Source: an uncultured bacterium
GTDB taxonomy: Bacteria; Planctomycetota; UBA1135; GCA-002686595
Assembly (NCBI GenBank): GCA_943787795.1
Contig: CALSNU010000002.1
Span: 320,001-384,000, forward strand
Direction: 5' to 3'
Length of the DNA stretch: 64,000 nucleotides
This document shows, one piece after another, positions 1-64,000 of this stretch (its first letter is position 1; the number at the start of each line of letters is the position of its first letter). A program made the translations under genes and the position numbers. The notes below the pieces were generated by a model. It saw only the letters and a program-made list of their open reading frames with translations. It was not told the DNA's origin and ran no database searches.

Positions 1-1
1 C

Positions 2-460
2 CGCTCCAGCGGAGAGGCTCGCTCCTACTCGAGCTCGACCCAGACGCTCCCCGAGGCGGAGCGAGAGCCACGCCAGGGACAGTGGCTCGTGGAGTTGGAC
101 CCAGCGCTCTGGCGAGCCAACCTGGCCGGGGCCTTCGCAGCGGAACACGGCGCGGCGCCCCTTGAAGCCCCAGGGCCCGGCGGGTTCCTGGTTGCCCAGG
201 CGCCCCTGGCCCATCCGATGGCCCGCAGCTGGCAGGTCAAAGGCGTCGTCCCCGCCGACCGCAGGCGCGTGCGAGCCCTGCTCCGCGAGCACGCCGTGGG
301 ACCGCTCACCGTGAAGACCCGCCACCACCCCCAGAGCGCCGAGGCCCTCGCCATGCGCTTCCGGTCCTCAGGCTCCAAGGCGGGGCTGCTGGCCGTCACC
401 CGCGTGGCCGGCCGCGCGCTCGCGCTTCTCCTGGAGGAGGGGCTCGACGAGATGCCCTGA
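2..460 (+). CDS. Partial (5'-truncated) THUMP-like domain / SAM-dependent methyltransferase, C-terminal part
   Basis: Frame is open from base 2. LVELDPALWRANL resembles the EPDPAVIRAGL motif of the THUMP-like C-terminus of these methyltransferases. Confidence 0.6.
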   Translation, partial: RSSGEARSYSSSTQTLPEAEREPRQGQWLVELDPALWRANLAGAFAAEHGAAPLEAPGPGGFLVAQAPLAHPMARSWQVKGVVPADRRRVRALLREHAVGPLTVKTRHHPQSAEALAMRFRSSGSKAGLLAVTRVAGRALALLLEEGLDEMP

Positions 461-575
461 CGAGTCCATGAGCGACAGGAGAGCCCCGAGGAAGAGCCCT
501 CGGCAACGGAGGTCCCGATAGCAGAGGACCCAGCCCCACCGACTCCTTCACCAGGTTGATGCAAAAGGAGGCACC

Positions 576-651
576 TGGTGGGCGATGAGGGACTCGAACC
601 CACGACGTCCTCGGTGTAAACGAGGCACTCTACCAACTGAGTTAATCGCCC
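576..651 (-). tRNA. tRNA-Val (anticodon TAC)
   Basis: Reverse complement is GGGCGATTAACTCAGTTGGTAGAGTGCCTCGTTTACACCGAGGACGTCGTGGGTTCGAGTCCCTCATCGCCCACCA: 7-bp acceptor stem, D-loop TGGTA, anticodon loop TTTACAC, TTCGA T-loop and encoded CCA. Confidence 0.97.
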
Positions 652-825
652 TCTGAGGGAACGCCAGCGACCCCATCGGGGTCGAGACCTTGGTTATTCT
701 GCCCCATATCGCGCCCTGAGTTCAGGGGGCGCGGTTCGAAATCCGATGTTCCGATAAGAGTGAAGCTGCACCTCAGCGGCTCTTCCGGTCGGCCCCTGCC
801 ACTCCCCAGTACCGCCCCCCCAATC

Positions 826-2127
826 ATGCGTATCGCAGTCATCGGATCCGGCTATGTCGGCCTCGTCGCAGGAACCTGCTTCGCCGAGAGCGGCAACACC
901 GTCACCTGCATTGACATCGACGAGAAGAAGATCGATGGCCTCCGTAACGGCGTCGTGCCCATCTTCGAGCCGGGGCTCGAGGAGCTGGTCAAGCGCAACG
1001 TCCGCGATGGACGCCTCCACTTCACGACCGACTACTCGGAGGGCATGAAGGACGCCCAGGTGGCGTTCATCGCCGTGGGGACGCCCCCGGGCGAGGACGG
1101 CGGCGCCGACGTCAAGTACGTCCTCGCTGCCGCCGAGAGCATCGCCAAGCACATGACGGGCTACACCGTGGTCGTGGACAAGTCAACGGTCCCCGTCGGC
1201 ACGGCACTGAAGGTGCAGGCGGCCATGGCCCCACACGCCAAGCACGAGTTCGACGTGGTCTCGAACCCGGAGTTCCTCAAGGAGGGAGCCGCCATCGACG
1301 ACTTCCTCAAGCCTGATCGCGTGGTCGTCGGCGCGGATACGGACCGGGCGGCCCGGATCATGACGGAGCTCTACGAGCCGTTCGTCCGTACCGGGAACCC
1401 CATCTTCACCATGGACGTGGCGTCCGCGGAGCTGACCAAGTACGCGGCCAACGCCATGCTCGCCACGCGCATCTCCTTCATGAACGAGATCGCCAACGTC
1501 TGCGAGCGGGTGGGCGCCAACGTGGACAACGTCCGCAAGGGCATCGGTTCGGACGACCGTATCGGCTCCCGCTTCCTCTTCGCCGGGATCGGCTACGGGG
1601 GGTCCTGCTTCCCGAAGGACGTCAAGGCCATCATCCACACGGCGGACAAGAACGACTACGACTTCAGGATCTTGAAGGCCGTGGAGGACGTGAACGCGAC
1701 CCAGAAGCTCCTGATGTTCGAGAAGATCGTGAGGCACTTCGGCGAGGACCTCTCGGGCCTCCGCTTTGCGCTCTGGGGCCTCGCGTTCAAGCCCAACACG
1801 GACGACATGCGCGAGGCGCCCGCCATCGTCCTCTCCCGCGCCCTCCGGGGGGCGGGGGCGACCGTCATTGCCCACGATCCAGAGGCCATGGACGAGGCCC
1901 GGGAGCACTACCTCGGCGACGAGATCGAGTACGCTGAGAGCCCCATGGAAGCCATCCAGGGGGCCGACGCTCTGGTCATCGTGACGGAGTGGAACGAGTT
2001 CCGTCGTCCGGACTTCGAGGCCCTGCGGAGCGGCTTGAAGCAGCCCGTTATTTTCGACGGGAGGAACATCTTCCCGCGAGAGACGCTCGAGGAGCTCGGC
2101 TTCTTCTACGAGGCGCTCGGCCGGTAG
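826..2127 (+). CDS. ugd: UDP-glucose 6-dehydrogenase
   Basis: MRIAVIGSGYVG Rossmann start, KSTVPVGT, SNPEFLKEG, catalytic GYGGSCFPKD and GLAFKPNTDDMRE. Start placed at ATG 826. Confidence 0.95.
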   Translation: MRIAVIGSGYVGLVAGTCFAESGNTVTCIDIDEKKIDGLRNGVVPIFEPGLEELVKRNVRDGRLHFTTDYSEGMKDAQVAFIAVGTPPGEDGGADVKYVLAAAESIAKHMTGYTVVVDKSTVPVGTALKVQAAMAPHAKHEFDVVSNPEFLKEGAAIDDFLKPDRVVVGADTDRAARIMTELYEPFVRTGNPIFTMDVASAELTKYAANAMLATRISFMNEIANVCERVGANVDNVRKGIGSDDRIGSRFLFAGIGYGGSCFPKDVKAIIHTADKNDYDFRILKAVEDVNATQKLLMFEKIVRHFGEDLSGLRFALWGLAFKPNTDDMREAPAIVLSRALRGAGATVIAHDPEAMDEAREHYLGDEIEYAESPMEAIQGADALVIVTEWNEFRRPDFEALRSGLKQPVIFDGRNIFPRETLEELGFFYEALGR

Positions 2128-2196
2128 GCCGCGGCTCCAAGCGCCTGAGCCCGCGTGCGGGCGTGCCAGCGGGCGCCCTCGGCGCAGCTAGCGGCT

Positions 2197-2349
2197 TGAA
2201 ACGACAAGGCGGCCCGTTCCCGAAGGAACGAGCCGCCTCTTGATGTCGTGGCTATGACTGAGAGCACTCCTCACCCCGGCGCTGAACTCGATCAGGTGGT
2301 GTGAACCTCACCGAACGCTGGTGCGTCTTGTGTCCTCGATCAACGTGAT
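2197..2349 (-). ncRNA. Candidate small RNA (~150 nt), unclassified
   Basis: Lies between an ECF-type promoter (2355-2381) and a UUCG terminator. No convincing ORF. Carries an internally duplicated TGATCGAG...CAGCG...GGTGAGG motif. Confidence 0.4.
2201..2249 (-). terminator. Intrinsic terminator hairpin (UUCG loop on the minus strand)
   Basis: Minus strand reads AGGCGGCTCGTTCC-TTCG-GGAACGGGCCGCCT followed by TGTCGTTTC. It lies between convergent transcription units. Confidence 0.7.
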
Positions 2350-2354
2350 ACGTA

Positions 2355-2381
2355 TTACGTCGCCGGAAACCCACTGATTCC
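2355..2381 (-). promoter_or_regulatory. ECF sigma-type promoter GGAAT-N17-CGTAA
   Basis: Minus strand GGAAT cagtgggtttccggcga CGTAA with an upstream T-tract (A-run at 2395-2402 on the + strand). Matches the general ECF -35 GGAA(C/T) / -10 CGT pattern. Confidence 0.5.
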
Positions 2382-2403
2382 GGAACGTTCATCCAAAAAA
2401 AAT

Positions 2404-3018
2404 TCAGCGGCGCTTCGAAGCCAACGTGCGCAACCATCGCGCGGCGCGCTGCCCTTCGTCGGTCTGTTGCGCCGCCAAGGCCTGCAGTTTCGCGCGCGCG
2501 ACGTCCTTCAATTCAATGAACGTCGACGACCATTGGATGCAACGAGCGACGTCAACGTTCGACTCTGCGGCGAGCAGCGCGCGGGACAGTAGCGCCGGGT
2601 CATCGCAGCGCGTGATCAGGTCACGCAGCGCTAGCGCTGCGCTGCACTCGCCGAGCTCGAGGCGAAGCCGAGCGGCCCACAGCGCCGCGTGATCCGCGTC
2701 TTGGCCGCGCGCGCGCGCGGCGGCGGCCACCGCCCGGTACCCATCCAACGCGGCGCATACATCGCCCCGTCGCCTGGCCTCATGTGCCAACGCGAGTCGA
2801 TGACGCCAGGTACGCCACGGAACCGCCACGGCGACCTGGATCGGTTCCACTTCACGGCGCCGTGGCTGCGGCCTCGGCTCCCTGGGCGGCGCCGAGAGCT
2901 CGACAAGGGCCAGGCTCAACCCGGCGATGACGACCACGCCCAGCGTCCCCCTCAGTCGATGGACTAGCAGCCATCGACTCGGTCGAACCAGGTTCGATGA
3001 GTGCCCCTTCGAGTCCAT
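2404..3018 (-). CDS. Hypothetical membrane-anchored helical (TPR-like) protein, possible anti-sigma partner
   Basis: Starts 8 nt after the ECF stop. One hydrophobic segment (LGVVVIAGLSLALV) followed by Ala-rich helical repeats. Confidence 0.5.
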   Translation of the reverse strand: MDSKGHSSNLVRPSRWLLVHRLRGTLGVVVIAGLSLALVELSAPPREPRPQPRRREVEPIQVAVAVPWRTWRHRLALAHEARRRGDVCAALDGYRAVAAAARARGQDADHAALWAARLRLELGECSAALALRDLITRCDDPALLSRALLAAESNVDVARCIQWSSTFIELKDVARAKLQALAAQQTDEGQRAARWLRTLASKRR

Positions 3019-3026
3019 CTCGGAGC

Positions 3027-3707
3027 TCAGCTCCGAGCGAGGTGCTCAAGAACCGCCGCGTGGAGCCGCCGCCGAGCCCGGAAGAGCCGCACCTTCACCA
3101 GCTGGCGACTCACAGAGCAGGCGGCGGCCGCGGCGGCGGTGCTGCCCCCCTCTGCGTAGAAGGCAGCGAGCACGACACGGTCGCGCTCCAGGAGGGTCCC
3201 CCAGACCGCACGAACTGCAGCGGTGAGGTCCTCGCCATCCACCTCTTGCCCGTCGACCAGGTAGAGGTCCGGCTCCGCCAGGTCCCCCGGCACGGCCTCC
3301 GTCCCCGGAATGAGCAGGAACGTCGCGTGCTCCGGAGGGCTCGAGTGCTGCCAGGATTCCTTCCTCGCGTGATCAAGATGAACGTTGGCAGCGATCTGGA
3401 GCAACCACGACACCGGTCGCTGGACCCGATGAAAGTGCTCTCCTTGGCGGGCGGCGCGCAGGAGCGTCTCCTGAACCAGGTCCTCGGCCTGGTGTTCGTC
3501 GCGGCAACGCCGCTTCAAGAAGGACAGCACGGAGGGCCGCAACGCCACCAGCTGGTCCCAACAGCGCGAGCCTGTGGCCGATGGAGTCGCTCGCCCGGTG
3601 TCGGCGGACCGGCCATGGGCTGGATGGGCACGACGTGAAGCTGGCGTTGACCTGGGGCGCGACGGTGCTTCAGCAGAGCGCGGGACGGGGAGTGTAAGTC
3701 TGGACAT
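3027..3707 (-). CDS. ECF-family RNA polymerase sigma-70 factor
   Basis: Region 2 AEDLVQETLLRA...SWLLQIAANVHLDHARK and region 4 ...VKVRLFRARRRL. Start uncertain; ATG 3707 chosen. Confidence 0.85.
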   Translation of the reverse strand: MSRLTLPVPRSAEAPSRPRSTPASRRAHPAHGRSADTGRATPSATGSRCWDQLVALRPSVLSFLKRRCRDEHQAEDLVQETLLRAARQGEHFHRVQRPVSWLLQIAANVHLDHARKESWQHSSPPEHATFLLIPGTEAVPGDLAEPDLYLVDGQEVDGEDLTAAVRAVWGTLLERDRVVLAAFYAEGGSTAAAAAACSVSRQLVKVRLFRARRRLHAAVLEHLARS

Positions 3708-3958
3708 GAGGCTCTTGGGAGAGGGCTTGACGACCACGAGCCGAGCGCGCCCTGCGGACGCTGCCGGTTCAGCCGGCCCCCGCTCGGCCGCGGATCCAGG
3801 TTCAAGACAGCATCTCCAGCGCAGCGGCATCGCCGGCGCCCCCCATGTGGAGAACTCCACGCCGCTCTGCCGCCCAACGAAGCACGGAAGGTCTGCGCGG
3901 CCATCCGAGGCGCGCCGGAGGCGTCGGACCTCTCCGGTACGGCATTCGCCGCCAATAG

Positions 3959-3995
3959 GGCGAGGCCGCCCCCGGTCACCGGGGGCGGCCTCGCC
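3959..3995. repeat. Perfect GC-rich palindrome (18-bp arms), terminator/REP-like
   Basis: GGCGAGGCCGCCCCCGGT-C-ACCGGGGGCGGCCTCGCC, downstream of the TPR gene. Confidence 0.7.
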
Positions 3996-4059
3996 GCTGG
4001 CAGGGTCAACGCCTGCTAGTCCCGAATCGACCGGAACGCTGGCTTTCTTGCGGATCAGA

Positions 4060-5190
4060 TCAGTTCCGGCGGCGGAACTGGCGGGCCGAGTCCGACCAGC
4101 GAGAGCCTCGGAAGTTCCGCGTCACGAAGTTGAAGAGGCGATCGGACTGCTCCTTGGCCAGCTCTCCACCCAGCTCCTGAATGCAGCGGCCGGCGTAGAA
4201 GGCCGACTGCGGGACGTAGGCCAGCTCGGCGGGGTAGAGCACGACCACGCGCATGAAGGCGAGCTGGGCACGATTGAAGAGCGGTCCGGCCGTCTCGGCG
4301 TTGCCCGCCGCGGCCATGGTCTCGGCCCTGCGGAACAGGCACTCCCCGAGGCCGCACCACGCGGCGGCCAGGGTGCGGTCGTCGGCGTTGGGTGACTCGG
4401 TGACGCCCTCAAAGCCCTCCTCAGCCTCCTCGAAGGCGCCGCGCGCCTTCATCGATTCGGCGATCGCAACGTCAGCACGATTGGCGACGGTCGGGAAGAC
4501 CGCGGCTTCGGTCGAGACCCGATCCAGCGCCGACTCGAGCCCGGTGCCGCTGAGCGACTCGTCCGAGAGGACCGCGCGGAGCCTGTGCTCCAGCTTCCAT
4601 CGCTGGGCCAAACCACGCTCCTCTACGAGAGCACCGAAGGCCGCGGCCGAGGCCTTCGCGCCAGCCCGGTCGCCGTGGATCAGCTGCGCCTCGATCTTCT
4701 TGATGAAGGAGAGCGGCACGTAGCGGGAGTCAGGATAGGTGGCCACCAGCTCGTCGACCGCCGCGACCATGGACTGGATGGACTCCTCAGAGTTCAGCTG
4801 CTCGAAGAGCTCGATCAACCGGTACTGGGAGTAGGCCGCAGCCCAGGGGTGCTTGCGATCGCCCCGCTCGCCGAGACCCCCGAGGTAGGTCTGGTAGCCG
4901 CTGATGGCGCCGAGCAGCGCGCCGTTGGCCGCGTCCACCTCGGCGGCAGCCACGTCCTCAGGTCGCTCGGTGAACTCGACCCGCAGGACCAGTTCCGAGT
5001 CGACCTCGGCTTCTCCGCGGCCCTTCTCCGGCTTGTAGGTCACCAGCTCGAGGGTCTCGGAGACCACGTCCACGTTGTCGACGATGGAGCCGTCGGCCTT
5101 GTAGATACGGTCCGGGGCGGCGGACGCGTTGGGAGCGGCGACGACGGCCAGGGCGGCCAGGAGGGTCGAGGAGGTGATTCGGGTCATCAT
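4060..5190 (-). CDS. Secreted TPR-like protein
   Basis: Signal peptide (LLAALAVVAAPNASA), then helical repeats such as AWCGLGECL and AQLAFMRVVVLYP...AFYAGRC. Confidence 0.75.
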   Translation of the reverse strand: MMTRITSSTLLAALAVVAAPNASAAPDRIYKADGSIVDNVDVVSETLELVTYKPEKGRGEAEVDSELVLRVEFTERPEDVAAAEVDAANGALLGAISGYQTYLGGLGERGDRKHPWAAAYSQYRLIELFEQLNSEESIQSMVAAVDELVATYPDSRYVPLSFIKKIEAQLIHGDRAGAKASAAAFGALVEERGLAQRWKLEHRLRAVLSDESLSGTGLESALDRVSTEAAVFPTVANRADVAIAESMKARGAFEEAEEGFEGVTESPNADDRTLAAAWCGLGECLFRRAETMAAAGNAETAGPLFNRAQLAFMRVVVLYPAELAYVPQSAFYAGRCIQELGGELAKEQSDRLFNFVTRNFRGSRWSDSARQFRRRN

Positions 5191-5318
5191 GAAAACCATC
5201 GAACGGCATAGCGGGCGGCGTGCCCGCGGTGACGAGATCGGGGCAGGAGGATGGGCGGAATCGGCCGACCTGTCAACGTGAGCCGGCCCCCAAGGCGGCC
5301 AGACCGGGTCAGATCAGC

Positions 5319-5873
5319 TCAGACACACATGGCGGTCGACACCTCGAGCGCCCGCTCAGCCCCGACCAGCTCACCAGCGACCGCCAGGGCAAACTCGACG
5401 GAGGAGCCGGGGCCCAGGCTGGTGAGGACCGTCCCGTCCTGAACCACTCTCGCGTCCGAGGCGACGGCCCCAGCGGCGATGAGCTCGTCGCGAACGCTGG
5501 GATGACAGGTCATCCGCCGCCCCTCCACGGCCCCTGCCCGCACCAGGACCAGCGGCGCGGCGCACACGGCAGCCACCAGCTGACCTCCCGCCAGAAGGCT
5601 CTGGACCGCGCTGATGACGCGCTCATCGGATCGCAGCCGCTCCATACCGCCCATGCCGCCGGGGAGCACGAGCGCGTCCACGGGCTGCACAAGCGCCTCT
5701 TCGAGTCCAAGCTCGGCCATCAGGGTGACCCCTCGGGAGGCCCGCACTGGACCCGATCCATCGAGGCCCGCCACGACGACCTCAAGGCCCGCCCGCCGCA
5801 GGACGTCGATGACGATGACCGCCTCCATCTCCTCGACCCCCTCCGCCAGAGGCACCACAACACGCTTGCTCAT
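5319..5873 (-). CDS. DJ-1/PfpI family protein (YajL/ThiJ-like)
   Basis: GVEEMEA..IDVLRRAG, LVLPGGMGG, catalytic AVCAAP and TSLGPGSS. Confidence 0.93.
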   Translation of the reverse strand: MSKRVVVPLAEGVEEMEAVIVIDVLRRAGLEVVVAGLDGSGPVRASRGVTLMAELGLEEALVQPVDALVLPGGMGGMERLRSDERVISAVQSLLAGGQLVAAVCAAPLVLVRAGAVEGRRMTCHPSVRDELIAAGAVASDARVVQDGTVLTSLGPGSSVEFALAVAGELVGAERALEVSTAMCV

Positions 5874-5931
5874 GGCGTGAGGATAGACGGGTCGGCGCAG
5901 CGGCGCCCGCCCTCACGTCAGCTTGCGACCC

Positions 5932-7773
5932 TCAGGCAGCCCGCCGAGCTGCGGAGGAGGCGCCAAAGACAGCGTCCCCCCAAAGGGCGAGGTTCCCGAG
6001 CAACCAGGTCAGCCGCCAGTGAGCCTGGGGGTCGCCGGCAACCGCCTGGAGCACCTCAGGCTCCACCCACTCCGCGAGGAATCCGGAGGCGGCGATCTCG
6101 TCCTTCACCGGCGCACACCAGGTCTCGAAGGGCAAGGGGAAGGACGCCTTCGGCCGCTTCTCGACCCGCTCTGGGATGGCGCCGCTGAAGGCTCGGCGCA
6201 GGATGACCTTCGAGCTCGAAGCCCCGGCCTTCCCGGCGATGAACTTCTCGGCCATGGGGAGCGACTCCGCGTAGCGGGCGACCTCCACGTCAGCGAAGGG
6301 GGTCCGCCCTTCGATGCCGTGGCGCATGGTGGCCCCGTCCAGTCGCTCCAGCAGGGAGCTGAGGTTGAAGCGGCGCTGAAGCTGGAGGTGAGCGTCGAGC
6401 GCGCTGCCCCCGACCCGCATCTGGGCCTCGCTCAGGGCGTACGCGCGCTCGTAGGCGTTCACGACGAACTCTGACTGTCCCGCTGCGTCGCCGCGGAGGA
6501 GCCCGTCCTGGGCTCCTGGAGACACCCAGGCCGTGGCCTCGAGGTGGAAACGAGCGGCCCCGATCGGGGGGGCCGAGAGATGACCGTGAGCCGCGTAGGC
6601 CGAGAGCACCGCGTCGTAGCCGCCGAAGAGCTCGTCGGCCCCCTCTCCGGAGAGCGCCACGCGCGCCCCCGACTCCCGGACGGAGGCAGCCAGCCGCGAG
6701 ATCGCGACCTCGTTTGGCGTGGAGAGCGGCTGGCCCAGGTGGGCCACATGCTCGCGCCAGGCTCCCATGAAGTCGGCCGCTTGAAGGTGAACATCGTGGT
6801 GCCGGGTCCCGAGCTCCCCGGCCAGGGTGCGCGCCTCGGCGGGATCCGGGCTGACCTCCACGCCGCCGTCGACGCCGGAGGCACACCAGGTCGCCAGGTC
6901 GTCACGCTGTGCCGCGATGATCGAGGCGATGATCGTGCTATCGAGGCCGCCGGAGAGCATCGCGCACACCGGGACGTCGCTCACCAGGTGCGCCAGAACC
7001 GAGTCGGTGACCACGGACCGGCAGACCTCGGGGTCCGGGTCAGCGGGCGCTGCGCCGAAGAGCAGTCCAGGCGTGTAGAGCTGCACCGGCCGGGGGCGCC
7101 GCTTGCAGAGGTCAACCTGAAGCGTCTCCCCTGGTTGGACCGCCTCGACGCCCTCGAACAGGGTCCGGCCCGCCATGGTCCTGCGGCTCGTGGCGAGGTA
7201 GGTGGAGAACATCTCCATGTCCGGGGCGACGCGCACCCTGGGATGCGCCACGAGGGCCCGCGCCTCGCTCGCGAACGCGAGGCCCGTGGGCGTCGACGCC
7301 CAGACCAGAGGCTTGACGCCGAGCGGGTCACGGGAGAGCAGGGCCGTCCGGGTCTCGAGGTCGACGAAGGCCAGCGCGAACATGCCCCGCATGGACCCGA
7401 TCGCTCCTCGGCCCCCGAGCGTCAGCGCCCAGAGCACCGTCTCCGCGTCGCAGGCCGTCTGAAAGCCCGCTCCGCCCGTCGCCTGGAGGACCGCTGGCTC
7501 GAGCGATGCCCGGAGCTCTGCGTCGTTGTAGAGCTCGCCGTTGTAGACGAGGGCGTACCGCCCACAGGGCGTCGTGATCGGCTGTGCGGCCGCGCCGTTG
7601 CGGGGATCACGCACGGCGAGCCGCGTATGACCCAGGAGAACGTTCTCACCGCGCCATAGCCCGCGGCCGTCCGGGCCGCGGTGATCCAGCTCAGCCAGCC
7701 AGCGCTCGGCCTGAGCGTCCGTCAGACCTACCGCCTCTCCGCGAGCCGTCACCTCTCCAAGAATTCCGCACAT
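5932..7773 (-). CDS. asnB: Asparagine synthase (glutamine-hydrolysing) family amidotransferase
   Basis: N-terminal MCGI, HRGPDG, YNGELYN, LSGGLDS and SGEGADELFGGY. Confidence 0.9.
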   Translation of the reverse strand: MCGILGEVTARGEAVGLTDAQAERWLAELDHRGPDGRGLWRGENVLLGHTRLAVRDPRNGAAAQPITTPCGRYALVYNGELYNDAELRASLEPAVLQATGGAGFQTACDAETVLWALTLGGRGAIGSMRGMFALAFVDLETRTALLSRDPLGVKPLVWASTPTGLAFASEARALVAHPRVRVAPDMEMFSTYLATSRRTMAGRTLFEGVEAVQPGETLQVDLCKRRPRPVQLYTPGLLFGAAPADPDPEVCRSVVTDSVLAHLVSDVPVCAMLSGGLDSTIIASIIAAQRDDLATWCASGVDGGVEVSPDPAEARTLAGELGTRHHDVHLQAADFMGAWREHVAHLGQPLSTPNEVAISRLAASVRESGARVALSGEGADELFGGYDAVLSAYAAHGHLSAPPIGAARFHLEATAWVSPGAQDGLLRGDAAGQSEFVVNAYERAYALSEAQMRVGGSALDAHLQLQRRFNLSSLLERLDGATMRHGIEGRTPFADVEVARYAESLPMAEKFIAGKAGASSSKVILRRAFSGAIPERVEKRPKASFPLPFETWCAPVKDEIAASGFLAEWVEPEVLQAVAGDPQAHWRLTWLLGNLALWGDAVFGASSAARRAA

Positions 7774-7886
7774 TGCCCCAGTCATCGGCTGGATCCCCTC
7801 GGAGGATGAGCGATCCGCGCTGAACCCCGCCAACAGGCGCGCCCTCGAGGCCTATGAGGGTGTCCAGGCCGCTGAAGGTGGGCTCC

Positions 7887-8654
7887 TCAGCGCCTCGGAC
7901 GAGCCACGACGAGCACGTGGAAGCCGAGGAGTGAGAGGCCAGGGACGGCGCAGAGGACCCGATCGATCCCGATGAAGAGCCTCGTCAGGAGCGCAGAGCC
8001 CGGGATAAACCGGAGCGCGCCGAGGTGATCGGGGAAGCCAGCGAAGACGTAGGCGAGGACGCCGAACTTCTTGGTCTTTAGGACCTCCATCCCGGCCTGC
8101 TCGGTCAGCTCCACGATCCCCTTGCGGGTGAAGCCCTGGTCCCCGACGTCAAAGTGGGGGCTCTTGCGGTACATCACCGCCCGGGCGAAGCGGATGAGCG
8201 GGTTGTCGTTGCAGGGCTCGCTCATGACGAGCAGGCCATCGTCGGTGAGCATGTCCTCGCAGCTCTCGAGGAAGCCCACGTGGTCACGCATGTGGTGCAG
8301 GCTGCCCTTGCAGAAGACCACGTCGAAGGCCGCCTCCCGGAAGGGCATGTGTTCTGCATCAGCCGTCACGAGCCGCGCGTTCGGAACGTACGCCTCGCTC
8401 ACCTTCAGCATCTCGTGACTGATGTCGAGGCCGACGGCTCCGGGTCGCTGCGCCTCGAGCTCGGCGAGGAAGAACCCGGTCCCGCACCCGATGTCCAGGA
8501 GCCGCGTGGCGGACGCCGGGGCATGGCGGATCATCTCCGCGTGCCACTCCTCCTGGAAGAGGCGGCTGAAGGCGAACGAGTATCGATACGCGTAGCGCGG
8601 CGCGAGCGCGCGGTGGAGCTCGATCTGCGCCTGGGCGTTGGAGTCGCTCGACAT
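7887..8654 (-). CDS. Class I SAM-dependent methyltransferase
   Basis: LLDIGCGTG, GLDISHEML and ADAEHMPF..AFDVV. Confidence 0.9.
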   Translation of the reverse strand: MSSDSNAQAQIELHRALAPRYAYRYSFAFSRLFQEEWHAEMIRHAPASATRLLDIGCGTGFFLAELEAQRPGAVGLDISHEMLKVSEAYVPNARLVTADAEHMPFREAAFDVVFCKGSLHHMRDHVGFLESCEDMLTDDGLLVMSEPCNDNPLIRFARAVMYRKSPHFDVGDQGFTRKGIVELTEQAGMEVLKTKKFGVLAYVFAGFPDHLGALRFIPGSALLTRLFIGIDRVLCAVPGLSLLGFHVLVVARPRR

Positions 8655-8689
8655 GACGGTCGAAGTCTACCCGGCCCGCCCTGTCCGGG

Positions 8690-11600
8690 TCAGTTCCGCT
8701 CGACCCACTGCTGGGCGATCGTCCGCAGGTCGATCTCGGCCCCGTCATCGGCGCCGAAGTACCGGCGTTCAATCTGGAGCACCGTCGCGTCCAGCTCCCG
8801 CTGCGTGGCGCTGTCCATGTGGTTCGCCCGGCGGACCTCGCCCAGGAGGGAGAGCACGGTCACGGGGGTGATCTCGTCCGGGAGGCTCGGACCGGCGGTC
8901 TCGGCGTCCTGGGCCCCATCCTCCCTGGGGCGCAGCAGCCAGGCCGCCGCGCCGCCCAGAGCGAGGAGCAGCAGCCAGGGCCACGCCGAGCGGCCTCCCT
9001 CGGCTCCATAGTCGCTGCCAAGCTGGACCACCATCTCGGCGGTCATCAGGTCGGCGTCGTCGTAGCGCTGGAAGACGGCCTGGGTGTCCGCCTCGAGGGG
9101 CGCCGCGAACTGGAACTCGATGGGCGTACCGGCACCCTCGCGAGCCTCCATCTCCACCACCCAGAGGCGCTCGGACACCACGGCCTCCTCGTCGTCGGCG
9201 AAGCGGACCACGGACACGCCCTGCCCCTCGGTCTTGGTGACCTCGAAGCCCTCGGGGGCGAGGTCGACGATCTGATCCAGCTCGGGCACGAGCCCGTTGG
9301 CCTGGGCCTTCACCTCGAGGGTGAGGACGCCCTCGTCCGCGCGGCGTTCGTCAAGGATCTGGGTGACCTGCAGGTTCTCGTGGGGCCGGGTCCCGCCGCC
9401 CGCCGAGGCGTCGATGGCGACCACCGGCGAGGTCACGGGGAGGACCACGTAGCCGGTCACGTCATTGAAGTCGAGGTCCAGCTTCAGGGGCGGGACCCGG
9501 TCCACCGCCGCGTCGCGGGCCGTGGCGAGCACGTAGGCGTAGGGGGTCCGCCGCCAGCCGTAGTCGTCATCGGCCTTCGAGGCGGCGTCCTCGCGGTTGA
9601 AGGTGACGGACACCACGTCGAACTGCTCGCCGAGGGTCGCGCGCACGGACTCCTCGAACTTGTCCCGGTAGTTCTCCTGGGGCCGGCCGTAGTTGTAGTA
9701 GCTGTTGACCGCGTTGGCCTGGTTCTGAAGGTACTTGGCGAAGCCGCCGCTCTCGCGGGCGATCTCCTTGGTGTACCGGATGTCGACCTTGATCCCGAAG
9801 GGCTCCGTGCCGACGTCAGCCGAGCCGTCCACCGCGGTCACCAGCTCGATCTCGGTCACGAGGTCGGCGTAGTAGTCGTAGACCCGGCGCGCGGCCTTGG
9901 CCTGCGGGTGATCACCAACGACCTCGAAGCCCGCCTCGAGGAAGCGGTTCTTGCAGGCGGGGTTCACGCTGCTCAGGCGCGTGAACAGGTTGTTCGCGAA
10001 CATCGCGAGGTGGGCCTCGGCGGCCTCGCCCCCGATATCCTCGAGCATGTCAGAGATGAGCGGGATCTCCTTGCGCACCAGGATCGTCTCCTGGTCCACG
10101 GCCGCGAGGTCGGTCGCGCCGAGGGCCGAGTTGAACCACAGATCGAAGACCTGGGTGGAGTACTCGGAGGGCTTCAGGTCAGGCACCGACTCGACGTAGT
10201 GCAGCGCGGCCTCCCCGAAGAGGTCCAGGGCAGCTCGGCGCCCGCCGGCGAAGTCAGAGCTCTTCTGGAGCTTGTTGCGGTAGTTGTTCAGGTCGTGCAT
10301 CAGCGACGCGCGGGCCGCCTCGAGCTGCCAGGCGCCCACGTGGGCCTCGATGGCCCCGTCCAGCATGGCCGACGCGAGCTCGTAGCCCCGCTGGACCTCG
10401 GCCTCGATGTCCTTCTGCTTGCGGTTGGTGCCCGCGTTCTTCTGGACCTCGGGGGAGCGCCAGATCGTGGCGAGGTTGGCCCGCATGGTCTGGGCCATGG
10501 AGGCGAGGGTCTCGGGGTCGAGGGTCTCGAGGTCGCCAAAGACCCTCTCCATCACCTCGACGCGGTAGATCTCGGCCGCGCTGTGGCTCTGGATGAAGGC
10601 GCGAACCAGGAGCTTAGAGTCCACCTCGACGCCCTCCACTGCGCGCAGCCGCGCCACCCACTCGGAGAGGTCCTCGAGGTTCCGCTCCTGCTTGCTCCGG
10701 GTCAGCGGGATGCCGCTCGCGCGCTGATTGAAGCCGTAGGAGTAGTTGTAGATGTTCGACCGATTGCGGCTCGCGTTCGGGTCGTTGTTCTGGATCCAGA
10801 CGTCCATGAACGAGCGGGCGAGCTCGTTGGCCTTCTTCGGGTTCGAGGCCGCCAGGTCACGGATGAACGGGAAGGCGAGCTTCTCCTCGCCGACCTTCAG
10901 GTAGAGCTCCGCGATGGTCTGATCCACCTTGGGCCGAAGGCTCTCCGGCAGCGCGTCGCGCCAGCCGCCGTCCGGGCGGACCGCGAGCAGGTCGTCCGGC
11001 TCGATGGGGTTCACCGGGCGGTTGTAGTTGTTGTAGCGGTAGCTGTTGTCCTCCCAGTAGATGTTGCCGAAGGCGTCCCGGCGGGTGATCGGGCCCATGG
11101 AGGACTGCTCGGAGTTCTCGTAGGAGTACGCCGCCTCACGGAGCCACGCGTCGGAGAGCAGGACCAGCGTGGGCCGCCACTCCCCCGCGCGCTCGGGGGC
11201 GACCTCGAGCAGAGCGTCCACCGACTCGCGCATGAGCTTCAGGTCCGCGAGGCGGTCCTGGGGACGCGTCGAGCGCTGCACCATCCCCTTGGAGGCCTCG
11301 GCGCCGATGGTGGCGAGCACCTCCATGCCGCGGTCCGGCCGGTCGGTGAACGTCTCCCGGATCCACTCGGAGCCCTTCTCCCCGCCCACGACGCCCGCGT
11401 ACTGAACGGCGCGCTTGAGGGCCTCCCCTTTCAGGTTGTCCTTCAGCTCCCCCGGCGCGAGAACGGCGAGGTTGGCCTCCCAGGCACTGGCGAGCACCTC
11501 AGGGTCGAGCTCCGCCTTGTAGAGGGCGATCCGGTAGCGCGCGATGAGGTTGAGGGCCTCACGGTTGTCGTTGGAGAGCGCGTCCGTGAAGGGCGGCAGG

Positions 11601-12802
11601 AAGGGCTTGAGGTGGATGTCCTGGCGTTGGGCGCTGAGGAGCCAGGCCGCGAACATCGGCTTGACCACCCGCTCCTCCGGCGCCCGCTGGACCTCCATCT
11701 GCAAGCGCGCGACCCAGTCGTCGATGCTGTGCCCCTGGGCGAAGACCCGGGCCACCAACGGCGCGAGCATCCTGGCGTCGGCCGCGGTGAAGCCGCCCGG
11801 CGCGATCCGCATCAGCTCGATGATGTCGTCGAACTCGAAGGCGCACTGCTCCTGGTACTGGTTGAAGCGACCGTTCACCGGCTGCGGGGGCCGCGCGATC
11901 TTCGGCAGCATCTGGGTGTAGATCTGGCGACCGCTCTTGCCCAGGGAATCCAGGGCCGCCTCCACATCCTCCCAACGACCGAGGGTCACGTCGCGCTGGA
12001 AGAGCTGCACGTCTCTTGTGAGCCGCTTGGTGGCGAGCGCCTTGCGCTCCTTCTCCACCCGAGACTTCTCCTTCTTGTAGGCCTTGTGGGCCTCGTTCGA
12101 CGCGTTGTAGGCGGCGAGGTCCGCGTCGTAAGCTGCCTGCAGCTCGGCGTCCGACGCTTCAGCCGCCTGATAGGCCGCGAGGGCCTCGGCGTGGTCCTCC
12201 GCGTCGTGGTCCTCTTCAGCCTCCTGCTTGGCCTTGGCGAGCGCCGCGAGGTCCGCCACGGACCCCACCGGAGCCACCAGCTCCGAGGGAGCCACGGGAC
12301 GCTCGAGGGCCTGCAGCTTGGGCGCCTTCGGCTTCTTCGGCTTGGGCGCCGGCTCCTCCGGCATGGGCGGGTCCTGGAGCTCGGGGTCCTCCGCCGAGGT
12401 CAGCGGAGCCGCCTTGGACCATTCGGCGAGGATCTTGGAGGGCGTGCGGTCGAGGATGGCCTGCTGGAACTTCTGGACGCGCTTGGGGTCGACGGGCTTC
12501 TCCTCCTTCGGGCTCACCTTGGCCCCTGGGCCTCCCGGTGCGGCTCCCAGCATCTCCGCGGGGGGCTCGGGGACCTCCACATCCTCCAGGACGACGACGC
12601 CGCCGGTGGACGAACCCATGGTCATCGCAGGCATCATCTGCACCGGCGCCGTGGTGACCATGATCGGCGCGGCGCCCGTGGAGCCGCTGACGATCACCTT
12701 GGAGGAGAGGCTGATGCCCTGGACCGCGCTCTGCTGGGCGAGAGAGAGCGGGGCGAGGGCGACCGATGCGGCGGCGAAGGCCGCGAGGGTGAGACGGGAC
12801 AT
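8690..12802 (-). CDS. Large secreted, C-terminally membrane-anchored protein of the MoxR-vWA operon (BatD-like position)
   Basis: About 1370 aa. Signal peptide MSRLTLAAFAAASVALAPLSLA, Pro/Lys/Ala-rich linker, helical core, beta-rich C-terminal region and TM segment WPWLLLLALGGAAAWLL. Last gene of the operon. Confidence 0.75.
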   Translation of the reverse strand: MSRLTLAAFAAASVALAPLSLAQQSAVQGISLSSKVIVSGSTGAAPIMVTTAPVQMMPAMTMGSSTGGVVVLEDVEVPEPPAEMLGAAPGGPGAKVSPKEEKPVDPKRVQKFQQAILDRTPSKILAEWSKAAPLTSAEDPELQDPPMPEEPAPKPKKPKAPKLQALERPVAPSELVAPVGSVADLAALAKAKQEAEEDHDAEDHAEALAAYQAAEASDAELQAAYDADLAAYNASNEAHKAYKKEKSRVEKERKALATKRLTRDVQLFQRDVTLGRWEDVEAALDSLGKSGRQIYTQMLPKIARPPQPVNGRFNQYQEQCAFEFDDIIELMRIAPGGFTAADARMLAPLVARVFAQGHSIDDWVARLQMEVQRAPEERVVKPMFAAWLLSAQRQDIHLKPFLPPFTDALSNDNREALNLIARYRIALYKAELDPEVLASAWEANLAVLAPGELKDNLKGEALKRAVQYAGVVGGEKGSEWIRETFTDRPDRGMEVLATIGAEASKGMVQRSTRPQDRLADLKLMRESVDALLEVAPERAGEWRPTLVLLSDAWLREAAYSYENSEQSSMGPITRRDAFGNIYWEDNSYRYNNYNRPVNPIEPDDLLAVRPDGGWRDALPESLRPKVDQTIAELYLKVGEEKLAFPFIRDLAASNPKKANELARSFMDVWIQNNDPNASRNRSNIYNYSYGFNQRASGIPLTRSKQERNLEDLSEWVARLRAVEGVEVDSKLLVRAFIQSHSAAEIYRVEVMERVFGDLETLDPETLASMAQTMRANLATIWRSPEVQKNAGTNRKQKDIEAEVQRGYELASAMLDGAIEAHVGAWQLEAARASLMHDLNNYRNKLQKSSDFAGGRRAALDLFGEAALHYVESVPDLKPSEYSTQVFDLWFNSALGATDLAAVDQETILVRKEIPLISDMLEDIGGEAAEAHLAMFANNLFTRLSSVNPACKNRFLEAGFEVVGDHPQAKAARRVYDYYADLVTEIELVTAVDGSADVGTEPFGIKVDIRYTKEIARESGGFAKYLQNQANAVNSYYNYGRPQENYRDKFEESVRATLGEQFDVVSVTFNREDAASKADDDYGWRRTPYAYVLATARDAAVDRVPPLKLDLDFNDVTGYVVLPVTSPVVAIDASAGGGTRPHENLQVTQILDERRADEGVLTLEVKAQANGLVPELDQIVDLAPEGFEVTKTEGQGVSVVRFADDEEAVVSERLWVVEMEAREGAGTPIEFQFAAPLEADTQAVFQRYDDADLMTAEMVVQLGSDYGAEGGRSAWPWLLLLALGGAAAWLLRPREDGAQDAETAGPSLPDEITPVTVLSLLGEVRRANHMDSATQRELDATVLQIERRYFGADDGAEIDLRTIAQQWVERN

Positions 12803-12928
12803 GGCGATCGGGAGGGTCACGGGCAGGTACATCAGGTTCGAACAACGGCGCCCATGGCGCGTGGTTTGGCGAGAGAGGCGGGACACGCCCCCCCCGCGCC
12901 CCCCCGGCGGAGGGGCATCTCCTCAAAC

Positions 12929-12966
12929 ACGGGGCCTGCCCGGCGTCACCGCCGGGCAGGCCCCGT
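12929..12966 (-). terminator. Hairpin (17-bp arms) with a short T-rich tail on the minus strand
   Basis: ACGGGGCCTGCCCGGCG-GTGA-CGCCGGGCAGGCCCCGT then GTTT, 13 nt after the TGA at 12980-12982. Confidence 0.65.
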
Positions 12967-12979
12967 CGAGCTCGTCGGC

Positions 12980-13711
12980 TCAGGACCCTGAACCGTCGGG
13001 CGGCGGACCACCGCTCGCGCCACGGGAATCAGAGGGCTTCTTTCCAGACTTGGGCTTGCCCCGACCGGGGCGCTTTCCGGAACCGTTTCAGGTCCCGTTG
13101 CCGCTTCATTGGTTGGGCAGGGGCAGGCCCTGCAGCTCCTCCAGGTCGAGCCTGGCGAGCTTGATGGAGGACTCGAGGTCCTCCATGTGGGTTCGAGCCG
13201 CTTGCTCGTCGCCGCGCGCCTCGGCGCGCTCGGCGAGCAGCCGGTAGCTCTGACGGGCGACCTCGGCCTCGGGCTCCCACTCCTCGCGGGAGTAGCCCTC
13301 CAGGCGCATCAGCCAGGTGTAGTAGTACTGGGCGTTGGCGAGCCCCTCGCGGGCCTCGTCCAGCATCGCGCCCTCGGAGGCCTCGAGCGGAGACAGCTCG
13401 TCGACGAGCCCCGAGAGCTCGGAGCGCGCCGCGATGAGATCGGAGGAGGCCAGCTTGGCCTTGGCCGCGCTCAGGCGAATGCGCCGCGCGCTCCGCTCGA
13501 GCGCCGGGGTGTCGAGGCCCGGCAGGCTCTTGAGCGCCGCGTCGTAGTGCTCCACCGCGAGCGCCCAGTCCTTGGCTTCGGCGGCCTCGCGCGCGGCCGA
13601 GAGTTCGGCGTCCACGAGGTCGAGCTGGACGCCGTCCTGGCCCGGGCCTTCGTGGTAAGCCCACGCTCCCACAGGGAGCAGGAGCCAGCCGGCGATCATG
13701 AATCGTCTCAT
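12980..13711 (-). CDS. Exported TPR-like (BatC-like) protein; putative selenoprotein with two in-frame UGA (U202, U208), 243 aa. Conventional call ends at 13106 (201 aa).
   Basis: N-terminal export signal and helical body. The frame continues LPLPNQ-UGA-SGNGT-UGA-NGSGKRPGRGKPKSGKKPSDSRGASGGPPPDGSGS-stop. SECIS-like hairpins follow both UGAs, and the terminator lies only after the third stop. Confidence 0.65.
13042..13097 (-). promoter_or_regulatory. Two overlapping bacterial SECIS-like hairpins
   Basis: Hairpin 1 (13078-13097) is CGGGACC-UGAAAC-GGUUCCG. Hairpin 2 (13042-13082) has lower stem UUCCGGA/UCUGGAA and upper stem GCCCC-GGUC-GGGGC. Confidence 0.55.
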
Positions 13712-13803
13712 CGTGTCGTTCCTCGTGAGGTGCTCCGAACGGAGCAGGAGGGGGTTCTGTTGGAGTCTATCGGCAGATCCGGAGTCGGTGACCCAATCGA
13801 CCG

Positions 13804-14805
13804 TCAAGAGCGGGTGAGTTCGCCCGGGGCGCCTCGCCAGGAGGTTCTACGGTGGGCCCAGGGGCTCCCGAGGGCCCGCAGCAGCGGCGGCAGCAGCGCG
13901 AGGAGCAGGGCGCCGAGCACCAGCGCCAGGAGGGCGTACTCGCGACGACCGAGCTTGAGCGCCGCCTCCCGGTCCGCCCCCGCGGTCACGGTCCGGAGCA
14001 CCTCGCTGGCCACCTGGCGCTTGTTCCCGTCGTGGTACTGGCCGCCCAATCGGAGCGCCATCTGACGCAGGGCGGACACATCCTGACGGGAGTTCCGCCC
14101 GTTGATGAAGCTGCCCTTCGTGGGGTCGCCGATCCCGACCACGAGGACGCCCCCGATGGCGGGCGGCATCTTCGGCATGCCGGTGGGCGGGAGGGTGTCG
14201 CCGTCGCTGGCCACGATGAGGGTGGTGCTCCCCGGCTCCCAGGGAGCCGCGATGCGCGCCGCCTCCTCGAGCCCGTCGAACAGGCGCGTCTCGCCGGACT
14301 TGAAGGCGAAGTGCATGGGGAGGTCGCTCAGCACATTGCGCACGACCTCGGAGTCCGAGGTGTCCACCACCACCGGCATGGCGCCGGTGTAGGTGGCGAT
14401 GATCGAGATCTTGTACTGCCCGATGGCGACCCGCCCGAAGATCGAGTCCAGCACGTCCCGGGCGCGACCGGTGCGGCTCTGGGCCGCGTCGGGCCCGGCG
14501 TCCTCGAGGCGCATGGAGGGTGAGACGTCGAGGACCAGCACCAGGTGCTTCCACTCGTCCGGCCCCTTGTCCACCAGCCGGTGGGCCTTGGGCTTCACGT
14601 CCAGCAGCAGGCTCGAGAGTCCGAAGGCCAGCGCCGCCGCACCCGCGGCCCGGAGCAGCGGCACCACCTGGACCCAGGCGGCCGCGCGGCCTCCGGGCCC
14701 GAACGCGAGGTGACGCACGCGGCGGATCCGGCGCAGGTGCAGGAGCTCTCCGCCCAATACGAGGGCGAAGGCCGCCGCCGTGAGGATCATGGTCCAGTCG
14801 CTCAT
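13804..14805 (-). CDS. vWA domain membrane protein (BatB-like)
   Basis: MIDAS VLDVSPSM, VASDGD, VVGIGDP, and N- and C-terminal TM segments. Confidence 0.85.
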   Translation of the reverse strand: MSDWTMILTAAAFALVLGGELLHLRRIRRVRHLAFGPGGRAAAWVQVVPLLRAAGAAALAFGLSSLLLDVKPKAHRLVDKGPDEWKHLVLVLDVSPSMRLEDAGPDAAQSRTGRARDVLDSIFGRVAIGQYKISIIATYTGAMPVVVDTSDSEVVRNVLSDLPMHFAFKSGETRLFDGLEEAARIAAPWEPGSTTLIVASDGDTLPPTGMPKMPPAIGGVLVVGIGDPTKGSFINGRNSRQDVSALRQMALRLGGQYHDGNKRQVASEVLRTVTAGADREAALKLGRREYALLALVLGALLLALLPPLLRALGSPWAHRRTSWRGAPGELTRS

Positions 14806-14812
14806 CGCAGGA

Positions 14813-15751
14813 TCACCACGGCGTGGCCCTCAAGAACAGCTGGAGCAGGGCGTGGGCGGCGAGGGCGATCAGCCCGATCCAGCACCACAGCCCGAAGTCG
14901 TCGAGCTGCTCACCGGCGACCTTCTCGAGCTCGGCCACCTGCATCTGATCGATGCGCTTGAACACCGTCTCGAGCGCCACGGGGTCGCCGGCGGCGAACA
15001 TCTCCCCCCCGGTCAGGGAGGCGATGTTGAGCACCTCGCCGGGCACGTTGCCGTCCGCCACGTGGACCCCGTAGACCGTCACGCCGCTCTTCTTCAGCCG
15101 ATCCGCGATCACCTCATCTTGGCCGCCGGAGAGGTCCGACGAGAACCCGTCGGAGATCAGGATGATCATCCGATCTCCCTCCTCGCGGCTCGCCAGCACG
15201 TCGCGGCAGGCGTTCAGCGCCTTGCCGATGGACGTCCCCCCGAACCAGGGCGGCAGGGCGCCCCGCTTGGGGTCCATGAAGGGCGGCGCACAGCGGAAGG
15301 CGCTGGTGTCGTTGGTGAGCGGGCACCAGTGCAGGACGTTGTTCCCGAAGAAGGTCAGCCCGAAGGCGTCGCCGTCCCGGAAGTCCAGGAACTCGTTGAT
15401 GGCCTCCATCGCGGCGTCGTAGCGGGTCCCCTCCCCGAACGAGGCGGTCATGGAACCGGACACGTCCACGCAGAACTGAATGTTGGTGAGCTTGCGCTTG
15501 GTGGAGGGCGCGCCGATCTTCTGGGGGCCAGCGAGGAGCACCACGGCCACCGCGAGCAGCAACGGCGACACGGACTCCGCGAGCCGCAGCAGGACCGAGA
15601 GCCCGAGCCCACGCGACCGCCGGTCGGCCCGGGCGGTGCCGTCAAAGGGCAATGCCAGGCGTCCCCCCTTGCCGGACCAGACGAGGGTCAGCAGCAGCAG
15701 CGGAATCGCCAGCAGGGCGAGGGCCCAGGGGTGACCGAAGCTCAGGCTCAT
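14813..15751 (-). CDS. vWA domain membrane protein (BatA-like)
   Basis: N-terminal FGHPWALALLAIP (BatA-type), MIDAS CVDVSGSM, GTSIGKAL and ILISDG. Confidence 0.88.
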   Translation of the reverse strand: MSLSFGHPWALALLAIPLLLLTLVWSGKGGRLALPFDGTARADRRSRGLGLSVLLRLAESVSPLLLAVAVVLLAGPQKIGAPSTKRKLTNIQFCVDVSGSMTASFGEGTRYDAAMEAINEFLDFRDGDAFGLTFFGNNVLHWCPLTNDTSAFRCAPPFMDPKRGALPPWFGGTSIGKALNACRDVLASREEGDRMIILISDGFSSDLSGGQDEVIADRLKKSGVTVYGVHVADGNVPGEVLNIASLTGGEMFAAGDPVALETVFKRIDQMQVAELEKVAGEQLDDFGLWCWIGLIALAAHALLQLFLRATPW

Positions 15752-16605
15752 CCCCGGTCTCCCCCGGGATCAGGCGTCCCGCGATAGGGGGCGAGGAGCG
15801 CCTCGAGGTCCACGGCGTCCCCCTCTGAGCCCGGGCGGTGGAGCCAGCGTTCGAGCTGGAGGAAGAGCGGTCCGGCCTCCTCGTCTGCGCGGAGCAAGGC
15901 CACCGCCTCGGCGACCGGGGTGGCGCTCAGGTTTCGACGGTCGCGCCAGTGGGCCAGCAGGAGCCGCTCCAGCTCCGCCTGCTGGGCGGTGTCGAGGTCG
16001 CCCGATCGCGCGCGCTCCACCAGGGGCGCGAGTCGATCGGCGAGGGTCAACGGCGCCTCGGGTCCGGCGCTATTGGCCGCGTCCTGGCGTCGGCGCCCGA
16101 CGGTCATGAGCGCCACCAGGCCCGCGGCCCAGAGGATCCCCAGGACGGTCATGCCTGTGCCGTAGCCCCCCACCCCATCCGGCGCGGGGACCTCGAGCTC
16201 GTTGGGCTCGACCACGTCCACCGGCAGCAGGGCCTCGACCTCGATCTTCAGGGTCGGCGGATCCCAAGTGGCGCCCGCCTCGGCGGGCTCCAGCAGGCTC
16301 GCGAGGTTCAGGGTCCCCTCCACCAGGGGGGTCACCTCGAGGTTGTAGCGCCACCCCGAGCCGTGGGGGAAGACGTTGAGCACCCGCACGATGGCGTCCG
16401 CGCGCCCAGGATCCGCCACCGGCTTGGCCCGGAGCCGTGGCCCGGCAATCGGCTGCTCCTCGATCCGCACCCGCATGCCCACGGAGGTGCGGGCGACGGG
16501 TTCAGACTGGGGGGCGCGCGGGGCCGAGGCCCCCAGCGGCGGGGCGCTGGCCGCGAGCGGCGGGGCCAGCAGCGCACCGAGCAGGAAGGTGGTGGCGAAC
16601 ATCAT
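15748..16605 (-). CDS. Hypothetical membrane protein of the MoxR-vWA operon
   Basis: Signal peptide and one internal TM segment (VLGILWAAGLVALM). ATGA overlaps with both neighbours. Confidence 0.75.
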   Translation of the reverse strand: MMFATTFLLGALLAPPLAASAPPLGASAPRAPQSEPVARTSVGMRVRIEEQPIAGPRLRAKPVADPGRADAIVRVLNVFPHGSGWRYNLEVTPLVEGTLNLASLLEPAEAGATWDPPTLKIEVEALLPVDVVEPNELEVPAPDGVGGYGTGMTVLGILWAAGLVALMTVGRRRQDAANSAGPEAPLTLADRLAPLVERARSGDLDTAQQAELERLLLAHWRDRRNLSATPVAEAVALLRADEEAGPLFLQLERWLHRPGSEGDAVDLEALLAPYRGTPDPGGDRG

Positions 16606-17492
16606 CGTCCTCCCGCGAGTACGGCGCGGTCCTTGAGGAACAGCCTGAGGGACTGGGCGTAAGGTTGATCGGTGCGGATCAGAAGGTGGTCGATCCCGCC
16701 CCTGCGGAGCTCCTGGCGGGCGGCCTCGGGATCGAAGCGCTGGCGGCGGCCGTGGGTCACGAACTCCGCCCCGCTCTCGGCCTCCTCCGCGCGCAGGAAG
16801 CCCGCGCCGCGCAGCTCGACCTCCGCGGGGTCCTGGAGCTGGAGCACGACGACGTCGTGCACCTGCGCCATGAGCTTCAGGGCGTCCATGGCCTCCGGCT
16901 CGTGCAGGTCACTCAACACGAACACGAGCGCCCGATTGCTGAGCCGGGCGTTGAGCTCCGTGACCCGCCGGGCGAGCGTCGTCCGCTCACCCTCGCTGTA
17001 CGTCCGGAGCTTCACGAGCCACTGCATGACCTCGTCCTTGGCGAGGCTCGGCTGGACCCGCAGGTCGCGCTCGCCGGTCCCCAGGAGCCCTACCGGGCTC
17101 ACCCGATCCAGGCAGGCGAAGGCCAGCCCGCCCGCGATCTGCGCCGCGACCTCATACTTGCTGAGGCGCGTCGAAGAGAGGGTCATGGACCCCGAGGTGT
17201 CGAACAGGATCCACGCCGGCATCCGCTTGGGGGCCTCGTATTCCTTGATGTGCACCTCACCCGTGCGCGCCGTCACGCGCCAGTCAATCGCCCGCACGGG
17301 GTCGCCCGGGACATACGGGCGAGACTGCACGTACTCGAGGCCCGAGCCCAGGAACCGCGAGCGGTCCGTGCCGTGGCTGAGAGTGTCCGCCAGGCGCCGA
17401 ATGGCGACCTGGTAGCGCCGCGTGTCGAGCGGATCAACCGCGGGCAGCGTGTGCTCCGGCGCGGCGCGCCGGGGGGCTCCGGTACGCTCCAT
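16602..17492 (-). CDS. DUF58 domain protein
   Basis: GSGLEYVQSRPYVPGDPVRAIDWRVTAR, FDTSGSM and VLSDL. Confidence 0.92.
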   Translation of the reverse strand: MERTGAPRRAAPEHTLPAVDPLDTRRYQVAIRRLADTLSHGTDRSRFLGSGLEYVQSRPYVPGDPVRAIDWRVTARTGEVHIKEYEAPKRMPAWILFDTSGSMTLSSTRLSKYEVAAQIAGGLAFACLDRVSPVGLLGTGERDLRVQPSLAKDEVMQWLVKLRTYSEGERTTLARRVTELNARLSNRALVFVLSDLHEPEAMDALKLMAQVHDVVVLQLQDPAEVELRGAGFLRAEEAESGAEFVTHGRRQRFDPEAARQELRRGGIDHLLIRTDQPYAQSLRLFLKDRAVLAGGR

Positions 17493-17496
17493 GGCC

Positions 17497-18507
17497 TCAG
17501 GCAGCGCCCAGCTCGCCCAGCATCTCCTGGAGGATGACCGAGGTGTCCCGGCCCTCCGCCAGCGCCTCGTAGGTGGCGCGGATGCGGTGCAGGATGACGT
17601 CCTCGGCGAGGGCAAAGAGATCCTCGGGGATCACGTAGTCGCGGCCGTGGATGAGCGCCCGGGCCCGGGAGGCCTTGACCAGCGCGATGCCCGCCCGGGG
17701 CGACGCGCCGAGTTCCAGCTCGGGGTGCTTGCGGGTGCGGTCGACGATCTCCATCACGTGCTCGATGAAGGCCTCGGAGACGTGAACCTTGGAGACGTCC
17801 TCCATGGCACGGGCCAGCTCGTCACGCCCGCCGACGCTGCCCTGGTCCACCATGTCGAACTCGGTCTTGACGGTGGCGCCGCCGCTCTTGTCCCGCTGGA
17901 TACCGAGCTTCGCGTTCCGACGCAGGACCTCCTTCTCGTCCTCGTTGGTCAGGTATTGGAGGCGGTGCAGGAGCATGAAGCGGTCCAGCTGCGCCTCGGG
18001 CAACTCGAAGGTCCCCGCCTGCTCCACGGGGTTCTGGGTCGCGATCACGAGGAACGGAACCGGCAGGCCGTAGTTCTGGTTGCCGATGGTGATCCGCCGC
18101 TCCTGCATGGCCTCGAGGAGCGCGCTCTGCACCTTGGGCGCGGCGCGGTTGATCTCGTCGGCGAGGAGCAGGTTGGTGAAGATCGGCCCCTTGTGCGTTT
18201 TGAACGTCTGGTCCCGCTGGTCGAGGATCTCGGACCCGAGGATGTCCGAGGGGAGCAGGTCGATCGTGAACTGGATCCGCGCGAAGTCGAGGTCCACGGT
18301 CTTCGAGACCGCCGCCACCAGGAGGGTCTTGGCGAGGCCTGGGACGCCCTCCAACAGGAGGTGTCCCCCGGTCAGGAGCGCGATGAGGATCCGCTCCACC
18401 ACCACCTCCTGGCCGACGACCACCCGGCCGACGCGCTCCTTGATCTCGCCCAGGAAGCGGGCCGTATCGTCAAACTGGGGGGCGGGAGGGCGCTCGATCG
18501 TCGTCAT
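17497..18507 (-). CDS. moxR: MoxR family AAA+ ATPase
   Basis: GHLLLEGVPGLAKT, RIQFTIDLLPSDILG, LLADEINRAAPKVQSALLEAMQE and ATQNPVEQAGTFELPEAQLDRF. Confidence 0.95.
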   Translation of the reverse strand: MTTIERPPAPQFDDTARFLGEIKERVGRVVVGQEVVVERILIALLTGGHLLLEGVPGLAKTLLVAAVSKTVDLDFARIQFTIDLLPSDILGSEILDQRDQTFKTHKGPIFTNLLLADEINRAAPKVQSALLEAMQERRITIGNQNYGLPVPFLVIATQNPVEQAGTFELPEAQLDRFMLLHRLQYLTNEDEKEVLRRNAKLGIQRDKSGGATVKTEFDMVDQGSVGGRDELARAMEDVSKVHVSEAFIEHVMEIVDRTRKHPELELGASPRAGIALVKASRARALIHGRDYVIPEDLFALAEDVILHRIRATYEALAEGRDTSVILQEMLGELGAA

Positions 18508-18949
18508 GGGAAGGGATAGCTGGTGAGGCTCGGCGCGAGGCCGGGCTTCCTGGGGCTGAAACGGGGTCGGATCAGACCCGGCGCCGCTCGGGCAGGGGCG
18601 GGGAGGTCCGATCGGGGTCACATTGCAGCAGCGAGGTCGCCGAGCCAGGGGGCTGAGTCGGGTTCCAGGCGCCTGCGTTCGCCGGGGTCACCGACCCTAC
18701 GCGGCGCGCCGCAGGTGGGTTACGTCCCCATCCTGGATTGTGTTGGCCCGGGCACAGTTTGGCCCGGCTTCGAGCCCGCCCGAAATCCCGCGCCTGTGGC
18801 ATGGTCGGGGCACCCTCCGCCGCTGGCTCATCCCCTGGATTTGCGGAAGTTCTCGAAGATCCCGACCGACAAACGCATGGAGGGCTCGGCCGTACGACTC
18901 GACGGCCACGCTTAGCCCCACGACCACTCGCAACCCAACCACCTCTCCC

Positions 18950-20083
18950 ATGCTCTCGCTTATCACTGCCCTGATTGCAAGCGCGGCGCCCGTTCCGCCC
19001 GCCACCGCACCGCTCACCACCTTCCAAGACGACGACCGCCGCCGGGATGAACTCCGCGCGGAGGCCCGCGATGTCGAGCGGATGATCAAGGAGCTCCACG
19101 AGAGGCTCGGCTGGATCGAGCGAGAGATGGAGGAGCTCGACCGGCACCACGAGGAGCATCACGGCGAGGAGCATCGTGAGCGGCGGGTGATCGTCATGGA
19201 CCTCGGCGATGAAGGCCGCGAGAGGCAGATCCTCATCGATGGGGAACACTCCGAGCTCATCGAGCGGCTCGTGGAGGAACTCATGGAGCGCGAGGAGCGC
19301 CACGAGGATCATCACGACGACCACGGGGATCATGAAGACCATGGCGACCATGATGACCACGACGGACATCACGAGGATCACCACGACGATCATCACGACG
19401 GGCATCACGACGGGCATCACGACGGCCGGGACCACGAGGAGCATCACGAGGTGCGCGGGTTCGAGTTCCCCGGTGGGCACGGCGAGGTGCACATCCGGAT
19501 GGAGATGGAAGGCGAGGACGAGATGGAATTCGACCTCGGGGAGCTCCTCTCCGAGTTCGGCTTCGGCGACCACGACCTGGGGGGCCGAGAGATCCACATG
19601 GAGGTGGAGATCGAGAGCGAGGGGGACCACGGCGAGGAAGGTGAGCACCATGAGCGCCACGTGGAGCGACGGATCATCCACGTCGGTGGCAACGACCGGG
19701 AGCGCGGCGCGCGGCGCCGCGCTCGACGCCTCCCGTCCGGTGGCATCATCGAACTCGAGGCCGTGGACCAGAGCGACGACCTCGGTGGCCTCATCTTTGA
19801 GGCCGGCCCGATCGGCATCGACGTCATCGAGCTCGACGGCTCGGAGTTCATCGAGTTCGGCGACGCTCCGGAGCCTTCGCGGGTCGTGGAGCCGCGCGAG
19901 CGCCGGGAAGAGCGCGGAGCTCGCGGGGGACAGCAGCAGCGCCGCCGAGAGCGCGCGATGGAGCAGCGCGGGCGCGGCATGCCTCCGGAGGCCATGCAGG
20001 CCCTCCGGGAGCTCCAGGAGGAGGTCCGCGCGATGCGTCGAGAGATGAACGAGATGCGTCAGCGCTTCGACCGACGCGACTAG
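18950..20083 (+). CDS. Secreted His/Asp/Glu-rich protein
   Basis: Signal-like N-terminus MLSLITALIASAAP, coiled-coil segments at both ends and a long HHDD/HHDG tract. Confidence 0.75.
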   Translation: MLSLITALIASAAPVPPATAPLTTFQDDDRRRDELRAEARDVERMIKELHERLGWIEREMEELDRHHEEHHGEEHRERRVIVMDLGDEGRERQILIDGEHSELIERLVEELMEREERHEDHHDDHGDHEDHGDHDDHDGHHEDHHDDHHDGHHDGHHDGRDHEEHHEVRGFEFPGGHGEVHIRMEMEGEDEMEFDLGELLSEFGFGDHDLGGREIHMEVEIESEGDHGEEGEHHERHVERRIIHVGGNDRERGARRRARRLPSGGIIELEAVDQSDDLGGLIFEAGPIGIDVIELDGSEFIEFGDAPEPSRVVEPRERREERGARGGQQQRRRERAMEQRGRGMPPEAMQALRELQEEVRAMRREMNEMRQRFDRRD

Positions 20084-20267
20084 GACTGGACCCAGCTCCC
20101 GGCCCCCCGGGGCCCAGGAGTCCCGCGGGTTCCCGAGCAGGGCCCGCGCCGTTCCCGACGGCGCGGGCCCTTGTTATTGGCTGCCCCCCCACTCGCCCGG
20201 CCGCGCTGCGGCTAGACTGGTGCGCCAAAAAGCCCCGACGAGCAGCCACGCGACCCCCATCACGGCC

Positions 20268-22592
20268 ATGACGATCCAAGCCCAACCGACCCTCGCCGAT
20301 TTCCAGCCCCACTTCGCCAAGTGGGAGATCGTGGGCGACCTGATCGACCAGTCGATCGACCTGATGCTCAACATCCGTCAGAGCGGGCACCCGGGCGGCT
20401 CACGCTCCAAGGTCCCCATGATGGTCGCCACGACCCTGGGCCCGGGGATGCGCTGGGACGTCCGCCACCCGGAGAACCCGTTCGGCGACCGCTACGTGCT
20501 CGTGGCAGGGCACTGCAACCCGGGGACCTACGCGATGCTCGCGGTCTACAACGAGGCCCTCCGCATCATGCATGAGCGGACCGGGGACGATCGCTATCTC
20601 GTGCCCAACGCGGCCGAGCGCATGCTCACCTGGGAGGACCTGCTCCGCCTTCGTCATAACGGCGAGCTCCCCGGCCACGCAGAGATGGAGGGCAAGACCC
20701 TCTTCTTCAAGTTCAACACCGGCCCGAGCGGGCACGGCGCGCCGGCCGCCCTCGGGGAGGCCGTGGCCCTCAAGCATGCGGGCAGCGACACCCGTGTCTT
20801 CGCCGTCGAGGGCGAGGGCGGGCACACAGCGGGCTGCCACCACGAGGTCAAGAACTCCGCCTACGGCCTGGGCCTCGATAACCTGATCTACCTGTTCGAC
20901 TGGAACGACCACGGCATCGATTCGTTCGCCAACTCCGAGGTCGCCCACGGGACGCCCAAGGAGTGGTTCGAGCCCTACGGTTGGCGCGTGGCCGGCGCCG
21001 AGGACGGCCATGACTTCGAGCAGATCACGAGCGCGCTGCTCGAGATCGTCCACGCCGAGGACACCCAGGGCCGCCCCGGCTGCGTCTGGTTCAAGACCCG
21101 CAAGGGCCGCGGCTACGGCATCTATGACGCCGCCTCCCACGGCAAGTCCCACGGCCGCAACTCCGAGGGCTTCTGGGCCTGCCGGGAGGCGTTCGCCAGC
21201 AAGTACGGCGTGACCTTCGAGGGTCACGGCGACACCACCGACCCGGGCGAGGACGGCTGCCGCGAGCAGTCGCGCGGCTGGTTCGAGACCGTGTTCAGCG
21301 TCCTCCGCAACACCGAGGGGCTCGCGGAGTACGTGGCCAACACCCTGCTTGGCCTCGGGGAGTCCATCCCGGCGAAGCCCGAGGGACTGCGCCTGGACCC
21401 CGCCAAGAACATGCACGAGGACCGCAGCTGGCTCGACCAGCTGCCCGAGGAGCTGTTCCTCCCCGTCGGTGCCAAGGCCGCCAACAAGGACGGCTTCGCC
21501 AAGTTCGGCTCCTGGGTCAACAGCCTCGCCAAGGAGCGCATGGGCCGGCCGCTCGTGCTCGCCTGCTCGGCGGACCTCGCCGACTCCACCGCCATCAGCG
21601 GCTTCGCCAAGGACTTCGGAGACAAGAAGAGCTTCGGCTGGTACGAGCGCAACTCGAACACCGAGGGCTCGCTCCTGCCCCAGCAGATCACCGAGTTCAC
21701 GAACGCCGGCCTCGTGGTGGGCGCCGCGACGGTGAACATGAGCGCGACCCCCGAGGACGCCTTCATGGGCTACTGGGGCGCGTGCTCCACCTACGGCAGC
21801 TTCTCCTACCTCAAGTACGGGATGATGCGGCTCTTCAGCCAGCTCGCCCAGGACTGCGAGCTGAAGGTCGGTAAGGTCATCTGGGTCGCGGGCCACTCCG
21901 GCCCCGAGACCGCGGAGGACAGTCGCACCCACTTCGGCATCTTCTCACCGGTGGTCACCCAGCTCTTCCCCGAGGGTCACGTGATCAACCTGCGCCCCTG
22001 GGAGCACAACGAGGTCGCCCCCGCCCTCGCCGCCGCGCTCAAGACGGACGTCCCCATCATCGCCCTGCACCTCACCCGGCCCGGCGTCGTGATCCCCGAC
22101 CGCAAGGCCCTGGGCATCCCGAGCCACATAGAGGCCGCCAAGGGCGCCTACGTGCTCCGCGACTACGACACGAGCCGCCCCAAGGAGGGCACGCTCATCG
22201 TCGAGGGCACCTCGACCATGGAGTCAGTCCTCGAGCTCCTGCCGAGCTTCCACGACGGGAGCGCGCCGAACTGCAAGATCGTGGCCACCTCCAGCTACGA
22301 GCTCTTCATGGCCCAGCCCAAGGAGTACAGGGACACCGTGCTGCACAAGTCGGACTGGCTCGACAGCACCGTCATCTCCAACGGCAGCCGCATCGGGATG
22401 CACCCCTGGCTCTCGACCAAGGTCGCCGAGCAGTACGCCATGACGAGCGACCACGACGATCGCTGGCGCACCGGCGGCTCGATCCCCGAGGTCAAGGCCG
22501 AGGCCAAGATTGACGCCGCGAGCCTCCTCGAGGGCATCAAGCGCTTCGCCGGCGACCGCGAGGAGCGGCTCGGGCGGCTGCACTACGTCTAG
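20268..22592 (+). CDS. tkt: Transketolase-family protein (single chain)
   Basis: SGHPGGS, LVAGH, LPGHAE, NTGPSGHG, SADLADST and GHSGPETAEDSRTH. Confidence 0.85.
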   Translation: MTIQAQPTLADFQPHFAKWEIVGDLIDQSIDLMLNIRQSGHPGGSRSKVPMMVATTLGPGMRWDVRHPENPFGDRYVLVAGHCNPGTYAMLAVYNEALRIMHERTGDDRYLVPNAAERMLTWEDLLRLRHNGELPGHAEMEGKTLFFKFNTGPSGHGAPAALGEAVALKHAGSDTRVFAVEGEGGHTAGCHHEVKNSAYGLGLDNLIYLFDWNDHGIDSFANSEVAHGTPKEWFEPYGWRVAGAEDGHDFEQITSALLEIVHAEDTQGRPGCVWFKTRKGRGYGIYDAASHGKSHGRNSEGFWACREAFASKYGVTFEGHGDTTDPGEDGCREQSRGWFETVFSVLRNTEGLAEYVANTLLGLGESIPAKPEGLRLDPAKNMHEDRSWLDQLPEELFLPVGAKAANKDGFAKFGSWVNSLAKERMGRPLVLACSADLADSTAISGFAKDFGDKKSFGWYERNSNTEGSLLPQQITEFTNAGLVVGAATVNMSATPEDAFMGYWGACSTYGSFSYLKYGMMRLFSQLAQDCELKVGKVIWVAGHSGPETAEDSRTHFGIFSPVVTQLFPEGHVINLRPWEHNEVAPALAAALKTDVPIIALHLTRPGVVIPDRKALGIPSHIEAAKGAYVLRDYDTSRPKEGTLIVEGTSTMESVLELLPSFHDGSAPNCKIVATSSYELFMAQPKEYRDTVLHKSDWLDSTVISNGSRIGMHPWLSTKVAEQYAMTSDHDDRWRTGGSIPEVKAEAKIDAASLLEGIKRFAGDREERLGRLHYV

Positions 22593-22782
22593 GATCCAGG
22601 GTCCACCGCTGCTCACCGGCCGCGGCCAGCGTGCTACCGTAGGAGAGGAGGCGCCGTCGCCGTGCGCCCTCTCGGTCTGCCCTTGAGCCTCCCATGACGC
22701 CCTACCTGTTGAACCAGACCTTCGCTTGGGCCGCGCGAGGCGAGATCGGGTCGCGATGGTGCGCCTCCGAGGAGATGTGGAG

Positions 22783-24012
22783 GTGACAGAGCACTCCAAG
22801 CTCCTGATGGTGGCGTATGACTTCCCGCCGCGCCTGAGCGCGGGGGTGCACCGCACCCTGAAGTTCGCCCAGCACCTCCCGTCGCATGGCTGGGAGCCCA
22901 TCGTGGTCACGACGACCGCTGGCGCTTACGAGCGTCGGGACGAGTCCGTCTCGCTACCCGAGGGGCTCGAGGTTCGTCGAGCTTGGAGCTGCGACGCATC
23001 CCGGCGGCTCGCCATTGCAGGGCGCTACCTGACCATCACCTGTACCCCGGATCGGTTCAGCAGTTGGTTCCCATTCGCCGTCCGGGCGGGCCGCGCTGCG
23101 ATCAAAGAGCGCCGTCCGGCCGCGATCTACTCGACCTACCCGATCTTCACGGCCCACATGGTCGCGGCCACACTGGCGCGGAGAGCCGGGTTGCCCTGGA
23201 TCGCTGACTTCAGGGATCCCGCACCGGAGCACTACGAGCCGGGCTATCGAGCACCTCGGCTTGCGAGCCACGTAGACCGCACAGCCGTCGAGGAGGCCAA
23301 CGTGTTGATCTTCGCAACCGAACGCATGCGCGGCCTATACCTCGAGCGCTACCCCCACTGCGATCCCAGCAAGGCTGTGATCATCGAGAACGGTTACGAC
23401 GAGGACCGTTTCGTCGAGTTGTCGCGGGCCGGAAGATCGTCTGGCGCCAACTTCGACATCCTGCACAGCGGCCAGATCTACCCCCGCGGGCGAGACATCA
23501 CAGCGCTGCTTGAGGCCCTGGCCCACGGACCGTCCCACACTCCCGATGGCCGGCTAATCCGCCTCCTCCTTAGAGGGACCCGCAGGAACGAGGACCACGA
23601 GAAGCCCCTCGACGAACAGATCGCGCGGCTGCGCCTCCAGGAGAGGGTGATCCTCCTGCCACCGTGCGAGTACATCGAGGCGCTCGAAGAAATGCGCAAC
23701 GCCGACGCACTCATGATCATTCAGGGGCGGCTCTTTGACTTCCAGATCCCCGGCAAGGCCTACGAGTACGCCGCCACCGATCGACCGATCATCACCCTCG
23801 GAGGGCCGAGAGGAGCCACGGCGGCGCTGATGGCGCAGATGGAGAGCAGTGTAGTCGGTGACTGTGACCACCCGACGAGCATCGCAACAGCGCTCCGTGA
23901 ACTGATCAACCTCAAGCCAACACGACGCGATATCTCGGGCACAAGCCGCCAGGAACGCACAGCGGAGTTCGCCACCATTCTAAAGCAGTTCAAGCCGGCC
24001 GCCGCTCGATAG
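22783..24012 (+). CDS. Glycosyltransferase family 4
   Basis: [35 protein letters not shown] and [11 protein letters not shown] start approximate. Confidence 0.88.
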
Positions 24013-24035
24013 GGCCCTGGAGAGCGAGAGATACC

Positions 24036-25184
24036 ATGACTCCTATCGACGTGCTGCTTGTCTTCGGGACCCGGCCCGAAGCGATCAAGATGGCGCCTGT
24101 CCATCGCGCCCTTGCCCGCGATAACCGATTCCGCGTCAGGGTCTGTGTCACCGCTCAGCACCGCGAGATGCTCGACCAGGTCCTGACCCTCTTCTCGATC
24201 GAACCCACGTTTGACCTGGACCTGATGCGCCCTGGCCAGGACCTGACCTCTGTCACGACCAGTGCCCTCGAGGGCCTCAAGGGAGTCCTCGAGGAGGCGG
24301 ACCCGGACTTCGTCCTCGTCCACGGTGACACGACTACGACCATGGCCGCATCGCTCGCCGCCTACTACGCCCGCATCCCAGTCGGCCACGTTGAGGCCGG
24401 CCTGAGAACCGGTGACATCTACTCGCCTTGGCCGGAGGAGGTGAACCGGCGCTTGACGAGCTCTATCGCTGCCCTGCACTTCGCTCCGACGGAGAGCGCC
24501 CGGGCCAACCTGCTCCAAGAGGGGATCGACGAGGACCGAGTCGTCGTCACGGGGAACACCGTCGTCGACTCGCTACTGACCGCGATCGAGCAGGTCCGTG
24601 AGACAGACGAGGAGGTCTTCTTGAAGCGCTTCGAGGGGATCGACTTCAGCCGAAGCCTCGTGCTTGTCACGGGGCATCGCCGCGAGAACTTCGGTGACGG
24701 GTTCGAGAGAATCTGCGCCGCGTTGGCGGAGCTCTCGAGGACTCCCGGCGTGGAGATTGTCTACCCCGTTCACCTGAACCCGAACGTCCAGGAGCCCGTC
24801 CAGAGAGCTCTCGGAGCGCTCCAGCATGTCCACCTGCTCGAGCCACAGGAGTACCTCCCGTTCCTGTTCCTGATGGATCGGGCCCGCATCATCATCACGG
24901 ACTCGGGAGGCATCCAGGAAGAGGCTCCTTCTCTCGGCAAGCCGGTGCTCGTGATGCGGGAGACCACGGAGCGCCCCGAGGCCGTCGAGGCCGGAACTGT
25001 GCGCCTGGTAGGCACCGGGACCGACCACATCGTGGAAGCCGCCAGAGAGCTCCTCCTGGATGAAGCGCGGTATCGCTCCATGAGCGCCGCCAGCAATCCA
25101 TACGGTGACGGCACCGCCAGCCTGCGCATTGCAGAGTCGCTCGTCGCCCACAATGTCGCTGCCAGGCCAACTGATGGGGCGTAG
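24036..25184 (+). CDS. wecB: UDP-N-acetylglucosamine 2-epimerase (non-hydrolysing)
   Basis: [28 protein letters not shown] and [16 protein letters not shown]. Confidence 0.96.
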
Positions 25185-25265
25185 AGAGGTCCGACGCCGT
25201 CCCCTGACGAGAAAGCGTGGTCCGACCCTTTGACCCATCTGGCCCAGTCAAAGGAGAATGGAGCG

Positions 25266-26504
25266 ATGCGAACCACCCAGGTTTCAGTGATCGGCCTCGG
25301 CTACATCGGGCTCCCCACCGCGGCTGTGATCGCCTCGCGCGGACTGAAGGTCTGCGGAGTCGATGTCTCAAGCGAGACCGTGGATACCGTCAACCGAGGA
25401 GAGGTTCACATTGTCGAACCCGACCTCGACATCGTGGTCCGAAGCGCGGTCATGACCAAGTCGCTGCGCGCGACCCTGACCCCAGAGCCCTCGGACGTCT
25501 TCATCGTCGCGGTCCCAACGCCCTTCGCTGCTGACCACCAACCCGACCTCTCGCATATTCAGCGCGCTGCGCAAGCCATCGCTCCTGTCCTCAAGACGGG
25601 CGACCTCGTGATCCTCGAGTCGACCTCCCCCGTCGGCGCGACAGAGAAGCTCTGCGAGTGGATCGCAGAGGCCCGCACCGACCTCCGCTTACCCCATGTC
25701 CACGGAGAGGGAGCGGACGTCGCCGTCGCCCACTGCCCCGAGCGTGTCCTCCCGGGAAACATCCTGAAGGAACTCGTCGACAACGACCGGATCATCGGGG
25801 GCATCACCCGCCAGTGCGCAATGCGGGCGCGTGACCTGTACGATATTTTCGTCAAGGGAGACTGCATCCTCACCACGGCGCGCACCGCCGAGATGGCGAA
25901 GCTCTCCGAGAACGCTTTCAGGGACGTCAACATCGCCTTCGCGAACGAGCTCTCGCTGATCTGCGATGACAACGACGTCGACGTCTGGGAACTCATCCGC
26001 CTCGCGAACCTGCACCCCAGGGTCCATATCCTGAACCCCGGCCCCGGCGTCGGCGGGCACTGCATTGCGGTGGACCCATGGTTCATTGTCAGCTCCAACC
26101 CGGAGAAGGCCCGCCTCATCAAGACCGCACGGAACGTCAACGACAGCAAGCCAGCGTTCGTGGTTGAGAAGATCGCGCAGGCAGCTGATCAGTTCAAGAA
26201 CCCGGTGATCGCCTGCCTGGGGCTGGCATTCAAGGCGAACATCGACGACCTCCGCGAGAGCCCCGCCCTCGCGATCTGCAGGGAACTGTGCGCGCGACAA
26301 CTCGGCGAGGTCCTCGCGGTAGAGCCGAACCTCTCGGCGCTACCGCCCTCGGAGGCGAATGCTGGGTATGAGCTCACGCCGCTCTCCACCGCCCTCGAGC
26401 GCGCCAACGTCGTCGTGGTGCTCGTGGACCACCAGCAGTTCCGTGGCATCGACCGCGACCTGGTCAACCGAAAGGTCGTCGTGGACACCCGCGGCATCTT
26501 CTAG
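25266..26504 (+). CDS. wecC: UDP-N-acetyl-D-mannosamine dehydrogenase
   Basis: IGLGYIGLPTA, LESTSPVG, HCPERVLPG and PGPGVGGHCIAVDPWF. Confidence 0.95.
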   Translation: MRTTQVSVIGLGYIGLPTAAVIASRGLKVCGVDVSSETVDTVNRGEVHIVEPDLDIVVRSAVMTKSLRATLTPEPSDVFIVAVPTPFAADHQPDLSHIQRAAQAIAPVLKTGDLVILESTSPVGATEKLCEWIAEARTDLRLPHVHGEGADVAVAHCPERVLPGNILKELVDNDRIIGGITRQCAMRARDLYDIFVKGDCILTTARTAEMAKLSENAFRDVNIAFANELSLICDDNDVDVWELIRLANLHPRVHILNPGPGVGGHCIAVDPWFIVSSNPEKARLIKTARNVNDSKPAFVVEKIAQAADQFKNPVIACLGLAFKANIDDLRESPALAICRELCARQLGEVLAVEPNLSALPPSEANAGYELTPLSTALERANVVVVLVDHQQFRGIDRDLVNRKVVVDTRGIF

Positions 26505-26530
26505 CTGGTCGGGATAGAGGCGCTCAACGC

Positions 26531-26565
26531 GCGGCGGGCAGCCCCCCAAGGGGACTGCCCGCCGC
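26531..26565. terminator. GC-rich hairpin between convergent genes
   Basis: GCGGCGGGCAG...CTGCCCGCCGC inverted repeat. Confidence 0.55.
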
Positions 26566-26601
26566 TTCAGTATCGTGGATACCCGGTCGATTCGCCGTCG
26601 A

Positions 26602-28794
26602 TCAGAGAGCCTCTCGGCTGATCTCTTGACCCGTCACCCCGTCGTACACGACCTCTTCCCCCGGGCAATGCAGGCTGATGGTCTCTACCTCAGCAGTGTG
26701 GCCGAAGGGTCCCGAGACATGGATCCGGAGCGATACGCCGTCCGACACGTTATCTCGGAGAACGATCCGCTGCGTCTTGGTCCCGCCCAGGTCGTCACCG
26801 CTCCAGTCCAGGTCCACCCAAACGTAGGGGTAGTCGTGGTTGCGAGCGATGAAGCAGCACTCCTCGATGCGGAGCTCATCCATAGACTTGAGGTCCGCGA
26901 TCGCACGGTCACCGTTGGTGTAGTCGAAGAGACAGTTCCGGATCGTCACGTTCGTCATCATCTGACCAAGCTCAGGATCGAGCGACTCCAGGTTGCGATC
27001 CTTGTAGGCCAGGAGCGCACCAGAGCTCTCGTGCCCGTCTGAGCGCGGAGTCGAGAACTTGGAGACGAACGAACTGTCCTCGACCAGCAAGGACCCCGGG
27101 AACTCAGAGGTGCCTGGCGTGGCGTAGGTCAGGCTGAATGAGGCCCAGCCCGCGAACCATCCGTTGTCAATGAAGTGGCAGTCTCGAACCGTGTGCGTCG
27201 GCCGATCGATGTACGCGAAGTTGTTTTGCCCGTTGTGGCCGTTAGGGTCCGCCCGGTGACTGAATTGAGCACCCTGGCCGCCGATCCGGAGGAAGGTGCA
27301 ACCGTCCAACGTGGTGTCTCCGTTGCTCGAGACGTAGGTACCGTGCGCCCGCGGGATCTCCGTGAAGTCACAGTTGAAGAAGTGGCGATCCGGAACGTTG
27401 TACTCACGAGTACCGAACAGGAGGCTCGATGAGCCCGGACCAGGATCCGGGCGAACGCTGATGTTGTTCCACGTCAGTGACGACTCACGCTGCAGTACGG
27501 GACCCGACCCGAGGTGCACGTTGAAGGCCCACTGCTTGGAGGAGTGCGGCACGATGCAGAGCGTGTCTGAGTAGGAGATCGCTCCACCCGGCCACTGAGT
27601 GATATCACTGATCTCCGGCTGGACCACTCGCGGCTCACGGTTCATCCGCAGAGCACGGATGCGGAGTCCCTTGTTCTGGTCGACTGTGTTCTCAAGGTAG
27701 TTCTTCGCCACGAAGGGGCCCTGCGAGAATGCGGTCCCAGGCCCCTCGCTCGAGCCTTCCAGAGCGAGCTCGATGTCCTCGAGGCTCAGACCACGTTCGA
27801 GCGACGTCTCGATGTAGGCATCCAGACCCTCGTTGACCCGCACCTTCGGGCCCGGCTGGCCCCCACCTCGCGCGTCATCAGCTGAGTTCGCACGGTCGCG
27901 GATCTTGCGCGCGATGAGCGCCTGATCTGCGGAGAGAATAATGGGGCGGGGCTGGATGAGGTTGACGGGAAGAGTCTTGCCTGACTTGCCCCCCGCGGCG
28001 AAGGCGAACGGTGCCTCCTTCGCGGGCACCGACGCCGAGGGCTCGGTCTCGGATGACCGGGCTTCAGGAACCTCTCGCTGCACCTCGACGGTGTCGAGAC
28101 GGTCCGAGGACGTGCCAGCCGTCTCGCCCATCGCCTCAAGGGGCGGGGCCTCAAGCCGCTGGGGGGCCTCCACCTCGGGCTGGATGACCGGCTCCGTCGG
28201 AACCCGGCTCGAGACCGCATGTGAGATCGAGAGCGCGTTACTCGCGCCCTGCTTGAAGAGGTGCACGCGGTCGACCTTGAACCCCTGGCTACGGCCAGAG
28301 AGCTCGATCTTGTGGTTGCCCGCCTCGAGCTCAAGGACGACCGGACCGACGTTGCCTGCCGTAGAGCGCTGGCGTGTATCCCACGTCCAGTCGCCGCGGA
28401 CAGAGGAGAAGACCTTGGTCCACGCACCACCATCGACCCTGAGCCAGACGTCATTGGCGTCGGTGACGTCAGGGGCGTCATGGCGGTTGTGCAGCCGGAG
28501 CTCGTAGCTTCCCGCTGCTTCAAGGCGCGTCTCGAACCCCACCAGGCCGGTGCCGGGTTGCTTGGCCATGTCAGGGCCCGACCACTCAACGTAGCCCCTA
28601 CCTGCGAAGCCTGCGAGGTCGCTGGACGAGGTCCACCCAGCGGCCTCTGCGAGGTCTTCCATTTCGACGACGACGAGATCGTCGCTCGGTAGATAGGCAC
28701 CGGACTGCGCGAAAACCGCGCCCATGGTGCTCATCGCGCCGAGAGCCGCCGAGCTCGCGATACGCGCTAGTTGAGTCTGAGTCTTGTTGATCAT
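26602..28794 (-). CDS. Secreted protein: N-terminal CBM-like jelly-roll domain, Pro/Glu linker and C-terminal parallel beta-helix-like domain
   Basis: Signal peptide, VVEMED...GRGYVEW...HKIELSGRSQGFKVDR, and repeats of the FFNCDF / LDGCTF / VRDCHF / IRNCLF / IEECCF type. Confidence 0.7.
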   Translation of the reverse strand: MINKTQTQLARIASSAALGAMSTMGAVFAQSGAYLPSDDLVVVEMEDLAEAAGWTSSSDLAGFAGRGYVEWSGPDMAKQPGTGLVGFETRLEAAGSYELRLHNRHDAPDVTDANDVWLRVDGGAWTKVFSSVRGDWTWDTRQRSTAGNVGPVVLELEAGNHKIELSGRSQGFKVDRVHLFKQGASNALSISHAVSSRVPTEPVIQPEVEAPQRLEAPPLEAMGETAGTSSDRLDTVEVQREVPEARSSETEPSASVPAKEAPFAFAAGGKSGKTLPVNLIQPRPIILSADQALIARKIRDRANSADDARGGGQPGPKVRVNEGLDAYIETSLERGLSLEDIELALEGSSEGPGTAFSQGPFVAKNYLENTVDQNKGLRIRALRMNREPRVVQPEISDITQWPGGAISYSDTLCIVPHSSKQWAFNVHLGSGPVLQRESSLTWNNISVRPDPGPGSSSLLFGTREYNVPDRHFFNCDFTEIPRAHGTYVSSNGDTTLDGCTFLRIGGQGAQFSHRADPNGHNGQNNFAYIDRPTHTVRDCHFIDNGWFAGWASFSLTYATPGTSEFPGSLLVEDSSFVSKFSTPRSDGHESSGALLAYKDRNLESLDPELGQMMTNVTIRNCLFDYTNGDRAIADLKSMDELRIEECCFIARNHDYPYVWVDLDWSGDDLGGTKTQRIVLRDNVSDGVSLRIHVSGPFGHTAEVETISLHCPGEEVVYDGVTGQEISREAL

Positions 28795-29196
28795 TTGCTT
28801 TCCCTCTGGGTCTTGCTCTGGCATCTGCGACCAGAGCTAGCGCTCGTCCTGGGAAACAGCCCAGTGAACGATAGCTCCTCAGGCATCGGCAGGTGACGAG
28901 GGCCGTCTAAGCAACTTTCTAGAGATCGAGCGTTCGGTGCCCCATAGGAGGACCCATTTACCTGCCAGTGAGACCGTCGCGAAGCAAGGGACCGCTCACT
29001 GACACGGCAGAGATACTCGGGGCAGGGGATGAACGCGCCCGACCTCCAAGATAGAGACTCTGGAATTGGGGCTGGGTCATGCCTCTACATGGCCGAAAAC
29101 CTTCCTTGTCAAAGGCGACCAGCAGGCCCAATTGGAGCCCGCCAGTAGGCTTGGACCATCGACATCAGCGCTGGGCGGCGAACCGCTGCCCTCCCC

Positions 29197-30762
29197 ATGC
29201 CCAGCAACAGCAGCCCCCACCCGAAGTCCGTTGGGGAGCGGCCGGACTCGATCCAGAGCTTGCTGAGACACGCGTCGATCTACTCGATCACGCCCATCTT
29301 CCAGCGGCTGCTCGGGCTCGTCTTGGTGGGCGTCTACACCGCGGTCCTCCCTGCGGGTGAGTATGGGCTCCTCGGGGTCATCGCGCTCTTCCTCTCCATC
29401 TTCCCGCTGCTCATCGGCACCAGCATCCTCGCCGGGGTCTCGCGGCACTACTTCCTCTACGACGACCCCAAGGACCGCTCGAGCGTCATCTCCGGGGCCG
29501 CGATCGCCCTCGTGGTCTCGTCCTCGGCGGGGGCAGCGCTCATCCTCACCTTCCGCGAGCCGATCGCCGGCTTCCTCTTCGCGGCCCAGGGGAGTACGCC
29601 CAGCCCGGCGCTCGTCGACTACATCTCGATCTGCGCCCTGCTCGTGCCCTTCTCGCTGCTCACGAGGACCGGCACTGAGGCCCTGCAGGCCCAGAAGCGC
29701 TCGAAGGCGGTGGTGGTCATCTCCCTGGCCAAGACGCTGCTAGAGACGGCCCTGAAGCTCTACTTCCTCTTCGTTCCGAAGATGGGAGTGCTGGGGTTTC
29801 TCTACGCCATGCTGATTGGCGAGATGCTGGCGGGAACAGCCTTCGCGATCTACATCGCAAGGGTGCACGGGAAGAGGCTGCTACCCAGGACCTTCAAGCC
29901 CCTCTTCATCTACTCCCTCCCGTTGATTCCCATGGGGATCTTCCAGCTCTGCCTTCACCAGGCAGACACGCTGCTCATCCAGCGCCTCGGGCCCACCGAC
30001 GTGATCGGAATGGGCGCCGATGGCGTGCCGCTGACCGTCGCGAGTCAGTGGCTCGGCGTCTACTTCCTCGGCTACCAGATTCCGTTCCTCTTTCACACGG
30101 CGGTCATGGGGTCCTTCATGCGCATCTGGGCGCCCAGCGTCTTCGCCCTGAATGACGAGCCCGCGAGCCGGGAGAACATGCGGCGGATCGGCACCCTGGT
30201 CGCGCTCTGCATCGGAGGGCTCTATGCCCAGGTGGCCCTCTTCGGCCGCGAAGCGATCCAGCTCGTCGGGCGTCAAGAGGCCTACCAGGCTGCCAATGAG
30301 GTCGTCCCCTGGGTCGCCCTGGGCTACGTCGCCTACGCCCTCTACGGGCTGAGCCAGGTCATCCTCATGAAGGTCTTCGCCGTGGGGCTCTTGGCCGCGC
30401 TGAACGCGGTGGCCCTCGGCGTCAACCTGCTCTTGAACGTCCTCTGGATCCCCGAGTACGGCTCCGTCGGCGCAGCTGCGGCGACCACCGTCTCCTTCAG
30501 CGTCCTCGCTCTGAGCGCGGCCTGGGTATCCGGGCGAAGGGGGGTCCCCCCGTTCTCCTCGGCCTCCGTGCTAGTGGGGTTCCTCCTCGTCGCTGGAGCC
30601 GCGATCGCGGGAGCAGCGATCGATCAAGCCACGGCGCCGTGGGCGGCTGGAGGCCTCGCAGCGAAGGCCGCCATCTCCGTCGCCATGATCATGCTCCTGC
30701 TGGTCTCGCTCCCCACAGGCGACCGGAAGCGGCTCCTGGAGTCGCTCCCGGGCCGCCGCTAG
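29197..30762 (+). CDS. Polysaccharide flippase (Wzx/MATE-like)
   Basis: LLRHASIYS..VYTAVL.AGEYG N-terminus, many TM segments and LWIPEYGSVGAAAAT. Confidence 0.85.
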   Translation: MPSNSSPHPKSVGERPDSIQSLLRHASIYSITPIFQRLLGLVLVGVYTAVLPAGEYGLLGVIALFLSIFPLLIGTSILAGVSRHYFLYDDPKDRSSVISGAAIALVVSSSAGAALILTFREPIAGFLFAAQGSTPSPALVDYISICALLVPFSLLTRTGTEALQAQKRSKAVVVISLAKTLLETALKLYFLFVPKMGVLGFLYAMLIGEMLAGTAFAIYIARVHGKRLLPRTFKPLFIYSLPLIPMGIFQLCLHQADTLLIQRLGPTDVIGMGADGVPLTVASQWLGVYFLGYQIPFLFHTAVMGSFMRIWAPSVFALNDEPASRENMRRIGTLVALCIGGLYAQVALFGREAIQLVGRQEAYQAANEVVPWVALGYVAYALYGLSQVILMKVFAVGLLAALNAVALGVNLLLNVLWIPEYGSVGAAAATTVSFSVLALSAAWVSGRRGVPPFSSASVLVGFLLVAGAAIAGAAIDQATAPWAAGGLAAKAAISVAMIMLLLVSLPTGDRKRLLESLPGRR

Positions 30763-32525
30763 CGCTTGAGCCAGATATCGCCCACGCCGCTCGGCACATA
30801 GTGGGCGTCGAGGAAGGTCTGGACCTCCGGGCCGAGTCCTCTCGTGCCCGCATCACGGATCACCGCCGCCGGAGGATCGGACTCGAGGACCCGTAGCACC
30901 CCGCCGCCCTTGGCTTCCTCGTCAAGGTTCCCAAGCATCCCCCGGTGGAGGAAGAAGTACCGGTAGGCGTGAGGCTGGAAGACCGCACACCCTGTCCAAC
31001 CCGTCAAGACGGCGTCATCGTCCCCGAGCGTGGACGTCATGAAGTCGAACTGCCGCCGGAAGTCGTCGACCGGCTCGACCACGGCCATGCGCGCCGTCAC
31101 GACGAGCGGCCAGGCGCAGAGCGCACAGGTCGCCACCACCGAGAGCGCCTCCTCACGGCGGGCGCGGGCCGCTGCGGCGAGGAGGCAGAGGCTGCCCAGG
31201 GTCACCAACGCCACTCCCGTCGGCTCAGCCGGGAACTGCCGCGCCATCACCGCCCCAGCGCCTGCCGCGCCGAGGCAGGCGACCAGGAGCCCCGCGGCCC
31301 AACCGAGGCGACCGGCCATCAAGGCCACGAGGAGCCCGAAGGCCCCGGCCACGGCCCCCACGAGGAGCGGGTCGAACAGAGCACCAGGGTGGATCGAGAG
31401 CAGCGCTGCCGTCACCGCGGAGATCGAGAGGCCGGCGGCCGCCCCCGTCAACGACAGCCAGTCCTTGACCGACTTTAGGTGGCCCAGCGAGCTCGCTCCG
31501 GCGCACGCGAGGAGCGGCCAGAGGGGCATCAGGAACTGGGGCCACGGGACGGGAATCGTGAACCAACCGCCCAGTATGCAGGCGCTCGCGAGGACGATCA
31601 CCGCCGCTGCGTGGCTTCGCTCGCCTCCGCGCCAGGCCACCGCAAGAAGCTGTAGCAGCCCGAGCCCTCCGAACCCGACCAGGAGCAGATTGCCCTGCAC
31701 CAGCACCTGAAGATAGGCCCAGGGACCCACCTCTCGCTGCCACGCCAGGGGCCCCAGGATGACCTCCTCCACGAACCCTGCCAGCTGGTCCTGGTGGGCC
31801 AGGGACAGGAACAAGAGCACCACCGGCAGCGCGCTCCAGCCGACGAGGGTGAGGAGGTCGGGGATCCCCTCTCGCACTCGTCGCCAGCCGCCCTCGCGGA
31901 GTTGAATGAACAGCACGGCCAGGCCCAGCCCGATGGCGCCAAACGCCAACTTGAACGTGAAGAGCAGGCCAAAGCCTAGCGCCGTGCCTGCGGCCGCGAA
32001 GCAGCGCCGCGGGCCGCCGCGCAGCCCGTCGATCGTGCAGATCACAGCCAGGGTCCAGAGAGCAGCTGCAGGTACATCTGGACGTACCTCCAAGGACTTC
32101 TCCACGAAGAGGAGCGTCGTGGCGTGCAAGGCCACAGCGACGGCCGGGATCAGACCGGTGCTCAATCGGCGGGCCAGCGAATAGGTGAGCCAAAGGCCAG
32201 CCGCTGCCGTCACGGCCATCAAGGCCCGCGATGAGATAAGGGCGGCCCAACTGGCACCGATCAGATCAAGGGGCCACGACAAGAGCCACGCGAACCACGA
32301 GGAGTGGTGCTCGAAGTAGTCCACGTGCGGCGTGAGCCCACGGCTGATGCTGTAGGCGCCGTGGAGATGCTGCATCTCATCCGGGTCGAAGTCCCTGGAG
32401 AGCAGCAGCGGGATCCGATGGAGGACAAGGACGCCGATAAAGAGCAACAGGCACCAGCCCCCTCGGCCCTTCCGGATGTCTCCGGCGGCCTGCGGATCTG
32501 GATGCGCGTCGGTGGTCGTCTTCAA
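30759..32525 (-). CDS. GT-C fold membrane glycosyltransferase (ArnT/PMT-like)
   Basis: DPDEMQHLH after TM1, PHVDYFEHH, EVRPD and multiple TM segments. Confidence 0.75.
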   Translation of the reverse strand: MKTTTDAHPDPQAAGDIRKGRGGWCLLLFIGVLVLHRIPLLLSRDFDPDEMQHLHGAYSISRGLTPHVDYFEHHSSWFAWLLSWPLDLIGASWAALISSRALMAVTAAAGLWLTYSLARRLSTGLIPAVAVALHATTLLFVEKSLEVRPDVPAAALWTLAVICTIDGLRGGPRRCFAAAGTALGFGLLFTFKLAFGAIGLGLAVLFIQLREGGWRRVREGIPDLLTLVGWSALPVVLLFLSLAHQDQLAGFVEEVILGPLAWQREVGPWAYLQVLVQGNLLLVGFGGLGLLQLLAVAWRGGERSHAAAVIVLASACILGGWFTIPVPWPQFLMPLWPLLACAGASSLGHLKSVKDWLSLTGAAAGLSISAVTAALLSIHPGALFDPLLVGAVAGAFGLLVALMAGRLGWAAGLLVACLGAAGAGAVMARQFPAEPTGVALVTLGSLCLLAAAARARREEALSVVATCALCAWPLVVTARMAVVEPVDDFRRQFDFMTSTLGDDDAVLTGWTGCAVFQPHAYRYFFLHRGMLGNLDEEAKGGGVLRVLESDPPAAVIRDAGTRGLGPEVQTFLDAHYVPSGVGDIWLKR

Positions 32526-32649
32526 CGGTGCTCCATTCGCAGAGATGGCCAGAGGGAACTCAGCCGCCCTTGATAATAAGGACCGATCGCCACCACCGCG
32601 TGGTGGTCAGCCCATGATCCCGGCTTGGACTCGAGCCCTCCGCCACGTC

Positions 32650-33987
32650 TCAAGCAGAACGGCGACCGCGATCCGCACCGCCCAGCCAGCGGCTGACGAT
32701 GTCGTACAGATCGTCGATCTCGACCGGCTTGGAGATGAAGTCACTCATGCCGGCGTCCAGACAGGCCTGCCGATCGCCCCGCATGGCGTTCGCTGTCATG
32801 GCGACGATGGGTGGCAGCGGCTTACCGGAGGCCCTCAGGGTCTCGGTCGCCTGAAGGCCTGAGCACTCGGGCATGTGCCAGTCCATCAGCACGAGGTCAA
32901 ACTCGGACTCGAGCGTCGCGCGGACCGCCTCGTTTCCATTCTCCACCCAGGAGACCTGCAGCCCGAAGCGCTCCAACATCTTCTTGGCGACCTTCGCGTT
33001 CGTCAGGTTGTCCTCTGCCAACAGGACTCGGCCAGAGAGGGCTCGCCTCTCTTCAGCCGAGCTCTTCTTGGCCTCCTCCGCGGAGTCCGGAGACCCTTGA
33101 TCCGCTCTCTTGAGGGGCAGGTGGACGATGAACGTCGAGCCCTCTCCCTCTGTGCTCTTGGCCTCCACGCGACCGCCCATCTTCTCGGCCAGCAAGCGGC
33201 AGATGGTGAGTCCGAGCCCAGAGCCACCGAAGCGGCGCGTCGTGGACTGATCCGCCTGCGTGAAGCGCTCGAAGATGCGATCGAGCCGGTCGGGTCGAAT
33301 CCCAACGCCGGTGTCCGCGACCTCGATGACGATGTCCTCGGCTTCGACGCGGACCTTGATGGTCACCGACCCCTCGGCCGTGAACTTCAGCGCGTTCCCC
33401 ACCAGGTTCATGACCACCTGGCGGATACGGAGACCGTCCGCGATGAAGAGGCCCTTCGCCGACTTCTCGACATCAAGAATGAGCGAGAGGCCCCGCTCTT
33501 CAGCGCGACTTGAGAGCAGGCTGACCACCCGTCCGATCAGGTCCTCGAGGTCGGTCGGCGCCTCCTGGAGGTCCATCTGGCCGGACTCGATCTTCGACAG
33601 GTCCAGGATGTCGTTGATGATCCGCATCAGGAGCCGTGCCGAGTCCTCGATCACGCCGACGCACTCCTCCTGCTCCGTGTCCAGCAGGCCCTCGCGCATC
33701 AGGCTGACCATCCCGAGCACACCGTTCATCGGCGTCCGGAGCTCGTGGCTCATGTTGGCGAGGAACTCCGACTTGGATCGGGATGCCTCCTCGGCTTGCC
33801 CGACGGCCGTCCGCAGGGCCTCCGTCCGCTGGAGCACCTTCTCTTCAAGCTCATCACGCGCGCTGGCCAGGGACTGGTTCGCGAGCCACAACTCCGACGC
33901 CTTCGACTCCAGGAGGCCCTCAGCCTCCTGGCGTGCTCTCCGCTCTCTCCCGAGGCGAGAGATCCAGACGTCGTCGCTCGTGGACAT
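32650..33987 (-). CDS. Hybrid histidine kinase (HisKA, HATPase, receiver), cytoplasmic
   Basis: FLANMSHELRTPMNG, NLVGNALKFT, DTGVGI, GGSGLGL and receiver LVLMDWHMP..KP. No TM segment. Confidence 0.93.
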   Translation of the reverse strand: MSTSDDVWISRLGRERRARQEAEGLLESKASELWLANQSLASARDELEEKVLQRTEALRTAVGQAEEASRSKSEFLANMSHELRTPMNGVLGMVSLMREGLLDTEQEECVGVIEDSARLLMRIINDILDLSKIESGQMDLQEAPTDLEDLIGRVVSLLSSRAEERGLSLILDVEKSAKGLFIADGLRIRQVVMNLVGNALKFTAEGSVTIKVRVEAEDIVIEVADTGVGIRPDRLDRIFERFTQADQSTTRRFGGSGLGLTICRLLAEKMGGRVEAKSTEGEGSTFIVHLPLKRADQGSPDSAEEAKKSSAEERRALSGRVLLAEDNLTNAKVAKKMLERFGLQVSWVENGNEAVRATLESEFDLVLMDWHMPECSGLQATETLRASGKPLPPIVAMTANAMRGDRQACLDAGMSDFISKPVEIDDLYDIVSRWLGGADRGRRSA

Positions 33988-33992
33988 CTAAC

Positions 33993-34529
33993 TCAGCTGA
34001 CGACGAAGCGGCAGGCCGTGCCCTCTGATCCCTCGACATCCTCACGGCGAACCGATCGCGTCTCACCGAAGTGCTGCAGGCACCCCTCGATCAGGCCCTC
34101 CGCAAAGTCCGCAAAGGGCCGAGGCGAGGTGTACGTGAGGTCGACGCCCCCGCAGTCCATGATCTTCACGTCGAAGGAGGGCAACTCGGCGTCGGGATAG
34201 AGCTTGCGGACGGCCGTGTGAATGGTGTCCTCGATCCCGGAGAGGAACGTCGGCGCGTCATCGACCCCATCGAAGAACTCAGGGAACTTCTGATAGAAGC
34301 GGTCGAAAAGGTGCTCGCCGAAGGCCTTGATGAGCAAGGGCACGGGGATCCCTGACCGTTCCCCGAGCTTCTGCACGAGGGCGACGAGCTCCCGGAAGTC
34401 ATACGTCCCCACAGCGGTGTAGGCCCCACCGGTCGAGAGCTCGCATCCATCGACCAACGCGTCAACCTCGTCGAGCCCGTTCTGCTGCTCGATCATCTCG
34501 AAGAACTCGGTGAATACGATCCCTTTCAT
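33993..34529 (-). CDS. Heme NO-binding (H-NOX/HNOB) protein
   Basis: MKGIVFTEF, YTAVGTYD, proximal His in IHTAVRKLYPDAELPSF and YxSxR motif YTSPR. Confidence 0.92.
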   Translation of the reverse strand: MKGIVFTEFFEMIEQQNGLDEVDALVDGCELSTGGAYTAVGTYDFRELVALVQKLGERSGIPVPLLIKAFGEHLFDRFYQKFPEFFDGVDDAPTFLSGIEDTIHTAVRKLYPDAELPSFDVKIMDCGGVDLTYTSPRPFADFAEGLIEGCLQHFGETRSVRREDVEGSEGTACRFVVS

Positions 34530-34777
34530 CACATGGCTCCCTTCAGTGAATGTGTCTGACCCTCCGCTACCTGGGTGCAACGGTGGACGCCTGGCTCCGT
34601 GTCCCGGCATGGGAAACATCGGGCCCAAAGCGCCCTTCCTTGAGACTTTTCGGCCCTCATTCATGACCACGCGTCTGGCCTCTATCCGTGGGAACGGCAT
34701 CCTCTTTTGCGTAGCTAGGGGGGCACAAGTGCCCCCGATAGCCGTCCCTTCCCAAGCTCCTTATTCGCCTCCAAGAG

Positions 34778-37700
34778 ATGAGAAGTCCCTGCCAACGCCT
34801 CTTCGTATTCGCCCTCGCGGGTGTCGCATCGTTCATCTGGACCCACGAGGCTGAAGGCCAACAGCGAACATTCCTGGGTGGAGGGGGCCCTGGCGGCCGC
34901 GGCGCCTTCACCTGGACCCAGCGGATCGACTTCGAGCAAGCGCCCGCCGGTACCCAGGTCACATCGGTGACCAGCAACGGAGGGTTCGGCCCCGTCACGA
35001 TCACCGGGATCAACCCGCTCCTCCCGGGTCAGAACGCCGCCGTGCTGTTCGACTCTGCCAACCCAACCGGCGGCGACTTTGACCTCGGAGCTCCCAATGA
35101 GGACTTTGGCGGTCCGGGGATCGGCGCGGGGGGAGGGCTCAACAGCCCGTTCGCGAACCAAAGGGCCCTCGGCAACGTCCTGATCGTCGCGAAGGACCTC
35201 GTCGACACCAACGGAGACGGGCTCATCGACGACCCCGACGACGCCGAGAACGCCGGCACGTCCATCGAACTCGACTTCGTGGCGATCGGCGAGGTCGACC
35301 TCGAGGCGATCACCATCCTCGACGTCGAGCCGAAGCAAACGAACGCCACGATCACCCTCTTCGATCCCACAGGTGCGTCGGTCGGGACTTACATGGTGCC
35401 CATGCCGGGCGACAACGGCGTGACCACCATCGACTTCCCCAACGTCCAGCGCGTGCGACGGGCTGTGATCTGGATGGACGGCTCAGGCGCGATCGACAAC
35501 ATCCTCTTCAACCCGCTGAACATCGGCAGGATCGGGGACACCGTCTGGTGTGACCTGAACAACGACGGGGCCCTCCAACCGGGCGAGCCTGGCATCCCTG
35601 GCGTTCGGGTCGACCTCCGCTGCGCTGGCCTCGACGGCGTCCTCGACACGGCCGACGACACGCTGGCCGACACCGTCTCCAACGCCAACGGGCGCTACCA
35701 GTTCACTGGCCTGCTGCCCGGCCTCTGCCGCGTGACCGTGGATACGGCCACCGTCCCCACGGGGAAGGTCCCCGGCCTCTGCCCTCTCGTCTACGAGGTC
35801 GACCTGATTCCCTTCGGCGTCTATCGCAAGGCAGACTTCTGCTTCATCGACGCACCGGCACGTATCGGCGACTTCGTCTGGTGCGACACGAACGACGACG
35901 GCGTCCAGGACCCCCTCGAGCCGGGCATCCCGAACGTTGGCGTCCGGCTCAACTGCGCCGGTCCGGACGGACAGCTCGGGACCGCGGACGACGTGATCCT
36001 CAACACGACCACGGACCCCTCTGGTCTCTACATCTTCGAGGGCCTGACGCCCGACCTCTGCTCCGTCACGGTGGACCCCTTCAGCGTCCCCTCGGACAAG
36101 ACTCAGGGCTCCAACTGCCCGACGTCCTACACGGTGACGCTCAGCGCAAACGGAGAGTTCCTCGACGCAGACTTCTGCTACATCCCGAACCGCGCGACCC
36201 TCGGTGACTTCGTCTGGTGTGACGAGAACGACGACGGCGTCCAGGATCCCACGGAGCCGGGTATCAGCGGCGTCGAGGTCACGCTCACATGCGCCGGACC
36301 GGACCTCCAGCTTGGCACCCCTGATGACATCATCAGCACGCAGCTGACCGACGCCAACGGCCTCTACCTCTTCACGGACATCACCCCCGGCACCTGCCGC
36401 GCGTCCGTCGACTTCACCGCGCCGCCCGCGAACAAGATCCCCGGCAGCAACTGCCCCCCGAGCATCACGACGGTGCTTGACCCCGGCGAGGCGTTCCTGG
36501 ACGCGGACTTCTGCTTCATCACCCCCGGGGAGATCGGCGATCTTGTCTGGTGCGACCTGGATAACGACGGCGTCTTCGACGCTGGCGAGCCTGGGATCGC
36601 GAACGCGACGGTTGACCTCGTCTGCGCCGGCAATGACGGCGTCATCGGCACGGCGGACGACATCGTCGATTCGACCGTGACCGACGCGAACGGCCTGTAC
36701 CTCTTCACCGGCCTCCCGGCGGGGCTCTGCCTCGTCTCGGTCGACTCCTCGACCGTTCCCGTCGGAAAGGTCCCCGGCGTGTGCCCCACGGAGTACACGG
36801 TCAACCTGCCCCTCGCGGGCTCCTTCCTCGACGCTGACTTCTGCTTCATCATCCCCGGCGAAGTCGGTGACTTCGTCTGGTGTGACGAGAACAACAACGG
36901 CCTGCAGGACCCCGGTGAGCCCGGCATCGCCGGCGTCTCCGTCGAGCTTCGCTGCGCTGGCCCGGATGGCGTCATCGACACGGCGGACGACGTGGTCGCC
37001 AGCACCGTGACGAACGCGTTCGGTCTGTACCTGTTCACCGACGTCTTTCCGGATGACTGCGTCGCGCGGGTGGACCCGTCCACCGCGCCCGCGGACAAGG
37101 AGGTCGGGGTCTGCCCCACGGAGGTGACCTTTAGCCTCGCGCCGTCCGAGTCCTTCCTCGATGCGGACTTCTGCTTCCGAAGCCGCCCGGCCTCACTCGG
37201 CGACTTCGTCTGGTGCGACCTCAACAACGACGGCGTCCAGGACCCCGGTGAACCCGGGATCGAAGGCGCCCTCGTCGAGCTCCGCTGCGCCGGGACGGAC
37301 AACGTGCTGAACACGGCGGACGACATCCTTGAGTCGCAGCTCACGGATGCGGCGGGCGCCTACCTCTTCGACCCTGTGGCCCCTGGCCTCTGCGTCGCGC
37401 AGGTCGTGCCCTCGAGCGTCACCGACAAGATCCCGGGCGTGTGCCCGATCAGCGTCACGCTGATCCTGTCACCCGGACAGGCGTTCCTCGACGCGGACTT
37501 CTGCTTCATCGAGCCCCCCGTGGGCAGCATCGGTGACTTTGTCTGGTGCGATGAGAACGACGACGGGGTCCAGGACCCCGGCGAGCCCGGTATCGAGGGT
37601 GTGCGCGTCGACCTCCGCTGCGCCGGCCCCGACACGATCCTCAACACGGCCGACGACATCCTCGACTCCATGGTGACCGGCCCGGCTGGGATGTACCTCT

Positions 37701-39757
37701 TCGAGGACGTCCCCGCAGGTCGGTGCATCGCCAGCGTGGATCCGGGCACCGCCCCGACGCCGAAGGTCCCGGGTACGAGCTGCCCACTCTCCTACGAGAT
37801 CGACCTCGCGGCCGGCGACGCCTACCTCGAGGCCGACTTCTGCTTCGTCGACCCCCCCGCCCGGCTGGGTGACACGGTGTTCTGTGATCTCGACAACGAC
37901 GGTTTCCAGGACGTCGGCGAGCCGGGTATCCCCGGCGTCCGCGTCGACCTGCGCTGCGCGGGTCCCGACGACCTCCTCGGCACCGCCGATGACGTGTTGG
38001 ATAGCCAGGTCACCGACGGCAACGGCCAGTACCTCTTCATCGACCTCGCCGCCGACCAGTGCGAGGTGACGGTCGATATCACCACGGCGCTCCCCAAGAT
38101 CCCGGGCATCTGCCCGACGACGGTCCTGGTGACGCTTCAGCCCGGCGACGAATTCCTCGACGCTGACTTCTGCTTCGTCGAGCTCAGCGCGGTCGGAGAC
38201 TTCGTCTGGTGCGACATCGACAACGACGGAGTCCAGGACCCCAATGAGCCCGGGGTGCCCGACATCACGATCGAGCTCCTCTGCGCCGGCCCGGACCAGA
38301 TCCTCGGGACGGCGGACGATATCGGCGACCAGATGGTCACCGATGCGAGCGGCGGGTACCTCTTCACGGACCTCTTGCCCGGCCCCTGCGTGGTCACGAT
38401 GGATCAATCGACCATCCCCGCCACCAAGGAGCTCGGCATCTGTCCGCCGCAGGTCACCGTCGCGCTACAGCCGGGTGAGGCCTACCTCGACGCTGACTTC
38501 TGCATCCGCTACCGCCAAGGCGGCGACTGCTGTGCCGACGGTCGACCCCGCTCGATCACCCTGCTCTACACCGGCCGGGATTGCTCCGCGACGGTGACAA
38601 GCCAGCCGAGTGACAAGTGGAACTGTGCCGGCGATCCGGGCTTCGCCCAGAACGTCTTCGTGCGGTCGAGCGATGACTCGGATCCGTTCGAGACGGACGC
38701 AGACATCTGGTTTGAAGGAGCGGTGACGCTCAACTCCGAGTTCGTGATCAACACCGCGAACGCCGGAGAAGATCGGTTCGGCTCGCGCACCTACGTGCAC
38801 GTCTTTGACTCGACTGGCACCAACCTTCTCCAGAGCGTTGAGTTCCATACCTCGTGCTCGCAACCGCTCTTTGTCGGTGACCAGTACGGGAGCATGCGGA
38901 TCATCACCTGCACCGGGGAGAACACGCCGATCCCCGGTGACTGCTGCTCGAACGGGCGGCCTGCGTCTCTGACGTTCATCTACACCGGAGAGAGCTGCGC
39001 AGCCACGAGCACGATGCAGGACCCCGGCAAGGTGGAATGCTCCGGTGATCCGGCGGGGGCCTCCACGGTCTACATCTTCGCCAAGGACGACGACCACGCG
39101 TTCCACTCCCACGGCAAGGTCTGGTTCCAAGGCCTCGTGAACCTCAACGAGCCGTTCATCCTCAGCGCGCAGAACGCGGGTGAGGACCGGCTCGAGAACG
39201 AGACGTTCATCCACATCTTCGATCCCACGGGTGCGACTCTGCTGCAGACGGTGGAGTTCCACACCTCTTGCTCTCAACCGCTTGCGGTCGGGAACCAGTT
39301 CGGCGCGAGCCTGCTGGTGGACTGCACCGGCGAGAACGAGCCCGTCCCTGGCGACTGCTGTGCCAACGGCAAGCCGCGGCAGCTCACCTTCACCTACACC
39401 GGTGATAGCTGCGCCGCGACGAGCACGACGCAGGACCCCGGCAAGGTGGAGTGCTCCGGCGATCCGGCGGCGCGACAGACGGTCTGGATCGTCGCCAAGG
39501 ACGACGACCACTTCCACCACAGCCACGGCCACTTCTGGTTCGAAGGACCCGTCACGCTCGGCGAGAACTTCGTCCTCGACGCGGCCAACGCCGGTGAGGA
39601 CAAGCTTGAGAACGAGACCTTCATCGCGATCTACGACGTGCAAGGCGGCACGATCTTGCAGCAGGTGGAGTTCCACACCTCCTGCTCGCAGCCCCTGTTC
39701 GTCGGCAATCAGTTCGGAGCCTCGCTGCTCGTCGACTGCGTGGGCGAGAACGAGTGA
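34778..39757 (+). CDS. Large secreted repeat protein: 9 SdrD-B-like repeats plus 3 Cys-rich HTSCSQPL domains
   Basis: Signal peptide, nine GDxVWCDxNxDGxQDxGEPGI...ADFC repeats and three GDCC..G(R/K)P...FHTSCSQPL domains. Confidence 0.88.
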   Translation: MRSPCQRLFVFALAGVASFIWTHEAEGQQRTFLGGGGPGGRGAFTWTQRIDFEQAPAGTQVTSVTSNGGFGPVTITGINPLLPGQNAAVLFDSANPTGGDFDLGAPNEDFGGPGIGAGGGLNSPFANQRALGNVLIVAKDLVDTNGDGLIDDPDDAENAGTSIELDFVAIGEVDLEAITILDVEPKQTNATITLFDPTGASVGTYMVPMPGDNGVTTIDFPNVQRVRRAVIWMDGSGAIDNILFNPLNIGRIGDTVWCDLNNDGALQPGEPGIPGVRVDLRCAGLDGVLDTADDTLADTVSNANGRYQFTGLLPGLCRVTVDTATVPTGKVPGLCPLVYEVDLIPFGVYRKADFCFIDAPARIGDFVWCDTNDDGVQDPLEPGIPNVGVRLNCAGPDGQLGTADDVILNTTTDPSGLYIFEGLTPDLCSVTVDPFSVPSDKTQGSNCPTSYTVTLSANGEFLDADFCYIPNRATLGDFVWCDENDDGVQDPTEPGISGVEVTLTCAGPDLQLGTPDDIISTQLTDANGLYLFTDITPGTCRASVDFTAPPANKIPGSNCPPSITTVLDPGEAFLDADFCFITPGEIGDLVWCDLDNDGVFDAGEPGIANATVDLVCAGNDGVIGTADDIVDSTVTDANGLYLFTGLPAGLCLVSVDSSTVPVGKVPGVCPTEYTVNLPLAGSFLDADFCFIIPGEVGDFVWCDENNNGLQDPGEPGIAGVSVELRCAGPDGVIDTADDVVASTVTNAFGLYLFTDVFPDDCVARVDPSTAPADKEVGVCPTEVTFSLAPSESFLDADFCFRSRPASLGDFVWCDLNNDGVQDPGEPGIEGALVELRCAGTDNVLNTADDILESQLTDAAGAYLFDPVAPGLCVAQVVPSSVTDKIPGVCPISVTLILSPGQAFLDADFCFIEPPVGSIGDFVWCDENDDGVQDPGEPGIEGVRVDLRCAGPDTILNTADDILDSMVTGPAGMYLFEDVPAGRCIASVDPGTAPTPKVPGTSCPLSYEIDLAAGDAYLEADFCFVDPPARLGDTVFCDLDNDGFQDVGEPGIPGVRVDLRCAGPDDLLGTADDVLDSQVTDGNGQYLFIDLAADQCEVTVDITTALPKIPGICPTTVLVTLQPGDEFLDADFCFVELSAVGDFVWCDIDNDGVQDPNEPGVPDITIELLCAGPDQILGTADDIGDQMVTDASGGYLFTDLLPGPCVVTMDQSTIPATKELGICPPQVTVALQPGEAYLDADFCIRYRQGGDCCADGRPRSITLLYTGRDCSATVTSQPSDKWNCAGDPGFAQNVFVRSSDDSDPFETDADIWFEGAVTLNSEFVINTANAGEDRFGSRTYVHVFDSTGTNLLQSVEFHTSCSQPLFVGDQYGSMRIITCTGENTPIPGDCCSNGRPASLTFIYTGESCAATSTMQDPGKVECSGDPAGASTVYIFAKDDDHAFHSHGKVWFQGLVNLNEPFILSAQNAGEDRLENETFIHIFDPTGATLLQTVEFHTSCSQPLAVGNQFGASLLVDCTGENEPVPGDCCANGKPRQLTFTYTGDSCAATSTTQDPGKVECSGDPAARQTVWIVAKDDDHFHHSHGHFWFEGPVTLGENFVLDAANAGEDKLENETFIAIYDVQGGTILQQVEFHTSCSQPLFVGNQFGASLLVDCVGENE
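35528..38511 (+). repeat. Nine tandem ~330-bp coding repeats (SdrD-B-like)
   Basis: Recurrent GGCGACTTCGTCTGGTGCGAC-like starts near 35530, 35865, 36200, 36535, 36865, 37200, 37530, 37865 and 38190. Confidence 0.85.
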
Positions 39758-39815
39758 CCCTTGAGCGCCCCTAGGGCTGTGAGTTCCGGCTGATGCCCGA
39801 GCTCGCGGCGACACA

Positions 39816-39849
39816 GAGAGGCGCCTGGCCCACCGGCCAGGCGCCTCTC
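39816..39849 (+). terminator. Hairpin after the repeat-protein gene
   Basis: GAGAGGCGCCTGGCC-CACC-GGCCAGGCGCCTCTC. Confidence 0.55.
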
Positions 39850-40169
39850 AGCATTCTCTCATCTGACCTGCGGCCAGGGCGCTCGCCTTCCAACGGAGAG
39901 ATTCGGCGACCCCACACCGTCTGACCCGGGGGTTCACCCTGAGAGGGCAGGCGCCTCATTGCAGGCCCACCGCCAACTTCTGGCGACCTCAGGCGCACGC
40001 GGTCGGGGACCACTCCAAGATTGAGTGGATGGTTCTGGATGGCCGAGCTGGGAGTTTCTCACCAGGTCGCACGAACAATTCCGGACATCTACTGATCAAG
40101 AGCATGGGTCGGAGCGAAACCCTGGTGCCCTCCGGCCGACTCCCCATCTCCTCTTTCCACGTCCGTCCC

Positions 40170-41579
40170 ATGATCTCGCGCGTTCTCTCCATCGCTGCGT
40201 TCCTGACGCTCGCCTCTCCAACCTTGGCCCAAGGCCCTGGCTCGTCGATTCCCGCGACCCCCAGCGCCGCCAACGCCGTGCCCGGCCCCTTCGGCTTCGT
40301 CCGGTGCCTGACGCCGGACCTGGACCCCAACCAGTCGATGTTCCTGCCGCCCTCGGACTGCAGCGCGAACAGCACCAACCCGACCAGCGCGTACGACCCG
40401 GCGAACCTGGACGAGCTCGTCATCCCGGTCGTCTTCCACGTCATCCGGGACAACAACGGCGGTGGCAACGTCCCCAACGCCCGCGTCATCAGCCAGGTCG
40501 AGATCTTCAACGAGGACTTTGGCGCCCTCGCCGGCACGCCCGGCGCGCCGGGCGTGGACACGAAGATCCGGTTCGAACTCGCGACCAGCGACCCCCAGGG
40601 GCAGGCCTCGACCGGGATCATCCGGTACGACAACTCGAGCTGGTTCAACGACAACGGGAACTACTGGAACAGCATCGCGTGGGACCCGAACGTCTATCTC
40701 AACATCTACACCCTCGGCGCGCCGTCCGGCAGCTCCAACGTCCTCGGGTACGTCCCCTTCTTCCCCCAGACCGGGAACGCCGGCAGCGCCGCCGACCGGG
40801 TCGTTCTCCTGAACGGCACTGTCGGTCGTAACGCGCCGCTCGCCCCCTACAACCAGGGGCGCACCGGGACCCATGAGGTCGGCCACTACCTCGGCCTCTA
40901 CCACACGTTCCAGTCCGGCTGCGGCGGCTCCAACTGCTACAACTCCGGCGACCGGATCTGCGACACGAACGCCGAGTCGAACCCCGAGTTCAACTGCGCG
41001 GCCAACTCGTCCAGCTGCGGCAGCACGGACCCGGTTCGCAACTACATGAACTACAGCACGGACACGTGCATGACGAACTTCACCGAGGAGCAGGCGCGCC
41101 GGATGCGCTGCACCCTCGAGTTCTACCGCCCGACCCTGGGGACGCCCGTGGGGCCGATCCTTGGCGCGAACTACTGCGTCGAGACGCCCAACAGCACCGG
41201 CCTGCCCGCGACCCTCGTCGGAACCGGGACCAAGCTGATCGCCAACAATGACTTTGGGATTTACGCCCAGGGCCTCCCCATCAGCTCGCCTGGCTACTTC
41301 ATCTGCAGCCCGAACCAGGCCCAGGTGCCCGGTCCGGGCGGCTCACAGGGCACTCTCTGCGTGGGCAGCTCCACCGGGCGCTACCTGAGCCAGGTGGGCA
41401 ACGCCGGCATCTTCGGGATCATTCCGCTGACCGTCGACCTCACGGCCATCCCCCAGCCGACGGGCAACGTCGCCGTCCAACCGGGCGACACCTGGAACTT
41501 CCAGTGCTGGTATCGCGACTCGATCTTCGGCTTCCCGATCTCCAACTTCACCGACGGCTACACGATCACCTTCGAGTGA
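40170..41579 (+). CDS. Secreted zinc metalloprotease, M43 (pappalysin/ulilysin-like), with C-terminal Cys/WYRD domain
   Basis: IPVVFHVI, THEVGHYLGLYHTF (HExxHxxGxxH), Met-turn NYMNYS and C-terminal ANYC..PNSTG...FQCWYRD. Confidence 0.9.
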   Translation: MISRVLSIAAFLTLASPTLAQGPGSSIPATPSAANAVPGPFGFVRCLTPDLDPNQSMFLPPSDCSANSTNPTSAYDPANLDELVIPVVFHVIRDNNGGGNVPNARVISQVEIFNEDFGALAGTPGAPGVDTKIRFELATSDPQGQASTGIIRYDNSSWFNDNGNYWNSIAWDPNVYLNIYTLGAPSGSSNVLGYVPFFPQTGNAGSAADRVVLLNGTVGRNAPLAPYNQGRTGTHEVGHYLGLYHTFQSGCGGSNCYNSGDRICDTNAESNPEFNCAANSSSCGSTDPVRNYMNYSTDTCMTNFTEEQARRMRCTLEFYRPTLGTPVGPILGANYCVETPNSTGLPATLVGTGTKLIANNDFGIYAQGLPISSPGYFICSPNQAQVPGPGGSQGTLCVGSSTGRYLSQVGNAGIFGIIPLTVDLTAIPQPTGNVAVQPGDTWNFQCWYRDSIFGFPISNFTDGYTITFE

Positions 41580-41606
41580 TCACGAGGCGGAGCAAGCCCC
41601 CCATCA

Positions 41607-41655
41607 GAGAGCGGCCCGACGGCCGGCGCGGTGCGCCGGCCGTCGGGCCGCTCTC
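41607..41655. terminator. Perfect 23-bp-arm hairpin between convergent genes
   Basis: GAGAGCGGCCCGACGGCCGGCGC-GGT-GCGCCGGCCGTCGGGCCGCTCTC. Confidence 0.7.
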
Positions 41656-41668
41656 GTCCAGGCGAAGC

Positions 41669-42934
41669 TCAGCTCGACCAGGCGTCCACCATGGCCAGCA
41701 TCGCCCTGGAGATCGTCGCGCACTCCTCCTCCGTCGTGCACGCCGGCGGCAGCGCGTAGACCACGTTGCCGAGGGGCCGGAGCAGCGCGCCGTGCTCTCG
41801 GGCCACGTTGCGGAGCCGCGGCCCTCGCTCGCTGAGGTAGCCCGAAGCCCCCCCCGTCAGGTCAAACGCCACCATGCCTCCGAGGTGACGGAGGTCGGCG
41901 ACTCGATCGTCTCCCTCGAGGGACGAGAGTCCGCCAAGGATGCACTCGCCCACGCGCTGGAGCTGACCCGGGGTGTCGCGCTCCTCGTTGACCCTCAGCG
42001 ACTCCAGCGCGACGGCACACCCGGTGGGATTCCCGGTGAAGGTGTGTCCGTGGAAGAGCGCCCGTGTCCGTACGTCGCTCAGGAAGATCTCATAGAGCGC
42101 CTCCGTGGCCATGGTCGCCGAGAGCGGATACATCCCGCCGGTCAGCCCCTTGGCCAGACACAGCAGGTCCGGGGTCACTCCACAGGCCAGGCAGGAGAAG
42201 AGCGCGCCGGTCCGCCCGAAGCCGGTCATGACCTCATCCGCGATCAGGAAGACTCCGCGCTCGTCGCAGGCCGATCGGACGGCTCGCACGACGGCGGCGT
42301 CGTGGATCCGCATGCCCGCCGCCCCCTGCAGGCGCGGCTCGAGGATCACCCCCGCCGCCCGCTCGCCCAGCTCGTCCAGGGCGCCGACGATGGCCGCCGA
42401 CTCCGCGGGGACCCGCTGCACCTCGAACAGGAACGGCGCGAAGGGCATGAAGAAGGGGTCGGGGTCGCCCACCGCCATCGCGCCGAAGGTGTCGCCGTGG
42501 TAGCCGCCTTCGAGCGCCACGAAGACCCGGCGCTGCGGCTCGTCTCGCTGGGCGTGGGCCTGGAGCGCGATCTTCAGGGCGACCTCCACCGCGGTCGAGC
42601 CGTCGTCGCTGAAGAAGGTCCTGGTCAGCCCATCCGGGGCCACGCGGGACAGCTCCTCGGCGAGCGCGACGCCCGGCTCATGGGTGGCCCCGGCGAAGAG
42701 CACGTGATCGAGGCGCTCCATCTGGGCCCGCGCCGCCTCCACCAGCCGGGACTCCCCGTGGCCGTGCAGGGTCGCCCACCAGGAGGAGATCCCGTCCACC
42801 AGCTCGGTCCCGTCATCGAGCACCAAGCGAGCGCCGCTCGCCGCGCGGACAGGGATCGGCGCCGGCTCGGTGGCGGCCTGGGTGTAGGGGTGCCAGACGT
42901 GTCGTGCGTCCCGTGAGATCAGATCATCGGCCAT
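41669..42934 (-). CDS. bioA: Adenosylmethionine-8-amino-7-oxononanoate transaminase
   Basis: VWHPYTQ, DGISSWW..LHGH, DDGSTAVEVALK, YHGDTFGAM and CLAKGLTGG. Confidence 0.95.
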   Translation of the reverse strand: MADDLISRDARHVWHPYTQAATEPAPIPVRAASGARLVLDDGTELVDGISSWWATLHGHGESRLVEAARAQMERLDHVLFAGATHEPGVALAEELSRVAPDGLTRTFFSDDGSTAVEVALKIALQAHAQRDEPQRRVFVALEGGYHGDTFGAMAVGDPDPFFMPFAPFLFEVQRVPAESAAIVGALDELGERAAGVILEPRLQGAAGMRIHDAAVVRAVRSACDERGVFLIADEVMTGFGRTGALFSCLACGVTPDLLCLAKGLTGGMYPLSATMATEALYEIFLSDVRTRALFHGHTFTGNPTGCAVALESLRVNEERDTPGQLQRVGECILGGLSSLEGDDRVADLRHLGGMVAFDLTGGASGYLSERGPRLRNVAREHGALLRPLGNVVYALPPACTTEEECATISRAMLAMVDAWSS

Positions 42935-42937
42935 GGT

Positions 42938-44815
42938 TCATTCCCTCCTGATCGCGTCAGCGAGCGGGTGTTCGGCGAGCCAGGCGTCGATGGCTCCCGG
43001 GTCGAGAGGCGCCAGCGTCGGCAGCTCGAAGAGGTGGTCCACGTGGGCTGCGAGGGTCGCCGCGTTCTCCGCGTGGGGCTCGCCCACGAGGATGAGCGCC
43101 GAGGGCGTCAGCCGCCGGGCTCGCAAGGCCTCGAGGGTCAGCAGGGTGTGATTGAGGGTCCCGAGCCCGGAGCGAGCGATGAGCACCACGCGCGGCCGCT
43201 CCCGGGCGAGCCAGTCCGCCTGCGTGTAGGACGCCGTCAGCGGGACGTGCAGGCCGCCGGCGAGCTCGACGACGAGCGGGGCGGGGGCAGCCTCCCGCAC
43301 ACGATCCCCGAGCGCCACGTGGAGCACCTCGGGATCGATCACCGCACCCGCCGCCGCCGCCGCGGTGTGGGGGGAGGCGGGGAGCGGGAACTCGTAGGCC
43401 GGCGCGGCGATCACGCGCGCCGCGTCAGGCCGGGGACCGGCGAGGCGCTCGACGGTCCTCGAGTCGCTGTCTTCACCCGTCTGGACGGGCTTCCAGTAGG
43501 GAGCGTCGAGGGCCCGAGCCACCGCAGCTGCGGCCACCGTCTTGCCGATGTCCGTGTCCGTGCCAACGATGAACACCGGGGGCGGCGGAACCGTCAGGCT
43601 CGATGGCGATGACACCGTCTCCACCGCTCGCTGAGCCCCGTCGGTGTCCCCGGCGCGGACCGTTCCGTCCCCAGCGCCAAGGATCGGCGCGAGGCCATCG
43701 AGGAGCGCGTCGATGTCCTGGGACCGGTGCTGTGCATGACAGGCCACGCGCAGCTGCGCCGCTCCGGGGCGGACGGTGGGCTGCCGCACGGCGCGGACCC
43801 CGAGGCCCCCTGCGCGCAGCGCCTCGGCGGCCGCGACGGCGCGGCGCTCGTCCCCGATGAGGATGGGAACGATGGCCGCGCTGGGCTCCGGGGCGCCCGC
43901 GGCGGCCGCAATCCTCACGGCGTGGGCCCGGAGAATCTCCCGCGCTGGATCGGCGTCCGCGACCAGGCCGATGGAAGCCTCGAGGGCCCCGACCACCGCA
44001 GGTGCCACCGCGGTCGAGAACATGAACCCGCGCCCCTTGTGGATGACGGCCTCCACCAGGGCCTGAGACCCCGCGATGAACGCCCCCGCAGCCCCGAGGG
44101 CCTTCCCGCCGGTGACGATCTGCGCCACGAGCGGAGCAGATGCCGCCCCGGAGGCCGCGAAGCCTCCCCGACCGCGAGGACCCACCACGCCCACGGCGTG
44201 GGCCTCATCCACGATCAACCCGGCTCCCAGCCGGGCACAGGCCTCCGAGAGCTCCACCAGCGGCGCCCGGTCACCGCCCATGCTGAACACCGACTCGGTG
44301 ACGCAGAGGACTCGACGCGCGCCGCGGCTCTCCTCGAGCAGCGCCGCAGCGTGCTCGGCGTCCGCGTGCCGGAAGACCTTGACCGTGGCACGGGACAGGC
44401 GGAGCCCGTCGATGAGGGAGGCGTGGTTGTCCTCATCGGACACCACCACGTCCCCGGGCCCGGCGATGGCCGCCATGAGGGTCAGGTTGGCCTGGTATCC
44501 AGAGGGAAGCAGCAGCGCGGCATCGGCTCCGAGCCAGCTCGCGAGCTGATGCTCCAGGTCAGCGGTCTTCGGGGAGCCGCCACCGAGGAGGCGCGCGGCC
44601 CGGCCTCCGGCTCCGTGCTCCCTGGCCGCCTCGGACGCAGCAGCGCAGACCGCGGCGTTCCCCGCCATGCCGAGATAGTCGTTGCTCGTGAAGTCCACGG
44701 CGACCCGCCCGTCGGTCCCTCCGCCACCCACGGAACGGCCCAGCCCACGCCGCCGCCAGTCCGCGACCTCTGCCGCGAGCGCGCGGTCGACCTCGTTCAG
44801 CTCACCGAGACCCAT
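42938..44815 (-). CDS. bioF: Fused 8-amino-7-oxononanoate synthase / dethiobiotin synthase (BioF-BioD)
   Basis: BioF part has [26 protein letters not shown] and TGGKALG. In the same frame the BioD part has [26 protein letters not shown] and [10 protein letters not shown]. Confidence 0.9.
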
Positions 44816-45836
44816 CGGCGAGAGGGCGCAGGCCAACGCGGGCCAGGAGCGCGGCGTCCGAGGTCGGCTCGGGGTTCGGCGTTGTGAGGAGCGCGTCCCC
44901 CACAAAGATGGAGTTGACGCCTCCGAGGAAGCACAGGGCCTGCGCCTCCTCGGTCATCTCCTGCCTCCCCGCGGAGAGGCGCACGGCGGCCCGCGGCATG
45001 AGGATCCTCGCGACCGCGCAGACGCGCACGATCTCGTCCCAGGGGAGCGGCTCGGATTGCTCGAGCGGGGTGCCCTGCACGGGCACCAGCGCGTTGATGG
45101 GGACGCTCTCGGGGGGCGGGTCGAGCACCGCAAGCTCGGCGAGGAATGCGGCGCGGTCCTGGCGCGACTCGCCCATGCCGAGGATCCCCCCGGAGCAGAC
45201 CTTCATGCCCGCCGACCGCACGTTCTGGAGGGTCTCGAGGCGATCGTCGTAGGTCCGGGTCCCGATGACCTTCTCGTAGTGCTCGCGGCTCGTATCGAGG
45301 TTGTGGTTGTAGTAGTCGAGCCCGGCGTCGGCCAGACGCGCGCCGTTGGCCTCGTCCACCATGCCGAGGGTCGCGCAGACCTCGAGACCGAGGTCCTTGA
45401 CCCCGCGGACCATGTCGAGCACGCGGTCGAAGTCGTTGCCGCAGCGGACCTCACGCCAAGCGGCGCCCATGCAAAAGCGATCGGCTCCGGCGTCCTTGGC
45501 CCGCTGCGCTGCGGCGACCACCTCGCCCGTCTCCATGAGCGCCTCCCGGGTCAGGCCCGTCGAGTGCCTCGCGCTCTGCGAGCAGTAGCCGCAGTCCTCG
45601 GGGCACGCGCCGGTCTTGATGGACAGCAGCTGCGCGCACTGGATGCGGGAGGGGTCGTGGTGCTCCCGGTGGACCCCTGCCGCCTCGTAGACGAGGTCGA
45701 GGAGGGGCCGGCCGAGGAGCTCGAGGGCGCGCGCCTCGAGGGCGGCGCGGGGGGCCTCCGGCGAGGCGCCGGGAGCCGGATCGGCGGCGGCGGCGAGGGG
45801 AGCGTCGTCGACCGAGGAGGGGGAAGCGCTGTCCAT
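44802..45836 (-). CDS. bioB: Biotin synthase
   Basis: [35 protein letters not shown] and VRLSAGR. Confidence 0.96.
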
Positions 45837-45942
45837 GGCGGAGAGGTTAGCCCTTCAAGCGCGAACGGGGCAGCCGACCGCCGATGAACTCGCGGCCGGG
45901 GAGCGGGTCTCACCGGGACGCTCGACGGCCGCTGCGGCCGAC

Positions 45943-46509
45943 CTACCGCGCGTGGTCCCCTGGAGCCTCCAGCTCCAGGCGTTCGAACCCATTGGGGTGG
46001 AGCACGTTGAAGCCGCCGTCCCCGTTCTCGTCCGCCGTATGGAAGCCGTCGTGGGCGCGGCGAGCGAGGTAGACCCGGACCCGCTGGCCCGGCTCGGGCG
46101 TCCAGCCGCGGTGCCCGGCGGAGCTGAGCGGCGGGGTCCCGTCGCTCCACCACCATCGCTTGCGGAAGGCGCGGGTCATCCAGCGCACGTAGACCGGCCC
46201 CTCGGGCAGCACCTCCGAGGACCACCCAGACCCTTGCGGTGCCTTCTCAACGCCGTCCACCCGGAGCTCCGCCACGTGCTCCCCCACGTCCCATCGGCCG
46301 TCCCGCTCCTCGGACAGATAGACCCGCTGGACCGTCCCGGTGACCACGTGGGTGGCCCCCGAGCGCAGCATCTCGGGCGGCCTCATGGGGATCTCCGGTG
46401 CCGCCAAGGAGGCGGCCACCGGAACCGCGGCGCAGGCCAGGAGCAGGGCGGCCAGGACCAGCCGCATCCGCCCCCTGGCCCGCGCCGGGAGATCCCCCAG
46501 GGGGATCAT
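45943..46509 (-). CDS. Hypothetical secreted protein
   Basis: TGATG coupling to the upstream gene, signal-like LVLAALLLACAA and ATHVVTGTV. Confidence 0.6.
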   Translation of the reverse strand: MIPLGDLPARARGRMRLVLAALLLACAAVPVAASLAAPEIPMRPPEMLRSGATHVVTGTVQRVYLSEERDGRWDVGEHVAELRVDGVEKAPQGSGWSSEVLPEGPVYVRWMTRAFRKRWWWSDGTPPLSSAGHRGWTPEPGQRVRVYLARRAHDGFHTADENGDGGFNVLHPNGFERLELEAPGDHAR

Positions 46510-47561
46510 CAGTGCCACCAACCCCAGTCGTTGGAGGCGGATTCGATGCGCGCGCGCATGGCGAGCGCCTCCTTGTCCTTGGGGAAGTCCGCGAGGACGG
46601 TGTTCACCGAGGCGTTCGCGTCGTTGAACTGGCCCGTGGTCAGGCTCAGGCTCGCCAGGGAGAGCAGGCAGTCGTGCCACCCGGTGGTGGCCTCCTTGCT
46701 CAGGCTGAGCAGCTCCTTGCCCAGGGCCTCGTCCTTCCGGCCGGCATCAGCCATCTTGGCGACGCTCTTGCGCGCCCGGTCGAAGTAGGCGACAGCGTTC
46801 TTGAGGTCCCGGCGCGACTTCGCCTGGTTCTTGGACTCGAGCAGGCCCTTGCGGCGGTAGCCCTCGCCGTCCTTCACGGCCTTGCGGATGGGCTCCACCT
46901 TGCGCTCCATGTCCGCCGCCAACCTGGCGTCCTTGCGGGCCTCCTTCTTCGCCTCACCGGCGGCCTTGCGCGCGGCGATCCCCTGGTCCAGGGAGTCCAT
47001 GAGCTGCTTGCGCTGGGCGTCCGTCATGTCGCTCCCGCGCTTGGTGAGCAGGCGCCGGACACCGGTCCGCGCGTCCCCGACCTTGCCCGCCTCGCAGAGC
47101 GAGACGATGATCTTGTTGGTCAGGTCAAGGGAAGCGGACTTGAGCTCGGGGGACAGGGGCGTCCCGGCGACCTTGGCCGAGTGGGCCATGAAGCGGAGCT
47201 CCTTGCGAGCGGCGTCCACGAGCCCCTTGTCGAAGGCGAAGACGGACAGGTCGAGCATGCCCTGGTAGTCGTCGGCGGCGAGCCCGGTGCGGCGGAGCTC
47301 CACCTGGGACTTGTCGTCGAAGGCAGAGAGGTCGTACCAGGCCTCGCCGGAGCCGCCGGACACCATGACCTTGAGCCGGACGCGGTCGCCGTCGAGGGCG
47401 ACGACCGAGGCGCGGACCGCCTTGCCGCCCTTCATGACGTAGCGGCGAACCTCCGCACTGTGGTCCTCCTGGGTGGCCGAGGTGGGAGCGTGGACCACCG
47501 GAAGGTTGGTGGCAGAGACGAGACCGAGGGTCGCTGAGGCGAGGAGGATGGTGAGCTTCAT
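46509..47561 (-). CDS. Hypothetical secreted, helical Lys-rich protein
   Basis: Signal peptide MKLTILLASATLGLVSA, typical codon bias and a TPR-like C-terminus. Confidence 0.7.
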   Translation of the reverse strand: MKLTILLASATLGLVSATNLPVVHAPTSATQEDHSAEVRRYVMKGGKAVRASVVALDGDRVRLKVMVSGGSGEAWYDLSAFDDKSQVELRRTGLAADDYQGMLDLSVFAFDKGLVDAARKELRFMAHSAKVAGTPLSPELKSASLDLTNKIIVSLCEAGKVGDARTGVRRLLTKRGSDMTDAQRKQLMDSLDQGIAARKAAGEAKKEARKDARLAADMERKVEPIRKAVKDGEGYRRKGLLESKNQAKSRRDLKNAVAYFDRARKSVAKMADAGRKDEALGKELLSLSKEATTGWHDCLLSLASLSLTTGQFNDANASVNTVLADFPKDKEALAMRARIESASNDWGWWH

Positions 47562-47678
47562 GGGCCACATGATGCCGTCTCCGCCAGGGACGGGGTGGGG
47601 GTGATCGAGGTCATCCTTGCGTTACCCCGCGGAACCCTCCGCTAAACTCCGAGGGGTGCCACCAAGGCTCCTTTCTTC

Positions 47679-49172
47679 ATGCTAAGAACCCTCCTGCTGA
47701 CCGCCGCCCTCGCCGCCTTCTCCACCGACCCGCTCGCCGCGCAGGTCCACTACTTCCCGGACGGCAACCCCTGGAAGCGACAGGCCCGCAAGGGACCCGA
47801 CGCCGAGGTGGAGGGCTGGCTCTATAACCTCGGCGTGACGGGCATCCGGGTGAAGCTCGTGGAGGAAGAGCCGACCCACCTGGTGGTCGGTCACGTGTTC
47901 AAGGACAGCCCCGCGGAGGGGAAGATCCGCATCGGGGACCACATCGTCGGCGCCCGCGGCTTCGACTTCGAGACGCCGCACCGCAACGGCTACGGCATGA
48001 AGGTCTTCGGACCCCAGGGCCCCATCGAGGACTTCGCCGACGCCCTGGACCGCGCGCTGCAGTCCAAGAAGCACGTCCTCAAGCTCAAGGTCGAGCGGGA
48101 CGGCAAGCGCAAGCCGGTGGACCTGAAGCTCTCCAAGAAGATCGATCCCTACGCCAAGTCCTTCCCCTTCGACTGCGATCGCACCGAGGAGGTGCTCGAG
48201 GGGCTCTACGAGGTCCTCGTGGAGAACCAGCGGCAGAACGGGTCCTTCGGCGACCAGGTCCTCGACACCTTCGCGCCCCTCGCCCTGCTCTCCAGCGGCG
48301 AGCGCAAGTACAGAAAGGCCGTCGAGCGCAACGTCCGCTTCCACGCCCAGAACACCTCGCGCGAGGACACCTCCGGGCTCGTGAACTGGAAGTACATGGC
48401 CGCGGCCATCGTCATGAGCGAGTGGTACCTCGAGACCGGGGACCGCTGGGTCATCGAGGAGCTCCAGGAGGTCTACGACTTCCTCTGCACCACCCAGTAC
48501 CTCGACCTCTCCCAGGTGAGCGAGAAGGTCAAGGAGAGCCACCCCGACGCCTACCCCAAGAACGCCAGCCAGCAGCACGGGGGCTGGGGCCACAACCCCG
48601 GCTTCGAGGGCTACGGCCCCATCGCGATGATCACGGGTCAGGGCGCCCTCGCCTTCTCGATGATGAAGCAGTGTGGCATCGAGGTGGACGAGACCCGCCA
48701 CCGCGCCGCCTACGACTTCCTCAGCCGGGGCACTGGGAGCAACGGCTACGTCTGGTACGGCGACTCCGTGGCGGGCGAGACCAACTGGGCCGACATGGGC
48801 CGCACCGGCGCCTCGTGCATCGCCCACCTGATGAGCCCCTTCCGCGGGCACAAGAAGCTCGCCAGGCAGAACATCGCCATCATGTCGGAGCAGCCCGACA
48901 GCTTCCCCGACACCCACGCCTCGCCGCTGATGGGCATGGGCTACGGGGCTCTCGGGACCTTCGGGGACCAGAAGGCCTTCAAGAGCCTCATGGCCTCGAA
49001 CCGCTGGTGGTTCCTGCTCTCAGAGTGCCCCGACGGCACCTTTAGCTACCAGCCGAACCGCGACAGCAACGGCTACGGCAACTCCTCCAGGCTCCTGGCC
49101 ACCGCGACCACCGCCTTCATCCTGTCTCTCCCCCAGGAGAACCTGGTGATGACGGGCAAGCGCCCCCGCTGA
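47679..49172 (+). CDS. Secreted PDZ plus alpha/alpha-barrel protein (DUF6288-like)
   Basis: Signal peptide, NLGVTG, PDZ-like DSPAEGKIRIGDHIVG, QRQNGSF, HGGWGH and GYG motifs. Confidence 0.7.
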   Translation: MLRTLLLTAALAAFSTDPLAAQVHYFPDGNPWKRQARKGPDAEVEGWLYNLGVTGIRVKLVEEEPTHLVVGHVFKDSPAEGKIRIGDHIVGARGFDFETPHRNGYGMKVFGPQGPIEDFADALDRALQSKKHVLKLKVERDGKRKPVDLKLSKKIDPYAKSFPFDCDRTEEVLEGLYEVLVENQRQNGSFGDQVLDTFAPLALLSSGERKYRKAVERNVRFHAQNTSREDTSGLVNWKYMAAAIVMSEWYLETGDRWVIEELQEVYDFLCTTQYLDLSQVSEKVKESHPDAYPKNASQQHGGWGHNPGFEGYGPIAMITGQGALAFSMMKQCGIEVDETRHRAAYDFLSRGTGSNGYVWYGDSVAGETNWADMGRTGASCIAHLMSPFRGHKKLARQNIAIMSEQPDSFPDTHASPLMGMGYGALGTFGDQKAFKSLMASNRWWFLLSECPDGTFSYQPNRDSNGYGNSSRLLATATTAFILSLPQENLVMTGKRPR

Positions 49173-49297
49173 TCCGGCCCTGGACCGAGTGGCCCCCCCC
49201 GCCCACGGTTAGGCTTGACCTCTGAGTCCCCCCCAATTCTGCGCGTGGCGGCCCGCTCCCCCGGGTCCGAGCGACGAGGCGACCTCCACCCCGCCCG

Positions 49298-50899
49298 ATG
49301 ATGCGAGACCTACCTGCTCTGCTGTGCGCCACCGTCGCCGCCGTCGCCGCCGCCGCCCTCGGCTGTCGAGCGATGACCGAGCCATCGCCCCTCCCCTTGG
49401 AACGGGCCTCAGGGCACGTCGAGGCCTGGCTCGACAGCCACCGGGATCAACCGCCCATGGTCCGGGCCTTCGTCCAGCGGATGCCCAAGGGCGGGGACCT
49501 GCACAACCACCTCAGCGGCGCCGTGTACGCAGAGGCGTACGTGAAGTGGGGCGCGGCGGCCAACTACTCCCTGGACCCCGCAACGAACGCGCTGATCCCG
49601 CCCGGCTCCCACGCGCCCGGGATGATCCGCCTGCGCGATGTCCTGGAGGATGCGACCGCCTACAGCAAGCTCATCGATCACCTGTCCACGCGGAACCTCG
49701 CCTACGACGGCCAGTCCGGCCACGACCAGTTCTTCCAGACCTTCGGCGAGTTCGGATCGGTCTCCTGGAACCACGGCGCAGACATGATCGCCAGGCTCGC
49801 CAGCCGCGCCGCCGACGAGCACATCCAGTACCTGGAGCTGATGGTGACCGTTCACTCGGAGAGCATGGACGCCGCGCTCAAGGCGGACACCTCGGGCCTG
49901 AGGGAGGCCCTCGGCGCAGCAGGGAGCAGCACCCCTCCAGCGCAGCCCGACTTCGCCAAGGCGCTCGGACGCCTGGACCAGCTCGGGCTGTCGCAGTGGA
50001 TCGAGGAGGGGCGCGCCAGCCTCGAGACCATGAGCCGGTCCGCTCGCTCCAAGCTCGAGCAGGGCGACCGAGGGCGTGACGTCCACATCCGGTACCTCCA
50101 GCAGTCCAACCGCGTCCTGGAGCCCGAGCAGGTGTTCGCTCAGCTCGCCTTCGCCTTCGCGCTGGCCGAGGCGGACCCGCGGGTGGTCGGCATCAACCTG
50201 GTCGCCCCGGAAGACAACCGCGTCGCGCTGCGTGACTACACGCTACACATGCAGATGGTCCGGTTCCTGGGCACGCGGCACCCCGGCGTGGGGGTCGCCC
50301 TCCACGCCGGCGAGCTCACCCTCGGCCTTGTCCCGCCGAGCGATCTGCGCTTCCACATCCGGCAAGCCGTGGAGATCGCCGGCGCCCGACGCATCGGGCA
50401 CGGCGTCGATGTGTTCTACGAGGACCGAGCCTTCGAGCTCCTGGAGCACATGCGAGACGACCGGATCGCTGTCGAGATCTGCCTCACGAGCAACGATGTC
50501 ATCCTGGGCGTCGAGGGTCGGAACCACCCCTTCCTTCACTATCGCGCGGCCGGGGTGCCCGCCGTGCTCGCATCGGACGACGCCGGGGTCTCCCGGATCG
50601 ACCTGAGCAACGAGTACCTGCGCGCGGTCCGGGACTACGGGCTCGGCTACGAGGACCTGAAGGAGCTCTCCCGCAACAGCCTGGAGTACAGCTTCATCCC
50701 GGGCGAGAGCCTGTGGGAGACCACGAGCCCGTTCACCATGGTCGAGGCCTGCGCAGGTGATGAGCCAGGCGCAGACGCCTGCACACCGGCCTGCCGCGCC
50801 TTCCTCGACGCCAGCGAACGGGCGGCGCAGCAGTGGCGACTCGAGGCGGCCTTCGTAGAGTTTGAACGCCTGCCCTGGCTGCAGCCGAGCGCTGATTGA
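49298..50899 (+). CDS. Adenosine deaminase family protein, exported (lipoprotein-like)
   Basis: MPKGGDLHNHLSG, LHAGEL, RIGHG, EICLTSN and SDD. N-terminal AAALGC. Confidence 0.88.
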   Translation: MMRDLPALLCATVAAVAAAALGCRAMTEPSPLPLERASGHVEAWLDSHRDQPPMVRAFVQRMPKGGDLHNHLSGAVYAEAYVKWGAAANYSLDPATNALIPPGSHAPGMIRLRDVLEDATAYSKLIDHLSTRNLAYDGQSGHDQFFQTFGEFGSVSWNHGADMIARLASRAADEHIQYLELMVTVHSESMDAALKADTSGLREALGAAGSSTPPAQPDFAKALGRLDQLGLSQWIEEGRASLETMSRSARSKLEQGDRGRDVHIRYLQQSNRVLEPEQVFAQLAFAFALAEADPRVVGINLVAPEDNRVALRDYTLHMQMVRFLGTRHPGVGVALHAGELTLGLVPPSDLRFHIRQAVEIAGARRIGHGVDVFYEDRAFELLEHMRDDRIAVEICLTSNDVILGVEGRNHPFLHYRAAGVPAVLASDDAGVSRIDLSNEYLRAVRDYGLGYEDLKELSRNSLEYSFIPGESLWETTSPFTMVEACAGDEPGADACTPACRAFLDASERAAQQWRLEAAFVEFERLPWLQPSAD

Positions 50900-51004
50900 G
50901 CCCTCCCGTCCCGCCAGCGGGGCCCTCATCGGCGCGCGGTCGCCGGCTCTCGCGCGAGAGCCCATCACGACGCGGAGCCCCCTCCACTCACACAGCCGCT
51001 GACC

Positions 51005-51913
51005 ATGACTCCTCGAGAAGGGCGCCCGAGGACGGGGCTCACCCCCGCGCTCGGGGCCGCCATCGGGTGCGCGGTCATCTGGGGGGTCAACGTGCCGGTG
51101 ATGAAGGCGGGCCTGCAGGAGGTCGATCCGTTCTTCTTCAACGCGGCGCGGCTGACGTTGAGCGCGGCGGCGCTCGGGCTCCTGGATGCTGCGGAGCGGC
51201 GGGGGCGGGCCAAGGTGCCAACGCCTTGGCGGAAGGTGGTCACCCTGGGCCTGCTCTCGAGCCTCGTGTACCAGGTGCTGTTCCTGCTGGGGATGGACGC
51301 GACGAGCGCTGGCAACACCGCGATCATCGTCGCCAGCGGGCCGCTCTGGACCGCCATCATCGAGAGCCTGATGGGCGTCGACCGACACCCGGGCCGGGCC
51401 TGGGGAGCCCTCGGGGTGGCGTTCGTGGGCACCATGCTGGTGACCCTGACGGGGATCGATGATCCGACTGGCGGCGCGACGCTGCTGGGCAACCTCGTGA
51501 TGCTCGCCGCCATGGGGACCTGGGCCTTCGCCACGGTGCTCAGCCGGCCGCTGCTCGAGACGTTCCCCGCCACGCGGCTGGCGTTCCTGGCGGTGCTCGT
51601 CTCGCTCCCCGGACACTGGGCCCTCGCGCTGCCGGGGCTCGACCTGTCCTCGGTCGGGCGGCCCGGCTTCGTGGCGTCCACCATCGCCTACTCCGGGATC
51701 CTCTCCACGGGCGTGGCGTACGCGCTCTGGAACCGCTCGGTGAAGGACCTCGGCGCGGCGCGCACCGCCGCGTTCAGCAACCTCGTGCCCGTGGTCGCGC
51801 TGGCCGTGGCATGGGTCTACCTCGGGGAGCAGCCGCGCCTCCTGCAGCTCGCCGGCGGCGCGCTCGTGGTGGCGGGGCTGCTCATGTGGCGCACGGCGCG
51901 CCGGTCCACCTAG
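51005..51913 (+). CDS. DMT/EamA family transporter
   Basis: About 10 TM segments, IWGVN and FSNLVPVVA..LGE. Confidence 0.88.
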   Translation: MTPREGRPRTGLTPALGAAIGCAVIWGVNVPVMKAGLQEVDPFFFNAARLTLSAAALGLLDAAERRGRAKVPTPWRKVVTLGLLSSLVYQVLFLLGMDATSAGNTAIIVASGPLWTAIIESLMGVDRHPGRAWGALGVAFVGTMLVTLTGIDDPTGGATLLGNLVMLAAMGTWAFATVLSRPLLETFPATRLAFLAVLVSLPGHWALALPGLDLSSVGRPGFVASTIAYSGILSTGVAYALWNRSVKDLGAARTAAFSNLVPVVALAVAWVYLGEQPRLLQLAGGALVVAGLLMWRTARRST

Positions 51914-51915
51914 GT

Positions 51916-51954
51916 CGAGCGCCCCCCTCCGCGTGCATCGGAGGGGGGCGCTCG
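51916..51954. terminator. Hairpin between convergent genes
   Basis: CGAGCGCCCCCCTCCG-N7-CGGAGGGGGGCGCTCG. Confidence 0.65.
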
Positions 51955-52049
51955 GGGTGGGGCTTCGCGTCTGAGAACCGCGTCGCCCCGAGGAGAGAGA
52001 GAGGAGGGATCCTGCTCGCGCGGGCCGCCTTGGGCAGCCCACGTTGGGC

Positions 52050-52289
52050 TCAGGCGCTCATGCGGCGCTGGGCGACGGCGGTCTGCCGACGGCCGTCCTT
52101 GCGGGGGCGGCCCCCCTTGGGCTTGCGGGCTTCCATGCGCTCCTGGAAGGTGCCCCAGTCAGCCTCGGACATGAGGCGCACCTCGCCTCCACACTCGATG
52201 CAGTAGCTGCGGTCGATGCTGGCGAGGTAGCGGACGTAGGTCTCGCAGCAGGGGCAGTACTTGGTGTCGTTGTGGAAGGTGTTGCTCAT
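52050..52289 (-). CDS. Small Zn-ribbon protein with an AT-hook-like basic tail (79 aa)
   Basis: MSNTFHNDTKYCPCC...YCIECGG...KPKGGRPRK with high-GC codon bias. Confidence 0.72.
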   Translation of the reverse strand: MSNTFHNDTKYCPCCETYVRYLASIDRSYCIECGGEVRLMSEADWGTFQERMEARKPKGGRPRKDGRRQTAVAQRRMSA

Positions 52290-52442
52290 GGTGGTGCTCG
52301 TTGTTCGGTGCGGCGGACGAGGGAACAGGGAGCACAGCGGTTGCCAGGTGGCCGATGGCTCCCCCAAGGAAGCCGCAAATGAAATCAGCGCAACGGCTTA
52401 CGTCTCCCGCGCCGCCCCGGACGCCCCTGACCCCCGCACGGA

Positions 52443-52633
52443 CCGCGTCCATTCCCATGGACACGGATGGCGCACTCGAGCACCCAACTGTCGCCGGCCA
52501 GGCCCCGTTCGACCGGCGCAGCCGGGCAAGAAGACGCCTCAAGGCACTCCAAACAAGCATCTTGCGTCGCGCCGACGGCGCACGTCCAACCCGATGGACG
52601 TGACCGGGCCCCACGTCCACTTTTGTCGACGCC
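52443..52633. promoter_or_regulatory. Three copies of a palindromic operator-like motif CGTCCA-N6-TGGAC
   Basis: 52446-52463 CGTCCA-TTCCCA-TGGACA; 52581-52602 CACGTCCA-ACCCGA-TGGACGTG; 52612-52631 CACGTCCA-CTTTTG-TCGACG. Confidence 0.55.
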
Positions 52634-52679
52634 CCGGAAGCCGGCCCCGGAAGCCAAACCCGGGAGGGGCGGCGCCGCT

Positions 52680-53570
52680 ATGGTCAGCGCCGTGATTCAG
52701 TACGAAGGCACCCTCTACCGTCCCCCCTCCGAGGCGGACAGCCTGATCCTGCAGGCGACCATCGGCTGCTCGTACAACCGGTGCACCTTCTGCGCCATGT
52801 ACCGGGAGAAGCGCTTCCGCGTCCGCCCCATGGACGAGCTGGTCCAGGAGATCGCCTGGGCGCGCCAGCACCTGGGCGACGTGCGCAAGGTCTTCCTCGC
52901 CGACGGGGACGCCCTCGTCGCCAAGACCCGCTTCCTCTCCGAGCTGCTCGGCCACCTCGGCGAGGCGTTCCCAGACCTGCGGCGCGTCTCCGCCTACGCC
53001 TCCCCCCAGTCCATCGAGATCCGCACCGACGCGGAGCTGCACCAGCTGCGCGAGGAGGGGCTCACCCAGCTCTACCTCGGCGTGGAGTCCGGCGACGACG
53101 AGGTGCTCACCTGGCTCGACAAGGGCGTCGACGCCGAGGACATGATCCGCCTGGGCCGCAAGGCCTCGGCGGCGGGCATGAAGCTCTCCACCATGATCCT
53201 GCTGGGCGCCGGCAACCGGGCCCGTTCGCTGGAGCACGCCCGCGAGAGCGCACGGGTCATTAACGGCATCCAGCCGCGCTTCGTCAGCACGCTGGTCATG
53301 ACGCCAGTGGAGGGGACGCCGCTCATGGACTCGGCCAACGCGGGCGAGGTGGACGAGCTGACCCCCACCGAGCTCGCGCGGGAGCTGCGGGAGTTCATCG
53401 AGCACCTCGACCTGGAGAGCTCGATCTTCCGCTCCAACCACGCGTCGAACACCCTGGCCCTCAAGGGCGTCTTCCCGAAGGACCGCGAGGCCCTGCTCGA
53501 GGTGCTGGACAGCGTCCTCGAACGCCCCGACCGCGCGCCCTTCGTCCCGAACTGGCTGCGCGCCCTCTGA
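52680..53570 (+). CDS. Radical SAM protein
   Basis: YEGTLYRPPSEADSLILQATIGCSYNRCTFC (CxxxCxxC), FLADGD, YLGVESG and FRSNHASN. Confidence 0.92.
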   Translation: MVSAVIQYEGTLYRPPSEADSLILQATIGCSYNRCTFCAMYREKRFRVRPMDELVQEIAWARQHLGDVRKVFLADGDALVAKTRFLSELLGHLGEAFPDLRRVSAYASPQSIEIRTDAELHQLREEGLTQLYLGVESGDDEVLTWLDKGVDAEDMIRLGRKASAAGMKLSTMILLGAGNRARSLEHARESARVINGIQPRFVSTLVMTPVEGTPLMDSANAGEVDELTPTELARELREFIEHLDLESSIFRSNHASNTLALKGVFPKDREALLEVLDSVLERPDRAPFVPNWLRAL

Positions 53571-53605
53571 GCCCTCTGAGCCCCTGAGCCCTCTGAGCCC
53601 TGAGC
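53562..53605. repeat. Short tandem repeat (GCCCTCTGA)x~5, degenerate
   Basis: GCCCTCTGA GCCCTCTGA GCCCCTGA GCCCTCTGA GCCCTGA, overlapping the radical SAM stop codon. Confidence 0.8.
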
Positions 53606-53620
53606 GCCCCCGGGGACCGG

Positions 53621-54260
53621 TCAGATCGTCGGGCTGGAGATCTGGTCGATGGGGACGTTGAGCAGCGCCCGCTCCTCCCACCCGTCGCAGTCGAAGTGCC
53701 ACCACTCCGAGCTGAGCACCCGGAAGCCCTGGGCCGCCATGGCCTCGATCAGGACGCGACGGTTGGTGCGCATGGGCTCGAGCACCTCGGCGTCCGCCCG
53801 CGCCTCCGGGACGAAGGCGTCGAAGTCCGTGGGCATCGGGAGCCGGCTGGCCCCGCCCGTCCACGAGCGTCACGTCCACGGCCATGCCCCGGTTGTGCCG
53901 CGACCCCTTGCTCGGGTCGGCCACGTAGTCGGGGTCACCGATCACCTCCCACATGCGCTGGGTCACCGACCAGGGCCGGTACCCGTCGAAGACCATCAGG
54001 CCCATGCCCTGGGACTCGAGGGCCGACTGCACGCGAGAGAGGCGCTCCATGGCCGAGCGCCGCAGGAAGATGCGCGGCTCGGGGTAGAGGGTCTCCCCCA
54101 CGAAGTTGTCCGGGGTGGCGTAGACCGCGAGCACGCGAATCCGCGAGTCCATGGCGGCCACCTCCACCAGGGGATCCTCGGTCGGCGGCACGGTCTCGAG
54201 GACGAGGCCCGTCGAGGCGCAGGACGAAAGGGCTAGGAGCAGGGGCGCGAGGAGCTTCAT
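53621..54260 (-). pseudogene. ddpX: D-alanyl-D-alanine dipeptidase (VanX/DdpX, M15) lipoprotein, frameshifted near 53845
   Basis: The N-terminal half (YATPDNF, FDGYRPWSV, GSRHNRGMAVDVTL) and C-terminal half (MPTDFD..., SEWWHFD) are in different frames, with one extra base in CAGCCGGCTCCCGATG. Confidence 0.8.
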
Positions 54261-56554
54261 CGGGCGTCGGGGTAGATGAGGTAGGGCTGGCGCAGGCGGC
54301 GGAACGCCTCGACGTCAGGCGCCCATGAGCCCGGGACGGAGCGCCAGTCGGGCGAGAGGAGCAGGGCCTCCCAGGTGGACGCCGAGCGCAGCCGCGCGTC
54401 CCCATCCGCCGCGTCGAAGGCGCGACCGAAGAGTCGGTCCAGGTGCCACATGATCGCGAGGCCAGAGGCGACCGGCCGCAGGGCGCCGCGGTCCGTCACC
54501 GTCACGTGCACGCCCTGGCACAGCTCGTCCTTGAACTTGGAGGCGTCGGGGGTGAACTCGATGGGCGTGAACTCGAGCCCCGGGAGCGCCGCGGCCCGCA
54601 GGGCGTCGCACAGGCGCGGGCCGTCGATCCACGGGGCCCCGAAGAGCTCGAAGGGCTCATCGGTGCCGCGGCCCACCGAGAGGTTCGCGCCCTCGAGCAG
54701 CCCGGTACACGGGTAGAGGACCGTCTGGTCCGGGTTGCGCATGTTCGGCGAGGGGTTGATCCAGCGCACGCCGGTCTGCTCCCACCACATGTCCCGGGTC
54801 CACCCCGCCATGGGCACGACCTCGAGCTCGCACTCGATCCCGCCCCACTCCTCTCGGAACATCCGCGCAAGCTCCCCGACGGTCATGCCGTGGGTCACCG
54901 GCAGGGGGCGCCACCCGATGAAGGACTGGCGGTCCGCGTCGATGATCGGCCCCTCCACCCGGCGGCCCGTGATCGGATTCGGCCGGTCAAGCACGACCAC
55001 CCCCACCCCCGCCTCGCCGCAGGCCTCCATGGCGAGGCCGAGCGTCGAGATGTAGGTGTAGTAGCGCACCCCGATGTCCTGGATGTCGAAGACCACCGCG
55101 TCGATCCCCGCCAGCATCTCCGCCGTCGGCCGCCGGGTGGCGCCGTAGAGGCTGAAGACCGGCAGCCCCGTGGCCTCGTCCCGGCCGTCCCCCACGTCGC
55201 CCTCGAGCTTGGCGAAGAGGCCGTGCTCCGGGGAGAACAGGCGCACGAGCTCGACGCCGTCGGCCGAGTGCAGGGCGTCAATGGTCCGCCGCCCGTCCCG
55301 GCAGCGGCCGGTCACGTTGGTGATGAGCGCGAGGCGCCGCCCCTTGAGCCTGGCGAAGTCCTCATCGACGAGCACGTCCACGCCGGTCCTCACGTGGGGC
55401 GCGCCCGGCGCGGCGTCGACGCCGGCCGCGGCGGCCACCGCGTCTGCCACCGCCCGCCGTAGCGGGCTCATGGAAGGGCCGGGATCCACCTGGAGGCGAC
55501 TCACGAGCAGCAGATACCACACGCCCGACGACCGATCGACCCAGTAGCAAGGCCCCGTGAAGCCGGTGTGTCCGAGGGAGGCGTACCGAGGGAAGCGCGA
55601 GCCGCGCGGGGAGTCATAGGCCGACGCCACGTCGATCCCCAGCGCTCGCGCCACGGCGCCGCCCTCGAGGATGCGCGGGCGCACGAGCTCGGCGAGCGCG
55701 CCGGGCTCCAGGGGCGAGCCTTCCCCTGCAGCGCCGGCGAGCATGCCGCAGAAGCGCGAGAGGTCGGCCGCGGTGGAGAACACGCCGGCGTGCCCCGCCA
55801 CCCCGCCGAGCGCGCGCGCGCGCGGATCATGCACGACTCCACGCCCCGTTCCGTCCGGTGAGGTCGCGGCGCAACGGTCCAGGCGGTCGCCGTCGAGGGG
55901 ACCGTAGCTCGTCTCCCCCATGCCGAGCGGGCCGTGCACCTGGCGGGCGCAGAAGTCCTCAAGGGGTTCACCAGCCACCGCCTCCACGATCTCGCCCAGC
56001 AGGATGTACCCGAGGTCGCTGTAGATGAACTTCTCACCCGGCGGAGAGGAGAGCTCACGCGCGCAGATCCGCGCCACCGCCGCCGACGGACCGTCCGCGT
56101 AGTCGTCCAGATGGTTGACCGGCGAGAGCCCCCCCGTGTGGAGCAGGAGCTGCTCCACCGTGACCTCGTCCTTGCCTCCCCCCGTGAACGCCGGGACGAT
56201 CAACGAGACGCGATCGGTGAGCCGCAGCTTCCCTTGCTGGACCAGGACCATGATCGACGAGGAGGTCGCCACCGACTTGGTCAGGGACGCCAGATCGAAG
56301 ACCGTGTCGAGGGTCATGGGCACCCCCGGCGCACGCTCGCCGTGGGCGGAGCGGTGCAGGACGTCGGCGCCGCGGCCGACCACGAACACGGCGCCGGGGA
56401 TGGTCCCTGAGCCGATGGCCGCTTCGATCGTCCCGCAGGCCTCGGTGAAGTCGAGGCCAGGATTCGGGCCAGGATTCGGGTCAGGTTCCGGGGCGGAGTC
56501 TGGCGCGGGGGCGCTCTGGACGGCGAGGCTGAGGGCAGCGAGGACGGCGAACAT
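54257..56554 (-). CDS. Serine hydrolase (beta-lactamase-like) fused to DUF1343/NamZ exo-beta-N-acetylmuramidase domain
   Basis: FDLASLTK (SxxK), YSD and GHTGFTG, followed by LFSPEHG, FDIQDIGVRYYTY, LDRPNP and SVGRGT. Confidence 0.9.
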   Translation of the reverse strand: MFAVLAALSLAVQSAPAPDSAPEPDPNPGPNPGLDFTEACGTIEAAIGSGTIPGAVFVVGRGADVLHRSAHGERAPGVPMTLDTVFDLASLTKSVATSSSIMVLVQQGKLRLTDRVSLIVPAFTGGGKDEVTVEQLLLHTGGLSPVNHLDDYADGPSAAVARICARELSSPPGEKFIYSDLGYILLGEIVEAVAGEPLEDFCARQVHGPLGMGETSYGPLDGDRLDRCAATSPDGTGRGVVHDPRARALGGVAGHAGVFSTAADLSRFCGMLAGAAGEGSPLEPGALAELVRPRILEGGAVARALGIDVASAYDSPRGSRFPRYASLGHTGFTGPCYWVDRSSGVWYLLLVSRLQVDPGPSMSPLRRAVADAVAAAAGVDAAPGAPHVRTGVDVLVDEDFARLKGRRLALITNVTGRCRDGRRTIDALHSADGVELVRLFSPEHGLFAKLEGDVGDGRDEATGLPVFSLYGATRRPTAEMLAGIDAVVFDIQDIGVRYYTYISTLGLAMEACGEAGVGVVVLDRPNPITGRRVEGPIIDADRQSFIGWRPLPVTHGMTVGELARMFREEWGGIECELEVVPMAGWTRDMWWEQTGVRWINPSPNMRNPDQTVLYPCTGLLEGANLSVGRGTDEPFELFGAPWIDGPRLCDALRAAALPGLEFTPIEFTPDASKFKDELCQGVHVTVTDRGALRPVASGLAIMWHLDRLFGRAFDAADGDARLRSASTWEALLLSPDWRSVPGSWAPDVEAFRRLRQPYLIYPDAR

Positions 56555-56593
56555 GGGCCCCCTGTACCACAGACAGCCGGAAGTGGCCTCCGA

Positions 56594-57913
56594 TTACAGG
56601 CGCCGCTCCACGCCGAGGACCGCCCGACCGACGACCTCTCCGAGGTCAGCGAAGAAGCGGTCCGCCCGGCCGTAGTCGTAGACGCCATCACCGACCACCC
56701 CGTTCGGGTTGGTGTATAGCGTCGCGGCGAGGAAGAAGCTCCGGCCGGTCCGGCGGTCCACGACCTCAGAGTTGGTGATGCTGAAGCCGTAGGCGCGGCC
56801 GACCTTGTCGCGCACCACCAGCTCCTCGGCGGCGCGGAGCCGCAAGAGGCCCGGCAGCAGGAACTTTGAGTAGTCGTCCGGGTAGGACGACGGGTCGTAG
56901 CGCGGGTCCGCGGACGCCCCAGGTGTGGAGGCCATCGCCTCACGGATGAAGTCTCGGTCCACCTCTGACAGGCCAAAGCCCGCGCGCGCTGGCCCGCCAC
57001 GCAGGCGATCGAGCGCGGGCTGAAGGTCCGGCCGCAGGAGCATGATGTTCATGTCCACCAGGTCCTCCAGCGGCATGAAGTTCTTCCGGTCGAAGCTCAT
57101 GGGCCCCTCGATCAACTGCGTCCCGAGGGTGTGAGCGCGGCCGAACTCAACGCCATCCAGGAAGGCGTTCGTACCCGGAGACGACGCGGTGCGGGAGGGG
57201 AGGCTGGCGATCACGCGGCCCCGATCGTCCAGGAGGTCGATGGCGGGCACCCTGAGCTGATCCTCCGGGGCGCGGAACTCCGCGAGCCGGTGGAAGATTC
57301 GCGTGTGCGCCAGCCCTGCGGCGCGCAGCGAGCCGTTGACCCCGTCGTTGCCCGCGAGCTCGTAGAGCCGGTTGTAGGCCGCGTTGTCAGAGACGAGCAG
57401 CACCTTGCGGGCCTCGTGCCCCGCGGTGATCGCGCCACCGTCCACGTGGCTGGGGTCCGCCACCTCGAGCACATCATCGTCAAAGAGGGGGTGGAAGCGC
57501 AGCGCCGTGGAGCGCGAGATCGGCGCCCCCGCGGCCGGCCCCGGCTGCCAGCCAGCGGCCTCCGGCGCGCTCAGCTGCTCGAAGGCCGCGATCACCGCCG
57601 CCGTCTTCACCGCGCTCGCGGGATAGAAGTACTCAGGGCCCCGGTCATAGGCGTGCCGCTCGAGGGTGGGCCCGGCGGCGCCCTCCTCCACGACCACCAG
57701 CTCGATCTTGATCCGGTGGGCGTCCGCCTCGTCGAGCAGGTCCGCGAACAGGTCCGGCCGGGACTGGAGGAGTCCGGCGAGCCGCTCGTCCAGGCGGGGC
57801 GCCGCTTCCTGCGGCGGGGCGGCCGCGCAGGCCGCCGCGGCCGTGAGCGCCACAAGGCCGAGGGCCAGGCGGAGCCGCTGCCCAGGCCGCCCCCGGAGGC
57901 CACCTCCCCTCAT
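56594..57913 (-). CDS. Serine hydrolase (class A beta-lactamase-like) lipoprotein
   Basis: FYPASAVK (SxxK), VSDN (SxN), DKVG (KTG-like) and lipobox-like AAAC. Confidence 0.8.
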   Translation of the reverse strand: MRGGGLRGRPGQRLRLALGLVALTAAAACAAAPPQEAAPRLDERLAGLLQSRPDLFADLLDEADAHRIKIELVVVEEGAAGPTLERHAYDRGPEYFYPASAVKTAAVIAAFEQLSAPEAAGWQPGPAAGAPISRSTALRFHPLFDDDVLEVADPSHVDGGAITAGHEARKVLLVSDNAAYNRLYELAGNDGVNGSLRAAGLAHTRIFHRLAEFRAPEDQLRVPAIDLLDDRGRVIASLPSRTASSPGTNAFLDGVEFGRAHTLGTQLIEGPMSFDRKNFMPLEDLVDMNIMLLRPDLQPALDRLRGGPARAGFGLSEVDRDFIREAMASTPGASADPRYDPSSYPDDYSKFLLPGLLRLRAAEELVVRDKVGRAYGFSITNSEVVDRRTGRSFFLAATLYTNPNGVVGDGVYDYGRADRFFADLGEVVGRAVLGVERRL

Positions 57914-59145
57914 CCCAGGGCCTCTTGCTCGAGGGCCAGTAGCTGGTTGGGGTCCATGGCCGGGCGCGCGAGCAGTGTGGACCCGTCAGGGTGAATCACG
58001 ACCTCGGCCGGGAGCGGGCGCGAGTTGTAGCAGGAGGCCATGGCCGCGCCGTAGGCCCCGACGTCGTGGATCACAAGCAGCTCCCCACGCTCGAGATCTG
58101 GCAGCTCCTGGGGCTCTGGGGCGCCACCCTTCCCCTGGGTGAAGACGTCGGCGCTCTCGCAAAGGGGCCCCGCGACCATCTTCGGGGTGGTGGGCCGATC
58201 TCCGCCTGCGAGGGCGCTGATGCGATGGAATGAACCGTAGAGCAGGGGTCGAATCATCGTGTGAAAGCCCGCGTCCACGAGGACGAAGCTCGACCCCTCG
58301 CGTCCCGTCGACTTCACGCCGCAGACCTCGGTCAACAGGACCCCCGCGTCGGCCACGAGCAAGCGGCCCGGCTCGGCCTCCAGCTGGATCGGACGTCCCA
58401 GCGACCTGGACCAGCGCTCACGACCCACGGACCAGATCGCCGCGAAGCGCTGCATATCAAACGGCGTCGCGCCGGGCCGGTAAGGGAACGACATGCCGCC
58501 GCCGCACGAGACGCGCAAGAGGGTCTCACCGAAGAGGGCGACCGCGGGGTCCATGGCCTCGACCGTACGCTCGATGAACCGCCCCTCCAGCCCGGATCCG
58601 ATGTGCACATGCAGCCCGGTGACCCGCAGCCCGAGCGCTTCAGCCCGCCGACGAACGGCAGGGAGTTCCTCGTGCCAGATGCCATGCTTGGAGTGGGGGC
58701 CACCCGTCGTGACCTTCATGTCGTGCCCTTCGCCGAAGCCCGGGTTCACCCGGAGGGTCACGTCCACTGCGCCTCGGAGCTCCGCGATGTCCTCGAGCAT
58801 CGACGCGCTCCCCGCGTTGACGTGGAGCCCCAGCTCGGCGACGAGCTCGCGCGCGCTCCGATCCATGAGGTCGGCGGTGTAGACCATCTCGTCAGGTTCG
58901 AATCCCGCCGCCCGGGCGCGCTCGATCTCACCCGCTGAGACCACCTCGCAGCGCGCCCCTCCGTCCCTCAGGGTCCGGAGCACCGCGAGGTTTGAATTCG
59001 CCTTGACGGCGTAGCGCACCGAATCGAAACACTCGAAGGGCTCGAGGTTTCGACGAACCGCCGCCAGGTCGTAGACGTAGAGCGGCGTGCCGTGGGCAGC
59101 GGCGAGCTCGGTGAGGAGCCCTTGGCGTTGGAGGCGTCGGTCCAT
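57910..59145 (-). CDS. lysA: Diaminopimelate decarboxylase
   Basis: GTPLYVYD, RYAVKANSN, HVHIGSG, EPGR, GPLCESAD and GAYG. Confidence 0.93.
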   Translation of the reverse strand: MDRRLQRQGLLTELAAAHGTPLYVYDLAAVRRNLEPFECFDSVRYAVKANSNLAVLRTLRDGGARCEVVSAGEIERARAAGFEPDEMVYTADLMDRSARELVAELGLHVNAGSASMLEDIAELRGAVDVTLRVNPGFGEGHDMKVTTGGPHSKHGIWHEELPAVRRRAEALGLRVTGLHVHIGSGLEGRFIERTVEAMDPAVALFGETLLRVSCGGGMSFPYRPGATPFDMQRFAAIWSVGRERWSRSLGRPIQLEAEPGRLLVADAGVLLTEVCGVKSTGREGSSFVLVDAGFHTMIRPLLYGSFHRISALAGGDRPTTPKMVAGPLCESADVFTQGKGGAPEPQELPDLERGELLVIHDVGAYGAAMASCYNSRPLPAEVVIHPDGSTLLARPAMDPNQLLALEQEALG

Positions 59146-59230
59146 GGACCAGATTCTCCCTCATTGGGAGCCAAGTTCAATCCTGGAGGCCCGGCGAGGT
59201 CGCCGAGTTCTGTGTACCTTCCAAGGCGGC

Positions 59231-60343
59231 ATGCAGCGTCTGTCCCAACTCGGCCGATCGGCCACACTCGTCGCGACCCTCGGCCTCGCCGCCGTGGCCG
59301 CCGTGCAGCTCGAGACCACCGCGGGGGCCGCCCTCGGCGGCAGCGGCGCACCCCGGAGGATCTTCGTCGATGCGGGTCATGGCGGGACCGACCCCGGGGC
59401 GATCGGCAATGGCATCGTCGAGAAGGAGCTCAACCTCGAGGTCGCCCTGCGCCTCCGGGACCTGCTCGAGGCCGACACCGAGGACACGTCAGGTGGCGGC
59501 GAATGGGAGGTCATGATGACGCGCACCACCGACGCGTCGGTGCCGCTCTCGAGTCGGACCAACGCCGCGAACAACTGGCCCGCTGACCGCTTCGTCTCGA
59601 TCCATCACAACGCGTTCGGCAGCTCGATCGCGAGCGGAACGGAGACGTTCTCCTTCGCCAACGGGACGGCCGGAGCGGACCTGCGGGATCGGCTCCAGGA
59701 GGAGCTCCTCAGCGCCATGGGGCTTGTGGACCGGGGCCCCAAGACCGCCAACTTCTTCGTGCTCAGGGAGACCCTGATGCCCGCCGCGCTCACGGAGGCG
59801 GGCTTCCTCAGCAACCCCGGCGATGCCGCGGCCCTGTCCGCACCAGGGGCAGTGGAGGCCCTCGCCCTGGCCCACCTGTTCGGCATCCAGCGCCACTACG
59901 GCATCCCGCCCCACATCCCAGTGGACGGCCCCTCCACCTACTGCTTCCCCAAGACCGCCTCGGCAGGCTGCGTCCCGTCGATCGAGGCAGCGGGCACACC
60001 CTCCGTCAGCCAGAGCGACTTCGTGGTCGCCTGCGATCAGGTCCTCAGCCAGCAGTTCGGGATGCTCTTTTGGGGGCGTCAGGGGCTGGAGTTGCCGCTG
60101 CTCGGCGGATTCCTCTGTGTGGGCGGGCCCCTGATGCGCACGCCCGTCCAGTTCTCCAATGGCCTCGGCCCCGGCAATTGCTCCGGGCGCCTCGAGCTCC
60201 AGATGGACAGCGGCTTCCTCAGCGCCAACGGGATGCTCCCGGGGGACGAGATCTTCTGCCAGTGGTGGTACCGAGACCCCGGGCTCCTGCCCGCGACGCC
60301 GGTCGGGCTCTCCGACGGCCTCCGGTTCACCGTGCTCCCCTAG
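59231..60343 (+). CDS. N-acetylmuramoyl-L-alanine amidase (Amidase_3) with C-terminal Cys/WYRD domain
   Basis: IFVDAGHGGTDPGA, EKELNL, FVSIHHNA and LTEAGFLSN, then STYC...CQWWYRDP. Confidence 0.9.
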   Translation: MQRLSQLGRSATLVATLGLAAVAAVQLETTAGAALGGSGAPRRIFVDAGHGGTDPGAIGNGIVEKELNLEVALRLRDLLEADTEDTSGGGEWEVMMTRTTDASVPLSSRTNAANNWPADRFVSIHHNAFGSSIASGTETFSFANGTAGADLRDRLQEELLSAMGLVDRGPKTANFFVLRETLMPAALTEAGFLSNPGDAAALSAPGAVEALALAHLFGIQRHYGIPPHIPVDGPSTYCFPKTASAGCVPSIEAAGTPSVSQSDFVVACDQVLSQQFGMLFWGRQGLELPLLGGFLCVGGPLMRTPVQFSNGLGPGNCSGRLELQMDSGFLSANGMLPGDEIFCQWWYRDPGLLPATPVGLSDGLRFTVLP

Positions 60344-61074
60344 GGGAGCCGCCAGTCGCCCCAGCGCGTCGCGGGGACAAACCCAAGGCGCTTCGCCAGC
60401 GCGACCGAGGGCCCGTTGGTCGAGGCCACCGACCAGATCGGCGCGAGCCCCGCTTCCGCCCGCTCCAGCATGAGGGCCGCGGCGGCGCTGGCGCCGAAGC
60501 CCTCACGGCGGAACGGAGCCGCCGTCTCCACGGATACGTCCCAGAGGGTCTCGGTCTCCACGAAGGCATAGGCGAAGGCCACGGGCTCGCCCCCCGCCAG
60601 CGCCACCGCGGTCGCAGGCCAGGACTCCAGCGCCTCCAGTTCTCGCCGCATGGGAGCGGGGAGTTCCTCCACGGCGGGGTCCCCAGCTCCGATGATCTTG
60701 ACCTCATGGCGACCGGCCTGCGCCGCGAGGATGTCGGGGCTCCCTCCCCATGAGAAGACCTCCACCACGCCGGCCTTCGCCGCAGCCCCCTCCGCAGACC
60801 ACTCCTCCATCACCTCAGGCGCGGCGCGCAGCCGGAGGCGCCCTTGCTCGATACCTGCCGCGCGCGCGGCCGCGGCCAGCCCATCGGCGAGCCCCGGCTC
60901 CGGCGCGCCGATACCCACGGCGAGGTCATGGTCCGGAGCCAAGGCGAAGCCGGCCCCCGCCCGCTGCTGGCTCATCACCAGGGACGTCCCGCGGCGGCGG
61001 AGCAACCCACGCACCTCCACGAGCGCAGGGACATCCTCCAGATGCGCAAGGAGGTCAGCCTTGGTGGGTTCCAT
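60340..61074 (-). CDS. GNAT family N-acetyltransferase
   Basis: VETAAPFRREGFG (acetyl-CoA motif A) and NGPSVALAKRLGF. Confidence 0.85.
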   Translation of the reverse strand: MEPTKADLLAHLEDVPALVEVRGLLRRRGTSLVMSQQRAGAGFALAPDHDLAVGIGAPEPGLADGLAAAARAAGIEQGRLRLRAAPEVMEEWSAEGAAAKAGVVEVFSWGGSPDILAAQAGRHEVKIIGAGDPAVEELPAPMRRELEALESWPATAVALAGGEPVAFAYAFVETETLWDVSVETAAPFRREGFGASAAAALMLERAEAGLAPIWSVASTNGPSVALAKRLGFVPATRWGDWRLP

Positions 61075-61119
61075 GGGCCAGAGGGTACGGGCGCGGCGTG
61101 GTCAGGATGAAATGGGCCG

Positions 61120-61560
61120 ATGAACGTCGTCCACCATCAGGAACGCCGCGCGATCGAGACGCCGGGACGAGGACTCACCGATATCACCCTCGAGGTCTCG
61201 TCCATCGTCGCCCGGTCCGGCGTGGAGACCGGGCTGGCGGTCGTCTACTGCACCCACACCTCGGCCAGCCTCCTGATCCAGGAGAACGCGGACCCCAGCG
61301 CTGCGCGGGATCTGCTGGCGTGGTTCGAGCGCCTGGCACCGGACGGGGACCCGCGCTACACCCACACGCTGGAGGGGGAAGACGACATGCCCTCCCACCT
61401 GCGGGCGTCGGTCACGCGGACCTCGGAGACGATCCCGGTGGCAGCCGGGCGTCTTGTCTGTGGCCGTTGGCAGGGGCTCTTCCTCTTCGAGCACCGGACC
61501 ACGCCCCAAAGGCGAGACCTGGTGGTGCATGTTCACGGTGTGGGCTCTTCGGCGACCTGA
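61120..61560 (+). CDS. yjbQ: YjbQ / UPF0047 family protein
   Basis: HTSASLLIQENADP, HTLEGEDDMPSH and GRWQGLFLFEHR. Confidence 0.92.
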   Translation: MNVVHHQERRAIETPGRGLTDITLEVSSIVARSGVETGLAVVYCTHTSASLLIQENADPSAARDLLAWFERLAPDGDPRYTHTLEGEDDMPSHLRASVTRTSETIPVAAGRLVCGRWQGLFLFEHRTTPQRRDLVVHVHGVGSSAT

Positions 61561-61587
61561 ACCGCCGAGGTCCCGCGGCGGCTTCCG

Positions 61588-63207
61588 TCAGCGCTCGGAC
61601 GCGCCGTCGTCGGTGGCCAGGCGGGCGAGACCCGGGTCGCCCGCGTCGTAGCGGCTGACCCGGAAGATCGCGTGGGAACTCTGCGGCCCACCGCCGCGGC
61701 GGCCGCCGGGGGAAACTCCAGGGGAACCTCCGGGGGGACCTCCTCCCGGAGGACCACCCCGGTCGGGGCGGCCCTGGGGCGGGCCGCTACGTCCGGCCGG
61801 TCCGCCCCGCTCGGACCCCTCGTCCGGCTTGAAGTCCTGCAGGTACTCCCAGACCACCACGTGGTCGGGGGTGACCTCCAGAACGCGGCCCTCCTCCCCG
61901 AGGCAGACGAGCGTGTTGCCGCTCTCAAGCCTCTGGACTCCGCTGATGTGCCCGTTGAAGATCGGCTCATCGCCGCCGTCCCAGGTCCAGGCGAGCTCAG
62001 GCTGGGCGGGGAGGCCATCCCCGAACCCGCCATCCTCGGTGAAGGGGATCGCGAACACGTCCGCGCTGGAGCGGTCGCCGCCCGGCCGGCCGCTGCCGTT
62101 GTTGAACACGGAGAGCTCGATGGCGCCCGCCGCGGCAAGGAACTGCGGGTCGTGCTGGTTGAACAAAACCTGCCCACCGTCCGCTCCCCAGGACGCGGGC
62201 CGCCCGAATCGATGGAGCAGATCGCCGCCGCGACCGCGCCGGCCGCCCTCGCCTGTGCGCGCCTCGGCCGTGGTAGTCGAGTGGTCGATGAACCAGATCT
62301 CGCTCGCTGAGCGGACGCTGATGGCGATCAGGTCGGTGACGGGGTCGTAGTCGATCCCGTTGGTGTGCATCCAGTCCGCTCCGCCGCTGCGGCCCCCGCG
62401 CCCGCCACGCCCGCGCCGCCCCCGGCGGGGCTCGTCGCCCCCCCCGCCGTATCCGAGGCCCCGCAGGCGCTCCTGCTCGGCGGCCTCGCGCTCGAGCTCC
62501 GCCGCCGTCCGGGGTCGCTCGCGGCGGTCGAAGTTCACGTTGATCCGGTACGGGTGCTCCGCGGGGTCGCCGTAGTTGGGCTTCTGCGGGTCACGGTCCT
62601 GGACGAGGTGATCCCACGCGTGCCACTCCCAGACCACCTCCGCCTCGGAGGCGCCAACCGGCTTGAGCTCCAGGACCGCGTCCGGCCAGATCCCGCGTTC
62701 GCCGATGCTGCCGGCGTCGCGACCGGCCGCGATGGCGTCCTCAGTGGAGACGCCCTCCCAGACGATGGCCAGGACGTTCCCGTTCGGCAGCGGCTCGATG
62801 TCGTGGTGCTGGCGGCGGCGGCTGTTGGCGAGCTGATAGTCCCACAGGAGCTCTCCGTCCCAGCCGATCCGCTGGATCCGGCCCCCCTCACCCCCGCCGC
62901 GGTACGGCGCGCTGCCCGCGTCCTTGCCACAGCGCAAGAGCGAGCCGTCCTCCAGCAGATAGGCCGAGTTGCCTGGCGTCCACTCACTGGGCCAGGAGTG
63001 AAGGGTCTCGCCAGCAACGTCCACCAGGTAGGTGGTCCGGGAACGAAGCGGCGCCACCAGCGTGGCACCACCGCCAGCCCCCTCGAGGGAGCGGAGTACT
63101 CCACGCTCCGGCTCCAAAGGAGGCCCTGGGCGAGCGCCTTCCTGGGCACTAGACGTTGAGACGAGCAGGCTGGCGAAGAGAGCGGCGGAGAGCTGAACTG
63201 GCGACAT
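61588..63207 (-). CDS. Aryl-sulfate sulfotransferase (ASST) family secreted protein
   Basis: QHHDIEPLPNGN, WEWHAWDH, DWMHTNGIDY, NQHD and ISGVQRLESGNTL. Start approximate. Confidence 0.85.
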   Translation of the reverse strand: MSPVQLSAALFASLLVSTSSAQEGARPGPPLEPERGVLRSLEGAGGGATLVAPLRSRTTYLVDVAGETLHSWPSEWTPGNSAYLLEDGSLLRCGKDAGSAPYRGGGEGGRIQRIGWDGELLWDYQLANSRRRQHHDIEPLPNGNVLAIVWEGVSTEDAIAAGRDAGSIGERGIWPDAVLELKPVGASEAEVVWEWHAWDHLVQDRDPQKPNYGDPAEHPYRINVNFDRRERPRTAAELEREAAEQERLRGLGYGGGGDEPRRGRRGRGGRGGRSGGADWMHTNGIDYDPVTDLIAISVRSASEIWFIDHSTTTAEARTGEGGRRGRGGDLLHRFGRPASWGADGGQVLFNQHDPQFLAAAGAIELSVFNNGSGRPGGDRSSADVFAIPFTEDGGFGDGLPAQPELAWTWDGGDEPIFNGHISGVQRLESGNTLVCLGEEGRVLEVTPDHVVVWEYLQDFKPDEGSERGGPAGRSGPPQGRPDRGGPPGGGPPGGSPGVSPGGRRGGGPQSSHAIFRVSRYDAGDPGLARLATDDGASER

Positions 63208-63286
63208 CAGACCGAGCCTAGACGCCTGATCGCTGCCCCGCCCGTCCATCCTCAGGGTCGCTTCATCGACCGCTCCGGGGAGCCCT

Positions 63287-64000
63287 TCAAAGTCGAGCGT
63301 GGAGCTTCTCGAAGACGTTGGCGCCGTCCGCGCGCAGCCCGTCGTGCTCGTGCTCGTTGGTGATCCAGGGCTCGAGCCCCTTGATCCTGCCCGCGGTCTC
63401 GATGGAGAGGTCGGCGGGCACGAACATGTCGTCGTGGTAGACAAGGGCCGCCACCGGGACCTTGTTTCGCCCGAGGACCTCGGGGTCGTACAGCGCGGGC
63501 CAGTCCGACTTCGCGGCGAGCAGCTCCCCCACCTCGGCGAGGCTCTGCAAGGCGCTGAACTGCTCCAAGAACCAGGGGTACACCATCTCGCCGGTGAACA
63601 TCGGCGCGCGCGGCGCGACCGACGGTGCGAACTCGGGGTGCTCCTCGCGCACGCGATGGGCGGCCCAGGCGGTGGGCCCTCCCTGGGCGTAGCACGCCTC
63701 GTGGAGGATGGCGTAGAAGGGGTTCGTATCGAAGGACTGAAGACCCTCGACCCCGCGCAAGAAGGAACGTGAGAACGAGTCCGTCCCGGGAACGAAGGCC
63801 CGCTCGAACAGGTAGTGAAGCTGGGCCGCACCGTACGAGAAGCCGAGCTGGCTCCCCACGAGCTGGAGGCGCTCGGGGGTGAGCGCATCGCCGCAGGGGA
63901 GGGCGACGCCCCCGCGCTCAAGGCGCTCGAAGACGGCGCGCGCGCGCCCCTCCAGCTCAGGAAAGCGCTCGAAGAGCTGCTGGTTCTTGGTCCGGGTGAG
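63287..64000 (-). CDS. pip: Prolyl aminopeptidase (alpha/beta hydrolase), 5' part outside the window
   Basis: NPFYAILHEACY, FTGEMVYPW, YHDDMFV (catalytic Asp) and WITNEHEHDGLR (catalytic His). Confidence 0.85.
   Translation of the reverse strand, partial: LTRTKNQQLFERFPELEGRARAVFERLERGGVALPCGDALTPERLQLVGSQLGFSYGAAQLHYLFERAFVPGTDSFSRSFLRGVEGLQSFDTNPFYAILHEACYAQGGPTAWAAHRVREEHPEFAPSVAPRAPMFTGEMVYPWFLEQFSALQSLAEVGELLAAKSDWPALYDPEVLGRNKVPVAALVYHDDMFVPADLSIETAGRIKGLEPWITNEHEHDGLRADGANVFEKLHARL

Follow-up and report, generated by a model that had tools for sequence, protein, structure and literature searches.

A very probable selenoprotein with two recoded UGA codons in a Bat-like MoxR-DUF58-vWA gene row of Planctomycetota

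We analysed a window of 64,000 nucleotides of planctomycete DNA and found that a gene on its minus strand, starting with the ATG at 13711, very probably encodes a selenoprotein of 243 residues. In this reading two in-frame UGA codons, 202 and 208, are read as selenocysteine (Sec) and the protein ends at a third TGA (Table 1). An earlier note on this DNA had proposed such a hidden read-through gene with two recoded UGAs, and the proposal is borne out by the pairing of these codons with Cys in homologues, by the conserved tail behind them and by the Sec machinery of the genome.

Table 1. Coordinates of the gene, its RNA elements and its neighbours, in positions of the window.
Feature	Position	Strand	Description
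Intergenic hairpin	12929..12966	-	perfect 17-bp stem, GUGA loop, then GUGUUU; -44.5 kcal/mol, z -8.8
Hairpin 2, candidate SECIS core	13058..13071 (loop 13066-13063)	-	GCCCC-GGUC-GGGGC; -10.7 kcal/mol
Hairpin 1	13078..13097	-	CGGGACC-UGAAAC-GGUUCCG; begins 8 nt past UGA1; RNAalifold
Full coding sequence, probable selenoprotein	12983..13711	-	243 codons; proposed Sec at codons 202 and 208
UGA1, proposed Sec202	13106..13108	-	aligns with invariant Cys in A3; TGA in every Sec-type locus read
UGA2, proposed Sec208	13088..13090	-	within hairpin 1 loop; TGA in G000 and 16/16 genus relatives read
Third TGA, probable true stop (codon 244)	12980..12982	-	end point shared by Cys-type homologues
Signal-like N-terminus, residues 1-21	13649..13711	-	MRR, short hydrophobic core, A-W-A before YHEGPGQ
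TPR-like all-helical domain (predicted), residues 23-195	13127..13645	-	AlphaFold2, Foldseek
Disordered C-terminal tail (predicted), residues 196-243	12983..13126	-	Sec motif, basic Gly/Lys/Arg stretch, conserved RGASGGPPPDGSGS end
vWA membrane protein 2, 333 aa	13807..14805	-	immediately upstream; Pfam VWA_2
vWA membrane protein 1, 312 aa	14816..15751	-	Pfam VWA_2 and VWA; three hydrophobic segments
285-aa protein	15751..16605	-	no family match (Pfam/NCBIfam); two hydrophobic segments
DUF58 protein	16605..17615	-	Pfam PF01882, E 7.7e-41
MoxR-type AAA+ ATPase	17500..18621	-	Pfam AAA_3 (E 7e-62), AAA_lid_2, bpMoxR
1398-aa protein, downstream	8693..12886	-	signal-like N-terminus; no Pfam/NCBIfam match

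The frame runs as it had been read before, LQGLPLPNQ-U-SGNGT-U-NGSGKRPGRGKPKSGKKPSDSRGASGGPPPDGSGS-stop, with TGAs at codons 202, 208 and 244, and our translation agrees that residues 1-201 hold no Cys. Also as stated before, TGA is an ordinary stop here: it ends all seven neighbouring genes checked, and long frames end in TGA 1518 times, in TAG 342 times and in TAA 50 times. The TGAs are no sequencing errors. Contigs drawn from three RNA-library runs and a single independent DNA run span all three of them, and no variant letter was found.

Homologues of 236-246 aa span 99% of the 243-codon sequence, and their alignment upholds both the Cys pairing and the conserved tail. The column of UGA202 is Cys in 31 of 31 homologues (alignment A3). 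The column of UGA208 is Cys in all 16 full-length homologues of alignment A1 (MAFFT), where it meets their third conserved Cys, a pairing that crosses indels within a low-complexity stretch. The Cys-type homologues, of about 240 aa, are Cys-rich around TGA208 and share the ARGASxGPPPDGSGS tail and an identical end point. The earlier note had put forward Cys-rich homologues with a PPPDGSGS-like ending, and this is borne out, with Cys at or near both sites and a shared PPPDxSGS tail. The invariant positions of the tail in A3 are R230, A232, P236, P237, D239 and G242. Close relatives from metagenomes are alike except at the second site, where TGC in some and TGA in others give U-A-G-C and U-A-G-U. 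Other relatives carry U-x-G-C, U-x-x-U or C-U, or have a single U with no Cys, and hence the U...U pair is not a general requirement of the family; one subfamily has the motif G-G-C-U-Q-G. The U-x5-U form has a single origin, in this genus, from U-x-G-C forms.

The true candidates for the SECIS element sit inside the coding sequence, at 13097-13078 (hairpin 1) and 13071-13058 (hairpin 2). In the bacterial SECIS model, as excerpted from PMC13188914, the loop lies 16-37 nt from the UGA and the minimum free energy is at most -7.5 kcal/mol; the bSECIS criteria we used further take a loop of 3-9 nt with G within its first two positions and a stem of 4-16 bp. UGA208 agrees with this model through hairpin 2 (GGUC loop, 5 bp stem, 21 nt, -10.7 kcal/mol). 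A hairpin with an invariant GGUC loop and a stem of 5-7 bp (5 bp being the minimum counted) occurs in 41 of the 41 Sec-type loci with enough sequence, and its loop is spaced from the last UGA by 21 nt in 38 of them, by 27 nt in two and by 18 nt in one. Its inner five pairs are 100% paired over 33 distinct sequences, with compensatory changes in four of the five. Covariation reaches 0.521, compared with 0.161 in shuffles (0 of 500 attain the observed value) and at most 0.162 in slid controls; where two GGTC motifs were present (5 of the 33 sequences), the one with the best stem was chosen. Hairpin 1 has -11.6 kcal/mol when folded alone (z -2.6). Its 3' arm is invariant, synonymous sites included, among 13 distinct sequences, in which the lone stem change turns G-U into A-U; its variation is thus one-sided, a compensatory pair being absent. 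RNAalifold recovers both hairpins independently, and both satisfy the limit of -7.5 kcal/mol, while the folding energy of the 78-nt region overall does not surpass that of shuffles (z -0.68). An Rfam scan of 12850-13250 yields nothing near a gathering score and no family for the element.

UGA202 is the less regular codon. Its distance to the GGUC loop is 39 nt, where the model range is 16-37 nt, and the loop of hairpin 1 starts 15 nt past it and begins with UGA rather than with G followed by G or U. UGA202 is therefore without a canonical SECIS, its spacing to either hairpin being just outside the model. This gives some room to a selenium-dependent switch, in which translation would terminate at UGA202 when selenium is scarce, leaving a tail-less TPR protein, and would produce the full Sec protein when it is available. 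Two successive UGAs, of which the first has a SECIS at non-canonical distance, would be expected to reduce the efficiency of read-through, and the TPR domain is already complete upstream of UGA202. However, the tail is also kept by single-Sec and Cys relatives, which suggests that it is the working part of the protein, and we regard such a switch as unlikely, though worth keeping in view.

The Sec machinery that the proposed selenoprotein calls for is in place: SelA, SelB, tRNA-Sec (69 bits) and a Sec-type SelD all score above curated cut-offs. The SelD gene carries an in-frame TGA of its own. In an FdhA-like gene of the same genome a UGA has a GGUCU loop 18 nt behind it, and the GGUC motif of this loop is common to hairpin 2. 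A rough search of the genome for TGAs with a GGTC-loop hairpin behind them gave 87 sites, 19 of them with open frames on both sides; these are leads only, as the scan overlooks both the present site (UGA1 being counted as a stop) and the FdhA-like one (5-nt loop). Across the phylum, TGA forms occur in 33 of 401 sampled genomes. A strong SelA match is found in 32 of these 33, the exception being a genome that is 83% complete, and a real SelA is absent from 5 of 11 Cys-form genomes. Since SelA is common in the phylum (above cut-off in 298 of the 401 sampled genomes) and relatives are not independent, this co-occurrence is only a moderately strong test.

Read-through can also be stimulated by downstream RNA structures. 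One might thus suppose that termination at the UGAs is leaky, possibly helped by the hairpins, and that near-cognate tRNAs insert Trp, Cys or Arg. But then the UGA positions would hardly pair with Cys in homologues, TGA forms would not be almost confined to genomes bearing SelA, and the hairpin would not present, at bacterial SECIS spacing, the same GGUC loop motif as the FdhA-like Sec site. Insertion of an ordinary amino acid is very unlikely on these grounds.

Another reading ends the gene at the first TGA, as a TPR protein of 201 aa, and takes the frame behind it for a decaying Cys-type relic or a chance product of GC-rich DNA. All public gene calls do end at TGA 13108-13106, with listed homologues of 201-206 aa, and among the matches listed about 33 of 150 representatives end at profile positions 195-198. 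One of these shorter homologues, P0043 (206 aa), is assigned by its source to a cultured planctomycete isolate. TGA is also the most frequent stop in the genome and long open frames are frequent at high GC. With about 70% GC an open frame behind a stop is likely by chance, so that the sequence by itself is no proof. That this frame is not a chance one rests on the comparative evidence, both TGAs and the tail being preserved in G000 and in 16 genomes of the same genus (64-99% identity), i.e. in every genus member read. The internal stops are TGA without exception. Of the 46 complete tails read, 10 end in TAG or TAA, the codon of the terminal stop varying while its position is fixed. Over 16 loci (64-99% identity) the last 15 codons have a pN/pS of 0.27, compared with 0.38 for the body of the gene and 1.02 for the frame past the terminal stop. 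By these ratios the tail is under purifying selection, which indicates that it is translated, and the frame past the third stop is neutral. With the covarying GGUC hairpin at its fixed spacing, this makes a 201-aa protein extremely improbable.

The strong hairpin at 12929-12966, put forward earlier as the Sec signal, exists (17 bp, -44.5 kcal/mol), but its supposed role as SECIS of UGA202 or UGA208 does not hold, the loop being 156 and 138 nt away. It is a terminator-like stem and not the SECIS of UGA1 or UGA2. Its T run is weak, so that it escapes a consensus search for promoters and terminators over 12700-13900, which calls nothing. It is missing from loci L015 and L018 and is not conserved beyond the closest relatives. 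The variant in which it serves to recode the third TGA, for an 18-residue extension ADELDGACPAVTPGRPRV, is barely credible even though that TGA formally fits the bacterial model (the GUGA loop starts 30 nt on and the stem is very stable), given the loss of the hairpin in two loci, the unconserved frame past this TGA, the TAG or TAA found at its position and the Cys-type homologues that terminate exactly there.

The 243-residue product begins with a segment that resembles an export signal, as had been suspected, judging from the sequence and from the AlphaFold2 model, which predicts a helix at residues 2-21. A 19-residue hydropathy scan leaves this segment below the transmembrane cut-off of 1.6, which makes a cleavable signal more likely than a transmembrane helix. 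The predicted domain that follows has pLDDT block means of 92-98 across residues 31-190, and its top Foldseek matches are the TPR domains 2fbn, 1elr and 5lyp (E 7e-3 to 1.5e-2; target-normalised TM 0.67-0.76). No Pfam or NCBIfam model matches the protein; Pfam TPR_2, TPR_16 and TPR_14 stay under their cut-offs (E 0.026-0.7), so the TPR-like assignment is by fold only. In the tail pLDDT falls to 42-52 and AlphaFold2 gives no secondary structure. The Sec motif thus lies in a predicted disordered segment and not in a thioredoxin fold, and no thioredoxin-type family match was found in Pfam or NCBIfam. U202 and U208 may form a diselenide or bind a metal, as the earlier note had supposed. The predicted disorder of the tail and the existence of two relatives with a lone Sec and no Cys speak against an Se-S or Se-Se bond within the molecule being obligatory.

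The gene occupies the BatC position of a MoxR-DUF58-vWA-vWA (Bat-like) operon. The gene order is that of Bat operons: MoxR, DUF58, two three-helix vWA membrane proteins and then a TPR-like protein whose N-terminus carries a hydrophobic segment. The likeness to BatC is one of gene order and predicted fold, and the passages on Bat proteins that were covered mention neither Sec nor a Cys-rich tail in BatC. The BatA N-terminal and BatD families are absent from the Pfam matches of the nine proteins scanned at E <= 0.01. According to PMC3557215, a periplasmic role has been proposed for Bat proteins, concerned with oxidative damage to proteins or with reducing power, and the function of such gene rows is still termed elusive. 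BB0173, whose VWFA domain faces the periplasm (PMC5700661, in part), has a three-helix layout that both vWA proteins here share. In vWA protein 2 the vWA domain stands among three hydrophobic segments, and an invariant D-x-S-x-S motif is seen in alignment A5. The neighbourhood is stable: the family gene has a homologue of vWA protein 2 upstream in 45 of 48 loci and one of the 1398-aa protein downstream in 40 of 48. A complex prediction for genome G156, with its two vWA domains, Mg and a Cys-type family member, scored 0.02 where the mark was 0.32 and so gives no verdict.

Two known systems come close to parts of this arrangement. In E. coli fdhF the apical loop of the SECIS begins with GGUC. 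Recoding of the fdhF type resembles what we found, with an in-frame UGA followed by a short intragenic GGUC-loop hairpin at a spacing of 21 nt. The present gene differs in having a pair of UGAs separated by 18 nt, of which UGA208 stands in the loop of an additional conserved hairpin and UGA202 falls outside canonical spacing to either hairpin. Animal thioredoxin reductase carries a mobile C-terminal Gly-Cys-Sec-Gly arm. There too the Sec motif stands on a flexible C-terminal extension, and the G-G-C-U-Q-G of one subfamily recalls it. The protein described here, in contrast, has no flavoprotein domain, and its arm, of 40-50 residues, is basic and terminates in a conserved PPPDGSGS, so the likeness is one of analogy, not homology.

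The family apparently is uncatalogued. Known prokaryotic selenoproteins with two Sec or short motifs include UxxC, UxxU and CU, and UxxxxU in TsoB (PMC13188914, Table 1), and the excerpted list of motifs in that table lacks U-x5-U. Like most predicted redox selenoproteins, the present family has U-x-G-C, U-x-x-U and C-U forms that pair with Cys forms, but it lacks a thioredoxin-like or other folded active site and has a disordered arm behind a TPR-like domain. The accessible part of a 2026 catalogue, which comprises 119 families of prokaryotic selenoproteins, does not contain it, and a literature search agreed with the earlier note in finding no selenoprotein family described for MoxR-vWA operons. 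One planctomycete entry labelled "hypothetical" in Supplement S9 of PMC4807772, with a Cys homologue in Rhodopirellula, is a selenoprotein candidate that may belong to this family.

How might the 243-residue selenoprotein be made and what might it do? SelB with Sec-tRNA(Sec) would decode UGA202 and UGA208, and the third TGA would terminate. The GGUC hairpin would be the recoding signal, UGA208 standing at the same 21-nt spacing as in single-Sec relatives. Hairpin 1 would be either the own SECIS of UGA202 or, when folded, a means to bring this codon near enough to the GGUC hairpin. The product would consist of the signal-like N-terminus, the TPR-like domain, perhaps a scaffold, and a flexible arm with the Sec motif, the basic stretch and PPPDGSGS. 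Outside the cytoplasm this arm could be a redox-active or metal-binding selenol centre of a vWA membrane complex, in the manner of the mobile Cys-Sec tail that thioredoxin reductase carries. A bolder version, which is speculative and distinctly improbable, holds that a single GGUC SECIS serves both UGAs, folded hairpin 1 looping out 18-20 nt as a structural ruler, and that the U-x5-U arm is the long-sought redox or metal centre of the periplasmic MoxR-vWA machine. On the ruler, the distance of UGA202 via folded hairpin 1 would equal that of UGA208 after the ribosome melts hairpin 1.

These results point to a new selenoprotein family that is widespread within one phylum, with Sec forms in 33 of 401 sampled species genomes. 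Public annotation truncates the protein at the Sec codon, and its probable working part is therefore missing from protein databases. A Sec motif on a disordered arm rather than in a folded active site would be unusual among bacterial selenoproteins, and the two-UGA layout specific to this genus offers a natural test case for the decoding of closely spaced Sec codons by SelB. Finally, the family would place a Sec/Cys centre in the MoxR-DUF58-vWA (Bat-like) row, which makes the old proposal of a role in oxidative damage or reducing power directly testable.

The reading frame downstream of the MoxR and vWA genes runs through a first in-frame TGA (UGA202) and a second (UGA208) before closing at a third. 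Translation placed these codons where the earlier note had them and gave ...LQGLPLPNQ-U-SGNGT-U-NGSGKRPGRGKPKSGKKPSDSRGASGGPPPDGSGS-stop, with no Cys in residues 1-201, again as the note had stated. It had also called for confirmation of both TGAs in reads: the contigs of an independent DNA run and of three RNA-library runs (three studies) span the three TGAs and show the same letters there, presence in RNA-library contigs not being proof of transcription. Genome-wide reassignment of TGA is excluded, as had been argued, because TGA is the normal stop of the neighbours (7/7 genes checked) and of long open frames throughout the genome (TGA 1518, TAG 342, TAA 50). Base composition near the site is about 70% G+C, and in GC-rich DNA an open frame past a stop says little alone. 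Hence, our case is built on relatives.

Coordinates of the features discussed (sites prefixed C or G000 lie outside the window)
Feature	Position	Strand	Details
Putative selenoprotein ORF start	ATG 13711	minus	
UGA202	TGA 13108-13106	minus	codon 202
UGA208	TGA 13090-13088	minus	codon 208
Third TGA, terminal stop	12982-12980	minus	codon 244
Hairpin 1	13097-13078	minus	CGGGACC-UGAAAC-GGUUCCG, -11.6 kcal/mol; RNAalifold-predicted
Hairpin 2	13071-13058	minus	GCCCC-GGUC-GGGGC, -10.7 kcal/mol; loop 21 nt past UGA208
Distal hairpin	12966-12929	minus	perfect 17 bp, GC-rich, GUGA loop; -44.5 kcal/mol, z -8.8
1398-aa protein	8693-12886	minus	signal-like N-terminus; no Pfam/NCBIfam match
285-aa protein	15751-16605	minus	two hydrophobic segments; no family match
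selA and selD (L001, L059)	G000:C5:184772-187201		
FdhA-like gene (L062)	G000:C4:645138-645914		
Crude-scan TGA site	C2:479457	minus	U-V-V-C; open codons 784 before, 96 after
Crude-scan TGA site	C6:416008	plus	
Crude-scan TGA site	C1:1395775	plus	
Crude-scan TGA site	C6:480750	minus	

A protein search with the read-through product returned 428 homologues at E <= 1e-3, in two length classes. The long ones (236-246 aa, query coverage 99%) read LPLPSQ-C-xxC-xxxx-C-K..GKKPG..KDARGASSGPPPDxSGS and end, in the alignment, at the third TGA of the window; they have both the Cys-rich motif after LPLP and the PPPDGSGS-like tail that the earlier note had expected. The column of UGA202 is an invariant Cys in 31 homologues (alignment A3). 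UGA208 falls in the MAFFT alignment on the third conserved Cys, present in 16/16 full-length rows of alignment A1, a less certain pairing since the alignment passes indels in a low-complexity stretch. The short homologues (197-206 aa, coverage 82%) have their C-terminus at LPLPxQ and come from gene calls that cut Sec-type genes (those with an in-frame TGA) short. When a profile was searched exhaustively, the representatives numbered 1058 at E <= 1e-3, 577 at 1e-10 and 179 at 1e-30; among the matches listed, about 33 of 150 representatives terminate precisely at profile positions 195-198, immediately before the Cys or Sec. Seven records annotated 'hypothetical protein' (P0012, P0013, P0021, P0031, P0034, P0039, P0043; 201-206 aa) end at LPLPxQ and are therefore cut at the Sec codon.

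A six-frame search through stops gave a match in 17/17 genomes of the same genus. Tails were read directly in this genome and 16 relatives, leaving out G005, whose gene is split over two contigs and whose fragment has two TGAs in the six-frame search. They all conform to LPLPxQ-U-xGxGT-U-(N/D)GSG...RGAxxGPPPDGSGS (identity 64-99%), and the internal stops are TGA in every case. Three genus members have TAG as the terminal stop, and among 46 complete tails it is TAG or TAA in 10 loci. Pairwise pN/pS among 16 genus loci (all pairs) is 0.27 over the final 15 tail codons, 0.38 over 60 body codons and 1.02 over the 15 codons past the terminal stop. In the first 20 codons from UGA202 it is 0.61, with pS lowered (0.29 vs 0.43-0.54 elsewhere), a low synonymous rate that would fit constraint at the RNA level. 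Comparison with relatives shows that the tail is translated, with the UGAs at positions held by Cys elsewhere; the conserved tail and the Cys or TGA at both positions, which the note had named as support, are thus found, with the reservation on 208.

The actual SECIS candidates sit within the coding sequence. Hairpin 2, with a GGUC loop and a stem of 5 bp or more, occurs in 41/41 Sec-type loci with enough sequence; its loop is 21 nt past the last UGA in 38 of them, 27 nt in two and 18 nt in one. In 33 distinct sequences the inner five pairs form without exception (100% of cells), and four of the five show two-sided changes (e.g. GC 17, CG 13, UA 2, GU 1). The covariation score is 0.521, vs 0.161 when shuffled (0/500 reach it) and at most 0.162 with the partner slid, in an alignment anchored on the loop and with the better-stem site chosen in five sequences having two GGTC sites. 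These compensatory changes also alter the peptide (RPGRG, GLGRG, AGRPR, GRGRG), and the constraint is therefore on RNA, not on amino acids. Sec insertion at UGA208 through a GGUC-loop SECIS is strongly supported, and we consider it very likely that both UGAs encode Sec.

How UGA202 is decoded allows several readings. Its distance to the GGUC loop, 39 nt, is slightly beyond the SECIS model. Hairpin 1, between UGA202 and hairpin 2, begins 8 nt past UGA202 and holds UGA208 within its loop. No substitution occurs in its 3' arm GGUUCCG across 13 distinct sequences, even at synonymous positions, and the Gly codon just outside the stem is freely variable; the sole stem change, G-U to A-U, gives no compensatory proof. 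Since its loop starts 15 nt past UGA202 and begins with UGA, it is not a canonical bSECIS. The whole 78-nt region folds no better than shuffles (z -0.68). Three readings remain: hairpin 1 as a second, atypical SECIS; hairpin 2 serving both UGAs at a stretched distance; or a folded hairpin 1 that would loop out the nucleotides in between and bring UGA202 to about 8+6+5 nt from the GGUC loop. The earlier note had instead taken the distal hairpin past the third stop for the Sec signal: it is real, but with its loop 156 nt past UGA202 and 138 nt past UGA208, vs the 16-37 nt of the bacterial consensus model in a 2026 review (PMC13188914), and with its absence from loci L015 and L018, we rejected it. 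Relative to the third TGA it does formally satisfy the model, but that codon is a true stop because of the homologue ends, the TAG/TAA variants and the pN/pS of 1.02 beyond. The hairpin separates the selenoprotein gene from that of the 1398-aa protein, is kept in the closest relatives only, and probably acts as a terminator or attenuator lacking a proper T run.

The Sec machinery that the note suggested looking for is all in the genome: SelA (E 7e-120), a SelB winged-helix domain within a 677-aa frame, tRNA-Sec (69 bits vs a gathering score of 47) and, directly after selA, selD, whose in-frame TGA (..YAACAG-U-AAKMP..) therefore makes it a Sec-type SelD. In an FdhA-like gene, an in-frame UGA (CAAT-U-HAP) precedes a GGUGGCC-GGUCU-GGUCACC hairpin whose loop is 18 nt past the UGA and has the loop motif of the selenoprotein gene. 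A crude scan of the genome found other TGAs with GGTC-loop hairpins of 7-9 bp and long open frames on both sides; the four sites tabulated may mark additional selenoproteins that annotation has missed. We sampled 401 genomes evenly across the phylum; a strong family match (E <= 1e-38) occurs in 44 of them, 33 with an in-frame TGA and 11 without. A strong SelA match accompanies 32 of the 33 TGA forms, the exception (G265) being 83% complete and not among the genomes with a SelA match; SelA is weak or absent in 5 of the 11 Cys forms (G156, G258, G377, G209, G416). Since SelA is common in the phylum (298/401 above the cut-off) and related genomes do not count as independent cases, this co-occurrence is supporting, not decisive.

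Tail motifs vary: U-x5-U occurs in the window's genus only, U-x-G-C in 20 loci, U-x-x-U in G193 and four metagenome contigs, a lone U without any Cys in G265 and G217, and Cys only in 5 loci. Locus L085, a close relative of the four contigs, has TGC where they have the second TGA. C-U tails (LPLPGGCUQGSG), with a GGUUC-loop hairpin 18 nt past the UGA, are found in three genomes of another family (G341, G202, G312; loci L072-L074), where they form a more distant subfamily whose tail end differs (..RARANGSGS). In a maximum-likelihood tree of 41 bodies (duplicate or near-identical L012, L014, L015, L017, L032 and L033 left out), 13 U-x5-U rows form one branch (support 100/99) amid U-x-G-C forms of the same taxonomic family. 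The two-Sec form was therefore derived once, at genus level.

The genes upstream encode MoxR (AAA_3), DUF58, the 285-aa protein, between DUF58 and the first vWA gene, and two vWA proteins; G156 (L070) has a 299-aa counterpart of the 285-aa protein in the same place. A homologue of the second vWA protein lies upstream in 45/48 family loci and one of the 1398-aa protein downstream in 40/48, across the phylum, several misses being loci cut by a contig end. In both vWA proteins three hydrophobic segments flank the vWA domain, a layout shared with Borrelia BB0173, whose VWFA domain was mapped to the periplasmic side (PMC5700661); D-x-S-x-S is invariant in the alignment (A5) of the second. Gene order here is similar to that of the Bat operon, for which a periplasmic complex dealing with oxidatively damaged proteins or with reducing power has been proposed and whose function is still termed elusive (PMC3557215). 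Pfam matches of the operon proteins include neither BatA nor BatD; the setting is Bat-like by gene order, and we do not claim Bat membership.

Table 1 of the 2026 review, which counts 119 prokaryotic selenoprotein families and subfamilies, has no TPR-like, MoxR- or vWA-linked or planctomycete family, and its text no mention of Planctomycet, TPR, tetratricopeptide, MoxR or Willebrand (PMC13188914). A planctomycete genome paper lists one 'hypothetical' Sec candidate for which no match to this family could be established (PMC4807772, supplement S9). We found no description of the family in full-text literature, in line with the earlier note; subscription journals were outside this scope and a prior description there is possible. 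We regard it as a new family among bacterial selenoproteins, whose members in the window's genus show an unusual arrangement of two UGAs and two hairpins.

The protein itself has no family match in Pfam or NCBIfam, its Pfam TPR matches being sub-threshold. AlphaFold2, run on a 32-row alignment (mean pLDDT 85.1, pTM 0.73), predicts that residues 2-21 form a helix and 23-195 a helical repeat domain (block-mean pLDDT 92-98 over 31-190), with a tail of pLDDT 42-52 from about residue 200. Foldseek gave no match to the model at E <= 1e-3; its best rows are TPR domains (2fbn, Hop TPR2A 1elr, Sgt2 5lyp; target-normalised TM 0.67-0.76). The N-terminus, with MRR, a short hydrophobic core and A-W-A, looks like the export signal the note had suggested and would be cleavable; a 19-residue hydropathy scan stays below the 1.6 cut-off for a transmembrane helix. 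Thioredoxin reductase carries a mobile Cys-Sec tail, and the Sec arm may be analogous. Lone-Sec forms argue against an obligatory intramolecular Se-S or Se-Se bond. The Sec arm may be an extracytoplasmic redox or metal-binding centre of the vWA complex.
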